A stretch of DNA of 59,089 bases. Source: an uncultured Bacilli bacterium (GTDB taxonomy: Bacteria > Bacillota_I > Bacilli_A > RF39 > UBA660). Location: assembly GCA_934179675.1 (NCBI GenBank), contig CAKPQS010000003.1, forward strand, positions 1 through 59,089, read 5' to 3'. Within the stretch, counting starts at the first letter, position 1, and each line of letters opens with the position of its first letter. Position numbers and translations under genes: made by a program. Under the pieces are notes generated by a model. The model did no database searches. It saw only the letters and a list, made by a program, of their open reading frames with translations, and was not told the DNA's origin. Of this stretch, positions 1 to 59,089 are shown piece after piece.

Positions 1-697
1 GATATTGTCTTGTAGTATACATTTTTTTCTTGAATTGCATAGTAATATTACCAACATTAGTAGCACGAATAGTAATACTATTACCATTAACTTGGTATTC
101 AGCATTATTACTCATTATTACATCATAATTTGATAATACATTATTAGTATCAGTTAGTGTTATTTTATCACCAACTTTCATAGTAATTGTTTGACCATTA
201 AAGGATGGTTTTACATAATGACTATTAACTAAATTCATAATTGTATTTTTTTCAGCAGATACATCCATGTTTGTTCCTGCTCCCCATCTTTGAGTAGAGT
301 AAGAAATATTATAACTTCCTGCCTGTTCCCATAAAAGGGCTTGAGTTGCTAATCTATAATTTAATGTTTGATGATTTGGATAATCATAACCATAATAAGC
401 AATTAGTAACATTTTTAATTTTTGTTCATTAGAATAATTGGTATTAGACATATCACCAACTGTATAATTATTAGTTCCCTCTGGAACGCCAGGTTCGATA
501 CAATAAGCAACACGATCACCAAAATAATAATCTTGAGTATACCAACTATGAGCTGATTCATTTGGACTAGTTCTTGTCCAAAAGTAACCAGACTTATTCA
601 TTGTTAAAGTAGCTCCTTGGGCATATACAGATGTAGTAGAAACGCATCCAATTATGACTCCAAGTAGTAATAATAAATTTTTTATTTTATTTTTCAT
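1..697 (-). CDS. Exported surface protein, N-terminal part (C-terminus runs off the window); candidate Cys-Gln thioester (TED/TQXA-like) adhesin domain
   Basis: Absent from the ORF track because it is open at the window edge. My translation from the ATG at 697 (GGAGG upstream) gives MKNKIKNLLLLLGVIIGCVSTTSVYAQGATL, a signal peptide. It continues ...DRVAYCIEPGVPEG... and ...RLATQALLWEQ..., resembling the [YF]C-hydrophobic and TQxx-hydrophobic-W motifs of Gram-positive thioester domains. The Cys-Gln spacing (about 53 aa) is shorter than in the characterised examples I recall, so the domain call is tentative. Confidence 0.45.
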   Translation of the reverse strand, partial: MKNKIKNLLLLLGVIIGCVSTTSVYAQGATLTMNKSGYFWTRTSPNESAHSWYTQDYYFGDRVAYCIEPGVPEGTNNYTVGDMSNTNYSNEQKLKMLLIAYYGYDYPNHQTLNYRLATQALLWEQAGSYNISYSTQRWGAGTNMDVSAEKNTIMNLVNSHYVKPSFNGQTITMKVGDKITLTDTNNVLSNYDVIMSNNAEYQVNGNSITIRATNVGNITMQFKKKMYTTRQY

Positions 698-809
698 TTT
701 CAATTATTTCCTCCTCTCGTGAAATTTTACTTGATAAGGCACAAGCAGACCATAAAAAAAGCACTAGTAAAATTAATAGTGCAATTCCAATAAATAATAA
801 TATTTTCAT
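687..809 (-). CDS. Small hydrophobic peptide (40 aa), hypothetical
   Basis: My own translation gives MKILLFIGIALLILLVLFLWSACALSSKISREEEIIENEK. GGAGGAAAAAATG precedes it, and its stop overlaps the start of the downstream adhesin-like ORF. No family recognised. Confidence 0.25.
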   Translation of the reverse strand: MKILLFIGIALLILLVLFLWSACALSSKISREEEIIENEK

Positions 810-841
810 TTTTTCCTCCAAAATAAAAAAGACTAGAATAT

Positions 842-1465
842 CTAATCTTTATACTTATTACAATTTCCAGATGAACAATTAATATATAAATATTCACCTA
901 AAACTGTACCTTGACCATCAACAACATCCATACACCAACTATTAATAATATCAACTGTATCTTTCAAAGAAATTCTTTCACTAGCAGAAAGACAAGCATC
1001 CATAGAACTATATTCGATTTTACCTTTATGAAAAGAATAATTAAAATCATTTGGATTAGGAATACCAATATAGGAATCATTATTTTCTTTTACAGTTTCT
1101 TCTTTAATTTGATTATTATTAGATTGTGATTGATTTTGTTGATTATTATTTTGTTTTATTCCATTTGAATTATTTGATGTAGTGGAAGTAGTAGAAGTGT
1201 TAGAAGATACTTTATTTTCTTTTATATCTTCCTTAGGGTTTTCTACAACATCAACACTTTCATTTTTCTCTTTTAGTAATTCTTTTTGATTTTCTGTTTT
1301 TTCTGGAATATCTTTTTGTTTTAATTTTTCTTTGGATTCTGTATTGCTAGTAGAATTTTTTGATAAGTTATTTTTACTAGAATTGATTTTACCAATAAAG
1401 ATAAAAGTAGTAGTTAATATCACTATTATAGCAATAATGCTAATTTTAAACATTTTTGATTTCAT
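842..1465 (-). CDS. Membrane-anchored/exported protein with a low-complexity S/T/N/Q-rich linker and a Cys-containing C-terminal domain, hypothetical
   Basis: Track ORF of 207 aa. It has an N-terminal hydrophobic anchor (FKISIIAIIVILTTTFIFIG), a long polar low-complexity stretch, then a C-terminal roughly 80 aa with 4 Cys. No family recognised. Confidence 0.5.
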   Translation of the reverse strand: MKSKMFKISIIAIIVILTTTFIFIGKINSSKNNLSKNSTSNTESKEKLKQKDIPEKTENQKELLKEKNESVDVVENPKEDIKENKVSSNTSTTSTTSNNSNGIKQNNNQQNQSQSNNNQIKEETVKENNDSYIGIPNPNDFNYSFHKGKIEYSSMDACLSASERISLKDTVDIINSWCMDVVDGQGTVLGEYLYINCSSGNCNKYKD

Positions 1466-1581
1466 AATATCACCTTTGTTTGAATGATATACTACCTAAA
1501 AACTTTTGTCAAATCATTAAGAATTACCATTTACGCAATCATAAAACCACCTCCTTTAATGCAATAAAAAAAGTTGCATTT

Positions 1582-2118
1582 CTACAACTTAAATTCTTTC
1601 ATAAATTTTTCAAACTTTTCTTCCTCGTTAGGATCAGCAAATCCGTCATCATCATTATATACTTCTATATCTAAGGCACAAGCAAATTTCACAATACAAC
1701 TTTTCTTGATTGGCAACAACCCACAATAAGAGCATCCAATCTCTTTATAAGCTCTATACTCTGGTTCTTGTCTATATAAACAAATTGTATAATAAATTAA
1801 TTCTTCTTGACTAAAGTGCTTAGTTATAGAGCAAATCTTTTTGGATAATGTTTGATATTCTGTATCATTATCTATAAATGCATCTAATTTAGTGTAATCA
1901 TTAATACCTTTTGTTCTTTCATCAACAAAAATATATTTATAGGTACTAGTAATTTTTATAGGCATTTCACAATAATTTTTACTTTTTAATTTTCTATATT
2001 TTTTCATAAACATACAGACACGATAGAAAGTTCTTTCTATATCATAGTCTAATAAATCAAATTTAGATAATAGTTCATTATCCAATATATCTTCTTTTTC
2101 TTGTATTGTGTTATTCAT
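1582..2118 (-). CDS. Putative ArpU-like phage/ICE transcriptional regulator
   Basis: 178 aa. The overall pattern (N-terminal ...KKYRKLK..., C-terminal ...EELIYYTICLYRQEPEYRAYKEIGCS...CIVKFACALDI) resembles the ArpU late-gene regulator family as I remember it. Not verified by search. Confidence 0.35.
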   Translation of the reverse strand: MNNTIQEKEDILDNELLSKFDLLDYDIERTFYRVCMFMKKYRKLKSKNYCEMPIKITSTYKYIFVDERTKGINDYTKLDAFIDNDTEYQTLSKKICSITKHFSQEELIYYTICLYRQEPEYRAYKEIGCSYCGLLPIKKSCIVKFACALDIEVYNDDDGFADPNEEEKFEKFMKEFKL

Positions 2119-2149
2119 TTTAACCCTCCAACTTGAATATAGCCAATAG

Positions 2150-2205
2150 AAAAGGAGATGCTTATAAGGGGAATTTAACCCTATATAAGTATCTCCTCGT
2201 TTTTT
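2150..2205. terminator. Strong hairpin with T-runs on both strands, lying in the leader of the ArpU-like gene (bidirectional intrinsic terminator or attenuator)
   Basis: GGAGATGCTTATAAGGG (2154..2170) pairs with CCCTATATAAGTATCTCC (2179..2196), with one bulge and one G-T pair. The plus strand continues TCGTTTTTT. The minus strand continues TTTTCTATT. Confidence 0.6.
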
Positions 2206-2351
2206 AGAGAAACTAAATTTAAGTTATAAACACTAAAATAAGATTTATGATTTTGCATAGTTATCACCTTACCTTAAGGTGAAGTCATCAAATACTACCA
2301 CAATCACTTCACACATAACAAAAATTTTTCTTTTTCCAAATATTGGCTATT

Positions 2352-2380
2352 ATTCTAATATTTTTATTTATTATTGTCAA
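2352..2380 (-). promoter_or_regulatory. Sigma-A-type promoter (TTGACA-17 nt-TAGAAT)
   Basis: On the minus strand, -35 TTGACA lies at 2375..2380 and -10 TAGAAT at 2352..2357, with a 17-nt spacer. It reads toward the ArpU-like gene. Confidence 0.5.
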
Positions 2381-2455
2381 TGGCTTTTATCAAAAAAACT
2401 AACAATAAAAAAAAGATGACTTGTTTCTTTCGATACAATTCATCGATTTTACTAT

Positions 2456-2483
2456 ATTTTACCACTTGACTTTTATAAGTCAA
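2456..2483 (-). promoter_or_regulatory. Sigma-A-type promoter with its -35 inside an 18-bp perfect palindrome (candidate operator)
   Basis: On the minus strand, TTGACT lies at 2478..2483, followed by a 16-nt spacer and TGGTAAAAT (-10 at 2456..2461). The palindrome TTGACTTTTATAAGTCAA spans 2466..2483. Confidence 0.45.
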
Positions 2484-2491
2484 TGATTAAA

Positions 2492-2535
2492 TTTTTCTTT
2501 TTTTTCTTTTTTTTTCTTTTTTTTTCTTTTTTTTA
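2492..2535. repeat. T-tract/C microsatellite (T5 C T8 C T9 C T9 C T8)
   Basis: Read directly from the sequence. C occurs at 2497, 2506, 2516 and 2526 within an otherwise pure T run, immediately 3' of the stop of ORF 2540..2893 on the minus strand. Confidence 0.9.
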
Positions 2536-2539
2536 CTAA

Positions 2540-2893
2540 TTATAAATCTCGCACTAAATCTTCAATTTTTTCTTTAGAAAAGGTAGATGCTTCAAGTATC
2601 ATCTTATCATAATAAGTATTAGCATCTTTTTCATCAAAGAATGTTTTTAAATTAAATTTCCCATATAAATCATCTGTTTTTTTATCTTGAATAAGCATAT
2701 ATACAACATATTCATTATTATTAAGATTACTAGCATTAGAAGTAATAATTATCATAACAATACTTACTATATAAGAATCTAATTCTATTTCTTTATGTTT
2801 ATTTGTTGAATTAACTTTAATATTTTTTAATTCACTTATGATATCCCTTTTTGATTCTACATTTTTATTAACTACTCTCATAATGCACCTCAA
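2540..2893 (-). CDS. Hypothetical protein (117 aa)
   Basis: Track ORF. No motif recognised. Confidence 0.4.
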   Translation of the reverse strand: MRCIMRVVNKNVESKRDIISELKNIKVNSTNKHKEIELDSYIVSIVMIIITSNASNLNNNEYVVYMLIQDKKTDDLYGKFNLKTFFDEKDANTYYDKMILEASTFSKEKIEDLVRDL

Positions 2894-2966
2894 AACTTAA
2901 TTTACTATTATTATACACAATTATTAAAAGAAAGAAATACTTTCATAAAATATTTCTTTATAATTT

Positions 2967-3215
2967 TTAATTAGCATTGATTTTTTTACTGAAACGATTA
3001 ATAACTTTGTTACATGATTCTTCTATCATTGCATATACTAAAAAAGGCAATATTGCAACTGATAATAATGCTTCGATAAATAATGGACATCCTGTCATTG
3101 AAAAAGGAGATGCTTCTAAGGTATATCCTAAATTTGTATCAAAATATAATCCTTTAATTAGGAATACTAGAAATATAAATGCTCCCAATATACTTATTGT
3201 TTTTTTTATACTCAT
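2967..3215 (-). CDS. Small membrane protein (82 aa, 2 predicted TM helices), hypothetical
   Basis: Two hydrophobic stretches: ISILGAFIFLVFLIKGL and LFIEALLSVAILPFLVYAMI. Confidence 0.4.
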   Translation of the reverse strand: MSIKKTISILGAFIFLVFLIKGLYFDTNLGYTLEASPFSMTGCPLFIEALLSVAILPFLVYAMIEESCNKVINRFSKKINAN

Positions 3216-3370
3216 TTTATTTCACCACCAAACTATTTAAGATTTACTACATATATTAATATGATAACCGATTTCTATAAAAAATCAACACTTTTACCTT
3301 AAACAGTTGTGCAAAAGACAATTATTTAACACTTGTATAAAATAAATTGTAGAAAGTGAGGTAAGATTTT

Positions 3371-3649
3371 ATGAATAATAGTCGTGAAATACTATCAATG
3401 AATTTAAAATATTATAGACAAAAATATAACTTATCTCAAGAAAAGTTTGCTGAGAAAGTTGGAAGTAATTTAGTTTATATAAATGAATTAGAAAATTGTA
3501 AGAGGAAACCTACAATTGAAATGCTTGATAAAATAGCAGAAGGTATGAACAAAAATATTGATCGTAAGTTAAAAATGACTGCATCAGATTTACTAAAATA
3601 CGATAAAACTCATAGAACTACATTTAATAGAATTGATGAAAGAAAATAA
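3371..3649 (+). CDS. XRE-family helix-turn-helix transcriptional regulator
   Basis: 92 aa. LKYYRQKYNLSQEKFAEKVGSNLVYINELENCKRKPTIEMLDKIAEGM is a typical Cro/C1 HTH. GAGG lies 9 nt upstream of the ATG. Confidence 0.8.
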   Translation: MNNSREILSMNLKYYRQKYNLSQEKFAEKVGSNLVYINELENCKRKPTIEMLDKIAEGMNKNIDRKLKMTASDLLKYDKTHRTTFNRIDERK

Positions 3650-3673
3650 GATTTGTTTTCTTTTTATTTTATA

Positions 3674-3949
3674 TTAATCTAAATTATAAAAATCAAGTGT
3701 TTCTAAATTGTTAACTCTAATATTATATTTTATATCTAATAGTGCAATAGCATTATTTTTTATTTGCTCTAAATCTTTTTTTGAATATCTAATCTTGTGT
3801 AGACTTTTAAATATTTCACTAGCACTTATATTATGATATTTATAATTTGAAAATTGATAATTTAAAAGCAACAAATGTGCTAGCAATTCAGTATCATATA
3901 ATTTTTTGATTCTTTTTTCATCTCTTAGAAATAACTTATCCATACTCAT
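3674..3949 (-). CDS. Hypothetical protein (91 aa), the first gene inside the inserted block next to the spoVD breakpoint
   Basis: Track ORF. GGAGGATTTTTTATG serves as the RBS and start, and the gene has its own promoter at 3971..3999. Confidence 0.4.
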   Translation of the reverse strand: MSMDKLFLRDEKRIKKLYDTELLAHLLLLNYQFSNYKYHNISASEIFKSLHKIRYSKKDLEQIKNNAIALLDIKYNIRVNNLETLDFYNLD

Positions 3950-3970
3950 AAAAAATCCTCCATTGAGTGA

Positions 3971-3999
3971 ATGATAGCTCCAATAAAAATGTTTGTCAA
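3971..3999 (-). promoter_or_regulatory. Sigma-A-type promoter (TTGACA-17 nt-TATCAT)
   Basis: On the minus strand, -35 lies at 3994..3999 and -10 at 3971..3976. Confidence 0.5.
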
Positions 4000-4045
4000 A
4001 TCATTATTCTTTATGCATATTTACACCAAATATGAATATCATTAA

Positions 4046-4966
4046 TTAGGTATCGCTTTCGGGTGGTACAATATTAAAAGTCGAACCTGGCTCATAAGTC
4101 ATCCAAACAGGCAAATTGCGATTAATGGTTTCAATATCATAATCTTTATAACTACTAGGATCAAAACTAGGTCTTGAAGCCATAGCCAGTATTTCCCCAG
4201 TTTTAGGATTCATTACAATGCCTAAAGCATGTTCTGGATCATATTTACTAACAGCATTATTAAGTTCTCTCTCCAAAGATTTTTGAATATCTAAATTAAT
4301 AGTTAAAGTCATATTAATACCATCGGTAGGTTTCACATAAACCTCTGAAAGTTCAAGTTTTTTACCCTTGGCATCAGAATAATATTTAATCGCACCATAT
4401 GCTCCCGTTAAATATTTATCATACATTAACTCAAGACCACTTAATCCCTGATTATCAACACCAACAAAACCAATTGTTTGGCTAAGCATTGACCCATATA
4501 AATAATTCCTTTTTGCTTCTTTCAAAAGATAAACACCAGAAAGTTTTAAATTATCAATTTTATCAGCAATATCAAATGATAATTTTCTTCCCTCTGGATG
4601 TACTCTCTCAATCGAAGAATGCTTATTAACATGTTTATACATTTCATCATAATCAACTTTTAAAATATCCGCTAATTTTTTAGCCGTATCTTCCTTATTC
4701 TCAATTTGATTAGGAATTAACACTAAAGAAACAGTAGTCGTATTATTAACCAAAACATTACCATTTGCATCATAAATAACACCCCTATTACCCTCAATAG
4801 GTAAATTACGACTCCATAAGCTATTAGCGCTCTTACTTAATTTTTTATAACTAAACACCTGTACATAAAATATTTTACCTATAATCAAAAATGTAATAAG
4901 TATAAATATCAAACCAACTATCTTAATTCTTATATGTATATTTTTAAAAAACATATTATTCACCAT
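4046..4966 (-). pseudogene. spoVD: 5' half of a spoVD-like class B penicillin-binding protein, truncated at the SxxK motif
   Basis: The 306-aa ORF has an N-terminal TM helix and the PBP dimerisation domain. It is collinear (from memory) with B. subtilis SpoVD through ...FDPSSY...NRNLPVWMTYEPGSTF. SpoVD continues STFKIITL, whereas this ORF reads STFNIVPPESDT-stop. The whole transpeptidase domain and the PASTA domain are missing. Confidence 0.75.
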
Positions 4967-4978
4967 TTAAAATATATG

Positions 4979-5006
4979 CAAAAAAGAATAGAATAACCTA
5001 TTCCTT
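4979..5006 (-). terminator. Intrinsic terminator after tgt
   Basis: The minus strand reads AAGGAATAG-GTTATT-CTATTCTT followed by TTTTTT. Confidence 0.6.
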
Positions 5007-5029
5007 TACTATAAAATTTATATCAATAT

Positions 5030-6182
<1,153 letters not shown>

Positions 6183-6191
6183 TTTTAAATT

Positions 6192-6965
6192 CTATCTTTT
6201 CTTAATTAATTTATTTATTTTTTTTCTTTCTTCATTTATTTTAATACCATATACAAATTCACGATAATGTTCAGGACAAAGTGATATATATGTTACATTA
6301 TCTTTTTCATCAATCGCAACTTGATCACCATCATTTACATATCTACCATTAACAAGTCTAGCATTATGTAAAGCTTTTTTACCACAAATACAAACAGTTG
6401 TTAATTCTTCTAAACTATTAGCATATCTAAACAATGCTTCACTTCCTGGAAATAAATTACCTTTAAAATCAGTTCTAAGTCCAAAACATATAACAGGAAT
6501 ATCCAAAATTACAGTTATGTCTGATAACTCTTTTACTTGTTTTTCAGTTAAAAACTGTGCTTCATCTATTAAAATAGCAGAAAGAATTTTATCAAATTTA
6601 TTATCATAATTTTTTTCAATCAAATACTCATTAATAGTATTATAAATCAAATTAATTTTCTCTGGATCCTTTTCAATTTTTTTTATTTTTCTTAATAATT
6701 CTCCAGTATCAGTATATTCCCCATTATTTTTCTTTAAATAATCAACAACTAAATCATATATATTCATATTTGGTGCAAGCAAATAATCGACTTTTCTCGA
6801 ATCTTTCATACCACGTGCAACTATCCTATCATCACCTTTTGTATCAAGTGATGGTTTCATAAGTAACACATTCATTCCTCTTTCATTGTAATTATGAGCA
6901 ACCTGTAAAAGGTTTGAGCTCTTACCTGCATTCATAGGTGAATACCTGAATCTAAGTGATGCCAT
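6192..6965 (-). CDS. tdk: Thymidine kinase (E. coli Tdk type) with an internal insertion of roughly 45-55 aa
   Basis: P-loop YSPMNAGKSS, Walker B ILIDEAQFL, LRTDFKGNLFPGS and a C-terminal zinc ribbon CICGKKA...LCPEHY. The protein is 257 aa, against about 195-205 aa for typical Tdk. Confidence 0.9.
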   Translation of the reverse strand: MASLRFRYSPMNAGKSSNLLQVAHNYNERGMNVLLMKPSLDTKGDDRIVARGMKDSRKVDYLLAPNMNIYDLVVDYLKKNNGEYTDTGELLRKIKKIEKDPEKINLIYNTINEYLIEKNYDNKFDKILSAILIDEAQFLTEKQVKELSDITVILDIPVICFGLRTDFKGNLFPGSEALFRYANSLEELTTVCICGKKALHNARLVNGRYVNDGDQVAIDEKDNVTYISLCPEHYREFVYGIKINEERKKINKLIKKR

Positions 6966-7010
6966 ATTTTACCCTCCTAAAATAAAGTCTAACATACATT
7001 TTATAATAAT

Positions 7011-7880
7011 TCAAGACCTTGGATGTGTTTTTAAATAAACTTCTCTTAAACGTTCATTTGATATATGTGTATAAATTTGTGTTGTACCTAAATCAGCATG
7101 TCCTAAAAGTTCTTGTACAGCTTTTAAATCAGCACCATTATCAAGTAAATGAGTAGCAAATGTATGTCTTAATGTATGAGGACTAACATGCTTTTGAATA
7201 CTTGTTTTATTCATATATTTATTTATTATATTTCTTACACTTCGATCAGTTAATTTTTTACCATTTAAATTTAATATTAAATATTCTGATAAGTTGGAAT
7301 CTTTAATTAAATTCCTTGAATTATTTAAATATTTATTTAAGATATCTTCACATACATGACCATATATAACAATTCTTTCTTTTTTTCCTTTTCCTAATAT
7401 ACGAATTATTCTATTATTAAAATCAATATCCTTAATTTTAATATTAACAAGTTCACTTACTCTTATACCTGTAGAATAAAGTAACTCTATAACAATATGA
7501 TCACGAATACCTTGAATAGTATCATCTATTTTACTTAACAATTCTTCTACTTCATTTACATATAAAAATTTAGGTAATAATTTTTCTTTTTTGGGGTTAC
7601 TAATCAAAACCATTGGATTAGATTTAATTCTTTTTTTCTTATATAAAAATTTGTAAAAACTTCTAATAGCACTTATTCTCCTAGAAATAGTAGTTGTTTT
7701 ATAATTTAATTTATTTAAATACTCTACATATTCTCTAATTATTTTATAATCAACATCGTAATTAATAATTCCTTTATGATCTAAAAAAAACTTATATTCA
7801 TCTAAATCTATTTCATAATTTTTAATTGTATTATCAGAATAATTTCTTACTGTTTTTAAATATTCTATAAATTCTCTCAT
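7011..7880 (-). CDS. Tyrosine site-specific recombinase, XerC/XerD family
   Basis: 289 aa. LYSTGIRVSE (Arg), HTLRHTFATHLL (HxxR) and LGHADLGTTQIYTH (catalytic Tyr) are present. I cannot distinguish XerC from XerD by eye. Confidence 0.85.
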   Translation of the reverse strand: MREFIEYLKTVRNYSDNTIKNYEIDLDEYKFFLDHKGIINYDVDYKIIREYVEYLNKLNYKTTTISRRISAIRSFYKFLYKKKRIKSNPMVLISNPKKEKLLPKFLYVNEVEELLSKIDDTIQGIRDHIVIELLYSTGIRVSELVNIKIKDIDFNNRIIRILGKGKKERIVIYGHVCEDILNKYLNNSRNLIKDSNLSEYLILNLNGKKLTDRSVRNIINKYMNKTSIQKHVSPHTLRHTFATHLLDNGADLKAVQELLGHADLGTTQIYTHISNERLREVYLKTHPRS

Positions 7881-7918
7881 AAATTAATTATAATCAAAAA
7901 AAACAAACAAGTAAATAC

Positions 7919-8521
7919 TTATTTGTTTATAATTTTTCTAACCTTTCCACGAATTCTCTGTAATGCATTATCAACAGATTTATCATCGCGGTCCAAAACA
8001 TCTGCTATTTCCTTATTTTTTAAGCCACCAATTTTTAAAAGCAGTACTTGATCTTCAAAATCAGTTAAACCATTTCTAATTTTATTTAACATTTCCGTTT
8101 CGTTTTCTATATCAATTATCATTTCTTCTGGGCCATCTATTTTAAAAATATTATTATCTGTATCTTCAATAAAAATAGATTCATTCATAGCACGATGCTT
8201 CATTCTTTTAGAAGCAACGATAGCTGAAATAATTTTTTTCTCAATACATATTTTAGCATAAGTATAAAATTTATTATCCATATTTTCATCATAATTTTTA
8301 ATAGCATTCGTAAGACCAAGCATTCCTTCTTGATATAAATCATTTTCTTCAAGACCTGTATTTTTACAATACTTAACCATTTTAGAAACAACAGATTTTA
8401 TAAATGGACTATATTTATCATAAAGTGATTTTCTATCTTCTTTGCCTTCTTTAATAAGATATATTAATTTACTATCATTATCTTTATATTCCATTTTTTC
8501 CTCTTTGGTAAACTGCTTCAT
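7919..8521 (-). CDS. sigH: RNA polymerase sigma factor SigH (early sporulation sigma-70 family)
   Basis: QEGMLGLTNAIKNYD, ICIEKKIISAI, KH..MNES and a C-terminal HTH ending DNALQRIRGKV all align with B. subtilis SigH. The mrnC-rlmB-sigH synteny matches Bacillus. The true start may be the internal Met (MEYKDND). Confidence 0.8.
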   Translation of the reverse strand: MKQFTKEEKMEYKDNDSKLIYLIKEGKEDRKSLYDKYSPFIKSVVSKMVKYCKNTGLEENDLYQEGMLGLTNAIKNYDENMDNKFYTYAKICIEKKIISAIVASKRMKHRAMNESIFIEDTDNNIFKIDGPEEMIIDIENETEMLNKIRNGLTDFEDQVLLLKIGGLKNKEIADVLDRDDKSVDNALQRIRGKVRKIINK

Positions 8522-9167
8522 AAATTATTATTCCTGCAGCAACACTAGCATTTAGACTGTTAACTTTACCATTCATTTTAATAGATGCTTTAAAGTCACA
8601 TTCTTCGCCTATTATTCTTGACATGCCAAATCCTTCACTACCAATGATAATACACATTTTACCATTATAATTTATTTCTTTATAATCTGTTCCTTCCATA
8701 TCAGTTCCTACAAACCAAAATCCCTGTTTTTTTAATTTTTGAATTGTTTGTCTTAAATTAACAACTTGCGCAATGGAGATATTAAATATACTTCCAGCAG
8801 ATGTATGAACAACAGTTGAATTAACGCTAACACTTCTGTTTTCTGGAATAATTATTCCATCAACTCCTGCTGCTTCACATGTTCTTATAATCGCACCTAA
8901 ATTATGTGGATCTTCTAAATGATCAAGTATAACAATTAATGGATTTTCTTTATTAATAATTTCTGATAAATCAGAATATTCATAATCAATATCTAAAACA
9001 ATACCCTGGGTATTAGCTTTTACTAATTTATCCATTTCATTTTTATTGATTATTTCAATATTAGGAAAATTCATTTTTCCATTATAACTATCTAATATAT
9101 AAGTTTTTTTAATTTTTTTGCCTGCTTTTAAATATTCTTCTGCAACATTTTTTCCATATATTAACAT
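8484..9167 (-). CDS. rlmB: 23S rRNA 2'-O-methyltransferase, TrmH/SpoU family (RlmB-like)
   Basis: 227 aa. SpoU motifs LDHLEDPHNLGAIIRT, IIIGSEGFGMS and NSLNASVAAGIIIYE are present. The position between mrnC and sigH matches Bacillus yacO. Confidence 0.8.
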   Translation of the reverse strand: MLIYGKNVAEEYLKAGKKIKKTYILDSYNGKMNFPNIEIINKNEMDKLVKANTQGIVLDIDYEYSDLSEIINKENPLIVILDHLEDPHNLGAIIRTCEAAGVDGIIIPENRSVSVNSTVVHTSAGSIFNISIAQVVNLRQTIQKLKKQGFWFVGTDMEGTDYKEINYNGKMCIIIGSEGFGMSRIIGEECDFKASIKMNGKVNSLNASVAAGIIIYEAVYQRGKNGI

Positions 9168-9541
9168 TTTTCACCTATTATAAAAGATATTATTTCTTTT
9201 ACCCTTTCCTCATTTTTATTTAAATAATGATATCCTATTATTGCTTCTAAACTTGTTGCATTTTTATATGTAACAATATCTGTACTTTTATTATTATGAC
9301 TCTTATGATTCCTTGCTCTTTTTATTATATCAATTTCTTCGTCAATAAAGAAATTATTATCTAATAGTTGTTTTATAAATTCAGCTTGTGCTTTAGCACT
9401 TACATATTTGATAGATTCTTTATAAAGTTCATTTACTTTAGCAAATGATTTATTTATAAGATATGTTCTTATATATGTTTCATATACAGCATCTCCTATA
9501 TAGGCAAGCACTAAAACATTCCTATTTTTCGTATCTATCAA
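9161..9541 (-). CDS. mrnC: Mini-ribonuclease III
   Basis: 126 aa. LAYIGDAVYETYIR, VSAKAQA and SLEAIIGYHYL match Mini-III (YazC). Confidence 0.8.
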   Translation of the reverse strand: MIDTKNRNVLVLAYIGDAVYETYIRTYLINKSFAKVNELYKESIKYVSAKAQAEFIKQLLDNNFFIDEEIDIIKRARNHKSHNNKSTDIVTYKNATSLEAIIGYHYLNKNEERVKEIISFIIGEKC

Positions 9542-10451
9542 ATGTTACTCCTTTAACATAACCTTGTTTAAAATCATTCATAATTATAGTCATAACTTTA
9601 TCATAATCAGTTTCTGCTCCTCTACCTAAAGCACCTCTCTTTTTTCCAATAATATCAAATGCTTCTATAGGATCATCTATTTTTTCTAAATTATATCTTT
9701 CTTTCAATATTTCTGGGTAATATTTTAATAATGTAGTTAAAATATAAATTGTAACATCATATATTGGTAATATTTCTTCTCTAATTGCTGTAAAGCTTGC
9801 CAAATTATATGCAACATTTCCTTCATCAATTTTTGGCCATAACAAACCTGGACTATCTAATAATTCTATATTAGGATTAACTCTTATCCAATTTAGATTA
9901 GTTGTAACACCAGGTTTATTACCAACACCCACTACTTTAGAGCCAGCAATTCTATTAATTAAAGTAGATTTTCCAACATTTGGTACACCTATTACTAAAC
10001 ATCTTGGTTTCTTAATTCTCATTCCTTTTTCTAATCTTTTGTCATTCTTTTCTTGCATTATTTCATTAATTATATTAAATATTTGTTTAGAATTAAATTC
10101 ATGTTCAATATCCATACAAAGAACTTTATAACCAAAACTTTCATAATATTTAATCCATTTGTTTGTTTCTTTCATATCACATAGATCTTTTTTAGTCATT
10201 ATCATTAATTTTGGTTTATTTTTTATAATATCATCTAAATCTTTAATCCTTGATGAAAAAGGTATCCTAGAATCAACAAGTTCTATTACTATATCTATTA
10301 AGTTTAAATTTTCTTTTATTAATCTTCTGGTTTTGGCCATATGACCAGGGTACCAGTTTATATTTATTTGATTTTGTGTTTCTTTTTTATTTTCACTATT
10401 TTTCATTTCTTGTCTTTTTTTTCTTTTTTGGTACATATCCATTTTAATCAC
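9522..10451 (-). CDS. rbgA: Ribosome biogenesis GTPase A (YlqF/RbgA), circularly permuted GTPase
   Basis: NWYPGHMAKTRR, MTKKDL, GVPNVGKSTLINR and LLDSPG are present. A Lys-rich N-terminal extension of about 30 aa precedes them. Confidence 0.9.
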   Translation of the reverse strand: MIKMDMYQKRKKRQEMKNSENKKETQNQININWYPGHMAKTRRLIKENLNLIDIVIELVDSRIPFSSRIKDLDDIIKNKPKLMIMTKKDLCDMKETNKWIKYYESFGYKVLCMDIEHEFNSKQIFNIINEIMQEKNDKRLEKGMRIKKPRCLVIGVPNVGKSTLINRIAGSKVVGVGNKPGVTTNLNWIRVNPNIELLDSPGLLWPKIDEGNVAYNLASFTAIREEILPIYDVTIYILTTLLKYYPEILKERYNLEKIDDPIEAFDIIGKKRGALGRGAETDYDKVMTIIMNDFKQGYVKGVTFDRYEK

Positions 10452-10472
10452 TTCCTTTTTACAACTTGTAAT

Positions 10473-11126
10473 TTATATTACTGAATTTCTGTTATAACTT
10501 GTTACATCACTACCAATTTTTTTGTATAATTCATTAACGGTAATTCGTTTCTTTTGAATTGCTTTTAATTCGTTATCAGTTACTCCTATAAACTCAACAA
10601 AATTGACTTTGCCATTTTGAGTATTTATTTCGTGAAATTTATCATCAGGCACAGTAATAAATCCAGTTATATTAGATTTTCTATTATAATCGATTCCCTC
10701 AGTTTGACCTGTATATAAATACTCATACGAATTAAATACTTCTCCTTTTGTAAAAGTAATTCTAGCAATAGATTGTAAAATGCCACAAATACATTTTATT
10801 TCATTTTCTTCATTTTCATAATTATCTTTTTTCAATTTAAATGTTAGTTCCATTCCATAACCACTTACATCTTTTATAGCAGACTCTTTTTCGTATAACT
10901 CTGACAATCCATAAGTTATAAAATGCCAATAATCGCCACTATCATAAATACTTATACCTTTGAGTGGATCATTACCTCCAAGTTTCCAACTAATTAATGT
11001 TCCATAATGTTTTGGATTTTCTTGATTAGGATATATCTTATCGCACAAATTAGTTATAGCATCCCAACCATTTACATTAACATCATTGTTTTTATCACTT
11101 TTCTTAAATTTATCAAATAATCCCAC
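10473..11126 (-). CDS. Suppressor-of-fused (SUFU)-like domain protein
   Basis: 217 aa with a GTG start. GWDAI...YP...HYGT...GGNDPLKGISIY...WHFITYGLSELYEKES...SGYGMELTFKL...FVEFIGVTDNEL matches my memory of the bacterial SUFU family (PF05076). Confidence 0.6.
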   Translation of the reverse strand: MGLFDKFKKSDKNNDVNVNGWDAITNLCDKIYPNQENPKHYGTLISWKLGGNDPLKGISIYDSGDYWHFITYGLSELYEKESAIKDVSGYGMELTFKLKKDNYENEENEIKCICGILQSIARITFTKGEVFNSYEYLYTGQTEGIDYNRKSNITGFITVPDDKFHEINTQNGKVNFVEFIGVTDNELKAIQKKRITVNELYKKIGSDVTSYNRNSVI

Positions 11127-11258
11127 AATTACATCTCACTTTCAAATTACTATTTTATTTCATCAAGTTTCCTTTGCTCTTTTATTTCTAATTTTTTCTT
11201 TTCTTTTTCTAAATTAAGCATATTTCTATATTTCTTTCAATAAATATAATTTATATTA

Positions 11259-12557
11259 TTAAATATTTTTAAGCTCTAATATTTTATCTTTTTTAACACT
11301 TAAATTTTTTTTATATTCTTCTATTTTTTTATTCTTTTCCTCTAGATTTTTAAGTGCTAAATCAATTTTATTTAAATATTTATCATAATCATTTAAAGCA
11401 TCCTTATGTTGCTCAAATTTTTTAACAAATTCTTTTTTAATTTCTTTTACATTAGTAATATTATCATTTAAATATTTAATAATTAAATCCATATTTTCTT
11501 CGTTTTCAGATATCATTTTTAAATACTTACTAATAATATTTTTAGTTATTATTTCTTTTTTTATATTTGCATTAAATAATATTCTAGTTGCATCTGTTAA
11601 ATTTTTTAAAATGATAGTCTGAAGTAATAGTGTGAAACTTGGAAAAATAGGCATTAAATTTGTACAAATACTAATATTTAAAATATTATCTAAAAGTGTT
11701 TTACTATTATAAAACAAATTACTATCAAGTCTATTATTTATGTATATAATATCTTCATCAAGTTTGTTCAAAAAATTTTTTTCATTTTCCATATTTTTAT
11801 TAATTTTTTCATAACATGCATCAATCAAAGAAATTTTTTCTTTATCATTCAAATAATCTTTATCTCTTTTTTCATTATATTTTTTTATTTCAAGTATTTT
11901 CTTATCAGTTTTTATGCATTTGTCAGTAGCATCTATTATAACATCTAATTTTTTACATTCTTCATGACAGTGCAAAACTAACTCATCTATTTCATTATCT
12001 GTTTTATAAAATTTATAATCTTCAATACTATTAATAAGTAATATATTATTCAAATTATCATAACCCTTAAAATCATAATAATTACTTATTACTTCATAAT
12101 GATTTTTAATAATACCCAATCGATCTTTTATTTTTTTTATTCTTTCTTCTAATTTTTTAATATATTCATTACTTTTATTAAGTGGCGTTACAGTTTCTAT
12201 TTTATCTAATTCATCGCTTATTTTATTGACTTCATTTTTATCTGCTGCAATTATTTTATTTAATTCTTGTTTTATATTTTTTTCATTTAAATCTTCTATT
12301 TTTAGCTCAAATTTATAATTATTTTTAACATAATATTCAATTTTTTCTAAAACTTCCTGATCAATTTTTGTTTTTAATATAACTTCATCATTTTTAGAAA
12401 TTTCAATTAAATTATCTTTTTTTCTAATTTCTATTTGAGATATTTTTTTACTATCAATATTTTTATTTTTTAATTTGTAATCTTTATTTTTCTTTTCTAC
12501 ATCTAATTTAGGTATTAAATTTTTTTTAGTATTTAAAACCCTTGAATTGTTAGTCAT
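11259..12557 (-). CDS. Lys/Asn/Glu-rich coiled-coil protein with an internal hydrophobic segment, hypothetical
   Basis: 432 aa. Its start overlaps the lepB stop by 8 nt. One hydrophobic stretch (ICTNLMPIFPSFTLLLQTIIL) is present. No family recognised. Confidence 0.5.
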   Translation of the reverse strand: MTNNSRVLNTKKNLIPKLDVEKKNKDYKLKNKNIDSKKISQIEIRKKDNLIEISKNDEVILKTKIDQEVLEKIEYYVKNNYKFELKIEDLNEKNIKQELNKIIAADKNEVNKISDELDKIETVTPLNKSNEYIKKLEERIKKIKDRLGIIKNHYEVISNYYDFKGYDNLNNILLINSIEDYKFYKTDNEIDELVLHCHEECKKLDVIIDATDKCIKTDKKILEIKKYNEKRDKDYLNDKEKISLIDACYEKINKNMENEKNFLNKLDEDIIYINNRLDSNLFYNSKTLLDNILNISICTNLMPIFPSFTLLLQTIILKNLTDATRILFNANIKKEIITKNIISKYLKMISENEENMDLIIKYLNDNITNVKEIKKEFVKKFEQHKDALNDYDKYLNKIDLALKNLEEKNKKIEEYKKNLSVKKDKILELKNI

Positions 12558-13047
12558 TTAAGTCACCAAACTTATTAAAAGGCCATATTCTATATATTGC
12601 TTTTCCTTGAATTTGACTTTTTTTAATAGGACCTAATATTCTACTATCTTTAGAAACTATTCTATTATCACCCAAAACAAAATAAGAATCTTCTGGTATC
12701 ACTTCTAAATCAAACTTACTCAAACTAAAATTTTCCGTATATGATGATGCATATTTATCATCAATAGCTTCACCATTAATATAAATTATACCCTCAATAA
12801 TTTTTATGCTCTCACCTGGCATACCAATTATTCTTTTGATAATTCTTTCTCTGCCCTCTTTAATTACAACAATATCATATCTTTTATAATTTTTATCAAC
12901 TTTTTCAAGTAATAAAATCTCTCCTGCTTTTAATGTTTTATCCATTGAACTACCAACGACTCTAATTGGCGTTATTAAAAAGGTTCTAATTAGCACAACT
13001 ACTAAAATTATTATAATATAAGATATAAAATCATTTTTCTTTTTCAT
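12550..13047 (-). CDS. lepB: Signal peptidase I (S26A)
   Basis: 165 aa with an N-terminal TM helix, GSSMDKTL (Ser nucleophile), KRIIGMPGE (Lys) and GDNRIVSKDSR. Confidence 0.9.
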   Translation of the reverse strand: MKKKNDFISYIIIILVVVLIRTFLITPIRVVGSSMDKTLKAGEILLLEKVDKNYKRYDIVVIKEGRERIIKRIIGMPGESIKIIEGIIYINGEAIDDKYASSYTENFSLSKFDLEVIPEDSYFVLGDNRIVSKDSRILGPIKKSQIQGKAIYRIWPFNKFGDLND

Positions 13048-13062
13048 ATTGATCCTCCTACT

Positions 13063-13095
13063 AAAATAGAGTATGACGTAGCATACTCTATTTTT
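13063..13095. terminator. Hairpin terminator after rplS
   Basis: ATAGAGTATG-acgtag-CATACTCTAT is flanked by A-runs and T-runs on both sides. Confidence 0.6.
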
Positions 13096-13096
13096 A

Positions 13097-13435
13097 CTAA
13101 TTTCTTTCTTTAATTTTTGGTTGTTTAGTCATGTCTCTTAAGTAATTTAATTTTGCACGTCTTACTTTACCTTTACGAACAACTGTAACTTTATCAATTA
13201 TTGGTGAGTTTATTGGGAATGTTCTTTCTACACCAACACCACCAGATGTTTTTCTTACAACGAAGTTACGACCAATTCCACGATTTTTAATAGCAATTAC
13301 AATACCTTCAAAATCTTGTACACGTTCTTTTCCACGTTCAACGATTTTAACACCTACTACTACTGTATCTCCTACACGAAATTCTGGAATATCAGTTCTA
13401 ATTTGACTTTTTGTTATTTTTTCAATCAAATTCAC
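13097..13435 (-). CDS. rplS: 50S ribosomal protein L19
   Basis: 112 aa with a GTG start. [10 protein letters not shown]...[11 protein letters not shown] and GVGVERTFP are present. Confidence 0.95.
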
Positions 13436-13502
13436 GATTTCACTCTCCTTAATTTATATTTAATCATATATATATAACTATATAAAGCGGATTACCTGTT
13501 TT

Positions 13503-13531
13503 ATTCTATCATAGTACTTAATAAAAATCAA
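13503..13531 (-). promoter_or_regulatory. Sigma-A-type promoter for rplS (TTGATT-17 nt-TAGAAT)
   Basis: On the minus strand, -35 lies at 13526..13531 and -10 at 13503..13508. Confidence 0.5.
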
Positions 13532-13537
13532 GTTATA

Positions 13538-14383
13538 TCAAATTTTTTTTCGTTTTTTTAGTGTTTTTATAGTAGTTTCTACTAAATTATTGTATAACAT
13601 GGCAACAGTCATAGCACCTACTCCCCCAGGAACTGGTGTTATGTAAGATGCTTTTGAAGCAACATTATCAAAATCAACATCACCACATAAACCTGTTTCT
13701 AATCTGTTTATACCCACATCAATAACAACAGCATTTTTTTTAACCATATCTGCAGTTATTAATTTTGGTTTACCAACAGCAACAACTAATATATCGGCAT
13801 CCAAAGTAAAATGTTTCAAATCTCTTGTTTTGGAATGACAACATGTTACAGTAGCATTTTCCATTAAAAACAAATTTATAAGTGGTTTCCCTACTAAATT
13901 ACTTCGACCAACAATAACAACATTTTTTCCTTCGATTTCAATATTATAATATTTTAATAACTTTATAATTCCATTAGGAGTACAAGAAATTAAATTTGGT
14001 TTAAAACATGCAAGTTTACCTGCGTTTATTTCTGTCAATCCATCAACATCTTTAGATGGTTTAATTGTATTTAAAACTGTATATTCATCTATGTGTTTTG
14101 GAAGTGGTAACTGGACAATAATTCCGTTAATATTATCATCTTGATTAAATTTGTTTATTAAAGCAATTAATTCATTTGTACTAATATTTTCATCTAATTT
14201 TTCATGAATACAAATAGCTCCAATAGTATCAGCACATTTAATTTTTTGTTTTATATAAACATTACTTGCTTCATTATTGCCAACTTGAATAACAACTAAT
14301 TTAGGATTTATAGCATATTTATTTATTTGTTCCTTTAATTTTTTTTTAAGTTCATTGCTTACTAATTTTCCATCTATTATCAT
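13538..14383 (-). CDS. folD: Bifunctional methylenetetrahydrofolate dehydrogenase/cyclohydrolase
   Basis: 281 aa. VYIKQKIK, GIIVQLPLP, KDVDG, VVIVGRSNLVGKPL and PVPGGVGAMT are present. Confidence 0.95.
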   Translation of the reverse strand: MIIDGKLVSNELKKKLKEQINKYAINPKLVVIQVGNNEASNVYIKQKIKCADTIGAICIHEKLDENISTNELIALINKFNQDDNINGIIVQLPLPKHIDEYTVLNTIKPSKDVDGLTEINAGKLACFKPNLISCTPNGIIKLLKYYNIEIEGKNVVIVGRSNLVGKPLINLFLMENATVTCCHSKTRDLKHFTLDADILVVAVGKPKLITADMVKKNAVVIDVGINRLETGLCGDVDFDNVASKASYITPVPGGVGAMTVAMLYNNLVETTIKTLKKRKKI

Positions 14384-14391
14384 AATATCAC

Positions 14392-15603
14392 CTAAAATCT
14401 ATCAGTTAATTCAATTACTTCTTTTTTTAATTCTTTTAATTTATTATTATCATTTCTATTTTTTAAAGCTTCAGCAATTATTCTTCCTACTTTTTCAAAT
14501 TCTAATTCATTAAATCCTCTAGTTGTCATTGCAGGACTTCCTAATCTAATTCCACTTGTTTTAAATGGTGATTCTGTATCATTTGGAATTGTATTTTTAT
14601 TACATGTTATATTTATTGAATCTAAAATTTTTTCTGCTTCTTTTCCAGTTATACCTAAACTAGATTTTACATCAACTAGAATTAAATGATTATCAGTACC
14701 ACCACTTACTATTCTAAATCCTTCTTCTTCTAACTTTTTAGCAAGGACTTTAATATTTTTTAATACTCTTTTTTGATATTCTTTAAATTCTGGTTGTAAA
14801 GCTTCATAAAAGCATTCTGCTTTTGCTCCTATTACATGCATTAAAGGTCCACCTTGAATTCCTGGGAATATTATTTTATCTATTTTTTTAGCAATTTCTT
14901 CATTATTTGTTAATATCATTCCTCCACGAGGACCTCTTAAAGTTTTATGTGTTGTTGTAGTAACAACATCGGCATAAGGAAATGGTGATGGATGTAAGCC
15001 TGCAGCTACTAATCCTGCAATATGTGCCATATCTACCATTAAGTATGCCCCACAACTATCAGCTGCTTCTCTGAATTTTTTAAAATCAATTGTTCTGGAA
15101 TATGCACTTGCACCTGCTATTATCATTTTTGGTTTTTCTTTTTTAGCAAGTTCAATTAAAGCATCATAGTCAATTCTTTCTGTTTCTTTATTTAAACCAT
15201 AAGATATGCTTTCATATTCTATTCCACTGAAGTTAATTTTATATCCATGTGTTAAATGGCCACCTTCGCTTAAAGCCATTCCCATTACTTTATCCCCTGG
15301 GTTTAATAAAGCTTTATATACTGCCATATTAGCAGATGATCCACTATGTGGTTGAACATTTGCGTATTTACAGTTAAATAGTTTAGTTGCATATTCGATA
15401 GCTTTTATTTCAAAAATATCAATATATTCACATCCTCCATAGTATCTTTTTCCAGGATAGCCTTCAGCATATTTATTTGTTAATATACTTCCTTGTAATT
15501 TTAATATATCTTTTGATACAAAATTTTCTGATGCAATTAATTCAATGTTATGTTTTTGTCTTTTCTTTTCATCATTTAATGCTTTTAATAATATTTTATC
15601 CAT
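14392..15603 (-). CDS. glyA: Serine hydroxymethyltransferase
   Basis: 403 aa. [21 protein letters not shown] and the PLP-Lys motif [14 protein letters not shown] are present. Confidence 0.97.
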
Positions 15604-15670
15604 TATCTCACCTCTTAATAATTATACACTATATAAAATAAAAAAAAAAGAATATTTTTAATTAAAATTT

Positions 15671-16123
15671 TCAACTCAAAAATTCTTTTATTCTTTCTAA
15701 TGTTTTATCATCTGGGAACAATGGTTTACATTCTAGTTTATACATTATTTTATATTTCAATAAATAATTTAATATTAATAATATAGATATTGTTATTATT
15801 AAATCAAATGATAATATTAAAAACACATGATCACATATATAATTACATGCTTCTGGTGTTATATAATGTGTACAAATGACTATTATAACAAGAAATGTAA
15901 AGGCACTTAAAAATGTATGGAATATTGTTGCATTAATTTCTATTTTGTTTTTCTTATATGATTTTTTAAATAATTCCCAAATATTTGATTCTACTATTTT
16001 ACTTCTTTTATATAAAACGTTTTCTATTATTATAATTTCAAAAAATATATATATTATTTTTGATGATAGCCATATTAATAGTCCTAGTATTCCTACTAAT
16101 GATTCTGGCATTATATTATTCAT
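15671..16123 (-). CDS. Integral membrane protein, hypothetical (150 aa, about 4 TM helices)
   Basis: Hydrophobicity pattern only. Confidence 0.45.
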   Translation of the reverse strand: MNNIMPESLVGILGLLIWLSSKIIYIFFEIIIIENVLYKRSKIVESNIWELFKKSYKKNKIEINATIFHTFLSAFTFLVIIVICTHYITPEACNYICDHVFLILSFDLIITISILLILNYLLKYKIMYKLECKPLFPDDKTLERIKEFLS

Positions 16124-16145
16124 GATTAGCCTCTTTCTAATTTTT

Positions 16146-16170
16146 GTAGGAGGGCATATTACCCTCCTAC
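16146..16170. other. Perfect 9-bp GC-rich hairpin (GTAGGAGGG / CCCTCCTAC) with no U-tract
   Basis: Read directly from the sequence. It sits about 22 nt upstream of the start of ORF 15671..16123 on the minus strand. One arm is SD-like (AGGAGG) and the other is anti-SD-like. Confidence 0.5.
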
Positions 16171-16364
16171 TGTAATGTATTGATTTTATATTTTCTTCTA
16201 GTTAATGATTGTTATTATTTTGTAATAAAATATGACAAATTTCGACAAAACATAGTTAATATGTAGTCTTATTAGTTAAAAATTTTGTATTTTTTGTGGT
16301 CCCCCAACCACGAATTAAAGATATTTATTGTGCATCTTTAAAACACTGTTTATTTTTTTAGTTA

Positions 16365-17186
16365 TCACGCTCCCCAATTGACTCTTTGCGTTACATCAAC
16401 AACCATCATATCATCATACTTAGTTGCATAACCTGGTATTCTAATTTCATACCAAAAATCTATATCATCTTTACTTAATGGATTTGATAATCTGCTTGTT
16501 GCATGTGCATAATCACCATATGTAGTAATATCTTGTACTACCTTGCTAGTATCAATTCTTAATACCGGGTAATAAAGAAATGAGTTCATAGAAGTTAAAG
16601 TTCCTGTTGGCAGTTTAAATGTAACTATTTCAACCTTATCATAAGAATAATAATTACCCTCAAAAGAAGATGAACATCCACTACTCTTGCACCAGTTTTG
16701 GTTAAATGTTGCCGAAATACCTAATTTTAAATTTTCTTCGTGACTTAATGCAATTATATCCCAGCTTCTGGTTGATGGCATTTTAAGCCAGTCAAGAGTT
16801 ATTTTATATCTATAATATTGTCCATTATTAACCTCAATTATATATACTGTCATTTTCTTATACTCCGTTTGACAATAACCATAGTTAGATGGACTTGCAA
16901 TACCCCCACCAATTGTTTCATCTGGATTTAAACTTAATTGTGGAAATTCTGAAGTATCTAAAGTTACCTTTTTAACTACTTCGCCACTTAAATTTTTATT
17001 CTCGTTATATAAACTTAAGCTCATTCCGTATATTTCTCTTTCTTCAAATCCGAGATTTAATAAATTGTTATATTCATCTGCTGTAATTGTTGCTTTACCA
17101 TTATCTATATAATGGATTTCATCAGCATGAACCATTATAGGAAGAATTATCATTGATAAAGCAATGAGTAAAAATATTTTTTTCAA
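16365..17186 (-). CDS. Secreted protein, hypothetical (273 aa)
   Basis: TTG start at 17186, 7 nt after GGAGG. Signal peptide KKIFLLIALSMIILPIMVHA. No family recognised. Confidence 0.55.
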   Translation of the reverse strand: MKKIFLLIALSMIILPIMVHADEIHYIDNGKATITADEYNNLLNLGFEEREIYGMSLSLYNENKNLSGEVVKKVTLDTSEFPQLSLNPDETIGGGIASPSNYGYCQTEYKKMTVYIIEVNNGQYYRYKITLDWLKMPSTRSWDIIALSHEENLKLGISATFNQNWCKSSGCSSSFEGNYYSYDKVEIVTFKLPTGTLTSMNSFLYYPVLRIDTSKVVQDITTYGDYAHATSRLSNPLSKDDIDFWYEIRIPGYATKYDDMMVVDVTQRVNWGA

Positions 17187-17277
17187 ACTATACCTCCTTT
17201 ACTTTTACTACGCTGTCATTATAACAATTTTTGACAAAAACAGTCCACCACTTTTAAGGCGAACAAGGTAGATTTAA

Positions 17278-17310
17278 AAGCGAAAGGAAGGAGCCAAACG
17301 TTCCTTCCTT
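17278..17310 (-). terminator. Hairpin terminator after the membrane-bound XRE regulator gene
   Basis: AAGGAAGGA (17284..17292) pairs with TCCTTCCTT (17302..17310). The minus strand continues TCGCTTTT. Confidence 0.5.
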
Positions 17311-18074
17311 CATTTTATATAGTATATTCGATTGTTATGATACTCTAGAAAACAATTAATTTTATATTCTTCAATAATATCTTTTTCATTATTAACAAGT
17401 TCCAATTTTAACATGCCATCAAATTCTTCTGTTTTTGGCTTAAATTTCGATACTAAAATATTTATTTCATTTATTTTAGTTACTAATTCATCAAATTTAA
17501 TTTCTTTTCCTTCTTCACTTTCATCTGTATTCACACCAGCAAACGAAAGAATATTTTTCCCATCAACATAAAAATTAAGTTTATAATCAAATATTTCAAA
17601 ATCATCATATTTTGCAGTATCATATACACAAAAATCATCAATAATAAGTGCATATCGTTTACCAACCTGATAAATATTGCCAGTTAATTTATAATCATCA
17701 GATTTACTATCAAACCTATATATTCTAAATCTATCATAATTATTACAAAAATACAGTAATAAAATTATAAAAGATATTAATATAACAATTAGTAAACCAA
17801 ATAACAAGTACCTTATTTTTTTATTTTCATATAATTTAACAATTTTAGGATCTAACTTTTCATCTCTTTTACCATTTAATATTTCATGAATACTAACATT
17901 AAAAACTTTAGCTATGTTATTTAACATAATAACATCTGGAACATTTATACCTCTTTCCCATTTGGATATAGTTTTGTCGCCCGTTCCAATTAATTCACCA
18001 AGTTCTGATTGTGTCATTCCCTTTGCTTTACGCATTTCAGCTATAAATTCTCCACTTTTAGTAAAATCATTCAT
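17310..18074 (-). CDS. Membrane-anchored XRE-family HTH regulator (N-terminal HTH, one TM helix, extracytoplasmic C-terminal domain)
   Basis: 254 aa. RKAKGMTQSELGELIGTGDKTISKWERGINVPD is the HTH, followed by the TM helix YLLFGLLIVILISFIILLLYF. Confidence 0.75.
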   Translation of the reverse strand: MNDFTKSGEFIAEMRKAKGMTQSELGELIGTGDKTISKWERGINVPDVIMLNNIAKVFNVSIHEILNGKRDEKLDPKIVKLYENKKIRYLLFGLLIVILISFIILLLYFCNNYDRFRIYRFDSKSDDYKLTGNIYQVGKRYALIIDDFCVYDTAKYDDFEIFDYKLNFYVDGKNILSFAGVNTDESEEGKEIKFDELVTKINEINILVSKFKPKTEEFDGMLKLELVNNEKDIIEEYKINCFLEYHNNRIYYIK

Positions 18075-18182
18075 AAATTACATCTCCCATAAAATAAATA
18101 CCACGTTTTTAATTATAGCACTTTTATAAATTTATAAGAACTAGTTATAACTAATAGTTAAAGTAGGAATACAAATGTATTC

Positions 18183-19073
18183 CTACTTTGAAAGTAATTT
18201 AAATTCTTTTTTTGAATCTTCATCAGATTTCATATATTTATTTAAACCTGATATAAAACCATTACTAGTTATTAAATATTTTAACAATTTTAATTTACTA
18301 ACTTCAATTTGTTTATTTAAATTAGAACCAACTGACTCCATTTTTATATCACAAGTTTTATTATTATTTTTATTATACTCCCTCAAAACAGCACTATTCA
18401 TTTTTTCTAAATTTGTAGGAATTTTTTCATTTTCATGAACAATTACATCAAATTTAAGTGAATTAATTTTAGCATATAACTCATTTATTGTTGTACCAGC
18501 AGTTGTATAACTTACATTAAAAGGAGCATAAAAATTATCATAAGAATATCTAATAGAATATTCAACATTTGTAGTTTCCTTTAAATAATAATCCAAAACA
18601 AATTTAGGTAATCTACGTATTCTTATAAAAAATGGTGTATATTTTTGACATGATGGACAAGTAATATCAAATTTAAAATAGCCATCGATTTTATTATCGC
18701 TATAAAAAGTACCATTTTTAAATCCTAAATCACTTGTACAAATAAATGTAAGATTCTTCATAACACGATAGTCAACAGCAAATGGTTCAGTACAATTTTT
18801 ACATGCACAAGCATTATAGTACTTTTTACCCTCACCATCATAATCAACTGTTTTCATATAATCAATTTTATCATCTTTGCCAAATCTACCAAAGAGAATT
18901 CTTGGTGGTAAACCATAAGGCATTGGACCCCATCCAGGTCCCCATCCTGGACCCCAACCTGGTCCACGACCATAATATCCACCTGGTCCATAACCATAAT
19001 ATCCTCGAGGTCTTCCTGGTCCATGACAATTACATCCATCATGTCCCCCATGATCTCCTGGCCCATATAACAT
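18183..19073 (-). CDS. Protein with a Gly/Pro/Trp/Tyr/His-rich N-terminal low-complexity region and a Cys-containing C-terminal domain, hypothetical (coat-protein-like composition)
   Basis: The likely start is the ATG at 19073 (GAGGTGA 5 nt upstream), not the track GTG at 19082. The N-terminus reads MLYGPGDHGGHDGCNCHGPGRPRGYYGYGPGGYYGRGPGWGPGWGPGWGPMPYGLPP. CACKNC...CPSCQ follows later. Confidence 0.6.
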   Translation of the reverse strand: MLYGPGDHGGHDGCNCHGPGRPRGYYGYGPGGYYGRGPGWGPGWGPGWGPMPYGLPPRILFGRFGKDDKIDYMKTVDYDGEGKKYYNACACKNCTEPFAVDYRVMKNLTFICTSDLGFKNGTFYSDNKIDGYFKFDITCPSCQKYTPFFIRIRRLPKFVLDYYLKETTNVEYSIRYSYDNFYAPFNVSYTTAGTTINELYAKINSLKFDVIVHENEKIPTNLEKMNSAVLREYNKNNNKTCDIKMESVGSNLNKQIEVSKLKLLKYLITSNGFISGLNKYMKSDEDSKKEFKLLSK

Positions 19074-19184
19074 AATAATCACCTCATCACTATATAAATA
19101 ATACTTTATTTATAAAAATATGTCAAATTTAAATAAATTTTTTTATTTTAGCAAAAAAAATGATATAATGATTATGGTGATATT

Positions 19185-20870
19185 ATGGAAAATAAAAAAC
19201 AATCAAAAATATTAATTATTTTAGCGCTAATAGTTGCATTAAGCTTTTTAGTTTTTCTCGTAATTAATATTAAAAAAGAAAATCTTAATTTACTCATTAC
19301 AGCTCTATTAATTAGTTTAATGTCAATTCTATTATTAATTCCAACCAAAAAAAATAAAATTTATAACTTTATTGCACTCCTTATTATTGGATTAACAGGA
19401 TTTAATGCATACACATTTGCGCGACCAATAAATATAAAAAATGAAACTAATTATATTTTAAATTTACAAAATAAATCATTAACTGATGCTTTGAATTATG
19501 CAAAAGAAAATAATATAAATATAGTTGAAAAATATGATTACAGTGATTATATTGCCAAATATTATATTATAAATCAAAACATAATAAATGAACCATTAAA
19601 TAATATAAAAGAACTAGAACTAATTATATCTAAAGGACCAAACTATGATTTAACAACAACAATTCCATCATTTGTAGGCGAAAATATAGATGAATTAATC
19701 AAATTTATAAATAATAATTATCTAAATAATGTTGAAATAAACTTTATTACAAATGAAAATGAACCAAATACAATAATAAGTCAATCATTAACAGGAAACA
19801 TAAAAAGAAATGATAAATTAGTAATCGAAGTTGCCAAAGCCGAATTTAAAGAAATAGAAATGACTAATTTAGTAAACAAATCATTATTTGAGGCTAAACT
19901 ATGGTTAGATATGAATAACATAAAATATAAAGTTGAATATGATTATAATGAAATTGATAAAAATTATATATTTAAACAAAGCATTAATGAAAATACTAAA
20001 TTAACAGAAAATGATAATGTTACAATATATGTTTCCAAAGGAAAAAGTATAACTGTTCCAAATTTAAAAGAAATGTCTAAAGAAGAAATAACAAAATGGA
20101 TAACAGATAATAACTTAAATGTTGAATACAAAGAAGATTATAATAAAGAATATGAAATGGGCAAAATAATAGATACTAATTATAAAAAAAATGATGTTAT
20201 TGAACAAGGAACAACAATTATAATAACAACAAGTAAAGGAACACTTAAAATGATTAAATTTACTACTCTATCTGATTTTAAAATATGGGCAGCAAATAAT
20301 AATATAAAATATGATATAAATTATAGTTTTAGTAATACTGTTCCTAAAAATGGTTTAATAAAATCATCTCATAACGAAGAAGACGTTATAGCCGATTCTG
20401 ATACTATAATATTAACAATATCAAACGGAAAAGCAGTAACAATGCCTAATTTTAAAGGAATGAAGAAATCAGAAATTGAAAATAAATGTAATTCGTTAAA
20501 TCTTAACTGTTCATTTTATTACTATGGCTACACAATTGGAACAGAAAAAGATATTGCTATAACACAAACAATAAATGCATCTAAACAAGTAGCAACAGGA
20601 ACATATGTAAAAATATCATTAAGTAGTGGTATTGCAAAAACATTTACAATAGAAATAAATGAAACAGATTTAGTTATTAATAATGCATCTAAAACAATTG
20701 AAAATCTGAAAAAATTATTTAATCAAAAATATCCAGGAGTTATATTTACATTTACAACTAAAGCAAGTAATACATATAATAATGCTGGATTCATCCATGA
20801 AAATTCTAATGTAAAAAATGGTACAAAAGTAGTACAAGGTAAAACATACACAGTAACAATAACAAGTTAA
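19185..20870 (+). CDS. Membrane protein with multiple PASTA-like repeats and no kinase or PBP domain
   Basis: 561 aa with three N-terminal TM helices. These are followed by repeats of about 65-70 aa such as ISKGPNYDLTTTIPSFVGENIDEL..., YVSKGKSITVPNLKEMSKEEITKWITDNNL... and ISNGKAVTMPNFKGMKKSEIENKCNSLNL..., which fit the PASTA pattern (vP.l.G.s..ea...l...gl). Confidence 0.6.
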   Translation: MENKKQSKILIILALIVALSFLVFLVINIKKENLNLLITALLISLMSILLLIPTKKNKIYNFIALLIIGLTGFNAYTFARPINIKNETNYILNLQNKSLTDALNYAKENNINIVEKYDYSDYIAKYYIINQNIINEPLNNIKELELIISKGPNYDLTTTIPSFVGENIDELIKFINNNYLNNVEINFITNENEPNTIISQSLTGNIKRNDKLVIEVAKAEFKEIEMTNLVNKSLFEAKLWLDMNNIKYKVEYDYNEIDKNYIFKQSINENTKLTENDNVTIYVSKGKSITVPNLKEMSKEEITKWITDNNLNVEYKEDYNKEYEMGKIIDTNYKKNDVIEQGTTIIITTSKGTLKMIKFTTLSDFKIWAANNNIKYDINYSFSNTVPKNGLIKSSHNEEDVIADSDTIILTISNGKAVTMPNFKGMKKSEIENKCNSLNLNCSFYYYGYTIGTEKDIAITQTINASKQVATGTYVKISLSSGIAKTFTIEINETDLVINNASKTIENLKKLFNQKYPGVIFTFTTKASNTYNNAGFIHENSNVKNGTKVVQGKTYTVTITS

Positions 20871-20894
20871 GAGAGTTCAAATTGAACTCTTTTT
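20871..20894 (+). terminator. Intrinsic terminator after the PASTA-repeat gene
   Basis: AGAGTTCAA-at-TTGAACTCT followed by TTTTT. Confidence 0.7.
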
Positions 20895-20896
20895 AA

Positions 20897-21622
20897 CTAT
20901 TTATTAAAAAAGCTCAAATATTTTTTTTCTTCGATATAATTATTTTTATATTTTATATAATGATATCTTCCTTTATACATATAATTAATATTATCAATCT
21001 TTTTTATAAATAAAAAATTAAAATTATATAATAATCTTTCTAAAATAAACATATTAAATAAATATTTTCTATTTTTATAAAATTCAATTGATCTCATAAA
21101 TAAAATACTAAATATTAATATATAAATTAAATTAAAATTAAAAATAAAATAAATCAAAATTGATAATGATAAAATATAACTACTAATAAATAAAAATTTA
21201 TTACTTTTTTTATAAGGAAAAATTAAATATAAAAAACAAACAAATATTTTTGAACCATCTAAAGGATAAATTGGTAATAAATTAAAAACAATTAAAAATA
21301 AATGAATCTCATAATATTTCTTCAAAACTAAATAACATAAACATTGAAAAAGCGGTCCACTAATTGCAATTAAAAAATTTTTAATAATTGAATCATTTAT
21401 TTTCATATCAAATATAGTTAATAATCCACAAGGATATACATTAATTTTCATAACTTTATACCCAAAACCAAAAGCTACAATTATATGCCCAAATTCATGA
21501 ACAATTAAATAGATCATCATAAACAAAAAAGGCTTAAAAAAGCCTGTTACTAAGAAAATAAAAGAAAAAACATAAAATAAAGGATTAATGTATATATTCT
21601 TCATAATTAAGTATATTGCCAT
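20897..21622 (-). CDS. spoIVFB: Site-2 (M50) intramembrane metalloprotease, SpoIVFB-like
   Basis: HEFGHIIVA (HExxH inside a TM helix) and NLLPIYPLDGSKI (NxxPxxxxDG) are present. It lies downstream of mreCD and a degenerate LytM protein, as in the Bacillus spoIVF locus. Confidence 0.7.
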   Translation of the reverse strand: MAIYLIMKNIYINPLFYVFSFIFLVTGFFKPFLFMMIYLIVHEFGHIIVAFGFGYKVMKINVYPCGLLTIFDMKINDSIIKNFLIAISGPLFQCLCYLVLKKYYEIHLFLIVFNLLPIYPLDGSKIFVCFLYLIFPYKKSNKFLFISSYILSLSILIYFIFNFNLIYILIFSILFMRSIEFYKNRKYLFNMFILERLLYNFNFLFIKKIDNINYMYKGRYHYIKYKNNYIEEKKYLSFFNK

Positions 21623-22100
21623 CCTTTTTAAAAACCAAATAAATACTACTATCCTTAGAAGTTCCTATTAGTTCACCCTCTTTAATATAATCATATAATT
21701 TAACAGACTCATTAATATTTGCATACCAAACATCTATACCAGTATTAAGTGAAATAATAACAGTATTTCCATAATTTTCTTTTTCACCAATAAAAAGTAC
21801 TAAACCTGTACCAATTGATGGAATTAAATAATTGTTTTCAACTGTTAACTTAACACCATCTAAATAAGGTTCCTCTAAACTATAAGATAATTTTTCATTA
21901 AAAACCTGAACATTATTATTTTTAAAAAATAAAAGTGAACCAAAATATTTTTCATACCAATTATTTATTTTTATAAAAGGCATACTTGTTTCATAAACAT
22001 GACTATAAAAGAAATTATTAAATTTTTTATTTGTTTTTATACTTATAAGAATAACAAGAGTAATTATTACTACTATTAATATTTTGTTTATTTTTCTCAT
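21585..22100 (-). CDS. spoIVFA: Membrane-anchored degenerate LytM/M23-domain protein, SpoIVFA-like
   Basis: 171 aa with an N-terminal TM helix. The C-terminal GTGLVLFIGEKENYGNTVIISLNTGIDVWYANI...GELIGTS...IYLVFKKDG follows the M23 fold pattern, but the His and Asp metal ligands are replaced. It overlaps mreD by 74 nt, so the start is uncertain. Confidence 0.45.
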   Translation of the reverse strand: MRKINKILIVVIITLVILISIKTNKKFNNFFYSHVYETSMPFIKINNWYEKYFGSLLFFKNNNVQVFNEKLSYSLEEPYLDGVKLTVENNYLIPSIGTGLVLFIGEKENYGNTVIISLNTGIDVWYANINESVKLYDYIKEGELIGTSKDSSIYLVFKKDGNILNYEEYIH

Positions 22101-22443
22101 ACTTAATTATATTAATTAATAAATAAAATATACATGGAATAAAAGAAAATAAAAATATCCTTTTATAATCAAATGAACTTACAGTAATTAAATAATATAT
22201 AAAAACCATAAAATAAAGAATAAATAAATTTAAAAATATATTTTTTTTGAAAAATTTATAAATTAAATTAGTAATTAAATACCATCCAATTAAATAAAAA
22301 CAATAATATTTAATATAAAATAAATCCATAAATAATCCTAAAATGATTATATTTAATAAATTAGTTCTAAAAAGAAAAAAATAATTAAAAGCAATTAATG
22401 TATTAATACCAAAATAGCTCAAAATAATATCTGAAATAATCAT
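22027..22443 (-). CDS. mreD: Rod shape-determining protein MreD (polytopic membrane protein)
   Basis: 138 aa and very hydrophobic. It overlaps the mreC stop by 4 nt. The call rests mainly on position. Confidence 0.5.
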   Translation of the reverse strand: MIISDIILSYFGINTLIAFNYFFLFRTNLLNIIILGLFMDLFYIKYYCFYLIGWYLITNLIYKFFKKNIFLNLFILYFMVFIYYLITVSSFDYKRIFLFSFIPCIFYLLINIIKYEKNKQNINSSNNYSCYSYKYKNK

Positions 22444-23168
22444 TTAATAATGACACCTACTATATCATAAAAATCATAACTTTTTACTTTTAATATTTTA
22501 GCAAGTTCAAAATCATCATAAGATATTTCTTCAACATCACCAATCAATAATCCACTTGGAATATCCATTGAAAATTTACCTGTAACAACATGATCACCAA
22601 TTTTCACATCACCACTTATTCCACTTATATAATAATAACCATCTTTATAATAATCTATTTGACCATAACAATTACTCGAACTTATCATAACAGGATATTT
22701 CATATTAGTAATTAATTTTACACGGCTATAATTATCACCTACTTCATTTACAATACCAATAAATGATCCACTTGTAATAACAGCATTACCAATTTTAATA
22801 TTTTCTTTTTTCCCTTTATTTATAACTAAATAATCATACATATATGATTTTTCTATAATATCAGCATAAATAATAGTATAACTATTTTTAGGAATATTTA
22901 ATTGATTTCTTAATTCATTATTTTCTTTTTCTAACATTTCATAACTTACTATTAATTCTTCATAAGAATTAATCTTTTTTTCATAATCATCTATTACTGA
23001 AAGCAAATAAGTTTTCGTACTATTAAGTCTTTTTTTATAATTTATTTTTTTAACAACATAACTAAATTTATTTAAAATAAAGGCTTTTGTTTCATTAAAA
23101 AAATTAAATTTCCAAGCCATTGTACATATAACAGCAATACTAAGTAATATTACTATTATTTTTTTCAT
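22440..23168 (-). CDS. mreC: Rod shape-determining protein MreC
   Basis: 242 aa with an N-terminal TM helix, a coiled coil (YEMLEKENNELRNQL) and a C-terminal beta-domain (VITSG...PSGLLIGDVEEI). Confidence 0.75.
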   Translation of the reverse strand: MKKIIVILLSIAVICTMAWKFNFFNETKAFILNKFSYVVKKINYKKRLNSTKTYLLSVIDDYEKKINSYEELIVSYEMLEKENNELRNQLNIPKNSYTIIYADIIEKSYMYDYLVINKGKKENIKIGNAVITSGSFIGIVNEVGDNYSRVKLITNMKYPVMISSSNCYGQIDYYKDGYYYISGISGDVKIGDHVVTGKFSMDIPSGLLIGDVEEISYDDFELAKILKVKSYDFYDIVGVIIK

Positions 23169-23842
23169 AAATCACCATTTTCAAAAAAACTATAATAACC
23201 ATTTTTACTAATTATTATATGATCATTTATATCAAACCCCATGATTTTACCAATATTTATCAATGATTTTGTTAAATATATATCTTCATTACTAGGATTT
23301 AAAATACCACTTGGATGATTATGAACACATATTATACTAGACGCACTTAATAAATAAGCTTCTTTAAATATTTCTCGTGGATGAACTAAACTACGATCTA
23401 ATGTACCTTTAAATAATAGTTTATATGATAAAATTCTTTTATGTTTGTCTAAATAAATACAATAAAAATTTTCTTGCATTTCTGCACCAATTTTATCTTT
23501 AAAATATTCATATATTAAATCAGGAGATTTAAAAATAACATTATTTAATGTATTTATATTTTGATTCATCCTTTTTGATAATTCAATTAAAGCAAGTAAT
23601 ATACATGCTTTAGCATTCCCTATTCCTTCAATTTTAATTAATTCTTGATAATTTTTATTTTTTAATTCTCCAATATTTTTAATACTACAAAGTAATGTAT
23701 TAGCAATATCTTTTACTCCTTTATTTTTATTTCCACTTCCCAAAATTATCGATATCAATTCTTCATTACTTAAATTTTCAGCACCAATTTCAAGTAATCT
23801 TTCCCTAGGGCGATCATTCACTGGAATACTCTTTATTTTCAT
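23165..23842 (-). CDS. radC: RadC-family JAB/MPN domain protein
   Basis: The start is set at the ATG at 23842 (GAGGAGG upstream). MKIKSIPVNDRPRERL, an HhH segment, and the JAMM motif HNHPSG...PS.ED are present. Confidence 0.85.
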   Translation of the reverse strand: MKIKSIPVNDRPRERLLEIGAENLSNEELISIILGSGNKNKGVKDIANTLLCSIKNIGELKNKNYQELIKIEGIGNAKACILLALIELSKRMNQNINTLNNVIFKSPDLIYEYFKDKIGAEMQENFYCIYLDKHKRILSYKLLFKGTLDRSLVHPREIFKEAYLLSASSIICVHNHPSGILNPSNEDIYLTKSLINIGKIMGFDINDHIIISKNGYYSFFENGDL

Positions 23843-24272
23843 TATATACCTCCTCGTAAACACTAAGAACATTAGCATTTATTGCTTCAATAGTTTTTTG
23901 ATCATTTGTTTTTTCTAATAACAAATCATATTGTTTTAAAGTTTCTGTAAAATTATTTGCGTTCATATTAACTTCTTTCACATATATACTATACCCTAAA
24001 TCTTCAAAATAACCTTTTAATTTATCAACATTGTTAGAATTTGTTGTGAAAGCTGAATATACATAATACATATCACCATTTTTTTCATATATGTAGTAAT
24101 TTAAATTAACATTTTCTTTAACTGAATCAAGACTTGAATATACACCTTGTTGAAAAACATAAACATTTACACTTTCATTAAATGTCATTGTAGCATTATA
24201 AGAAGAATAAAATAGTTTAGTAAAAACTAGACCTACAACAAGTCCAAAAATAATAGGTAAAATCTTTTTCAT
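23814..24272 (-). CDS. Membrane-anchored protein, possibly SPOR-domain-like, hypothetical
   Basis: 152 aa with an N-terminal TM helix. The segment YVFQQGVYSSLDSVKENV...YYVYSAFTTNSNNVDKLKGYFEDLGY is reminiscent of SPOR repeats. This is a weak call. Confidence 0.3.
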   Translation of the reverse strand: MKKILPIIFGLVVGLVFTKLFYSSYNATMTFNESVNVYVFQQGVYSSLDSVKENVNLNYYIYEKNGDMYYVYSAFTTNSNNVDKLKGYFEDLGYSIYVKEVNMNANNFTETLKQYDLLLEKTNDQKTIEAINANVLSVYEEVYNENKEYSSE

Positions 24273-24349
24273 TTTTTAATTCCTTTCAAATTTATTATAC
24301 AATTATTGTTTTAAAAATTATGTCAAAAAAAAGAAAGATATAAATCTTT

Positions 24350-25273
24350 CTAATTTTTGTATAACAAAAATTTTATTATTGATGATACAAAGAAAAATGA
24401 TAACCCTGATGTTAAGCCAATCAAAAATATAAATAGTAAATTTTGTATAAACCCATTTTGATTATCATACATAAACAGTTTACTTGATGCACTGCCAGAT
24501 GTAAAAGTTAAATTCTTCCCTTTTCCACCCTCATTTTCAATTTCTTTATTGATTTTATTTAATTTTTTTATTACTTCTTCTCTTTCTTTTAATAATTCAT
24601 CAATAATCATTTTTTTTCTAATATCATCACTTGCATATATTTTATAAAGGTCAATTAATCTTTTATAATTAGGAATTATTAAATTCATAAATGCAGGTAT
24701 ATTATTAGGTTGAATATTGCTATAAGTTATTTGTTTAATACTTTCAAAATATTTAGGTTGTTCATCATTTAATTCTTTTACTATAGGTAATATATCTTTT
24801 AAATAATACTGAAATAAAAATTTTATTAATTCTTCTTTTAAAAGTAATAGATCATTAAAAATAAATTTATTACTAATCATATCATCATAATTTGTATTTG
24901 CCGAAGGACATAATAATTTTTTTTCATTTTTATCAATTTTATATGAACTCAAAGGTAATTTTTGACTAAACAAATATGACAAAATTATATTTTTAAAATA
25001 ATCCATACGAAATTTTTTATATTCTTCTTCTGTTGGTAACATACAAGTCTTGTAAATAAGTGGCACTAATTCAATTCTATCTCTTATATTTTTAGTATCA
25101 TAAGATCCCAAAATATTTTTATTGGCGTCATAATATTCAGCTATAGTTATAACTTGATAGTTTCTATTTACATTATCAGGATAAAAAATATTATAAATAT
25201 GATTAATATTTCTTCTAAAACTTTGATTCTTTAATATATCTTCATCAAATGTAACAACTTCCATATTAATCAC
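24350..25273 (-). CDS. Tail-anchored protein, hypothetical (307 aa)
   Basis: A single C-terminal TM helix (LLFIFLIGLTSGLSFFFVSSII). No family recognised. Confidence 0.5.
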   Translation of the reverse strand: MINMEVVTFDEDILKNQSFRRNINHIYNIFYPDNVNRNYQVITIAEYYDANKNILGSYDTKNIRDRIELVPLIYKTCMLPTEEEYKKFRMDYFKNIILSYLFSQKLPLSSYKIDKNEKKLLCPSANTNYDDMISNKFIFNDLLLLKEELIKFLFQYYLKDILPIVKELNDEQPKYFESIKQITYSNIQPNNIPAFMNLIIPNYKRLIDLYKIYASDDIRKKMIIDELLKEREEVIKKLNKINKEIENEGGKGKNLTFTSGSASSKLFMYDNQNGFIQNLLFIFLIGLTSGLSFFFVSSIIKFLLYKN

Positions 25274-25347
25274 ACTCCTATCATTACTTTAGTACCCTAT
25301 TATTAATATACCATATCTAAAAAGAAAAAACAATTATTAAAATTGTT

Positions 25348-26193
25348 TTAGATGATTTTTTTACATTTTAATATATAGAATAAACCTATACCTGATAAAA
25401 TTATAGTAACAATTATGTAAGGTAATTTATTAACTTTATTTGAAACTTCCAAAAATACACCTGTACCTGGATAATCAAATTTTAGTTGAGCATATTCGGT
25501 ACTTATTTTTTTTAAAGTTGATACTTCATAATTATTTTCTTCATCATCAGTTGTAGAAGGTGTTTTTTCATAAAAATCAAATCTATTACTATATACTTTA
25601 TCTTCATAAGGTTTAAAATAATATAATGTTTTATATTTTTCCTTAACACCATTAGGATTAGAGCTTAAATCAATGTTCAATAATTTAGCAAGTTGATTTT
25701 CTAATTTTAAATTACCAGAAAGACTTACTTTATCATTTTTCCAAGCACTACCTTCATTAGTACGATAATAAACTTCCAAAATAGGATTTTCAATTGTAAA
25801 ACTTAAATTTTTTTCGCTTGCTATATTATTTGGCATCACATTTTCTGATATGCTATTTCCAAACATTCCACCAGCATAACCAACAAATATTTTATTATTA
25901 ATATTTTTAAACTTTCCATTAGGATCAGGAATAATCGTTACCTTTATATTACCAAAAACTTTTAAATAATCACTTGAACTTTGATTAAGTGCAAAATTCA
26001 ATTGTTCAGCATTTAAATTTGCAATATCTCCTAAATAATCAATTTTGAATATATATCTTTCATCTATATAACTTCTAGTTGAAGTAGTAAGAACATTTTT
26101 TTCATATTCTATTTTTATTTCGTTTAAAACATCTGATGCTTTTACATTTATTAATAATAAAAAACATAGAACAAACAAATAAATCTTTTTCAT
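25348..26193 (-). CDS. Exported protein with signal peptide and a C-terminal TM anchor, hypothetical (281 aa)
   Basis: Signal peptide MKKIYLFVLCFLLLINVKA and C-terminal anchor LPYIIVTIILSGIGLFYIL-KCKK. There is no LPxTG motif. Confidence 0.5.
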   Translation of the reverse strand: MKKIYLFVLCFLLLINVKASDVLNEIKIEYEKNVLTTSTRSYIDERYIFKIDYLGDIANLNAEQLNFALNQSSSDYLKVFGNIKVTIIPDPNGKFKNINNKIFVGYAGGMFGNSISENVMPNNIASEKNLSFTIENPILEVYYRTNEGSAWKNDKVSLSGNLKLENQLAKLLNIDLSSNPNGVKEKYKTLYYFKPYEDKVYSNRFDFYEKTPSTTDDEENNYEVSTLKKISTEYAQLKFDYPGTGVFLEVSNKVNKLPYIIVTIILSGIGLFYILKCKKII

Positions 26194-26284
26194 TTTTCCC
26201 CCTCATTAAATATTATTCTATTCGACAAAAACTATATCAATTTTCACTTTTTTAATGTATAATTATCTATTATAGGGGTGAAAC

Positions 26285-27517
26285 ATGAAAAAAATATTTA
26301 TCTTTATTACCATATTAGTTATTACATTATTTATTATAGATATTAATAATTTTAATAATAAAATATATAAAAAATTAGAAAATGAACATATAGATATTGA
26401 TGAATTATATATATATGGTAGATATTTCAATATCAAAGGTCATGCTAATTTTGATATTGAAAATGCTCAATTAATATTTTTAAATAGTTTATTTGAAGAA
26501 ACAAAATATGACATTAAAATAGAAAATAATTATTTTTATATAAGTGATAAAATAAATGGTGGTATTAATTTAGAAAAGATAAATTATGATAATTACATAA
26601 TTTTATTATCTATAAATAATAAATATTATCCTTTAAAAAACAATACTAAATATGATGGTGCTGAATATTATTCAATAACATCAAATAATCAAATTAATTA
26701 TTTAAAATTTACATTTTCCAAATTTAAAGATAAAAGCTTTCTTAAAATTAAAAATAAAAAAATAGCTGTACCTAATAATATATATGATATTGTAATTGAT
26801 CCAGGACATGGTGGCTATGATGTAGGTGCTATAAATGATAATATTTATGAATCAAATATAGATTTAGATATTTCTTTAAAACTTAAAAAAGAATTAGAAA
26901 ATCAAGGATTTAAAGTAAAATTAACTAGAGAAGATGATACTAATCCTAGTCCATATGGAAAAAATGGTCGTGCTACTACTCCTTATGAAGTAAAAGCCAA
27001 AATATTTCTTTCAATTCATGTTAATAGCACACCAAATTCTATCATAAATGGTGGAATTGAAGTATATGCTTCACCATCTATGAATTATGATTTTGCATAT
27101 AATATCGCAACTAAAGTAAAAGAATATGCAAATACTACGTATTCTCCATTACAATTATATAAAATTAAAAATGGTGTATATGTTAAAACATTATCTAAAC
27201 AAGATATAGAAGATGCAAAACAAAATGCAAAAAATAATGGATACACATATTATGAAAATGTTACAACAAATACACCTTGGTATTTTTATAATAGAGAAAC
27301 TGGAGGTTATATGACAGGAGCATATATGGATGGAAGAAATAAAGATTATCCAGCAAATAGTTATTATAATTCCAATATGGGAATTGAAGGATATTTGCTA
27401 GAGCTTGGATATATAACATGCAAAAAAGATTTAAATAATCTTATTAATAATAAAGATGGATATGCTAAAGGAATTGCTAAAGCAATTGTAAATGAATTAA
27501 AAAGTGATCAAAATTGA
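26285..27517 (+). CDS. N-acetylmuramoyl-L-alanine amidase (Amidase_3) with a membrane anchor and an N-terminal accessory domain
   Basis: 410 aa. VIDPGHGGYDVGA, the TREDD region and FLSIHVNS (Zn ligands) are present. Confidence 0.85.
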   Translation: MKKIFIFITILVITLFIIDINNFNNKIYKKLENEHIDIDELYIYGRYFNIKGHANFDIENAQLIFLNSLFEETKYDIKIENNYFYISDKINGGINLEKINYDNYIILLSINNKYYPLKNNTKYDGAEYYSITSNNQINYLKFTFSKFKDKSFLKIKNKKIAVPNNIYDIVIDPGHGGYDVGAINDNIYESNIDLDISLKLKKELENQGFKVKLTREDDTNPSPYGKNGRATTPYEVKAKIFLSIHVNSTPNSIINGGIEVYASPSMNYDFAYNIATKVKEYANTTYSPLQLYKIKNGVYVKTLSKQDIEDAKQNAKNNGYTYYENVTTNTPWYFYNRETGGYMTGAYMDGRNKDYPANSYYNSNMGIEGYLLELGYITCKKDLNNLINNKDGYAKGIAKAIVNELKSDQN

Positions 27518-27527
27518 TCACTTTTTT
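27500..27527. terminator. Bidirectional terminator between the convergent amidase and plsC genes
   Basis: AAAAGTGATCA-aaat-TGATCACTTTT with T-runs on both strands. It overlaps the last codons of the amidase gene. Confidence 0.65.
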
Positions 27528-28111
27528 ATACCTAAATTTTCTTCTTTCAATGTTTTTATTACATTAAATAATTTTTCATTTGCTTCTTCTTTTGTCATAT
27601 CAGTTACTTTAAATGGTTCACCAAATCTAACTAATAAATTGCCACCTTTTTCATATTTACCAGTAACAGCAAACGGAACAATTGTTGCGTCAGCTTTTTG
27701 GGCCATTGAAACAGCACCATATTTAAAAGGTAATAAAAAGGCATCTGTTTTATTTCTTGTTCCTTCCGGAAATATTCCAATGGCTCCACCTTTTTTTAAT
27801 ATGTTTATTGCTTTTTCTTTTGCTTTTTTAGCTTCTTCATGATTTTCTCTATCAACACTAATACATCCTACCATTTTAAAAAACCATCTTGTTTTAAAAT
27901 CATCAAAATATTCTTTTTTTGCCATGTAATGAACTACCCTTGGTATTTCAAAAAGTGGACCACATTGATCCAAAACATGATAATGATTACCACATAATAT
28001 TATTGGACCTTCTTTTGGAACTACATCAGCATTAATTACAGTAGGTTCATATTTTTTATAAAAAATAGGTTTTAATATTTTTTTTGTTAACTTATAACCC
28101 AAATCACTCAT
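27518..28111 (-). CDS. plsC: 1-acyl-sn-glycerol-3-phosphate acyltransferase family protein (paralogue 2)
   Basis: 197 aa. CGNHYHVLD (HxxxxD) and IFPEGTRN are present. Confidence 0.8.
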   Translation of the reverse strand: MSDLGYKLTKKILKPIFYKKYEPTVINADVVPKEGPIILCGNHYHVLDQCGPLFEIPRVVHYMAKKEYFDDFKTRWFFKMVGCISVDRENHEEAKKAKEKAINILKKGGAIGIFPEGTRNKTDAFLLPFKYGAVSMAQKADATIVPFAVTGKYEKGGNLLVRFGEPFKVTDMTKEEANEKLFNVIKTLKEENLGIKK

Positions 28112-28688
28112 TGCATTCTCCTTTTATCAAATTTGTTACTTTTTCCATTAAAATATTATTTTCTTTTTCTAAATCATTACTAACTTTATAAGGCTTACCA
28201 AATGTAATTTTTAATTTACCAAAAAATTTATACTCACCAGTAATACTAAATGGAACAATATAAGCATTTGCTTCTTTAGCCATTTTAACAGCACCATACT
28301 TAAATGGCATAATTATATTTTTAGTTTTATTAGTAGTACCTTCAGGAAAAATACCAATAACATTATTATTATTTAAATTATTAATAGCTTCTTTTAGAGC
28401 TAATGGATTTTTATTTTTTCTATCAACAGGAATTATCCCCATACCTTTAAAGAACCATTTCATTTTTGTATCTAATAATTCTTTCTTTGCAAGAAAATGT
28501 ACCGCTCTACTTGTAGAACATACAAGTGAAGCACAATCAAAATTTGATTTATGATTACCAGCAAGAACAACTGGACTATTTTCAGGAATATTATTTTTAT
28601 TAATATATTTAGGTCTAAACAATATATAAAATATTGGTGTACCAAATATTTTAACAATCCAATATAAAATTAAATTCATTTTTATCAC
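28104..28688 (-). CDS. plsC: 1-acyl-sn-glycerol-3-phosphate acyltransferase family protein (paralogue 1)
   Basis: 194 aa. AGNHKSNFD (HxxxxD) and IFPEGTTN are present. It overlaps the next paralogue by 8 nt. Confidence 0.8.
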   Translation of the reverse strand: MIKMNLILYWIVKIFGTPIFYILFRPKYINKNNIPENSPVVLAGNHKSNFDCASLVCSTSRAVHFLAKKELLDTKMKWFFKGMGIIPVDRKNKNPLALKEAINNLNNNNVIGIFPEGTTNKTKNIIMPFKYGAVKMAKEANAYIVPFSITGEYKFFGKLKITFGKPYKVSNDLEKENNILMEKVTNLIKGECNE

Positions 28689-29326
28689 CTTATTACATAT
28701 AAAAATATACTAAAAAAATGAAATATACTTCCTGCTAATACTAGCAAATGAAATAAACAATGCATATATTTTACTTTCTTACCAATACTATAAAAAACTG
28801 CACCAATAGTATATAAAATTCCACCTAATAATAGAAATAATGTTCCTTTATATCCTATTGCAGTATAAATATCTTTAAAGGAAAAAATTACAATCCATCC
28901 CATTAAAATATAAGAAATTAATGATATATTTTTAAATTTTTCTAAATTGACAGAATTTAAAACAATACCAATTATAGTAAGTACCAATAATATTCCCCAT
29001 AATACCCATCCTTTTATTCCACCTAACGCAACTAATAAGTATGGCATATATGTACCAAAAATAAGTAAATAAATACTATCATGATCTAAAACCCTAAATA
29101 CTTTTTTAACACCTAATATAGGAGAAAAACTATGATATAAACAAGATGTTGTATATAAAATTATAAGAAAGCATCCATATATAGAAGAAGATACAATTGA
29201 AATAGGTTTATTTGAAAAAACAACAGACAATACTAATGCAGCAATTCCAAGTAATGCCCCAATTCCATGAGAAATAGAATTTATTAATTCTTCACTTAAA
29301 CTATAATTTGTCTTATTCATTTCCAT
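28685..29326 (-). CDS. Hemolysin III / PAQR family membrane protein
   Basis: 213 aa with 7 TM helices. EELINSISHGIG, SCLYHS, LDHDSIYLLIFGTYMPY and HLLVLAGSIFHF are present. Confidence 0.85.
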   Translation of the reverse strand: MEMNKTNYSLSEELINSISHGIGALLGIAALVLSVVFSNKPISIVSSSIYGCFLIILYTTSCLYHSFSPILGVKKVFRVLDHDSIYLLIFGTYMPYLLVALGGIKGWVLWGILLVLTIIGIVLNSVNLEKFKNISLISYILMGWIVIFSFKDIYTAIGYKGTLFLLLGGILYTIGAVFYSIGKKVKYMHCLFHLLVLAGSIFHFFSIFLYVIR

Positions 29327-29328
29327 TG

Positions 29329-29808
29329 TTATGAAGTAATTTGTTTGCCAACAATATTCATTGAAAAAGAAACATTAGTATTAGTTAATAAACCATTATC
29401 ATATTCCCATTTCCAATAAATTGTTACACTTTTTGCTGCACTTTTTGCTGTTAAAGTAAGCGCAAGTGGATTATCATTAGTAATTGCATTTGTTTTACCA
29501 GAATCGCTATATAATTTTAAACCAGAAAGTGAATCAGTAAGATTTGGAGTTATAGTACATTCAACATCAGTTGTTGCACTAGATGGATCTAAACTAATAA
29601 CAAATGATCCTTCTGTTCCTGGTTCAATATCACCTAACGTCTTTGTAAATGATTCCAAATTATTTTCTGCTTTAAATGACCAATTAATTACCTGTCCACT
29701 AACTTTATAACCATCACTACTATTAAAGTAAGCAAATGTACCAGTTAATAGTAAAATAACACCCACTACTGAACAACATATTATTACAATTTTTGTTTTG
29801 CTATTCAT
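29329..29808 (-). CDS. Small secreted protein with a TasA/SipW-class-like signal peptide, hypothetical
   Basis: 159 aa. The N-terminus ...VILLLTGTFAYFNSS resembles the GGT(W/F/Y)A(Y/F)F(T/N)D end of SipW-cognate signal peptides. The mature part is homologous by eye to the N-terminal domain of the BspA-like protein at 39024..41090. Confidence 0.5.
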   Translation of the reverse strand: MNSKTKIVIICCSVVGVILLLTGTFAYFNSSDGYKVSGQVINWSFKAENNLESFTKTLGDIEPGTEGSFVISLDPSSATTDVECTITPNLTDSLSGLKLYSDSGKTNAITNDNPLALTLTAKSAAKSVTIYWKWEYDNGLLTNTNVSFSMNIVGKQITS

Positions 29809-29871
29809 GATAAACCTCCATATCTTAACACATATACATTTTACTATATTATCATTCTTTTTTCAATAACT

Positions 29872-29900
29872 TTTAAAAAAAAAAGGAAGTTTCCTTCCTT
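29872..29900 (-). terminator. Intrinsic terminator of the str operon (after tuf)
   Basis: The minus strand reads AAGGAAG-gaaa-CTTCCTT followed by an 11-nt T-run. Confidence 0.8.
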
Positions 29901-29917
29901 TTATTGTAAAATTAACA

Positions 29918-31102
29918 TTATTTAATAATTTCTGATACGTTACCAGCACCAACAGTTCTTCCACCTTCACGGATAGAGAATTTAGTACCATTTTCAATAG
30001 CAATTGGTGCGATTAATTCTACTGTGAATTCTACGTTATCACCAGGCATAACCATTTCAGTACCTTGTGGTAATTCAATTACACCAGTAACGTCTGTAGT
30101 TCTGAAATAGAATTGTGGACGATAGTTTGTGAAGAATGGAGTATGACGTCCGCCTTCTTCTTTTGATAGAACGTATACAGTAGCTTTGAATTTAGTATGT
30201 GGAGTAACTGAACCTGGTTTAGCAAGTACTTGTCCTCTTTCAACTTCTTCACGAGAAATACCACGTAATAGAACACCAGCATTATCTCCTGCTTCTGCAT
30301 AGTCTAGTTGTTTACGGAACATTTCAATTCCTGTAACAACTGTTTTCTTAGTATCTTTGATACCAACGATTTCAACTTCGTCATTTAATTTTAATTGACC
30401 TCTTTCAACACGGCCAGTAACAACTGTACCACGACCAGTAATTGTAAATACGTCTTCAATTGGCATTAAGAATGGTTTATCATTATCACGAACTGGAGTT
30501 TCAATCCATGAATCAACAGCATCCATTAATTCATCAATCTTTTTGCCCCATTCTTCATCACCTTCAAGTGCTTTTAGAGCAGATCCACGAATTATTGGAG
30601 TGTTATCTCCATCGTATCCATATTCAGTTAATAATTCACGAATTTCCATTTCTACTAAATCTAATAATTCAGCATCATCAACCATATCGCATTTGTTCAT
30701 GAATACAACCATACGAGGTACACCAACTTGACGAGCAAGTAAGATGTGTTCACGAGTTTGAGCCATAGGTCCATCTGTTGCAGCAATAACTAGAATAGCG
30801 CCATCCATTTGAGCAGCACCTGTGATCATGTTTTTAACATAGTCAGCGTGTCCTGGGCAATCAACGTGAGCATAGTGACGATTTGCAGTACTATATTCAA
30901 TGTGTGCAGTATTAATAGTAATACCACGTTCCCTTTCTTCTGGTGCTTTATCGATATTAGCAAAATCTACTTTTTCGTTACCATATTTTCCAGCTAAACG
31001 TGCAGAAATAGCAGCTGTTAAAGTAGTTTTACCATGGTCTACGTGTCCAATTGTACCAATGTTAACATGTGGTTTTGAACGATCAAATTTTTGTTTTGCC
31101 AT
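29918..31102 (-). CDS. tuf: Elongation factor Tu
   Basis: 394 aa. [18 protein letters not shown] and NKCDMVDD are present, with near-full collinearity to Bacillus EF-Tu. Confidence 0.98.
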
Positions 31103-31173
31103 AATATTTTTCCTCCTTTTAAATATACAATATTATTTTATATTAATAAGCATAAAATAGCAACCCTTTTTAA

Positions 31174-33246
31174 TTAATTTCCACTATTTTTCTTAATAAT
31201 ATCTTCAGCAATATTTCTTGGAACTTCTTCATAATGGTCAAATACCATTGAGAAATTTCCTCTACCTTGAGTGTTAGATCTTAAGCTTGTAGCATATCCA
31301 AACATTTCTGAAAGTGGTACCATTGCATCAATAGCAAGAGCATTACCTCTTGATTCTTGACCAAGTGGTCTTCCACGACGACTTGTAATATCACCCATTA
31401 CATTTCCTAGATATTCATCTGGTACAACAACTTGTACTTTCATGATTGGTTCTAGAATAACTGGTTTACATTTGTTTTTAATTTCTTTTACAGCTAAACT
31501 AGCAGCAACTTTAAATGCAGCTTCGCTAGAGTCAACTTCATGGTATGATCCATCAAATAATGTTGCCTTAACATCAACCATTGGATAACCTGCTAAAACG
31601 CCGCCTTTTAATGCTTCTTGTAAGCCTTTATCAGTAACTGGTATGTATTCACGAGGAACTACACCACCTACTACTGCATCAACAAATTCGTAACCTTTGT
31701 CTGGATTTGGTTCAAAACGAACCCAAACATGTCCATATTGTCCACGTCCACCAGATTGTTTAATGTATTTACCTTCACATTCACCAACTTGAGTGATTGT
31801 TTCACGGTAAGATACTTGTGGTTTACCAATATTTGCTTCAACATTAAATTCTCGTCTCATACGATCAACAATTATATCAAGGTGAAGTTCACCCATACCT
31901 GCAATAATTGTTTGTCCAGTTTCAACATCAGTTCTTGCTCTAAATGTTGGATCTTCTTCAGCTAATTTTTGTAAAGCTAATCCCATTTTATCTTGATCTG
32001 CTTTTGATTTTGGCTCAACAGCAAGTTCAATAACTGGTTCTGGGAAATTCATTGATTCAAGAATTACTGGATTCTTTTCATCGCATAATGTATTACCAGT
32101 AGTTGTATTTTTTAATCCAACTGCGGCAACAATATCACCTGCATATACATCAGATATTTCAGTTCTATTGTTAGCATGCATTTGAAGTAAACGGCCAACT
32201 CTTTCTTTTACACCTTTTGATGAATTTAAAATATATGATCCAGCAGATAAATGACCACTATATACTCTAAAGAATGTTAATTTACCTACGAATGGATCTG
32301 TCATAATTTTGAATGCTAATGCTTTAAATGGAGCATTATCATCTGCATGAACGATAATTTCATTACCATCCATATCAGTTCCTCTCATAGCTTCAACATC
32401 TGTTGGAGCTGGTAAATAATCTATTACTGCATCTAGCAATAATTTAATTCCCATATTACCTAGTGCAGTACCACATAATACTGGGAAGAAATCAACTTCT
32501 AGAGTACCTTTTCTGATAGCTCTTTTTATTAATTCAACTGGAGCATCTCCTGTTTCAAGGTATGTTTCCATTAATTCATCATCATATACAGAAACTGCTT
32601 CTATTAATTCATTTCTCTTAATTTGAGCTATATCTTTTAAATCTTCTGGTATTTCTATTTCTTTAGCATCTTCTGCTTGCTGTCCATCATAATGGTAAGC
32701 TTTCATTGTTACTAAATCTATAACACCATTGAATTCATTTTCAGCACCGATTGGCCATTCTATTGGAGCATAATTAACTCCTAAACGTTCTTTTATTGAG
32801 TTTAAACTGTAATTAAAGTCAGCACCCATTTTATCCATTTTATTAGCGAATATCATGCGAGGTACTTTAAATTCAGTTGCTTGACGCCAAACTGTTTCAG
32901 TTTGTGGTTCAACACCAGCTTGGGCATCCAAAAGTGCAACAGCACCATCAAGTACACGAAGGCTTCTTTCAACTTCTACTGTAAAATCTACGTGTCCTGG
33001 GGTATCGATTATATTAAAGCGATATCCTTTCCAGAAGGCAGTTGTGGCAGCAGATGTAATTGTAATTCCACGTTCTTGTTCTTGTTCCATCCAGTCCATT
33101 TGTGAAGCACCATCATGAGTTTCACCAATTTTATGGATTTTTTTTGTATGGAATAATATTCTTTCTGTACAAGTAGTTTTACCTGCATCTATGTGAGCCA
33201 TTATTCCGATATTTCTAGTTTTTTCCAAACTATACTCACGAGCCAT
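31174..33246 (-). CDS. fusA: Elongation factor G
   Basis: 690 aa. [17 protein letters not shown] and NKMDK are present, with domains I-V recognisable. Confidence 0.98.
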
Positions 33247-33264
33247 AATTTATCCTCCTATATT

Positions 33265-33732
33265 TTACCAACGGTAATGAGCGAATGCTTTGTTTGCTTC
33301 GGCCATACGATGCATATCTTCACGCTTTTTAACAGCAGCTCCAACTCCGTTTGATGCATCGATTATTTCATTTGCTAAATTTTCAGCCATTGTATGACCA
33401 TTTCTTAATCTAGCATAATTTACTAACCATCTTAATCCTAAAGCTTGACTTCTATCAGCTTTAACTTCTACTGGTACTTGATAATTAGCCCCACCTACTC
33501 TTCTTGATTTTACTTCAAGTGCAGGTTTAATGTTTGCTAATGCTTTTTCAAATACTTCCATTGGTTCTTTATTAGTTTTTTCTTTTACCATTTCGAAGGC
33601 ATCATAAAGTATTGTTTGAGCAACACCTTTTTTACCATCTATCATGATAGTATTAATTAATTTTGTAACCAATTTAGAATTATATATAGGATCAGCTAAA
33701 ACGTCTCTTTTAACAGCACGTCTTTTTCTCAT
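33265..33732 (-). CDS. rpsG: 30S ribosomal protein S7
   Basis: 155 aa. [14 protein letters not shown] and [18 protein letters not shown] are present. Confidence 0.97.
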
Positions 33733-33743
33733 ACTTTACCTCC

Positions 33744-34163
33744 TTATTTTTTTGCTTTTGGTTTTTTAGCGCCGTATTTACTACGACCTTGCATTCTTTT
33801 TTCAACTCCGGCAGTATCCATTGTTCCACGAATAATGTGATATCTAACACCGATTAAGTCTTTAACACGTCCGCCTCTTATTAGTACAACACTGTGTTCT
33901 TGTAAGTTATGTCCTTCTCCAGGTATGTAAGCTGTTACTTCCATTGCATTACTTAATCTAACACGAGCATATTTACGAAGTGCAGAGTTTGGTTTTTTGG
34001 GTGTAAGTGTTCCTACACGAGTACATACTCCACGTTTTTGTGGTGAATCTAACTTAGTTTGTTTTTTATCTTTACTGTTGTAACCAATTCCTAAAACTGG
34101 GCATTTTCTTTTTCTTGTTTTGTCAGTACGATTTTTACGTATTAATTGATTAATTGTAGGCAT
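33744..34163 (-). CDS. rpsL: 30S ribosomal protein S12 (Ile replaces the conserved Pro of KDLPGVRY)
   Basis: The start is set at [10 protein letters not shown] (AGGAGG upstream), not the longer track [24 protein letters not shown] and [20 protein letters not shown] are present. Confidence 0.97.
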
Positions 34164-34251
34164 ATTTTCCTCCTTTCCACACATCCAGGTGTTTCATATT
34201 CTTTATTAATTTAGGGTTTATATAGAATAAACCCAATTAAAAAGCAAATAT

Positions 34252-34281
34252 AATATATCATTTTTTAGCCAATATTGTCAA
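34252..34281 (-). promoter_or_regulatory. Candidate sigma-A promoter of the str operon (TTGACA-18 nt-TATATT)
   Basis: On the minus strand, -35 lies at 34276..34281 and -10 at 34252..34257. Confidence 0.4.
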
Positions 34282-34282
34282 C

Positions 34283-34639
34283 TTATTTTATGTTTTTTTT
34301 TAATATTTTAGTATCTTTTTTATTTAAATATTTGTCTTTATTTATAATATGAAAATAATTATATTTAATAAGTCCGTATAAATCTCCTATTGTAAATAAA
34401 ATTTTTATGTTTTCATTTAATGGTTTTGTTTCAACTTTGTTATTTTCTATTTGTTCTATTGAACATATTTTTTCTTTTATATAAAATTCATTATTAATGT
34501 TATATACAACCTTTTCTTCTATAAGAATATTATTTTTTTCTTTTAATAATAATTTGATAAAATCATCAATATTCATTTTATTTAATGGTTTATATACATC
34601 TATTTTTAAAATGTCATTATTTTTAAATACATATTTCAT
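34283..34639 (-). CDS. Hypothetical protein (118 aa)
   Basis: Track ORF. No motif recognised. Confidence 0.4.
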   Translation of the reverse strand: MKYVFKNNDILKIDVYKPLNKMNIDDFIKLLLKEKNNILIEEKVVYNINNEFYIKEKICSIEQIENNKVETKPLNENIKILFTIGDLYGLIKYNYFHIINKDKYLNKKDTKILKKNIK

Positions 34640-34740
34640 AAATTTATCACCTTTTATAATTATACCTTTTTTTTAATTGATTTCAATATTCTAAATGAAT
34701 AAATATTATATAAAAGAACAAAATAATTTTAGGTGATTAT

Positions 34741-36141
34741 ATGGATCCATTATTAATTATTGATAAACTTAAAAAAGATACTAATAATAATTCATTTATT
34801 GTTATAAGAGAAAAAATAATTAAAAAAAATAAAATATATATTATTTTTAATGATAGTTTAATTTCTAATGATAAAGTAAGTGATTTTATAATTAGAAGTT
34901 TAGATAATATTAAAGATATAAATGATATAAAAAATAATTTAGATAGTTGCAAGTATAAAGAAATAAATAATTATAATGATTTTTGTACATACTTAAATAA
35001 TGGTTTTACAATTATTTTATTTAATTGTATAGGACTTGCTTTTGAAACAAAAGGCAATTTAAAAAGATCTATATCACAGCCTACTACGGAAAATGCTATA
35101 AGGGGCGCTAAAGATGCTCTTGTAGAAGATTATCAAACAAATATAGGTTTAATAAAGAAAAGAATAAAGTCTAATAGTTTATGGGTTGAAGAAGTTGAAA
35201 AAGGAAAGTATACAAATACTAAAATTGGTGTTTGTTATGTTAATGGTGTTGTTAAAGAAGAACTAGTTAAAAAAATAATGAATAAAATTAATTCAATTAA
35301 TATTGATGGTATTATTACATCAGATGATTTAAAACTTAATTTAGAAAAAGGAATAAAATCAATTTTACCTACTATTACTACAACAGAACGACCTGATAGA
35401 ATTGCTAAAGCCATTTTAAGGGGTAAAGTTGTTATTATAGTTGATAATTGTCCTTTTGCTTTAATTGTTCCAGGTTTATTTGTTGATTATTTTAAGGCTC
35501 CTGAAGATTGGTATGGAAATAGTATAAATGTTTCAATTACAAGAATGATTAAATATATTGCTTTTTTTATTTCTATTTTAACACCAGCAATTTATGTAGC
35601 ATTAATAACATATAATCAGGAAATTATACCAACTGATTTACTAATTAGTTTTTCTGTTCAAAGAGATGGTGTACCTTTTCCTGCATTTATAGAAGCTTTT
35701 ATGATGATTATTGCTTTTGAAATTATTAAGGAAAGTGAATATCGTGTTCCTAATTCAAATGGTTCTACTTTATCTATTGTTGGTGCTTTAATATTAGGTG
35801 ATGCTGCTGTTTCTGCTGGGATTGTTTCGCCAATTATGATAATTGTTATAGCTGTTACTGCTATATCATCACTTCCCTTTTCTGAACCAGAATTTACAAC
35901 GTCAATAAGAACATATCGTCTTATTTTTATGCTTGGTGGATCATTGCTTGGTATTGTTGGTATAGTAGCAATTTTTATATTTTTTATTATTAGAATAACA
36001 AGTATTGAAACATTTGATATTCCTTTTCTAACACCTATTGAACCTTTTGATAAAAATGGTTTTATGAATACGATTATAAAATTACCTAATAATAAAAGAA
36101 TGAAGGTTTTATCTAATAATAAATTTAGAGGTGAAAAATGA
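34741..36141 (+). CDS. Spore germination protein, GerA-family A subunit
   Basis: 466 aa. TENAIRGAKDALVEDYQTNIGLIKKRI, TTERPDRIAKAIL.GKVVIIVDNCPFALIVP and C-terminal TM helices are present. It ends in TGA, overlapped by the next ATG. Confidence 0.85.
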   Translation: MDPLLIIDKLKKDTNNNSFIVIREKIIKKNKIYIIFNDSLISNDKVSDFIIRSLDNIKDINDIKNNLDSCKYKEINNYNDFCTYLNNGFTIILFNCIGLAFETKGNLKRSISQPTTENAIRGAKDALVEDYQTNIGLIKKRIKSNSLWVEEVEKGKYTNTKIGVCYVNGVVKEELVKKIMNKINSINIDGIITSDDLKLNLEKGIKSILPTITTTERPDRIAKAILRGKVVIIVDNCPFALIVPGLFVDYFKAPEDWYGNSINVSITRMIKYIAFFISILTPAIYVALITYNQEIIPTDLLISFSVQRDGVPFPAFIEAFMMIIAFEIIKESEYRVPNSNGSTLSIVGALILGDAAVSAGIVSPIMIIVIAVTAISSLPFSEPEFTTSIRTYRLIFMLGGSLLGIVGIVAIFIFFIIRITSIETFDIPFLTPIEPFDKNGFMNTIIKLPNNKRMKVLSNNKFRGEK

Positions 36142-37295
36142 AAAAATTATTTATATTTTTAATGATCTTATTAATGAGTGGGTGCAATTATAGAGAACTG
36201 GATAAGATTGCAATTACTGTTGGTTGTGGGCTAGAAAAAGTAGAAGATGGTTATAAAATTACTGCTCAAATTGCTGATACACAAAAACAAGGTAATTCTA
36301 ATAGTTCGTCTTCTCCTGTTAGGTTTAAAAATTATTCTTATAGTGCTAAAACAATTCATGAGGCTGCAAGAGGAATATTAACTAAACTACCTAAAAAATC
36401 ATATACTAATCATTTACAAGTTCTGATTATTGATGAAAATATTGCTAAAAATAATATAGATGATATTATTGATTTTTGGTTTAGAGAGATTGAAATTCGA
36501 AATGATTTTTATGTTTTTGTTAGTAAAGATTCATCACCTACTGATGTTTTAGCAGTATTAACGCAAATATATCCTATCAATTCAGTTGGTATTAGAAATT
36601 TAATTGAAAATAATTTTAAATATTTAGGTGGTACTGTACTTACTACTTTTGATGATTTATCAGAGTCGTATATTAGTAAAACGAAAGAAATTATACTACC
36701 TTCTATTAGTGTTTTAGGTAAAGATGGTGATAAAAAGGATAATTTAGAATCTTCTATTCCTGAATCGCTTATTTCTTTAGATTATACTGCTTATTTTAAG
36801 GATAATAAATTTATTGGTTATTTAGATAAAAATAATACTATTATTTATAATTTAATTATTGATAAATTAAAAACTACTATTATCGGTTATGAATGTATGG
36901 AAAATAAATATATAACTTATGAGATAATTAATAGTAAATCAAGTATTAATGTTAATAAAAATAAACCTATTATTGATATTAATATTAAAGCTAAAGGTAA
37001 TTTAACTTCTATTATGTGTGATTATGATATATCGAATGATGATGGTATTAAAAGGATAGAAAATGAGGCTAGTTTAGATTTAAAAGAAAAAATAATTAAT
37101 TTATTTGAATTTTCTAAAGAAAATAATACTGATATATTTTCTTTTACTGATTATTTTTATAAGTTTAATAATAAATATTATAAGAAAATAGCAAATAATG
37201 ATTTTTATAAAGATTTAATTATTAATGTAAATGTTAATTTAGATATTTTTGAGAAAGGTAATAGTTTAAAGGTAATTGAAAATGAAAAAAATTAG
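36138..37295 (+). CDS. Spore germination lipoprotein, Ger(x)C family
   Basis: 385 aa with lipobox LLMSGC followed by NYRELDKIAI, the typical N-terminus of GerAC-type proteins. Confidence 0.8.
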   Translation: MKKLFIFLMILLMSGCNYRELDKIAITVGCGLEKVEDGYKITAQIADTQKQGNSNSSSSPVRFKNYSYSAKTIHEAARGILTKLPKKSYTNHLQVLIIDENIAKNNIDDIIDFWFREIEIRNDFYVFVSKDSSPTDVLAVLTQIYPINSVGIRNLIENNFKYLGGTVLTTFDDLSESYISKTKEIILPSISVLGKDGDKKDNLESSIPESLISLDYTAYFKDNKFIGYLDKNNTIIYNLIIDKLKTTIIGYECMENKYITYEIINSKSSINVNKNKPIIDINIKAKGNLTSIMCDYDISNDDGIKRIENEASLDLKEKIINLFEFSKENNTDIFSFTDYFYKFNNKYYKKIANNDFYKDLIINVNVNLDIFEKGNSLKVIENEKN

Positions 37296-38325
37296 CAATT
37301 TTAATTTGATTAGTTTGATGATTATTGTTTTATTTACGACTGTATATGGGGAAGGAATATATGTTATTATAAAAGAATCTGGTATTGATGCTTATATTGG
37401 TGTTTTATTTAGTATTATTATTTCCATTCCTTTTCTTTTAATTTTTAATTTTTTATTTAATTATGAACCTTCTTTAAATATCTTTGAAAAAAATAAAAAG
37501 TTATTTAAATATTCTTTTATTCCTAATTTAATTTTTGTTTTATTTTCTATTCTTATTTCATGTATCCAATTTTTTAATTTAACAAATTTTCTAGTATCGC
37601 AATTTCTTTCTGAAACAAATCCTTTTATTATTGGTTTTATATTTTCTGTTTTAATAATTTATTTATGTTCAAAGGATTTATCATCTTTATTTAAAACATC
37701 TACTATATTTTTAATTATAAATTTTAATTTATTTTTTATTTCTATTTTAGGTTTATTTAATGAATTTTCATTTAAAAATTTATTTCCTATTTTAGAAAAT
37801 GGTATATATCCTCCTTTTATTTCTGCGATTAAAATATTTTTTATTAATATATGTCCTTTATTTTTAGTTTTATTTGTTCCTAAAGATAAGATAATTAATT
37901 ATAATAAAAATAATACTTTTATTTCTTATTTTGTTTATGTTATTTTATCTTTATTAATGTTAATTTTTACTATTGGTGTTCTTGGTGGTGATCTTGTTAA
38001 ATTATATCAGTATCCTGAATATATTGTTTTAAGAAGAATTAATTTTTTGAATTTTTTAACAAGGATTGAAAATATATTATTTATTCAATGGATTTTTGGG
38101 TTATTTATTCTTATGTCTTTTAGTGCTTTTATTGTTAAAGAAAAGTTAAAATTTAAATATAGTAATATTATTATTGGTTTATTAATTTTAATTTTATCTT
38201 TAAATTGTTTTAAATCTTTAACGATATTTAATGAATTTATGTATTATATTTATCCTTTTATTTCATTTATTTTTGTTATTTATATTATTATATTGTTTAT
38301 TAAGTGCAAAATTAAAACTAGCTAA
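37276..38325 (+). CDS. Spore germination permease, GerA-family B subunit (APC-like, about 10 TM helices)
   Basis: 349 aa and polytopic. It overlaps the C-subunit gene by 20 nt. The call rests on architecture and operon context. Confidence 0.7.
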   Translation: MKMKKISNFNLISLMIIVLFTTVYGEGIYVIIKESGIDAYIGVLFSIIISIPFLLIFNFLFNYEPSLNIFEKNKKLFKYSFIPNLIFVLFSILISCIQFFNLTNFLVSQFLSETNPFIIGFIFSVLIIYLCSKDLSSLFKTSTIFLIINFNLFFISILGLFNEFSFKNLFPILENGIYPPFISAIKIFFINICPLFLVLFVPKDKIINYNKNNTFISYFVYVILSLLMLIFTIGVLGGDLVKLYQYPEYIVLRRINFLNFLTRIENILFIQWIFGLFILMSFSAFIVKEKLKFKYSNIIIGLLILILSLNCFKSLTIFNEFMYYIYPFISFIFVIYIIILFIKCKIKTS

Positions 38326-38336
38326 TGTGATGATGT

Positions 38337-38369
38337 GAACCTCGTTTCTTGGACATAGAAACGAGGTTC
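38337..38369 (+). terminator. Perfect 13-bp hairpin after the ger operon (no clear U-tract)
   Basis: GAACCTCGTTTCT-tggacat-AGAAACGAGGTTC. Confidence 0.5.
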
Positions 38370-38500
38370 ATATCAAATGTCAGTATAGTTAGTTTTTTGA
38401 AAATGTCAGTAAATGATATAATATCTTTCCAAAAGATGAAAAGAAATAAATTTATCCAAAACTCATTAAACATATAATAATCCATTTTTAATGTAATGAT

Positions 38501-38553
38501 AAAAAAACAAGTCAAGGGTGAATTTTAATAAATTCATCTTAGTACTTGACTTG
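38501..38553 (-). terminator. Intrinsic terminator closing the BspA-like operon
   Basis: The minus strand reads CAAGTCAAG...(inner stem TGAATTT/AAATTCA)...CTTGACTTG followed by TTTTTTT. Confidence 0.7.
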
Positions 38554-38675
38554 ATAATTAGATGTATAATATTTTTATCAATTAATTTTACTTTTATTGA
38601 TTATATATATTAATACTACTGATATTTTTTAAAAAAATTAGAATTATTTAATAAAAGATTGTTTATTTATTTTTA

Positions 38676-38942
38676 TTAATAATTAGGTATTACTATAGCT
38701 TTTAGACCAAAATAACTGTTACCACTACTATCACTTGTAAATGTTATTTTAATATAATTAGAGTTTATTGTAATTATTTCCTTTGTTCTAGTCTCTCCAC
38801 CATATTTTTTATTATTGTTTATACCTGTTGTTGATGTGCCAGAGTCATATATTATGAAATAGTCAACCCATGTCCCATGTGTTTCATAGTCTAGGATGAC
38901 TGTTAAACTTTTTGCTCCATCAAATGTATGTTCCCTTTTCAT
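38676..38942 (-). CDS. Small protein with a CUB-like sequence pattern, hypothetical (88 aa, no signal peptide)
   Basis: LTVILDYETHG..VDYFIIYDSG......KKYGGE.RTKEIITINSNYIKITFTSDSSGNSYFGLKAIV resembles the CUB consensus (..DY..IYDG....fcG....i.s.sn.l.i.F.SD.s....GF.a.y), but without the Cys pairs. The RBS is weak (GAAAGG 12 nt upstream). Confidence 0.35.
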   Translation of the reverse strand: MKREHTFDGAKSLTVILDYETHGTWVDYFIIYDSGTSTTGINNNKKYGGETRTKEIITINSNYIKITFTSDSSGNSYFGLKAIVIPNY

Positions 38943-39023
38943 GTTATCAACAAACCTTTCATTATTACCTTTATTTATATTTTAATTTTACTATTGATTT
39001 ATTATTTATACAATAATTTATAT

Positions 39024-41090
39024 CTATATTTGACTTCCTTTAACTATATTACTATTAGATGATTTAGTTGCAATCATTCGATCAACTAAAGATGATGCAG
39101 AAGCTATATAATTTATTGTTACCTTAGAACCTGATTTAGTTGCTGCTCCGCTAAACATATTACTACAACTCCAAACATAACAAGAACTCTTTATATTTAA
39201 TGTAGTTGTTAAAGATGAACAGTTGGAAAACATATTACTCATATCAGATACATTCTCCATACCAAAATTTCTTAAATCTAAACTCGTTAATGATGAACAA
39301 GAATCGAACATATTACCCGTTTTTGTTACTTTTTCACCATTAAAACTACTTAAATCCAGACTTGTTAAAGATGAACATTGATAAAACATTTTAGACATAT
39401 CATCTACTTTTGCCGTATTAAAATTACTTAAATTTAAACTTGTTAAGGACGAACAACCTCTAAACATATCATACATAGCCGTTACATTTGCAGTATTAAA
39501 GTTACTTAAATTTAAACTTGTTAAAGATGAACATCCAGAAAACATAGTTCCCATATCTATTACTTTTGCTGTATTAAAACTACTTAAATCTAAATTTGTT
39601 AAAGATGTGCAATTATAAAACATACCATTCACATATTTTAAATTTGCAGTATTAAAATTATTTAAAACCAAATTTTTTAACAATGTACACTCACTAAACA
39701 TATCACCCATAGTTGCTACATTAACCGTATTAAAACTACTTAAATCTAAACTTGTTAAGGATGAACAATTATAAAACATATATGACATATTTGTTACATT
39801 TGCAGTATTAAAATTACTTAAATTTAAACTTGTTAAGGATGAACATTCAGAAAATATACTAGACATATTTGTTACATTTGTTGTATTAAAACTGCTTAAG
39901 TCCAAATTTATTAATGATGAACAAGAAGAAAACATGTCACTCATATCTTTTACCTTTTCATTATTAAAGTTCTTTAAAACTAAGTTCTTTAAAGATGAAC
40001 AAGAAGAAAACATATAGTTCATATCTGTTACATTTGAGGTATTAAGTCCACTTAAATTTAAACTTGTTAAAGATGAACATCCACTAAACATAGAAGCCAT
40101 ATTGGTTACATTAGCTGTATTAATATTACTTAAATCTAAACTTATTAATGATGAACAACCACCAAACATACTATACATATTTGTTACATTTGCCGTATTA
40201 AAACCACTCAAATCTAAACTTGTTAAAGATAAACAACTAGAAAACATCACACTCATTTTTGTTGCTTTTGAAGTATTAAAATTATCATTAAAATTTATTT
40301 GAGTTAAATTAGATATTCTACCATTGTCGTACTTATAAAACGAGAATATAGAAGTGCAATCTGATGGTGCAAAAATCAGTGCATCACTTACAATATATAA
40401 ATTATATAAAGGTTTTGTATTATCAGTACTATCTTTTAAACCAGTATCAATTAAATATCCATACACTTTCTTCTTTTGAGTTGGACTTTCAGATATATCC
40501 CAACATAAATTTTCTTCAGTACAATTACTTGGTAAATTACTTAAATCATTACCAAAGTCAATAGTTCTTATATAAGGTTTATAATTCTTAGTCCAAAATT
40601 CTGTACCACCATTTGCACTAGAATCATCACTATATCCGTTCTTCATTGTTGCTGTTTCCATTATAGTACCTTTAGTTTTTATTAAAATATCACTATTTAT
40701 AGTAGTATCAGACTTATAATATAATGTAACACTACTACCAGTATTACTATTTATAAATCCACTATATATATTATTATTAATTAATTTAGTATAACTACTA
40801 TCTTTATAAAACTTAATAGAGCTATCCCCTATTAGTTCAATAGTATAATCTGCTCCACTTTTAGATCCAGTAGTATTAATATTAACATTAAATGATCCAC
40901 TAGTACCACTTAAATGTAATTTATAACCTCCATCTTCAATAATACCATTATCTACACTTACTTTAAATACCCAATCTTTTACATTAGCTGTTATATTAGC
41001 TACAATAGTATTTTTAAATGATGAATAAGTATAACTTAATGTTACAAATAATAAACATAATATTGATAAAAATAAAATTTTCTTCTTCAT
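39024..41090 (-). CDS. BspA-family / DUF285 leucine-rich-repeat surface protein
   Basis: 688 aa. After a signal peptide come a TasA-like N-terminal domain, a middle region, and 14-15 tandem 25-aa units of the form MF..CSSLTSLDLS.FNT.NVT.M. Confidence 0.85.
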   Translation of the reverse strand: MKKKILFLSILCLLFVTLSYTYSSFKNTIVANITANVKDWVFKVSVDNGIIEDGGYKLHLSGTSGSFNVNINTTGSKSGADYTIELIGDSSIKFYKDSSYTKLINNNIYSGFINSNTGSSVTLYYKSDTTINSDILIKTKGTIMETATMKNGYSDDSSANGGTEFWTKNYKPYIRTIDFGNDLSNLPSNCTEENLCWDISESPTQKKKVYGYLIDTGLKDSTDNTKPLYNLYIVSDALIFAPSDCTSIFSFYKYDNGRISNLTQINFNDNFNTSKATKMSVMFSSCLSLTSLDLSGFNTANVTNMYSMFGGCSSLISLDLSNINTANVTNMASMFSGCSSLTSLNLSGLNTSNVTDMNYMFSSCSSLKNLVLKNFNNEKVKDMSDMFSSCSSLINLDLSSFNTTNVTNMSSIFSECSSLTSLNLSNFNTANVTNMSYMFYNCSSLTSLDLSSFNTVNVATMGDMFSECTLLKNLVLNNFNTANLKYVNGMFYNCTSLTNLDLSSFNTAKVIDMGTMFSGCSSLTSLNLSNFNTANVTAMYDMFRGCSSLTSLNLSNFNTAKVDDMSKMFYQCSSLTSLDLSSFNGEKVTKTGNMFDSCSSLTSLDLRNFGMENVSDMSNMFSNCSSLTTTLNIKSSCYVWSCSNMFSGAATKSGSKVTINYIASASSLVDRMIATKSSNSNIVKGSQI
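39155..40358 (-). repeat. Tandem 75-bp coding repeats (about 14-15 units) inside the BspA-like gene
   Basis: Long near-identical DNA stretches recur. For example, aaatttaaacttgttaaagatgaacatcc is present at about 39515 and about 40055, and acttaaatctaaacttgttaa variants recur throughout. Confidence 0.85.
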
Positions 41091-41245
41091 ATACTTTCTC
41101 CCAATAAATTAAATGCGCTAAAAATTGGACCAGAATCTATATAATCTACTCCTATTAAATCACTATCAAAAATACTAATTTCTTTAATATTTAGTAATGT
41201 ATGTATGTTTGTTCCTTTATTTATAGATTTATCAACAATATTCAT
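41087..41245 (-). CDS. Small leader ORF (52 aa) translationally coupled to the BspA-like gene, hypothetical
   Basis: The start is taken at MNIVDKS (AAGGTG 9 nt upstream). The track start at 41281 would lie inside the promoter -10. The stop overlaps the BspA ATG (ATGA). Confidence 0.35.
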   Translation of the reverse strand: MNIVDKSINKGTNIHTLLNIKEISIFDSDLIGVDYIDSGPIFSAFNLLGESI

Positions 41246-41272
41246 ATATACACACCTTATCCTTCTATCCCA

Positions 41273-41301
41273 ATTATACATTTTTTATAGACCAAAATCA
41301 A
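41273..41301 (-). promoter_or_regulatory. Sigma-A promoter of the small ORF / BspA-like / CUB-like operon (TTGATT-17 nt-TATAAT)
   Basis: On the minus strand, -35 lies at 41296..41301 and -10 at 41273..41278, directly after the upstream terminator. Confidence 0.6.
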
Positions 41302-41310
41302 TATACAAAT

Positions 41311-41336
41311 TAAAAAACTAGATTTTTTTCTAGTTT
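41311..41336 (-). terminator. Intrinsic terminator after the MurJ/SpoVB-like gene
   Basis: The minus strand reads AAACTAGA-aaaaaa-TCTAGTTT followed by TTTT. It overlaps the stop codon. Confidence 0.6.
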
Positions 41337-42970
41337 CTTTTTAAATGCAATTTATTTAAATATCTATCTATTCTATCCTTGCCAAAAACAGAATTAGCAA
41401 GTCCCATCTTATAAGATAAAACAAAATATATAATCATACCAAATAACGAATAAATAATTAAACTAATCATACTAATCATTCTACCACCAACTAAATATTG
41501 ATTAATTATAAGTTTTAAACCAATTAAACAAACCAACATAGCAAGTGAACATATTATAGTCTTTATAAAATTAATAAAAGTTGTATTATAAGTAAACTTA
41601 TATTTTTTTCTAAAATAAACTAAAACAATTAGAAAAACAAACAACTGAATAAATATATCCGCAAACGCAGGAGCATAATATGCCTTAACATGAATAAAAT
41701 CAAATAAATACATAAGAGGTGTATTCAATAAAACCTTTAACAATACACTTATACCAAGAATTATAAAAGTCAATTTTGTATTATTCATAGTCTGGTTAGC
41801 ATCAAGTAATATAGAATACATTGAATAACTAACAGAAGTAAATATCGTAACCATTAACATAGCAGAACCAAGTTCTAAAGAATCAACACCATAAAAAACA
41901 GTCCATATTGGTTTTGACAAAAAAGAAATACCAATTGCCATAGGAAGTGTTAAATAAATAATCATCTGAAAAGCCTGATTTACCTTATCATTAACGCCCT
42001 TCATATCATTTACAACCATACAACTACTAATTGAAGGAATTAAACTAACAGCAACACCTAAACAAATAGAAGCAATAATCGTATTAAATTTATTACCCCA
42101 AGTAACAATAACACTAGAAGCAGTTTCAGCAGTAACAGTATCAAAACCAACTTTAGTTAAACCCTTAACAATCGTAAAAGTATCAACTAAACTATAAGCA
42201 GACTTCATAAGTGCAATTATAATAAACGGAATCGCATAAACAATTATTTTTTTAATCAACTCTTTATCTGATACCTTAATACAATTATCTGACTTAGTCT
42301 TAAATTTACCCTTATTTTTCCTTATCTTTATAAGAATATATAAACTAGCAGCAATCGCACCAACAGTCGCTCCAAATACACTAACAGCAACACCATTTGT
42401 AACACCCAAATTAAACACTTTTATCGTTAAATAACTACCTAAAACAACAACTAACACTCTTACCAATTGCTCAATTATATTTGCAACACTACTTATCTGA
42501 ATATATTTAGAACCCTGAACATAACCTCTAGCAACACTTAATACAGGTACAAATAACAAAGCAGTTGAAACAACCCTTATAATATAAGCTATATCTTTTA
42601 TACTATTACCACCTGTAGCATCACCCATTATATATTTTGCTAACCCCTCAGCAAATATAATCATCAGTAAAAAACTTATAAAACCTATTGTAGTCATTAT
42701 TATTTTACCAAGTTTATATATTCTCTCTTTAGCCTCATAATTACCAAGAGTATCATACTCACTTACTGATTTTGATATAGCAAGAGGAACACCACTTGTA
42801 CTTACATTTACAAACATTGAATAAATACTATAAGCATAACTATATAAACTTCTCCCCATTGTTCCTATAATTGAATAAAAAGGAATTACATATACTAATC
42901 CAAGTACTTTGCACGCAATAATACCGAGTGTTGCTATAATCGCACCACTCATAAAATTTGTTTTTTTCAT
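41330..42970 (-). CDS. MOP-superfamily flippase (MurJ/YtgP/SpoVB-like polysaccharide biosynthesis protein)
   Basis: 546 aa with about 14 TM helices. The N-terminus MSGAIIATLGIIACKVLGLVYVIPFY and the overall architecture are typical of YtgP/SpoVB. I cannot assign which paralogue it is. Confidence 0.7.
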   Translation of the reverse strand: MKKTNFMSGAIIATLGIIACKVLGLVYVIPFYSIIGTMGRSLYSYAYSIYSMFVNVSTSGVPLAISKSVSEYDTLGNYEAKERIYKLGKIIMTTIGFISFLLMIIFAEGLAKYIMGDATGGNSIKDIAYIIRVVSTALLFVPVLSVARGYVQGSKYIQISSVANIIEQLVRVLVVVLGSYLTIKVFNLGVTNGVAVSVFGATVGAIAASLYILIKIRKNKGKFKTKSDNCIKVSDKELIKKIIVYAIPFIIIALMKSAYSLVDTFTIVKGLTKVGFDTVTAETASSVIVTWGNKFNTIIASICLGVAVSLIPSISSCMVVNDMKGVNDKVNQAFQMIIYLTLPMAIGISFLSKPIWTVFYGVDSLELGSAMLMVTIFTSVSYSMYSILLDANQTMNNTKLTFIILGISVLLKVLLNTPLMYLFDFIHVKAYYAPAFADIFIQLFVFLIVLVYFRKKYKFTYNTTFINFIKTIICSLAMLVCLIGLKLIINQYLVGGRMISMISLIIYSLFGMIIYFVLSYKMGLANSVFGKDRIDRYLNKLHLKRN

Positions 42971-42978
42971 ATTTTACC

Positions 42979-43146
42979 TCATTCATACATTATTAAAGCA
43001 GAAAAACAATAAATTTGATCTTCACCACTTATACCAACAGCAACATTATATTTTATATCATATATTTCATCAACATTATCAATAAAACTATTTATTTTAG
43101 ATTCTAAATCGCTTTCATTTTCTTCATCAAATACTTTAACTTTCAT
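42979..43146 (-). CDS. cse60: Sporulation protein Cse60-like
   Basis: The start is set at MKVKVFDEENESDLE (GGTGA upstream). MKVKVFDEE..DLE...N.F......I.DIKY.V......EDQIYCFSALI.Y matches my memory of Cse60/YteV. Confidence 0.5.
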   Translation of the reverse strand: MKVKVFDEENESDLESKINSFIDNVDEIYDIKYNVAVGISGEDQIYCFSALIMYE

Positions 43147-43190
43147 ATTTTCACCAATCAAATTATAATACAAAAAATATGTATATTTTG

Positions 43191-43811
43191 TCAATTTTTT
43201 AACTTTTTTTCAATTTCTTTATAATTAGGACAATATTTACTAACTGTATTCCAAAATGATTTAGAATGATTAAAATGAACAAAATGTGATAATTCATGAA
43301 TTATAACATAATCTAAACAAGAGCTATCATATTTAACTAAATTTAAATTTAATGTAACAGAATTTACTTTACGATTGCATACACCCCATCTAGTTTTCAT
43401 TGATCTTATCTTTAATATTGGATATGGAATATTTTCATCAAATTTATTATAGTAAAAATCTAAATGATCCTTAAAAATACTTAATATTTTCATTTTATAC
43501 CAACTATTTAATTTTTTTAAATTATTAACTTTTATTACATCATCTAAAATTTCTACATCTTTTATTTTTTCATCAACTATTATATCATATTTTTTACCCA
43601 TTAAGTAAAAACCATCTTTTTTTTCTTTTGATAGATTCTTTTTTAAAAAGTTAATATTATTATCTAATATCTGTTTAATTTTATTATTTGTAACAAAATA
43701 ATTAGTTGTTACAACTATATTTTTATTTTCATCAACTCTTATATATGTATTTTTATTATTTTTTCTTTTAACTATAACATTATATAAGACATTATTAATT
43801 TCATACTTCAT
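43191..43811 (-). CDS. YgjP-like (DUF45/WLM-type) metal-dependent hydrolase
   Basis: 206 aa. RWGVC......TLNL.L and IIHELSHFVHFNHSKSFW (HExxH...H) are present. Confidence 0.75.
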   Translation of the reverse strand: MKYEINNVLYNVIVKRKNNKNTYIRVDENKNIVVTTNYFVTNNKIKQILDNNINFLKKNLSKEKKDGFYLMGKKYDIIVDEKIKDVEILDDVIKVNNLKKLNSWYKMKILSIFKDHLDFYYNKFDENIPYPILKIRSMKTRWGVCNRKVNSVTLNLNLVKYDSSCLDYVIIHELSHFVHFNHSKSFWNTVSKYCPNYKEIEKKLKN

Positions 43812-45943
43812 TTTATCAATGATAAATTAACTCTTTTTTTATTTAAATCTATACTATCTACATAAACATCTATAATATCACCAACACTTAATATATCATT
43901 TGGATCCTTTATATATTTATTTGACATTTTTGATATATGAATTAAACCATCATCATGTAAACCAATATCAACAAAAGCTCCAAAAGGTGTAACATTTCTA
44001 ACAGTACCCTCTATAGAATCGCCTATTTTTAAATCCTTAATTTCTAATATATTATGTTTAAGTAAAGGCTTTTTCATTTCATCTCTTGGATCCCTTTTAG
44101 GCATCTTTAATGACTTTATAATATCTTCTAAAGTAAATTTATCAGTATTTAAATATTGTGCTATTTTTTCAATATCCAAATTATTTAATTTATCTATTAT
44201 TTCAATAGAACCTATTTGATCTAATCTAATATTTAATAAATCTAATAAATTTAAAACTATATTATAACTTTCAGGATGAATAGAAGTACTATCTAAAATA
44301 TTATTTCCATTTACCCTTAAAAAACCAATTGCTTGTTCATAAGTTTTAGGTGTTAATATCTTTTTATCAATTAATTCTTCTCTTGTTTTAAACATATTGA
44401 TTTCACGATATTTAATTATTTTAGCAATAGAAGTTTTCGTTAAACCAGATATATATTTTAGCAAAAAAGGCGAAGCAGTATTTATATTAACACCAACCAT
44501 ATTAACTGCTTTTTCCACAGTAAAATCAAGTGTTTCCGATAATTTTTTACTAGGTAAATCATGTTGATATAACCCAACACCAATACTTTCAGGTGTTATT
44601 TTAACAAGTTCAGCCAAAGGATCTTGTAATCTTCTACCAATACTAACAGCACTTCTTTCTTCAACTTGTAAATCAGGAAATTCTTGTTTAGCAAGCGGTG
44701 AAGCGCTATAAACAGAAGCACCAGCTTCACTTACTATTATATAATTTATATTTTGATAATCTTTTAAAACATCAGCAATAAATGCTTCACTTTCTCTTGA
44801 AGCAGTACCATTTCCAATTGCAATAATTTCTATTTTATATTTATCTAATAAAGTTTTTACTATTTTTTTAGCCTCATCATATTTTTTAACAGGTTCATGA
44901 GGATATATTTTAGATATTTCAACTAATTTTCCTGTTGGATCAATTACTGCAAGTTTACATCCCGTTCTAAATGCCGGATCTAACCCCAATACCCATTTTT
45001 CTTTTAAAGGTGGCGTTAATAAGAGTTTTTCTAGATTTTTTCCAAAATTACTTATAGCAATATCAGATGCTTTTTCCGTTAATTCTGATCTTATTTCTCT
45101 TTCTATTGACGGTGCTATTAATCTTTTATAAGCATCATTAATAGCATTTTTTACAATATCAACAACATAACTATTTTCTACTTTAATTATTTTTTTATAT
45201 AAATAATCAAGTATATTCATTTCATCTATTTCTATATTTACATTAATAATATTTTCTTTTTCAGCTCTATTAATAGCAAGAAGTCTATGAGGTTTAATTT
45301 CCTTTACTTTTTCATTATAATCATAATACATTTCATAAACTTTATTTTCATCTATTGCATTTTTTTTAATTTTAGTTCTTATTATTCCATTATTATAAGT
45401 ATAATTTCTTATTCCTTTACGGTAATAAGCATTATCACTTATCCATTCAGCAATTATATAAGATGCTCCGACTATTGCTTCATCTTTAGTTTTTACTTTA
45501 CTATTTATATATTTATTAACTATATCATCAATATTTCCCTTAATAGGAAAACTCATAACAATTTTAGCAAGTGGTTCTAATCCATTATTAATAGCATCTG
45601 TAGCCTTTGTTTTCTTCTTTTCTTTAAAAGGCCTATATAAATCATCAATCTCAACCATCTTTTTAGCACTTAAAATATCATTTTTTAATTCATCCGTTAA
45701 TAATCCTTTTTCATCAATTAATCTAATAACATCTTCTTTTTTCTTAAGTAAATTTATCTGATATTCATAATATTCATTAATTTTTCTTATTTCATCTTCA
45801 TTTAATGCACCAGTTTTTTCTTTACGATAACGAGCTATAAAAGGTACAGTTGCTCCTTCTTCTAATAATTTTAATGTGTTTTCAACCTGTTCTTTTTTTA
45901 TATTAAGTATTACACATATTTCATTTATTATTGTATCATTCAT
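43808..45943 (-). CDS. tex: Tex-like transcription accessory protein (S1 RNA-binding domain protein)
   Basis: 711 aa. ATVPFIARYRKE, the YqgF-like LGLDPAFRTGCKLAV, HhH motifs and a C-terminal S1 domain GTVRNVTPFGAFVDIG are present. Confidence 0.92.
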   Translation of the reverse strand: MNDTIINEICVILNIKKEQVENTLKLLEEGATVPFIARYRKEKTGALNEDEIRKINEYYEYQINLLKKKEDVIRLIDEKGLLTDELKNDILSAKKMVEIDDLYRPFKEKKKTKATDAINNGLEPLAKIVMSFPIKGNIDDIVNKYINSKVKTKDEAIVGASYIIAEWISDNAYYRKGIRNYTYNNGIIRTKIKKNAIDENKVYEMYYDYNEKVKEIKPHRLLAINRAEKENIINVNIEIDEMNILDYLYKKIIKVENSYVVDIVKNAINDAYKRLIAPSIEREIRSELTEKASDIAISNFGKNLEKLLLTPPLKEKWVLGLDPAFRTGCKLAVIDPTGKLVEISKIYPHEPVKKYDEAKKIVKTLLDKYKIEIIAIGNGTASRESEAFIADVLKDYQNINYIIVSEAGASVYSASPLAKQEFPDLQVEERSAVSIGRRLQDPLAELVKITPESIGVGLYQHDLPSKKLSETLDFTVEKAVNMVGVNINTASPFLLKYISGLTKTSIAKIIKYREINMFKTREELIDKKILTPKTYEQAIGFLRVNGNNILDSTSIHPESYNIVLNLLDLLNIRLDQIGSIEIIDKLNNLDIEKIAQYLNTDKFTLEDIIKSLKMPKRDPRDEMKKPLLKHNILEIKDLKIGDSIEGTVRNVTPFGAFVDIGLHDDGLIHISKMSNKYIKDPNDILSVGDIIDVYVDSIDLNKKRVNLSLIK

Positions 45944-45991
45944 TTTATACCTCCACCAATTATATATTTTAACAAAGTATAGAAAAAATGT

Positions 45992-46651
45992 CTATTTCTT
46001 TTTAGACATTTTAAGTATTTTATTTGGACTCATTCGAACATTATTAGTTAAATATAACTGTTTTCTCATTTTTTTTAGTAATTCTATTTTTTCTTCTTTA
46101 CTTAAATTAACATTCATTATTATTTCATCAACATAATCATCTACTGCAACCATTTTTTGAGCTATATTATATTCTTTTTTAGTTAAACCATCATATTCTA
46201 TTTCTATTTTTTCATCATTTTGTGAAGAAGGAAAATCAAATACTTTACTTTTTTCTTCACCTATTTTATTATCTTTAACAGTTTCTCTAAAAGGTTCTAA
46301 TTTATCAATTCTTGTAAATAAATATCTAACATCAGTAGTATTTGCAATTTCAAAATATCTAAAAGATGCATATATAAAATTAAAAATTGGCATAAAAGAT
46401 GATACTAAATTAAATATTTTTAAACCTTTATAACCTTTTATTTTATAAACAGAAAAACCAAGTTCCTTATCTCTTATTTTTTCATATATATCACTTGCTA
46501 TATGAAGTGCTGCCGAAATAGCAACTGTTATTACATAGAAATTAAAAAATTTAACTGTAAATAACACAAGAAGAAAATTTAAAAGTAGCCCAAAAATTAA
46601 AGTTTCTGATAATTTATTCATATTACCTCCAAAAGTACTATTATTATACAA
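45992..46651 (-). CDS. Membrane protein, hypothetical (219 aa)
   Basis: About 3 N-terminal TM helices and a charged C-terminal half. Confidence 0.45.
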   Translation of the reverse strand: MYNNSTFGGNMNKLSETLIFGLLLNFLLVLFTVKFFNFYVITVAISAALHIASDIYEKIRDKELGFSVYKIKGYKGLKIFNLVSSFMPIFNFIYASFRYFEIANTTDVRYLFTRIDKLEPFRETVKDNKIGEEKSKVFDFPSSQNDEKIEIEYDGLTKKEYNIAQKMVAVDDYVDEIIMNVNLSKEEKIELLKKMRKQLYLTNNVRMSPNKILKMSKKK

Positions 46652-46681
46652 AATTTTATTTAATAAGTCAAAATAATATAC

Positions 46682-47671
46682 TTACTTCTTTTTGATTCCC
46701 AAATGTTCATAAGCTTTTTCAGTAACCATTCTTCCTCTTGGTGTTCTTTTTAAGAATCCATTTTGTAATAAGTAAGGTTCATATACATCTTCAATCGTTG
46801 TTTGTTCTTCACCAATCGATGAACTAATAGCTTCAATTCCTACTGGTCCACCGTTAAATCTTTCAATTATAGATTTTAATAAATTATAATCTGTTTCATC
46901 TAATCCTTCTTTATCAACCTTTAATTTATCCAAAGCATAAGAAGCAACATCTTTAGTTATAACATTTTCTTCCATAACACAAGCATAATCTCTAACCCTT
47001 TTAAAAAGTCTATTAGCAATTCTCGGAGTCCCTCTACTTCTTTTAGCAATTTCATAAGCAGCATCATCATCAATATCATAAGCAAGTACTCTAGAAGTTC
47101 TTTTAACAATTTGTTTTAATTCATCAATAGTATAATAATTCAATTTTGATACAATACCAAATCGATCTCTTAATGGACCTGTTAAATCTCCAGCTCTAGT
47201 TGTAGCACCAACTAACGTAAAAGGAGGCAAATCAATTTTAATTGACCTACTAGATGTATCTGTACCAACTACAATATCAATACTAAAGTCTTCCATTGCC
47301 GAATATAATATTTCTTCAACAAAACGAGGAATTCGATGTATTTCATCAATAAATAATACATCTCCTTGTTCAAGTGTTGATAAAACAGCAGCTAAATCAC
47401 CTGTTTTTTCAATTGCTGGACCACTAGCTGTTTTTATATTACTTCCAAGTTCATTAGCAATAATATTAGCAAGTGTCGTTTTCCCTAATCCTGGAGGACC
47501 ATATAACAGTGTATGATCTAATGATTCTCCTCTTATTTTAGCAGCTTTTATAAAAATTTTTAAATTTTCTTTTACTTCTGTTTGACCAATATATTCATCA
47601 ATTGATTGTGGCCTTATATTTTCTGGTTCTATTTCATTTTCTAGTTTTGTTGCATTTAGCATTTCATTCAT
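46682..47671 (-). CDS. ruvB: Holliday junction branch migration helicase RuvB
   Basis: 329 aa. [19 protein letters not shown] and GATTRAG.L..PLRDRFG are present. Confidence 0.97.
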
Positions 47672-47680
47672 ATATTCCCC

Positions 47681-48232
47681 CTATTTTTTTAATAATAATT
47701 TTAAAGCATCTTTAATTTGTTCACCTATTGGTTTAGTATTATCGATATCTTTAATAATTTTGTTGATATCACCATTTTTATATCCTAGACCTATTAAAGC
47801 ATCAACTAATTCATCATTTACCTTTACTTCTTCTTTAGTCATAACTAATTTTCCTTTTAAATCAAGAATAATTTGTCTAGCAACTTTATCTCCTATTTTA
47901 GGAAATTTTTTTAAATACAAAATATTTTCTCGTTCAATAGCATCAACAAGTCCATTTACACTACCAGTTCCTAACATTGGTAGTGCCATTTTACATCCTA
48001 AACCTTTAACATCAATTAATTTTAAAAACATTTCTTTTTCTTCATTATTTTTAAATCCATATAAACTAATTTCATCTTCTCTTACATATTGATATATATA
48101 TACTTTTACATCTTCATTTATATTAAATATATATGGATTAGGTGTATATACTTTATAACCTATTCCGTTATTATCGATTACAATATAAGAAGGTTCAATT
48201 TGTTCAATTTTTCCTTTTATATAGTCATACAT
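47681..48232 (-). CDS. ruvA: Holliday junction DNA-binding protein RuvA
   Basis: 183 aa. MYDYIKGKI, an OB domain, and HhH segments (VKGLGCKMAL, FPKIGDKVARQII) are present. Confidence 0.9.
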   Translation of the reverse strand: MYDYIKGKIEQIEPSYIVIDNNGIGYKVYTPNPYIFNINEDVKVYIYQYVREDEISLYGFKNNEEKEMFLKLIDVKGLGCKMALPMLGTGSVNGLVDAIERENILYLKKFPKIGDKVARQIILDLKGKLVMTKEEVKVNDELVDALIGLGYKNGDINKIIKDIDNTKPIGEQIKDALKLLLKK

Positions 48233-48235
48233 ATA

Positions 48236-48562
48236 TCACCTTTTATTTTTAAACATATACGCTAATATATAGTATTCAAAGATTGCAAATATTACTATAT
48301 ACACACCAATTAATATTAATTGAAGTGTTCCATTAGTAAATTCTTTTATAATACTAGGTAATGAAGCAGGAATATATTTATTTACGAAACTTGCAAATTC
48401 TCCTATATATTTACCATAAAAACTAGCAATAGCATTTAATACTCTTAATAAAATATCAAAAGCACATATAAAGTATATACTTCTTTTAAATCCTTTCAAA
48501 AAACAACACGCTACTACTATAATTAATAATACAATCACAATTTTTAACATTTTATCCTCCAT
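48236..48562 (-). CDS. Small membrane protein, hypothetical (108 aa)
   Basis: 3 TM helices. It overlaps the upstream ORF by 11 nt. Confidence 0.4.
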   Translation of the reverse strand: MEDKMLKIVIVLLIIVVACCFLKGFKRSIYFICAFDILLRVLNAIASFYGKYIGEFASFVNKYIPASLPSIIKEFTNGTLQLILIGVYIVIFAIFEYYILAYMFKNKR

Positions 48563-49001
48563 ATTCTATTGTTATATCATTAACAATTATTTTTTTTATT
48601 TTTTCATCCTCTATTTTTAATTTAACTATATTATTTCCAATAACATATTCATCTTGATACTCTTTATCACTCAAAATATTATATAAATTATCAGGTCTAA
48701 TAAAATTTTCAAATTCTCTTATTTCTTCTATTTGATTATTATCAATAAAAGCACCATTATATATTCCACTTATCACATATTCATCATAATAAATAGTGTA
48801 ACTAAAATACAATGTATTTTTATAATCTTCTAAAATATAAGCAAAAGAACTTTTTTCTAATGTTTTTACATCTTTTTCATCAACTATTTTTAAACTTTTT
48901 TTATAAGGTTTATAAGTTATAAATATTATTAATGAAACGATCAATCCTAAAAACAAATAAATTATATTACGCATTTGTTCATTTTTTAAAATTGTTTTCA
49001 T
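48552..49001 (-). CDS. Membrane-anchored protein, hypothetical (149 aa)
   Basis: One N-terminal TM helix. It overlaps the fmt stop by 4 nt. Confidence 0.4.
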   Translation of the reverse strand: MKTILKNEQMRNIIYLFLGLIVSLIIFITYKPYKKSLKIVDEKDVKTLEKSSFAYILEDYKNTLYFSYTIYYDEYVISGIYNGAFIDNNQIEEIREFENFIRPDNLYNILSDKEYQDEYVIGNNIVKLKIEDEKIKKIIVNDITIEYGG

Positions 49002-49906
49002 TTTAATATACTTCCAATTAATTGATGACCATTTATAAATTCTCTAGCAGTTTGTTTTTTCTTGCCTTCCAATTGTACTTCCGTCAAAATAATTTCGCCA
49101 TCAGCACAAATAACACCAAAACCATCATCATAAATATTTACAATTTCTCCAATTGTTCCTTTTTTTTCTGAACCTATTCTACTTTTCCATATTTTAAGAA
49201 TTTTATTGTTAAAAATAGTATAAGCTCCAGGATATGAATTAAGTCCTCTAATTTGATTAAATATTTCTCTTCTAGTTTTATTAAAATCAATTTTTTCATC
49301 ATCACGACTTATATTATATCCATAAGTAACATCTTCTTCATTTTGTTTTATTCTTTTTATATCACCACTTATAATTTTAGGTATTGCTTCAAGTATCAAA
49401 TCACGACCAATTATAGATAATCTATCATGCAAAGTTTCCGTAGTATCATCATCTGTTATAATAGTTTCTCTTTGCATAATAATATCGCCTTCATCCATTT
49501 TATCATTCATATACATAATAGTAATACCCGTTTTATCATAACCATCAATAATTGCATGATGAATAGGTGCTCCTCCTCTTAATTTAGGTAAAAGTGAAGC
49601 ATGAATATTAATTGCTCCATACTTAGGACAATCTAATAATGCTTTAGGAATAATTTGACCATAAGCACAAGTAATAATCATATCAGGATTTAAATTAATT
49701 ATTTCTTCATATTCTTTTCTTATTTTTTGTGGTTGAAAAACTTTTATATTATTCATTAAACCAACTTTTTTAATAATTGGTTCACTTACCTTATTTCCAA
49801 GTACTCTATCAGGTTGTGTAACTATTAATTCAACATCATAATTTTTTATTAAAGCTTCTAATATAGGTTTACTAAATTCTGGTGTACCCATAAATACTAT
49901 TTTCAT
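48998..49906 (-). CDS. fmt: Methionyl-tRNA formyltransferase
   Basis: 302 aa. MKIVFMGTPEFS and NIHASLLPKLRGGAPIH are present. Confidence 0.95.
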   Translation of the reverse strand: MKIVFMGTPEFSKPILEALIKNYDVELIVTQPDRVLGNKVSEPIIKKVGLMNNIKVFQPQKIRKEYEEIINLNPDMIITCAYGQIIPKALLDCPKYGAINIHASLLPKLRGGAPIHHAIIDGYDKTGITIMYMNDKMDEGDIIMQRETIITDDDTTETLHDRLSIIGRDLILEAIPKIISGDIKRIKQNEEDVTYGYNISRDDEKIDFNKTRREIFNQIRGLNSYPGAYTIFNNKILKIWKSRIGSEKKGTIGEIVNIYDDGFGVICADGEIILTEVQLEGKKKQTAREFINGHQLIGSILK

Positions 49907-50003
49907 ATATCATACCTCCAGTAAATATTTTACCATAAATAGTTTTAATTTGACATATTTTTTTAAAAGTTTATAATAGATATTGTAATAGAGGAGAATA
50001 GAT

Positions 50004-50582
50004 ATGAAACAGAATTATTTTTTTGCAAATCGTAATGCTAGTGTATCAATTGAAAATGATGAAATAAAAATTAATAAATATTCAGATAATGTAGATGAAG
50101 AATTATTAAAAAAAGATATTATAAACCATCTTGAAAAAGAAAAAATTAACATAAAAGAAGAATGTAACCAATATGAAAAAAAAGGAAAAAATTATTTGTA
50201 CCTTATATTTTTTTGTGTTGGTATAATTATTTTTAATATTATAATTAATTATATATCTAAAAATAGTTTTAACATTTCACAGACGAATGCTTATTATTTA
50301 AGTAAATTTATAGGAGCAATTAATGTATTAGTGTTTTCTGGCTGTTCTTGCTCAATTATTTATAGCTTTGCCAAAATAGTTATATTTGAAAATAAAATGA
50401 ATAAATTAAATGAAAATATTAATAAATTAAATAAATTAATTAAAAAAACAAAAAATGAATTAAATACTATTAATTTGCAAAAAACAAAAGAAATAAAAAA
50501 GGAAGATCAAATTACAAAAAAACCTTACCAAAAAGTAACACCACTTCCTGAAATAGATAATGAATTTCATATGAAAAGATAA
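50004..50582 (+). CDS. Membrane protein with a C-terminal coiled coil, hypothetical (192 aa)
   Basis: Two TM helices in the middle and a Lys/Asn-rich coiled-coil tail. Confidence 0.45.
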   Translation: MKQNYFFANRNASVSIENDEIKINKYSDNVDEELLKKDIINHLEKEKINIKEECNQYEKKGKNYLYLIFFCVGIIIFNIIINYISKNSFNISQTNAYYLSKFIGAINVLVFSGCSCSIIYSFAKIVIFENKMNKLNENINKLNKLIKKTKNELNTINLQKTKEIKKEDQITKKPYQKVTPLPEIDNEFHMKR

Positions 50583-50586
50583 TACT

Positions 50587-52725
50587 TTATAACCTTACAG
50601 GGTTAAATTCAAGTATTACCTTTTTTTTACTTTCTTTATATTTATCATTAATAAATTTTATTTTTTCATAAATACTTTTATATTCTTTATATTTAATTAT
50701 TATTTGTACACAATATATATTATTAATTTTAGGTATTAAAGCTGCTGATGGGCCAAGAATAGATATATTATCTTGTTTTAAATAATTAGCGATCTTTTCT
50801 CCTTCTATAAAACAATCATCAATATTTTTATCCATTATTTTTATTAATAAAAGATCACAATAAGGAGGATAATTTAATTTTTTTCTCATTTTCATTTCTA
50901 TTTCATAAAAACTTTTATAATCATTTAAGGCAGCTAAACGAATACTATAGTGATCAATATTAAATCCTTGTATAATAACTTCACCTTTTTTACTACTTCT
51001 TCCAGCTCTACCAGCGACCTGATTCAAAAGTTCAAATGTTCTTTCACCACTTCTGAAATCAGGAATATTTAATGTGGCATCACCATTTATAACCCCAACT
51101 AATGTTACATTATTGAAATCAAGTCCTTTAGCTATCATTTGTGTTCCAATTAAAATATCATATTCATAGCTAGCGAATGAATCAATTAATTTTTCATGAG
51201 CGCCTTTTTTACTTGTTGTATCAATGTCCATCCTAACTACTCTAGCAGCAAACATTTCTTTTAATGTTTCCTCTAATTTTTCTGTTCCAAAGCCATAATA
51301 TTTTAAACTTTTAGTTTTACATTTTGGACATAATGAAATAACATTTTCTTCATGATTACAATAATGACATTTTAGTTTATTATTTGTTTTATGAAAAACA
51401 AGTGGAATATCGCAATTAGGACATTTTATCGTTGTAGCACAATTGGAACAAACTAAACTAGTTGTATATCCTCTCCTATTTAATAAAATAATTATTTGCT
51501 CTTTTTTTGCTAATCTTTCATTTATTTTATTTTTTAAAACACTAGATATAATACGATTCCCCATTTTAAATTCTTTACACATATCAACCATTTCAACTAC
51601 TGGCATTTGTTTATTTACCCTATTTTTTAATTCTATTAATTCATAAATATTTAATTTAGCCCTTGTATAACTTTCAATTGAAGGAGTAGCACTACCAAGA
51701 ATAACTTTAGCATTATGATTTTTTCCTCTTTTTAAAGCAATATCAATTGCATTATATGTAGGCATATTTTCTTGATGATATGAACTAGAATGTTCTTCAT
51801 CAATAACAATTAAACCAATATTAGTAAATGGTGCGAATACAGCACTTCTAGCACCAACAACAATACTTACAGATTTATTTTTTATTTTACGCCATTCATC
51901 ATATTTTTCACCATCAGAAAGTCCACTATGTAAAATGGCAACATTACCTTTAAATCTTGATTTAAATATATTTGTTAATTGAGGTGTTAAACTTATTTCT
52001 GGTACTAAAACAATTACTTCTTTTTTTTCTTTCAAAACTTCATCTATTACATGCATATAAACTTCTGTTTTACCGGAACCTGTAACGCCATGTAAAAGAA
52101 ATGGTTTAAAACCTTTAGCATTTTTAATAATATTAACGGCATTTTGTTGTTCTTCATTTAAAATAACATTTTTATATTCTTTAATTTCTTTTTGAGCTAA
52201 TCTGTCTATTTCTTCTTCTACTTCTTTTAAAATACCTGAATTAATTAAATCTTTTGTTATATAAGATGAAATATTATTTAATTCTTTTTTTAAAACTTTG
52301 CCATTTTTTTTAACTAAATCATATATTTCTTTTCTTTTTCCATCCAAAGAAACATTTTTATTGATTACAACATAAGTTGCATATTTTATATTAATTTTAG
52401 AGCCATTTTTAGCTTTTAAACCTTTAGGTAACATTGTTTGATAACTACTTGCAAGTGTACTAAATGTTTTTTTAGAAATATATTTTCCTAGTTCTAACAT
52501 TTCTTTATTTAAAATAGGTTCAGTATCAATTTGTTTAAGTATTTCTTTTACATCATAATTAGGTTTATTATTAGTTATTTCAACTACAAAACCTTCTAAT
52601 ATCATTTTACCAAAAGGAACAAGTACTCTAATTCCAAGTTCAATATTTAAATTATCAGGAATTTTATATGTAAATGTTTTATCTACATTTTTATTAACTA
52701 ATTCAACAACAACACCTGCATACAT
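50587..52725 (-). CDS. priA: Primosomal replication restart helicase PriA
   Basis: The start is set at MYAGVVVEL (AGGAGGGG 4 nt upstream). GVTGSGKTEVY, VIDEEHSSSY and the Cys-rich insert CSNC...CPNC...CHYC...CPKC are present. Confidence 0.95.
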   Translation of the reverse strand: MYAGVVVELVNKNVDKTFTYKIPDNLNIELGIRVLVPFGKMILEGFVVEITNNKPNYDVKEILKQIDTEPILNKEMLELGKYISKKTFSTLASSYQTMLPKGLKAKNGSKINIKYATYVVINKNVSLDGKRKEIYDLVKKNGKVLKKELNNISSYITKDLINSGILKEVEEEIDRLAQKEIKEYKNVILNEEQQNAVNIIKNAKGFKPFLLHGVTGSGKTEVYMHVIDEVLKEKKEVIVLVPEISLTPQLTNIFKSRFKGNVAILHSGLSDGEKYDEWRKIKNKSVSIVVGARSAVFAPFTNIGLIVIDEEHSSSYHQENMPTYNAIDIALKRGKNHNAKVILGSATPSIESYTRAKLNIYELIELKNRVNKQMPVVEMVDMCKEFKMGNRIISSVLKNKINERLAKKEQIIILLNRRGYTTSLVCSNCATTIKCPNCDIPLVFHKTNNKLKCHYCNHEENVISLCPKCKTKSLKYYGFGTEKLEETLKEMFAARVVRMDIDTTSKKGAHEKLIDSFASYEYDILIGTQMIAKGLDFNNVTLVGVINGDATLNIPDFRSGERTFELLNQVAGRAGRSSKKGEVIIQGFNIDHYSIRLAALNDYKSFYEIEMKMRKKLNYPPYCDLLLIKIMDKNIDDCFIEGEKIANYLKQDNISILGPSAALIPKINNIYCVQIIIKYKEYKSIYEKIKFINDKYKESKKKVILEFNPVRL

Positions 52726-52859
52726 ATTACCCCTCCTAAATGTAATTAAATTATACACTTTAAAATAAATTATAACAAGAAAAATATATTGATTTGAAAT
52801 ATTTCAAATTAATGCAGAAGATCTATTATTTATAGAAACCATTTGTTTAATATATAAAT

Positions 52860-53640
52860 TTAAATCGTTATAATTAATTTATGAATAGCTCTAGTCATAG
52901 AAACATATAAAAGTTTCATCTCAATAATACTATCTTCTTTATATTTATTTACAATTATTACTGAATCAAATTCTAATCCTTTAGATAACTAGGTAATATA
53001 TTTATATTGCTATCATAATTTAAATTAATTAAATTAATTTCTAATTTATCTTTTAATTTATCGTATAAAATATTAGAATCTTCTTGTGTTTTAGTAATAA
53101 GTGCGACTGTTTTATATTTATTTTTCAAATCACTAACTAATTCCAATACATCTTTATTTGTATATTCTACTTTTTCACCATATCTTATAACTGGTATAGT
53201 TTTATCAAGATTTAATAATTCATCATTACTTACAGTATCAACATCATTAAAATTTATTAGTTTGCTATTTTCTATTGTATATTGTCTTTTTAAAAGAAGA
53301 TTTCCTTTATAATCCCTTCTAGTGCCAAATATTTACATTCCCCGATATTAGAATCATAATAAAGTAATGAAATAGATGCCCGCCAATCAACTGTAATAAT
53401 ATTATCATAATCAGTAACGCCTTTTTCCAATATAACATCTATCAAAATTTTTATCATTTTTAAAATCAATATGTGCAAAATATGGAACTAATTTAGCTTT
53501 TTCTAATGCTTTAATTTCGCCTTCTAATTTAAATTTTTTTTCCAAATAAGCATCATAATCAAATTTAAATAATCCTTTAAATGTTGTAGTTTTAAACTAG
53601 AATCTTCAATTACTTCATCATATTTATCAATAGTGTAATT
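52860..53640 (-). pseudogene. helD: Decayed helD (helicase IV / RNAP recycling factor) remnant: N-terminal and C-terminal pieces fused, with frameshifts and in-frame stops
   Basis: My translation across three frames gives AKLVPYFAHIDFKNDKNFDRCYIGK / GVTDYDNIITVDWRASISLLYYDSNIGECKYLALEGIIK / GNLLLKRQYTIENSKL...IPVIRYGEKVEY...KYKTVALITKTQEDSNILYDKL...NINILPSYL / LSKGLEFDSVIIVN...LLYVSMTRAIHKLIIITI-stop. These pieces are collinear with B. subtilis HelD motifs (PYFGRIDF, YDWRAPISSLYY, LKRQF, AVICKT, IPVYLAKGIEFDAV, LLYTACTRAMH). The roughly 450-aa ATPase core is missing. Confidence 0.7.
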
Positions 53641-53795
53641 TAAATTATTTAATTATTCGTTTCCTTCTTATTAATTATAAAATTCCCCTACATTTTACAA
53701 TAGTTACCGTAATAAGTCAATTAAAAAGTCTAAATAAAAATTATTATTTCTATTTATAAATAATATAGAAATTTATTTTAGATATTATCCTAAAG

Positions 53796-53833
53796 TAAAA
53801 AGAGATTTTTTGTCTTATTTAGCACAAATCTCT
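53796..53833 (-). terminator. Intrinsic terminator after the 431-aa gene
   Basis: The minus strand reads AGAGATTT-loop-AAATCTCT followed by TTTT. Confidence 0.55.
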
Positions 53834-53856
53834 ATTACCTATTTGTAAATTAAATT

Positions 53857-55152
53857 TCAATTAGTATACTCATTTCTTTCACTAACTAAATTTATAATTG
53901 TATAAATCATTTCCTTATTTAGAATATTTTTTTTAATTTGTTCACTAGTATAATTAGGATAAATTTGCAGAAGTATTTTTTCTACAATTAATCTAATACT
54001 AATACCTTCAAATTTTTCATCACTTTTTAACATTTGTAAAATAAGCACAGATAATTTTTGATTATTATAATCATTAGAATTATATAACTGATTTAAATAG
54101 TCCAAAAAATCTTCCAAAATCATATTCTCATTTTCTTTATTCATAGCTATTTCATCAGCATAAATAGAATTTACAAACATTTCAATTTTTTGAATAATTG
54201 GGACATTTTTACTAATACTCTTATCTATAATATTTTTAACATCATTAGAATTTAAACTAGTCTTCAAATTATATCTATAATTTTTCTCACCTCTAGTAAA
54301 ACCAAGTGCATCATTTGTTGTTATATATCTATACAAAGCTGAATAAAGTTGTTTAATCCCATATTTTCTTTTAGTAGACTCCATAGCATCTAATAATACT
54401 TTGTTTGATTTTTCATTTATAAAATCATAATTAATAATTTCATCAAGAGTTATATTAGACTTTACCTTTGAAGCAATGACACAAATCATTTTTTCATTAT
54501 CTTCCATTTTTAAACTAATTTGTCTTAAATAATTACTATAGTTATTTGCATCCAAAATCATGCCCCTATTTAAACATTCAGCTAATATACCAGATAAAAA
54601 ATAATTATATGATTTACTCCCATCCTTTGTAACACCAATTCCATAAAAATTAGGTACAAGTGGATTTAAAGGACCCAAATCTTTTTTTATTTCATTATCA
54701 TTTGTAATAAAATTAATTATTTTACTAACATTTTCTTTATTCGTCCTAATAACTAAATCATCATTTCTTATTTCCATAGAAATTTTTGAAATATGAGCTA
54801 TATTATTTGCTCGCATATACTCAAAAATTCTTGTAACATTTTGATCTAAATTATGTTTTTTTAACGGAATATATAATTTTATAGAATTCATTGGATTAAA
54901 CATACCACTTGCAAAATAACAAAAATAAGAATTTTTTAAATAAATTACATTAATTCCCGGTCTTTTATTAAAACGATCAACCCAAATATTAAATAAAGGT
55001 CTAATATTTTCATTATTATCTACACCATAATTAATTAAAATTGTATAAACCATATCCGCACTTATAACAAAATTATTATTTTTCATCTTGTTATAACTAT
55101 ATAACTGATTAAGATATTTTAAAAAAACATCAATATATTCTTTACTCATCAT
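53857..55152 (-). CDS. Hypothetical protein (431 aa) with similar motifs at its N- and C-termini
   Basis: Track ORF, with no TM helix or signal peptide. The N-terminal YIDVFLKYLNQLYSYNKMKNNNF recurs near the C-terminus as ILEDFLDYLNQLYNSNDYNNQKL. The segment SIKLYIPLKK...IFEYMRANNIAHISKISMEIRNDDLVIRT vaguely recalls HopA1-like families. That resemblance is from memory only and weak. Confidence 0.5.
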   Translation of the reverse strand: MMSKEYIDVFLKYLNQLYSYNKMKNNNFVISADMVYTILINYGVDNNENIRPLFNIWVDRFNKRPGINVIYLKNSYFCYFASGMFNPMNSIKLYIPLKKHNLDQNVTRIFEYMRANNIAHISKISMEIRNDDLVIRTNKENVSKIINFITNDNEIKKDLGPLNPLVPNFYGIGVTKDGSKSYNYFLSGILAECLNRGMILDANNYSNYLRQISLKMEDNEKMICVIASKVKSNITLDEIINYDFINEKSNKVLLDAMESTKRKYGIKQLYSALYRYITTNDALGFTRGEKNYRYNLKTSLNSNDVKNIIDKSISKNVPIIQKIEMFVNSIYADEIAMNKENENMILEDFLDYLNQLYNSNDYNNQKLSVLILQMLKSDEKFEGISIRLIVEKILLQIYPNYTSEQIKKNILNKEMIYTIINLVSERNEYTN

Positions 55153-55333
55153 CTTCTTTTAATTCCTCCAATACTTCTGTTAAATCTAAAGTATCATCAA
55201 AATCTATAATATCATTTGTTTCTTTCTTTTCTTCCGTAATTACACTAATTTCTTTCCCCTTTAAATCATACACAATTATCACCATAATAATGGTAACACA
55301 ATTTACACTTTTTGACAATATCTTCAAACGCAA
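55142..55333 (-). CDS. Small acidic protein, hypothetical (43-63 aa depending on start), overlapping the start of the 431-aa gene
   Basis: The C-terminal part reads EEKKETNDIIDFDDTLDLTEVLEELKEDDE. The likely real start is the internal ATG at 55285 or the GTG at 55273 (GGTGA upstream). An 11-nt overlap with the downstream ATG suggests translational coupling. Confidence 0.3.
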   Translation of the reverse strand: MRLKILSKSVNCVTIIMVIIVYDLKGKEISVITEEKKETNDIIDFDDTLDLTEVLEELKEDDE

Positions 55334-55390
55334 AAAATAGGCATCTTTTTTTTTACATAAATTTATAGTATAATGTTAATGGTGATGTTC

Positions 55391-55960
55391 ATGAATTACC
55401 CAAAAGGTATAGTAAAACCCAAACATGAAATTAGTTATAGTAATAGAGGAATGAATTTAGAAGCTGATTTAAATGCAAGTTGTGAATATTATTTGTTAAC
55501 TGACAAAGCTGTTATTTATAAAAAGCCCACACCCATTACAATATGTAAAGTTGATTATTCAAATAAAAATGATGCAGTTATAAAAGAAGCACATTTTAGA
55601 ATACCATCAACTACTGATTATAATGGAATATATAATGGAAAATATATTGATTTTGAAGCCAAAGAAACAAAATGTGATAGTTTTCCTTTAAGAAATATTC
55701 ATGCACATCAAATTAAACATTTAAAAAACATTGTAAAACATGGAGGAATTGGTTTTTTAATAGTTCGTTTTACCACTAAAGGTGAAACTTATTATTTAAA
55801 AGCAGAAGATTTATTTGATTACCTTGAAAATAATAAATCAACTATCCCCCACTCATATTTTTTAGATAAAGGATATTTAATAAAAGATAAATACAATCCT
55901 AGATGTGATTTTTTACAAGTAATTGAATATTTATATTTTGGAGGTAATAATGAAAGTTAA
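55391..55960 (+). CDS. recU: Holliday junction resolvase RecU
   Basis: The start is set at MNYPKG (GGTGA 5 nt upstream). NRGMNLE, TDYNGIY.GKYIDFEAKET and the conserved recU-ponA gene pair support the call. Confidence 0.9.
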   Translation: MNYPKGIVKPKHEISYSNRGMNLEADLNASCEYYLLTDKAVIYKKPTPITICKVDYSNKNDAVIKEAHFRIPSTTDYNGIYNGKYIDFEAKETKCDSFPLRNIHAHQIKHLKNIVKHGGIGFLIVRFTTKGETYYLKAEDLFDYLENNKSTIPHSYFLDKGYLIKDKYNPRCDFLQVIEYLYFGGNNES

Positions 55961-58900
55961 AAATTTATTTAAAAATATTGGAAATAAAATTAAAAAAACT
56001 TATTTTATATGTCTAGATTTTATTATTGAAAATAAAATTTATTTCATTATAGGAATAAGCTCAATTATTTTATTTATAATACTATTATTTTTTCTAAAAT
56101 GGTATTTTAGTCTAATAATAGTATTATTACTAACTATAATAGCAAGTTTAATATGTTGGAAACGAGGTATGTTTGTGCGAAAGAAAAAAACAAAAAATAA
56201 AACAAAAAATAAAACAAAAAATATAAAAAATAAAAAAATAAAAAATGAACCACTATATACAAGAATAATAAGATATGTATTAATTGTATTTTGTTCTCTA
56301 TTTTTAATAGGCATATTAGGTATTGGAGTTTTCTTTACATATATAGTATTAACAACTGAAAAATTCAATCCAAATGATCTAGTAAAAAAAGAAGCAACTG
56401 TACTTTACGATAAAGATGGCATAGAATTTGCCCGTTTATTCCCAGCTGAAGGTAATCGTGAAAAAATAACTTATGATGAATTATCAGAAGTATTAGTAGA
56501 TGCAATTATAGCAACTGAAGACTCAAGATTTTTTCAACACAATGGTGTTGATATCCCAAGATTTGCTAAAGCAACATTTGGTCAACTTTTAGGCAAAGCA
56601 GCCGGAGGAGCTTCTACTCTTACAATGCAAATTGCCAAAAACAATATTAATGGGACAGATGCCCATGGCATAAAAGGTATTATTCGTAAATTTAAAGATG
56701 TTTATGTATCAGTTTTTCAAATTGAAAAAAATTATACAAAACAACAAATAATTGAATTATATGTCAATGATACCTGTTTAGGTGCAAGTGCCTGTGGAGT
56801 TGAACAAGCATCTAAAACTTATTTTGGCAAACATGCTAAAGATCTAAATTTAGCAGAAGCATCATTATTAGCAGGACTATTCCAAGCACCAAATGCTTAT
56901 AATCCATTTAAAAATCCGGAAGGTGCAAGTGCTAGAAGAAGTACTGTATTATATTTAATGGAATTACATGGTTATATTACAAATGAAGAAAGAAAACTAG
57001 CAGAATCAATACCTGTTGAAAGTTTACTTGTTGATAGTGTATCTTATGGTTCAGAATATCAATCATTTATAGATACAGTAGTTGATGAAATTTATAACTT
57101 TACAAAAGATGCTGATGGAAAAGGAATTAATCCTTATGTTACACCACTTGAAATTTATACAACAATGGACAGAAGTAAACAAGACTCTATGAATAAAATA
57201 TTTAATGGCGAAGGATATAAATGGGAAAATGATAAAGTCCAAGCTGGAAGTATTGTTCTTGATGTTAATACCGGTGGTATTGTTGCTGTTGCTAATGGTA
57301 GAAATATGACTGGTGTATGGAACTTTAATTATGCAACTGATATTAAAAGACAAATCGGTTCTACAGCTAAACCATTATATGACTATGGTCCTGGAATTGA
57401 ATATAATAACTGGTCAACTTATGGACCAGTAGTTGATGAAGCACATAAATATTCAGCTGGATCAAATTTATATAACTGGGATGGTGGCTATGATGGACTT
57501 GAAACACTTAGATCAGCTATTATAAGATCAAGAAATGTTCCTGCTTTAAAAGCTTTCCAATCAGTTAATAATAATAAAATAAGAGAATTTGTTACAAATT
57601 TAAATTTGAATCCAGAATATGAAGGAAGTACTTATATTCATGAAGCCCATGCAATAGGATCTTATGGTAATGGTACTACAAGTGGTGAATCTCCTCTTTC
57701 TATGGCTGGTGCTTATGCTGCTTTCGCAAATGGAGGATATTATCATACACCACATAGTTTTACAAAATTCGTTTATAGAGAAACAGATGAAACAGTTGAA
57801 AATAAAGTTACAACAACTAAAGCTATGAGTAGCCAAACATCTTATATGATGACAAGTATTTTAAAAGATACAGCAAGATCTTATCCATATATTAGTTATG
57901 TAAGTGGTGAAGTTGCTGCTAAAACAGGTACTACAAATTTTGATGCTCAAACAACAAAAAGATATAATATGAGTTACAATGCTGTTAATGATTTATGGGT
58001 TGCTGGATATAATCCAGAATATGCTATTGCTTTATGGTATGGTTATCCAGAATTAACAGGCTATGCTGATAAAGGATATTGGAATGTTTTAAGTAGTACA
58101 CAAAATCATAGATTATGGGCTGCTATTGCAAAGAAAATGTTTAGTAAAAATGCAACATTTAAAATATCATCTGCTGGTGTTGAAAAAGTTGCTATAGAAA
58201 AAGATACATACCCTGCTAAATTAGCAAGCGAATTTACACCAAAAGAATTTATTACTTATGAATTATTTAAATCTGGTACTGCTCCTACAGAAACTTCTGA
58301 TAGATTTGCACGTTTAAATGATGTTACTAATTTAAATATTTCTATTAATAATTTAAAAGCTACTTTAACTTGGGATGCTATTGCTACGCCAAATTATTTA
58401 GATACAGAATTTCTAAAAACGTATTTTGCAAGTGTTTATAAATCTGAAAGTGATCAAAATAAATATTTAAATAAAAGAATTGAACAAAATAAAAAAACAT
58501 TAGGAAATGTTGTTTATAATATTTATATTAAAAATGAAAACGGTGAATTAGTTAATATTGGTTCTACAACAGGTACATCATTTGAATATCAAACAAGTGC
58601 AAGTACAACATTTGTCGTAAAATCAGCGTATGAATTATTTACAAAAACTTATAGTATAGATAATAGTAGCATTGGTACTGAAATTACAGCATCATTTAGT
58701 GGCAATTTAATTACATCATCTTTAAAAGGTAGTTCTGATATAAGTATTAATAAGGGCGAAACTTTTAATGATGAAGGTATAATAGTTACCGAAAATGGCA
58801 TAAATGTTGATAGTTCTAAATATAGCGTTAATAAAGTATATTATTTAGAAAGTGATACTAATACTCCAATAACTGATATTAATACAAATAATACTGGTAA

Positions 58901-58973
58901 ATATAAAATTAAATATATTATTTCTTATGGAACATATACTAATGTTTTATGGAGAAACGTAGAAATAGAATAG
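55950..58973 (+). CDS. ponA: Class A penicillin-binding protein (PBP1A/PonA) with an extended multi-TM N-terminus and a C-terminal extension
   Basis: The start is set at the ATG at 55950 (GGAGG 5 nt upstream). GT51 motifs EDSRFFQHNGVD and GASTLTMQ, and transpeptidase motifs GSTAKP (SxxK), SRN and KTGT are present. About 300 extra C-terminal residues end in an Ig-like segment (GKYKIKYIISYG). Confidence 0.93.
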   Translation: MKVKNLFKNIGNKIKKTYFICLDFIIENKIYFIIGISSIILFIILLFFLKWYFSLIIVLLLTIIASLICWKRGMFVRKKKTKNKTKNKTKNIKNKKIKNEPLYTRIIRYVLIVFCSLFLIGILGIGVFFTYIVLTTEKFNPNDLVKKEATVLYDKDGIEFARLFPAEGNREKITYDELSEVLVDAIIATEDSRFFQHNGVDIPRFAKATFGQLLGKAAGGASTLTMQIAKNNINGTDAHGIKGIIRKFKDVYVSVFQIEKNYTKQQIIELYVNDTCLGASACGVEQASKTYFGKHAKDLNLAEASLLAGLFQAPNAYNPFKNPEGASARRSTVLYLMELHGYITNEERKLAESIPVESLLVDSVSYGSEYQSFIDTVVDEIYNFTKDADGKGINPYVTPLEIYTTMDRSKQDSMNKIFNGEGYKWENDKVQAGSIVLDVNTGGIVAVANGRNMTGVWNFNYATDIKRQIGSTAKPLYDYGPGIEYNNWSTYGPVVDEAHKYSAGSNLYNWDGGYDGLETLRSAIIRSRNVPALKAFQSVNNNKIREFVTNLNLNPEYEGSTYIHEAHAIGSYGNGTTSGESPLSMAGAYAAFANGGYYHTPHSFTKFVYRETDETVENKVTTTKAMSSQTSYMMTSILKDTARSYPYISYVSGEVAAKTGTTNFDAQTTKRYNMSYNAVNDLWVAGYNPEYAIALWYGYPELTGYADKGYWNVLSSTQNHRLWAAIAKKMFSKNATFKISSAGVEKVAIEKDTYPAKLASEFTPKEFITYELFKSGTAPTETSDRFARLNDVTNLNISINNLKATLTWDAIATPNYLDTEFLKTYFASVYKSESDQNKYLNKRIEQNKKTLGNVVYNIYIKNENGELVNIGSTTGTSFEYQTSASTTFVVKSAYELFTKTYSIDNSSIGTEITASFSGNLITSSLKGSSDISINKGETFNDEGIIVTENGINVDSSKYSVNKVYYLESDTNTPITDINTNNTGKYKIKYIISYGTYTNVLWRNVEIE

Positions 58974-58993
58974 GATACACATCCTATTTTTTT
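58971..58993 (+). terminator. Intrinsic terminator after ponA
   Basis: TAGGAT-acac-ATCCTA followed by TTTTTTT. It includes the TAG stop codon. Confidence 0.7.
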
Positions 58994-59089
58994 AGATAAA
59001 AAAGAATCATTATGAAGTGATATGATAAAAGTAGACAATGTCAAAAAGACAATCAGTCTACTTTTTTGATACAATAAAATAAAGGAAGT

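What the first reader, a model, noticed from the sequence alone, without database searches (positions are those of the whole stretch)
1..4966. spoVD-like PBP gene cut exactly at its SxxK active site by mobile-element-like DNA (possible sporulation-gene intervening element)
ORF 4046..4966 is collinear with the N-terminal half of B. subtilis SpoVD up to ...NRNLPVWMTYEPGSTF. SpoVD continues with the catalytic Lys (STFKIITL...), whereas this ORF reads STFNIVPPESDT-stop. The breakpoint is therefore at about 4073..4075, inside the Lys codon.

Everything beyond it on the minus strand (window 1..4045) is unrelated and looks imported. It contains its own consensus promoter (3971..3999), an XRE repressor-type gene, an ArpU-like regulator, small membrane proteins and exported or adhesin-like proteins.

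Two readings are possible. Either this is a dead spoVD fragment, or spoVD is split by an element that is excised in the mother cell, as skin is in sigK and SPbeta in spsM. I am not aware of spoVD being an established target for such elements. This organism otherwise keeps many sporulation genes (sigH, spoIVFA/FB, a ger operon, cse60).

The caveats are that only one junction is visible, no recombinase is in the window, and a tgt terminator sits directly upstream with no obvious spoVD promoter.
Basis: partly seen in the sequence, partly recalled or inferred. Interest (0 to 1): 0.7.

Follow-up and report, generated by a model that had tools for sequence, protein, structure and literature searches.

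The report
Spore-cortex gene split by mobile element
A gene needed to build the spore wall (spoVD) is cut exactly at its catalytic lysine codon by a horizontally spreading mobile element whose serine recombinase could rejoin it precisely, and this gene is a previously unreported hot spot for such elements in a group of uncultured gut bacteria.

Summary
Window 4074..4966 (- strand) is the 5' part of a spoVD orthologue. It ends inside the Lys codon of SxxK, and window 1..4073 is the left end of a mobile element.

The far junction lies outside the window, but I found it in contigs of the same species. There a large serine recombinase (LSR) gene ends about 55 nt before an inverted copy of the element arm, and the collinear 3' half of spoVD follows. 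Joining the window's attL to that attR at an AA dinucleotide gives a 638-aa ORF that is 99.5% identical in DNA to intact alleles of the same species.

The element segment is 95-99.9% identical in hosts whose spoVD differs by 16-32%, which indicates recent horizontal spread.

Across related gut Bacilli, 12 of 20 species-representative genomes have spoVD interrupted. The three recurrent sites are SxxK, SxN and the TPIQ motif after GQGxSVTP. The inserts carry related LSRs and range from 2.8-kb minimal elements to elements larger than 13 kb, and some genomes carry two at once. Interrupted alleles remain under strong purifying selection.

The most likely reading is a skin/SPbeta-type intervening element. 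Mother-cell-specific excision is inferred, not shown. I found no paper naming spoVD as such a target.

The parts
4074..4966 (-). 5' segment of spoVD (codons 1-297 plus the first two bases of the Lys codon). It includes the transmembrane segment, the PBP dimerisation domain, and the start of the transpeptidase domain up to Ser-Thr-Phe of SxxK. The conserved start is probably the ATG at 4954 (MFFKNIH). The listed ORF 4046..4966 adds 9 element-encoded codons (NIVPPESDT) and a stop.
4074..4075 (-). AA dinucleotide shared by attB, attL and attR. It is the inferred crossover core and lies in the TTT-AAA (Phe-Lys) codons of SxxK.
4044..4073 (-). Element-side arm of attL (P' arm), TATTGTACCACCCGAAAGCGATACCTAA. 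Its inverted copy (TTAGTTATCGTTTTCGGGGGTTAC) forms the arm of attR in same-species contigs and in L095.
1..4073 (.). Left end of the mobile element, which runs off the window start. In other contigs it continues for at least 13 kb. This 4,073-bp segment is 95-99.9% identical in hosts whose spoVD 5' part is only 68-84% identical.
3971..3999 (-). Sigma-70-type promoter-like site (TTGACA-17-TATCAT) reading into the element.
3674..3949 (-). First element ORF, 91 aa, with no family match.
3371..3649 (+). XRE/HTH_3 transcriptional regulator of the element, 92 aa.
2967..3215 (-). 82-aa hydrophobic ORF of the element, with no family match.
2540..2893 (-). 117-aa ORF of the element (called as 113 aa in other contigs), with no family match.
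1582..2118 (-). 178-aa ORF of the element.
842..1465 (-). 207-aa predicted exported protein of the element. The identical protein is indexed in 158 blocks of the contig collection. In all six contigs inspected it lies downstream of a truncated spoVD.
1..697 (-). N-terminal part of an 817-aa SpaA/Cna-B-type surface adhesin gene that runs off the window. In L001 and L088 a sortase gene follows it.
   Evidence: L001 14270..16723 mapped onto window coordinates through
4971..4978 (-). CATATATT, a conserved -10-like motif 24 nt upstream of the MFFKNIH start codon. It resembles the mother-cell sigma-E -10 consensus; that comparison is inference.

Best explanation
The window holds the attL junction of a mobile element that carries a large serine recombinase and has integrated into spoVD, the sporulation-specific cortex transpeptidase gene. 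The crossover is at an AA dinucleotide in the Phe-Lys codons of the catalytic SxxK motif.

Shown:
- The gene is a spoVD orthologue.
- The 3' half, an LSR gene and an inverted att arm lie at the far junction in contigs of the same species.
- attL x attR recombination at AA would rebuild a 638-aa ORF essentially identical to intact alleles of the same species.
- The element has spread recently between hosts, always into this site.
- Related LSR elements occupy three motif-coding sites of spoVD in 12 of 20 related species.
- Interrupted alleles stay intact and evolve under strong purifying selection.

Inferred:
- The element is excised by its LSR together with a directionality factor, so that spoVD is restored when it is needed. 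My candidate for that factor is the conserved 45-57-aa ORF immediately upstream of every LSR examined here.
- By analogy with skin/sigK, SPbeta/spsM, vfbin, vrin, gin and yin, excision most likely takes place in the terminally differentiated mother cell, where spoVD is expressed. The forespore would keep the integrated copy.

My confidence is about 0.95 for the structural part and about 0.5-0.6 for sporulation-linked excision.
For: Gene identity. The intact orthologue L011 scores 716 bits against TIGR02214 spoVD_pbp, whose cut-off is 688. The relatives are 50-56% identical to Bacillus SpoVD, whereas the adjacent PBP2B paralogue is 37% identical. In B. subtilis, spoVD is a sigma-E-controlled cortex gene (PMC517825).

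Spore-former context. The window has a Ger(x)A/C/B operon, with Ger(x)C above its cut-off, and M23 plus M50 genes after mreCD.

Far junction. Same-species contigs L082-84 read ...NVYLSYDID* (the LSR 3' end), then TTAGTTATCGTTTTCGGGGGTTACTTTC|AA|AATTATTAC.

Recombinase. The full 576-aa LSR has Resolvase, Recombinase and Zn_ribbon domains and ends about 55 nt before attR in L051 and L095. L095 has the same two arms as the window and L082-84.

In-silico excision. The joined sequence gives a 638-aa ORF matching the intact allele at 635/638 aa and 1907/1917 nt.

Intact alleles. P0243, P0244 and P0245 are on 31, 25 and 16 contigs and are 99% identical to the window's 5' part.

Horizontal spread. The element is 95-99.9% identical across hosts whose spoVD is 68-84% identical, and it sits in six different flanking contexts.

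Recurrence. 12 of 20 species representatives are interrupted at three sites. Double interruptions occur in L028, L029, L094 and CAG:884.

Minimal elements. Inserts of 2.8-4.4 kb have the LSR next to the 3' fragment. Galperin et al. describe the same architecture for skin elements.

Related recombinases. The LSRs at the three sites are 32-58% identical to one another.

Selection. Interrupted exon 1 has dN/dS of 0.01-0.06 at dS up to 0.58, and exon 2 has 0.00-0.03.

Small ORF. A conserved small ORF lies upstream of every LSR examined.
Against: There are no data on when excision happens, and no circular attP junction was found.

The element in the window is clearly an active, horizontally moving element. 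Its excision may therefore serve transfer rather than sporulation.

In this species intact alleles outnumber interrupted ones, roughly 76 contigs against 26 among the cluster members listed. The insertion is therefore neither fixed nor required.

I found no consistent sigma-E- or sigma-K-like promoter upstream of the small-ORF and LSR operon across the element families.

The small ORF matches no known directionality factor. It has only sub-threshold SHOCT similarity.

The far junction and the LSR were seen in other contigs, not on the same molecule as the window.

The organism is uncultured, so its ability to sporulate is inferred from gene content alone.
Confidence: 0.6

Rival explanations
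1. Plain insertional knock-out. The element uses the highly conserved SxxK-coding sequence of a gene that is dispensable in vegetative growth as a safe landing site. Carriers are cortex-defective or asporogenous, and excision happens only at a low rate for horizontal transfer, with no developmental role.
For: The element is actively spreading between hosts. Its LSR module also lands in other targets, namely a type IV coupling protein gene (L073, L074) and another gene (L056, L064, L070, L071). Intact alleles are the majority in this species. No sporulation-type promoter could be assigned to the LSR operon.
Against: 12 of 20 related species carry interruptions, some of them two at once. Minimal 2.8-4.4-kb elements with no recognisable transfer genes persist in several species. 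Both gene halves are always intact, and dN/dS is 0.01-0.06 in lineages that share the same minimal element. This is hard to reconcile with long-term loss of function. All well-studied precedents in mother-cell genes are excised during sporulation.
Confidence: 0.28
2. Stochastic reversible switch ('active lysogeny' type). Integration and excision occur in vegetative cells and create subpopulations that can or cannot complete sporulation, without mother-cell specificity.
For: The same species shows intact alleles, alleles cut at site 1 and alleles cut at site 3. CAG:884 strains differ in which site is occupied although their 5' parts are 100% identical. The small ORF and the LSR look co-transcribed.
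Against: Excision in the germ line would tend to lose minimal elements that cannot re-enter, yet these elements persist. The polymorphism is equally well explained by strain-level gain of elements. No attP junction was seen.
Confidence: 0.1
3. Dead relic, naturally short protein, or assembly chimera.
For: Only one junction is visible in the window. The first homologue list showed no full-length protein.
Against: The absence of full-length proteins came from listing cluster representatives only. 638-aa alleles sit in the same 90% cluster. The junction is reproduced on many independent contigs. The 3' half is intact in the same species.
Confidence: 0.02

Closest known systems
skin element in sigK (B. 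subtilis SpoIVCA; C. difficile CD1231 with the RDF CD1234)
   Same: [quoted passage not shown] The cargo is variable, and elements of very different sizes share only the recombinase (Galperin et al.). The target is a mother-cell gene, and precise excision restores the ORF.
   Different: The target is spoVD, not sigK. There are three alternative insertion sites in one gene, with sometimes two occupied. The element in the window is mobile between species rather than a fixed, defective prophage. Sporulation-specific excision has not been shown here.
SPbeta prophage in spsM (SprA integrase with the SprB RDF)
   Same: It is an active mobile element carrying an LSR, inserted in a mother-cell sporulation gene. 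The same att recombination serves both the element's own life cycle and gene reconstitution.
   Different: The element here is not phage-like. It has no PHROG structural hits, its att arm is absent from IMG/VR, and it carries adhesin, sortase, SSB and T4SS-pilin-like genes. Its best phage LSR match is only 41% identical.
gin element in gerE (B. cereus), yin in yabG (C. botulinum), vfbin in spoVFB, vrin in spoVR
   Same: These are small or non-prophage intervening elements in mother-cell genes that are reconstituted during sporulation. The 2.8-4.4-kb spoVD elements resemble gin in lacking phage genes.
   Different: The target gene and host clade differ. gin uses several recombinases, whereas each element here has a single LSR plus a small conserved ORF.
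Heterocyst-specific excision elements in nifD, fdxN and hupL of cyanobacteria (my own knowledge)
   Same: Developmentally regulated excision in a terminally differentiated cell, with several elements per genome and sometimes per operon.
   Different: The phylum, the recombinases (XisA is a tyrosine recombinase, XisF a serine recombinase) and the developmental programme are all different.

Membership tests
Sporulation-gene intervening element (skin/SPbeta/vfbin/vrin/gin/yin class) | Inserted inside the coding sequence of a sporulation gene expressed in the mother cell | tested here: met
   The gene is a spoVD orthologue (TIGR02214, 716 bits against a cut-off of 688 for intact L011). In B. subtilis spoVD is sigma-E-controlled (PMC517825). 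The junction lies in the SxxK Lys codon.
Sporulation-gene intervening element (skin/SPbeta/vfbin/vrin/gin/yin class) | The element encodes its own site-specific recombinase, typically at its edge | tested here: met
   The recombinase is not in the window. A 576-aa LSR ends about 55 nt before attR in L051 and L095, which have the same arms, and its last 10 codons are visible in the same-species contig L083.
Sporulation-gene intervening element (skin/SPbeta/vfbin/vrin/gin/yin class) | Precise excision reconstitutes an intact functional ORF | tested here: met
   Tested in silico only. attL (window) x attR (L082-84) at AA gives a 638-aa ORF matching the intact allele at 635/638 aa and 1907/1917 nt.
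Sporulation-gene intervening element (skin/SPbeta/vfbin/vrin/gin/yin class) | Excision is triggered during sporulation, in the mother cell | not testable with these tools
   This needs cultures or read-level time-course data. No consistent sigma-E or sigma-K promoter was found upstream of the LSR operon.
Sporulation-gene intervening element (skin/SPbeta/vfbin/vrin/gin/yin class) | A recombination directionality factor is present | tested here: inconclusive
   A conserved 45-57-aa ORF lies immediately upstream of every LSR examined. It has only sub-threshold SHOCT similarity, and its function is untested.
Sporulation-gene intervening element (skin/SPbeta/vfbin/vrin/gin/yin class) | The host is an endospore former | tested here: inconclusive
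   Gene content only: a Ger(x)A/C/B operon, spoIVFA/FB-like M23 and M50 genes, and SpoVB-like and SigH-like genes in the window. The organism is uncultured.
Large serine recombinase (integrase) element | Resolvase catalytic domain, Recombinase domain and zinc ribbon; att sites with inverted-repeat arms around a 2-bp core | tested here: met
   The domains were found. The arms GGTATCG(C/T)TTTCGGG(T/G)G(G/T)TAC are inverted around AA. The nearest solved structure is 3g13, a conjugative transposon recombinase.
Integrative conjugative element | Encodes a type IV secretion ATPase, a coupling protein and a relaxase | tested here: inconclusive
   The first 13 kb show only SpaA adhesin, sortase, SSB, a resolvase-like protein with DUF3846, a weak T4SS_pilin match and DUF8208. 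The rest of the element was not recovered. Horizontal spread is shown, but the means of spread is not.
Prophage | Phage structural, packaging or lysis genes | tested here: not met
   There are no PHROG hits apart from the regulator and the recombinases. The att arm is absent from IMG/VR.
Self-splicing intron or intein | RNA intron structure, or an in-frame protein insertion | tested here: not met
   Rfam finds nothing in L001 or L007. The insertion carries a stop codon after 9 codons and many independent genes.

The most novel reading that the evidence does not exclude
In a whole clade of uncultured gut Bacilli, spoVD acts as a multi-site landing pad. A radiation of related serine recombinases has specialised on three motif-coding sequences of one gene: SxxK, SxN and the TPIQ motif after GQGxSVTP. 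Completing the spore cortex would then require one or two, and perhaps three, independent developmental excisions in the mother cell. The larger elements, which may carry a possible tetracycline-resistance-type GTPase gene as cargo, would use this arrangement to stay in the germ line at no cost to sporulation while spreading between species.
Probability: 0.35. Interest if true: 0.8.

Novelty: new member of a known kind. Interest (0 to 1): 0.62.

Why it matters
Gene-intervening elements in sporulation genes are known for sigK, spsM, spoVFB, spoVR, gerE and yabG, mostly in cultured Bacillus and Clostridium. Here the cortex transpeptidase gene spoVD is the target, and the hosts are abundant uncultured human-gut Bacilli.

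The frequency is unusually high: 12 of 20 species representatives are interrupted. There are three alternative sites at conserved motif-coding sequences (SxxK, SxN and TPIQ), and two of them can be occupied at once.

If excision is developmental, spore formation in these bacteria depends on recombinases carried by mobile elements, and so does transmission between hosts. If it is not, a widespread element is switching off sporulation in gut bacteria.

Both outcomes bear on how sporulation capacity is scored from genomes. Split spoVD genes are called as truncated PBPs, and in the homologue lists here they showed up only as short fragments.

The finding also supplies a set of related LSRs with defined, distinct 2-bp-core att sites, and a candidate small cofactor that can be tested directly.

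Tried and rejected
1. 'No relative is full length.' The best 120 homologues of the 5' part were all 477 aa or shorter, which suggested universal interruption. Listing the cluster members showed that 638-aa alleles were hidden behind shorter representatives, so I rejected this as an artefact.

2. Intron or RNA-level explanation. Rfam found nothing in L001 or L007.

3. L047/L048 (P0126) as the window's own 3' half. This turned out to be a different species, about 88% identical to the window species' 3' half. The true same-species 3' half is P0251 in L082-84.

4. Circular attP or excised forms. The metagenome scan with the arm pattern gave only attL-type and attR-type junctions or tandem junctions. 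IMG/VR had none.

5. Contig ends near the junctions as evidence of excision. I rejected this because the breaks lie inside sequence shared by different elements with the same arms, not at the crossover.

6. Recovering the whole element. The left-end and right-end loci do not overlap, and proteins outside the window could not be looked up, so the element's size is known only as more than 13 kb.

7. Sporulation-type promoters upstream of the small ORF and LSR. The motifs are inconsistent across families, so I make no claim.

8. 'ArpU-like' regulator at 1582..2118. There is no support in Pfam or PHROGs.

9. Literature. No paper in the library combines spoVD with 'serine recombinase'. Papers that mention spoVD together with intervening elements, prophage excision or ICEs do not describe an interrupted spoVD, as far as I could tell from the lists and from the one I read.

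Full report
**1. The observation**

ORF 4046..4966 on the minus strand (306 aa) has a PBP dimerisation domain and only the first 46 of 299 profile positions of the transpeptidase domain. Its best NCBIfam match is the SpoVD equivalog TIGR02214, profile positions 5-294 of 636. The protein ends ...YEPGSTF-NIVPPESDT-stop.

Compared with an intact allele of the same species, host DNA runs up to GGTTCGACTTTTAA. The window then continues TATTGTACCACCCGAAAGCGATACCTAA, whereas the intact allele continues AATTATTACTTTAGC. The last shared bases are the AA at window 4075-4074, inside the Phe-Lys codons of the catalytic SxxK motif, and foreign DNA occupies 1..4073.

The junction is not an assembly artefact. 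The identical product is on 11 contigs from independent samples, and the same junction occurs in many other hosts.

**2. What the gene is**

A closely related intact orthologue (L011, 634 aa) passes the curated SpoVD cut-off, 716 bits against 688, and carries the single C-terminal PASTA domain. The relatives are 50-56% identical to the SpoVD of a Bacillus species, whereas that genome's adjacent PBP2B paralogue is 37% identical. In B. subtilis, spoVD is a sigma-E-controlled, mother-cell gene required for cortex formation (PMC517825).

The window also encodes:
- a gerA-type germinant receptor operon at 34741-38325, in which Ger(x)C is above its cut-off;
- an M23 and M50 gene pair after mreC/mreD (spoIVFA/FB-like);
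- SpoVB-like and SigH-like proteins.

The organism belongs to uncultured gut 'Bacilli bacterium' MAGs related to Firmicutes bacterium CAG:884. Its gene content is that of an endospore former, but the phenotype is unknown.

**3. The missing half and the recombinase**

The first homologue list contained no full-length protein. This was misleading. The 90% identity cluster of the window's protein contains 638-aa alleles on 31, 25 and 16 contigs that match the window's 5' part at 297-298 of 300 residues. It also contains 422-aa, 294-aa and 329-aa fragments.

In strains with the intact gene, the locus reads sigH - tyrosine recombinase - tdk - tgt - spoVD - M23 - PHP - (ftsW/spoVE) - (mraY).

The 329-aa fragment P0251 is the 3' half from the same species. 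Its contigs L082-84 begin with ...NVYLSYDID-stop, which is the 3' end of a large serine recombinase gene. Next comes TTAGTTATCGTTTTCGGGGGTTACTTTC-AA-AATTATTACTTTAGC, which is an inverted copy of the window's element arm joined to spoVD exactly at the Lys codon.

The full recombinase is seen in L051 and L095. It is 576 aa, has Resolvase, Recombinase and zinc-ribbon domains, and ends about 55 nt before attR. L095 is a complete 2.8-kb element with both junctions and the same two arms as the window and L082-84.

Joining the window's left part to the right part of L082-84 at AA gives a 638-aa ORF. It differs from intact allele P0244 at 3 residues and from the intact gene in L085 at 10 of 1917 nucleotides.

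**4. What the element is**

In other contigs the element continues beyond window position 1. The genes there are a SpaA-type adhesin (whose first 232 codons are window 697..1), a sortase, a resolvase-like protein with DUF3846, SSB, a weak T4SS-pilin match and DUF8208, followed by variable cargo. In one contig the cargo includes an EF-G/TetM-family GTPase gene.

The element has no phage structural genes, and its arm is absent from IMG/VR. The nearest solved structure to its LSR is a conjugative-transposon recombinase. I call it conjugative-element-like. No T4SS ATPase or relaxase was seen in the 13 kb available, and I could not recover the rest.

The element is clearly mobile. The 4,073 bp in the window are 95-99.9% identical in contigs whose spoVD 5' part is only 68-84% identical, and the flanking genes differ completely.

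**5. The wider pattern**

Of 20 species-representative genomes of related Bacilli, 8 have an intact spoVD and 12 have an interrupted one. The insertions fall at three recurrent positions:
- Site 1: after STF of SxxK.
- Site 2: after the Asn codon of the SxN motif.
- Site 3: in the TPIQ codons after GQGxSVTP.

Two sites are occupied at once in L028, L029, L094 and CAG:884, which leaves a 59-codon middle exon. Strains of CAG:884 whose 5' parts are 100% identical differ in which site is occupied.

The inserts range from minimal elements of 2.8-4.4 kb to about 11 kb and to more than 13 kb. The minimal elements carry the LSR plus a Fic, histidine-phosphatase or AAA-ATPase gene, and in one case a sigma-70-like gene. 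In most cases the LSR sits at the element edge next to the 3' fragment. Galperin et al. report the same architecture for skin elements.

The LSRs at all three sites are related, at 32-58% identity. The best LSR in annotated phages is 41% identical. Every LSR examined is preceded by a conserved 45-57-aa ORF with the motif L..IIN..LY..G.IT.E.F, which has only sub-threshold SHOCT similarity. It is my candidate for a directionality factor.

**6. Is the split gene still in use?**

Three species representatives, L027, L028 and L029, share the same minimal element. Their interrupted spoVD exon 1 has dN/dS of 0.01-0.06 at dS up to 0.58, and exon 2 has 0.00-0.03. The element's Fic and LSR genes have dS of 0.06-0.43 and are also under purifying selection. 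No fragment examined carries a frameshift or an internal stop.

This is what one expects if the gene is rebuilt and used. It does not strictly exclude repeated recent insertions.

A conserved CATA[ACT]AnT motif lies 23-28 nt upstream of the conserved start codon in 6 of 7 upstream contexts from the gut Bacilli, and 45 nt upstream in the Bacillus species. Chance would give 0.02 per 30-nt window. The motif resembles the sigma-E -10 element; this comparison rests on my own knowledge and was not tested.

**7. Mechanism and rivals**

The best reading is a skin/SPbeta-type intervening element. The LSR integrates at the AA core in the SxxK codons. Excision, probably needing the small ORF, restores spoVD. 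Because spoVD acts only in the mother cell, excision there would cost the germ line nothing.

I put the structural part at about 0.95 and the sporulation-linked excision at about 0.5-0.6.

The main rival, at about 0.28, is a plain knock-out by a parasitic element using a conserved target that is dispensable in vegetative growth. Three points support it. The element in the window is actively spreading. Its LSR module also lands in other genes: a coupling-protein gene in L073/L074 and another gene in L056, L064, L070 and L071. Intact alleles are the majority in this species.

A stochastic vegetative switch gets about 0.1. Relic, short-family and chimera explanations are refuted.

**8. Novelty**

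The papers I could read list sigK, spsM, spoVFB, spoVR, gerE and yabG as targets. No paper in the library combines spoVD with 'serine recombinase', and the papers found with related term combinations do not describe an interrupted spoVD.

The mechanism is of a known kind. The target gene, the host clade, the three-site and double-occupancy pattern, and the non-phage character of the elements are new as far as I can tell.

Noticed in passing
window 7011..7880 (-): A tyrosine recombinase gene (Phage_integrase plus SAM-like domains, with precomputed similarity to MrpR_C_cat) lies between sigH and tdk, 2 kb from the junction. It is also present next to intact spoVD alleles (L085-87) and in other species, so it is a host XerC/D-like gene and not part of the element.
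   Followed up: partly
window 39024..41090 (-), repeats 39206-40363: A 688-aa surface protein made of about 15 tandem 78-nt (26-aa) PARCEL repeats (TIGR02167, 380 bits).
   Followed up: no
L073 (69-89) and L074 (10027-10047), both from assembly QWCN01: The same element arms flank the two halves of a VirD4/TraG-like coupling protein gene (...PASRIF|NI... and F|NIARIAPDKTRGSF...). A family-B element has thus inserted into another conjugative element's gene, which makes this a secondary target.
   Followed up: partly
L056, L064, L070, L071: The attL-type arm, identical to the window's, abuts a different and more GC-rich gene (...NVACAQDTPEVVADIRRKF...), with only a C-terminal fragment of the LSR nearby. 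This is either another target or a rearranged remnant.
   Followed up: partly
L066 (4349 nt): The sequence runs: LSR 3' end, P arm, AA, a diverged P'-like arm, a 760-aa adhesin gene, then the start of a second LSR that is 74% identical. It looks like a tandem array of two related elements or a hybrid attP.
   Followed up: partly
L028 10972..12390 and L027 11035..11985: The minimal site-1 elements carry a Fic-domain protein. In L028 and L029 they also carry a 472-aa sigma-70-like protein (regions 2 and 4), so a sigma factor sits inside an element that splits a sporulation gene.
   Followed up: no
L088 20474..20624 and L007 19353..21257: EF-G/TetM-family GTPase genes lie in the cargo of the site-1 element (L088) and downstream of the site-3 junction (L007). 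They could be ribosomal-protection tetracycline resistance genes, but I did not verify this.
   Followed up: no
L007 7974..9415: In CAG:884-like strains an AbiEi/AbiEii toxin-antitoxin pair and a NUDIX gene lie between tgt and spoVD. They are absent from the window's species.
   Followed up: no
window 19185..20870 (+): A 561-aa membrane protein with several PASTA repeats matches only the C-terminal PASTA part of the Stk1/PknB kinase model. No kinase domain is present.
   Followed up: no
window 18183..19082 (-): A 299-aa protein has a Gly/Pro/Trp-rich N-terminus (GPGWGPGWGPGW...). I did not run a family search on it.
   Followed up: no
(protein database behaviour): Because the database shows one representative per 90% cluster and that representative can be a fragment, split spoVD genes appear as families of 300-, 360- and 418-aa 'PBPs'. 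Full-length alleles become visible only when the cluster members are listed.
   Followed up: yes
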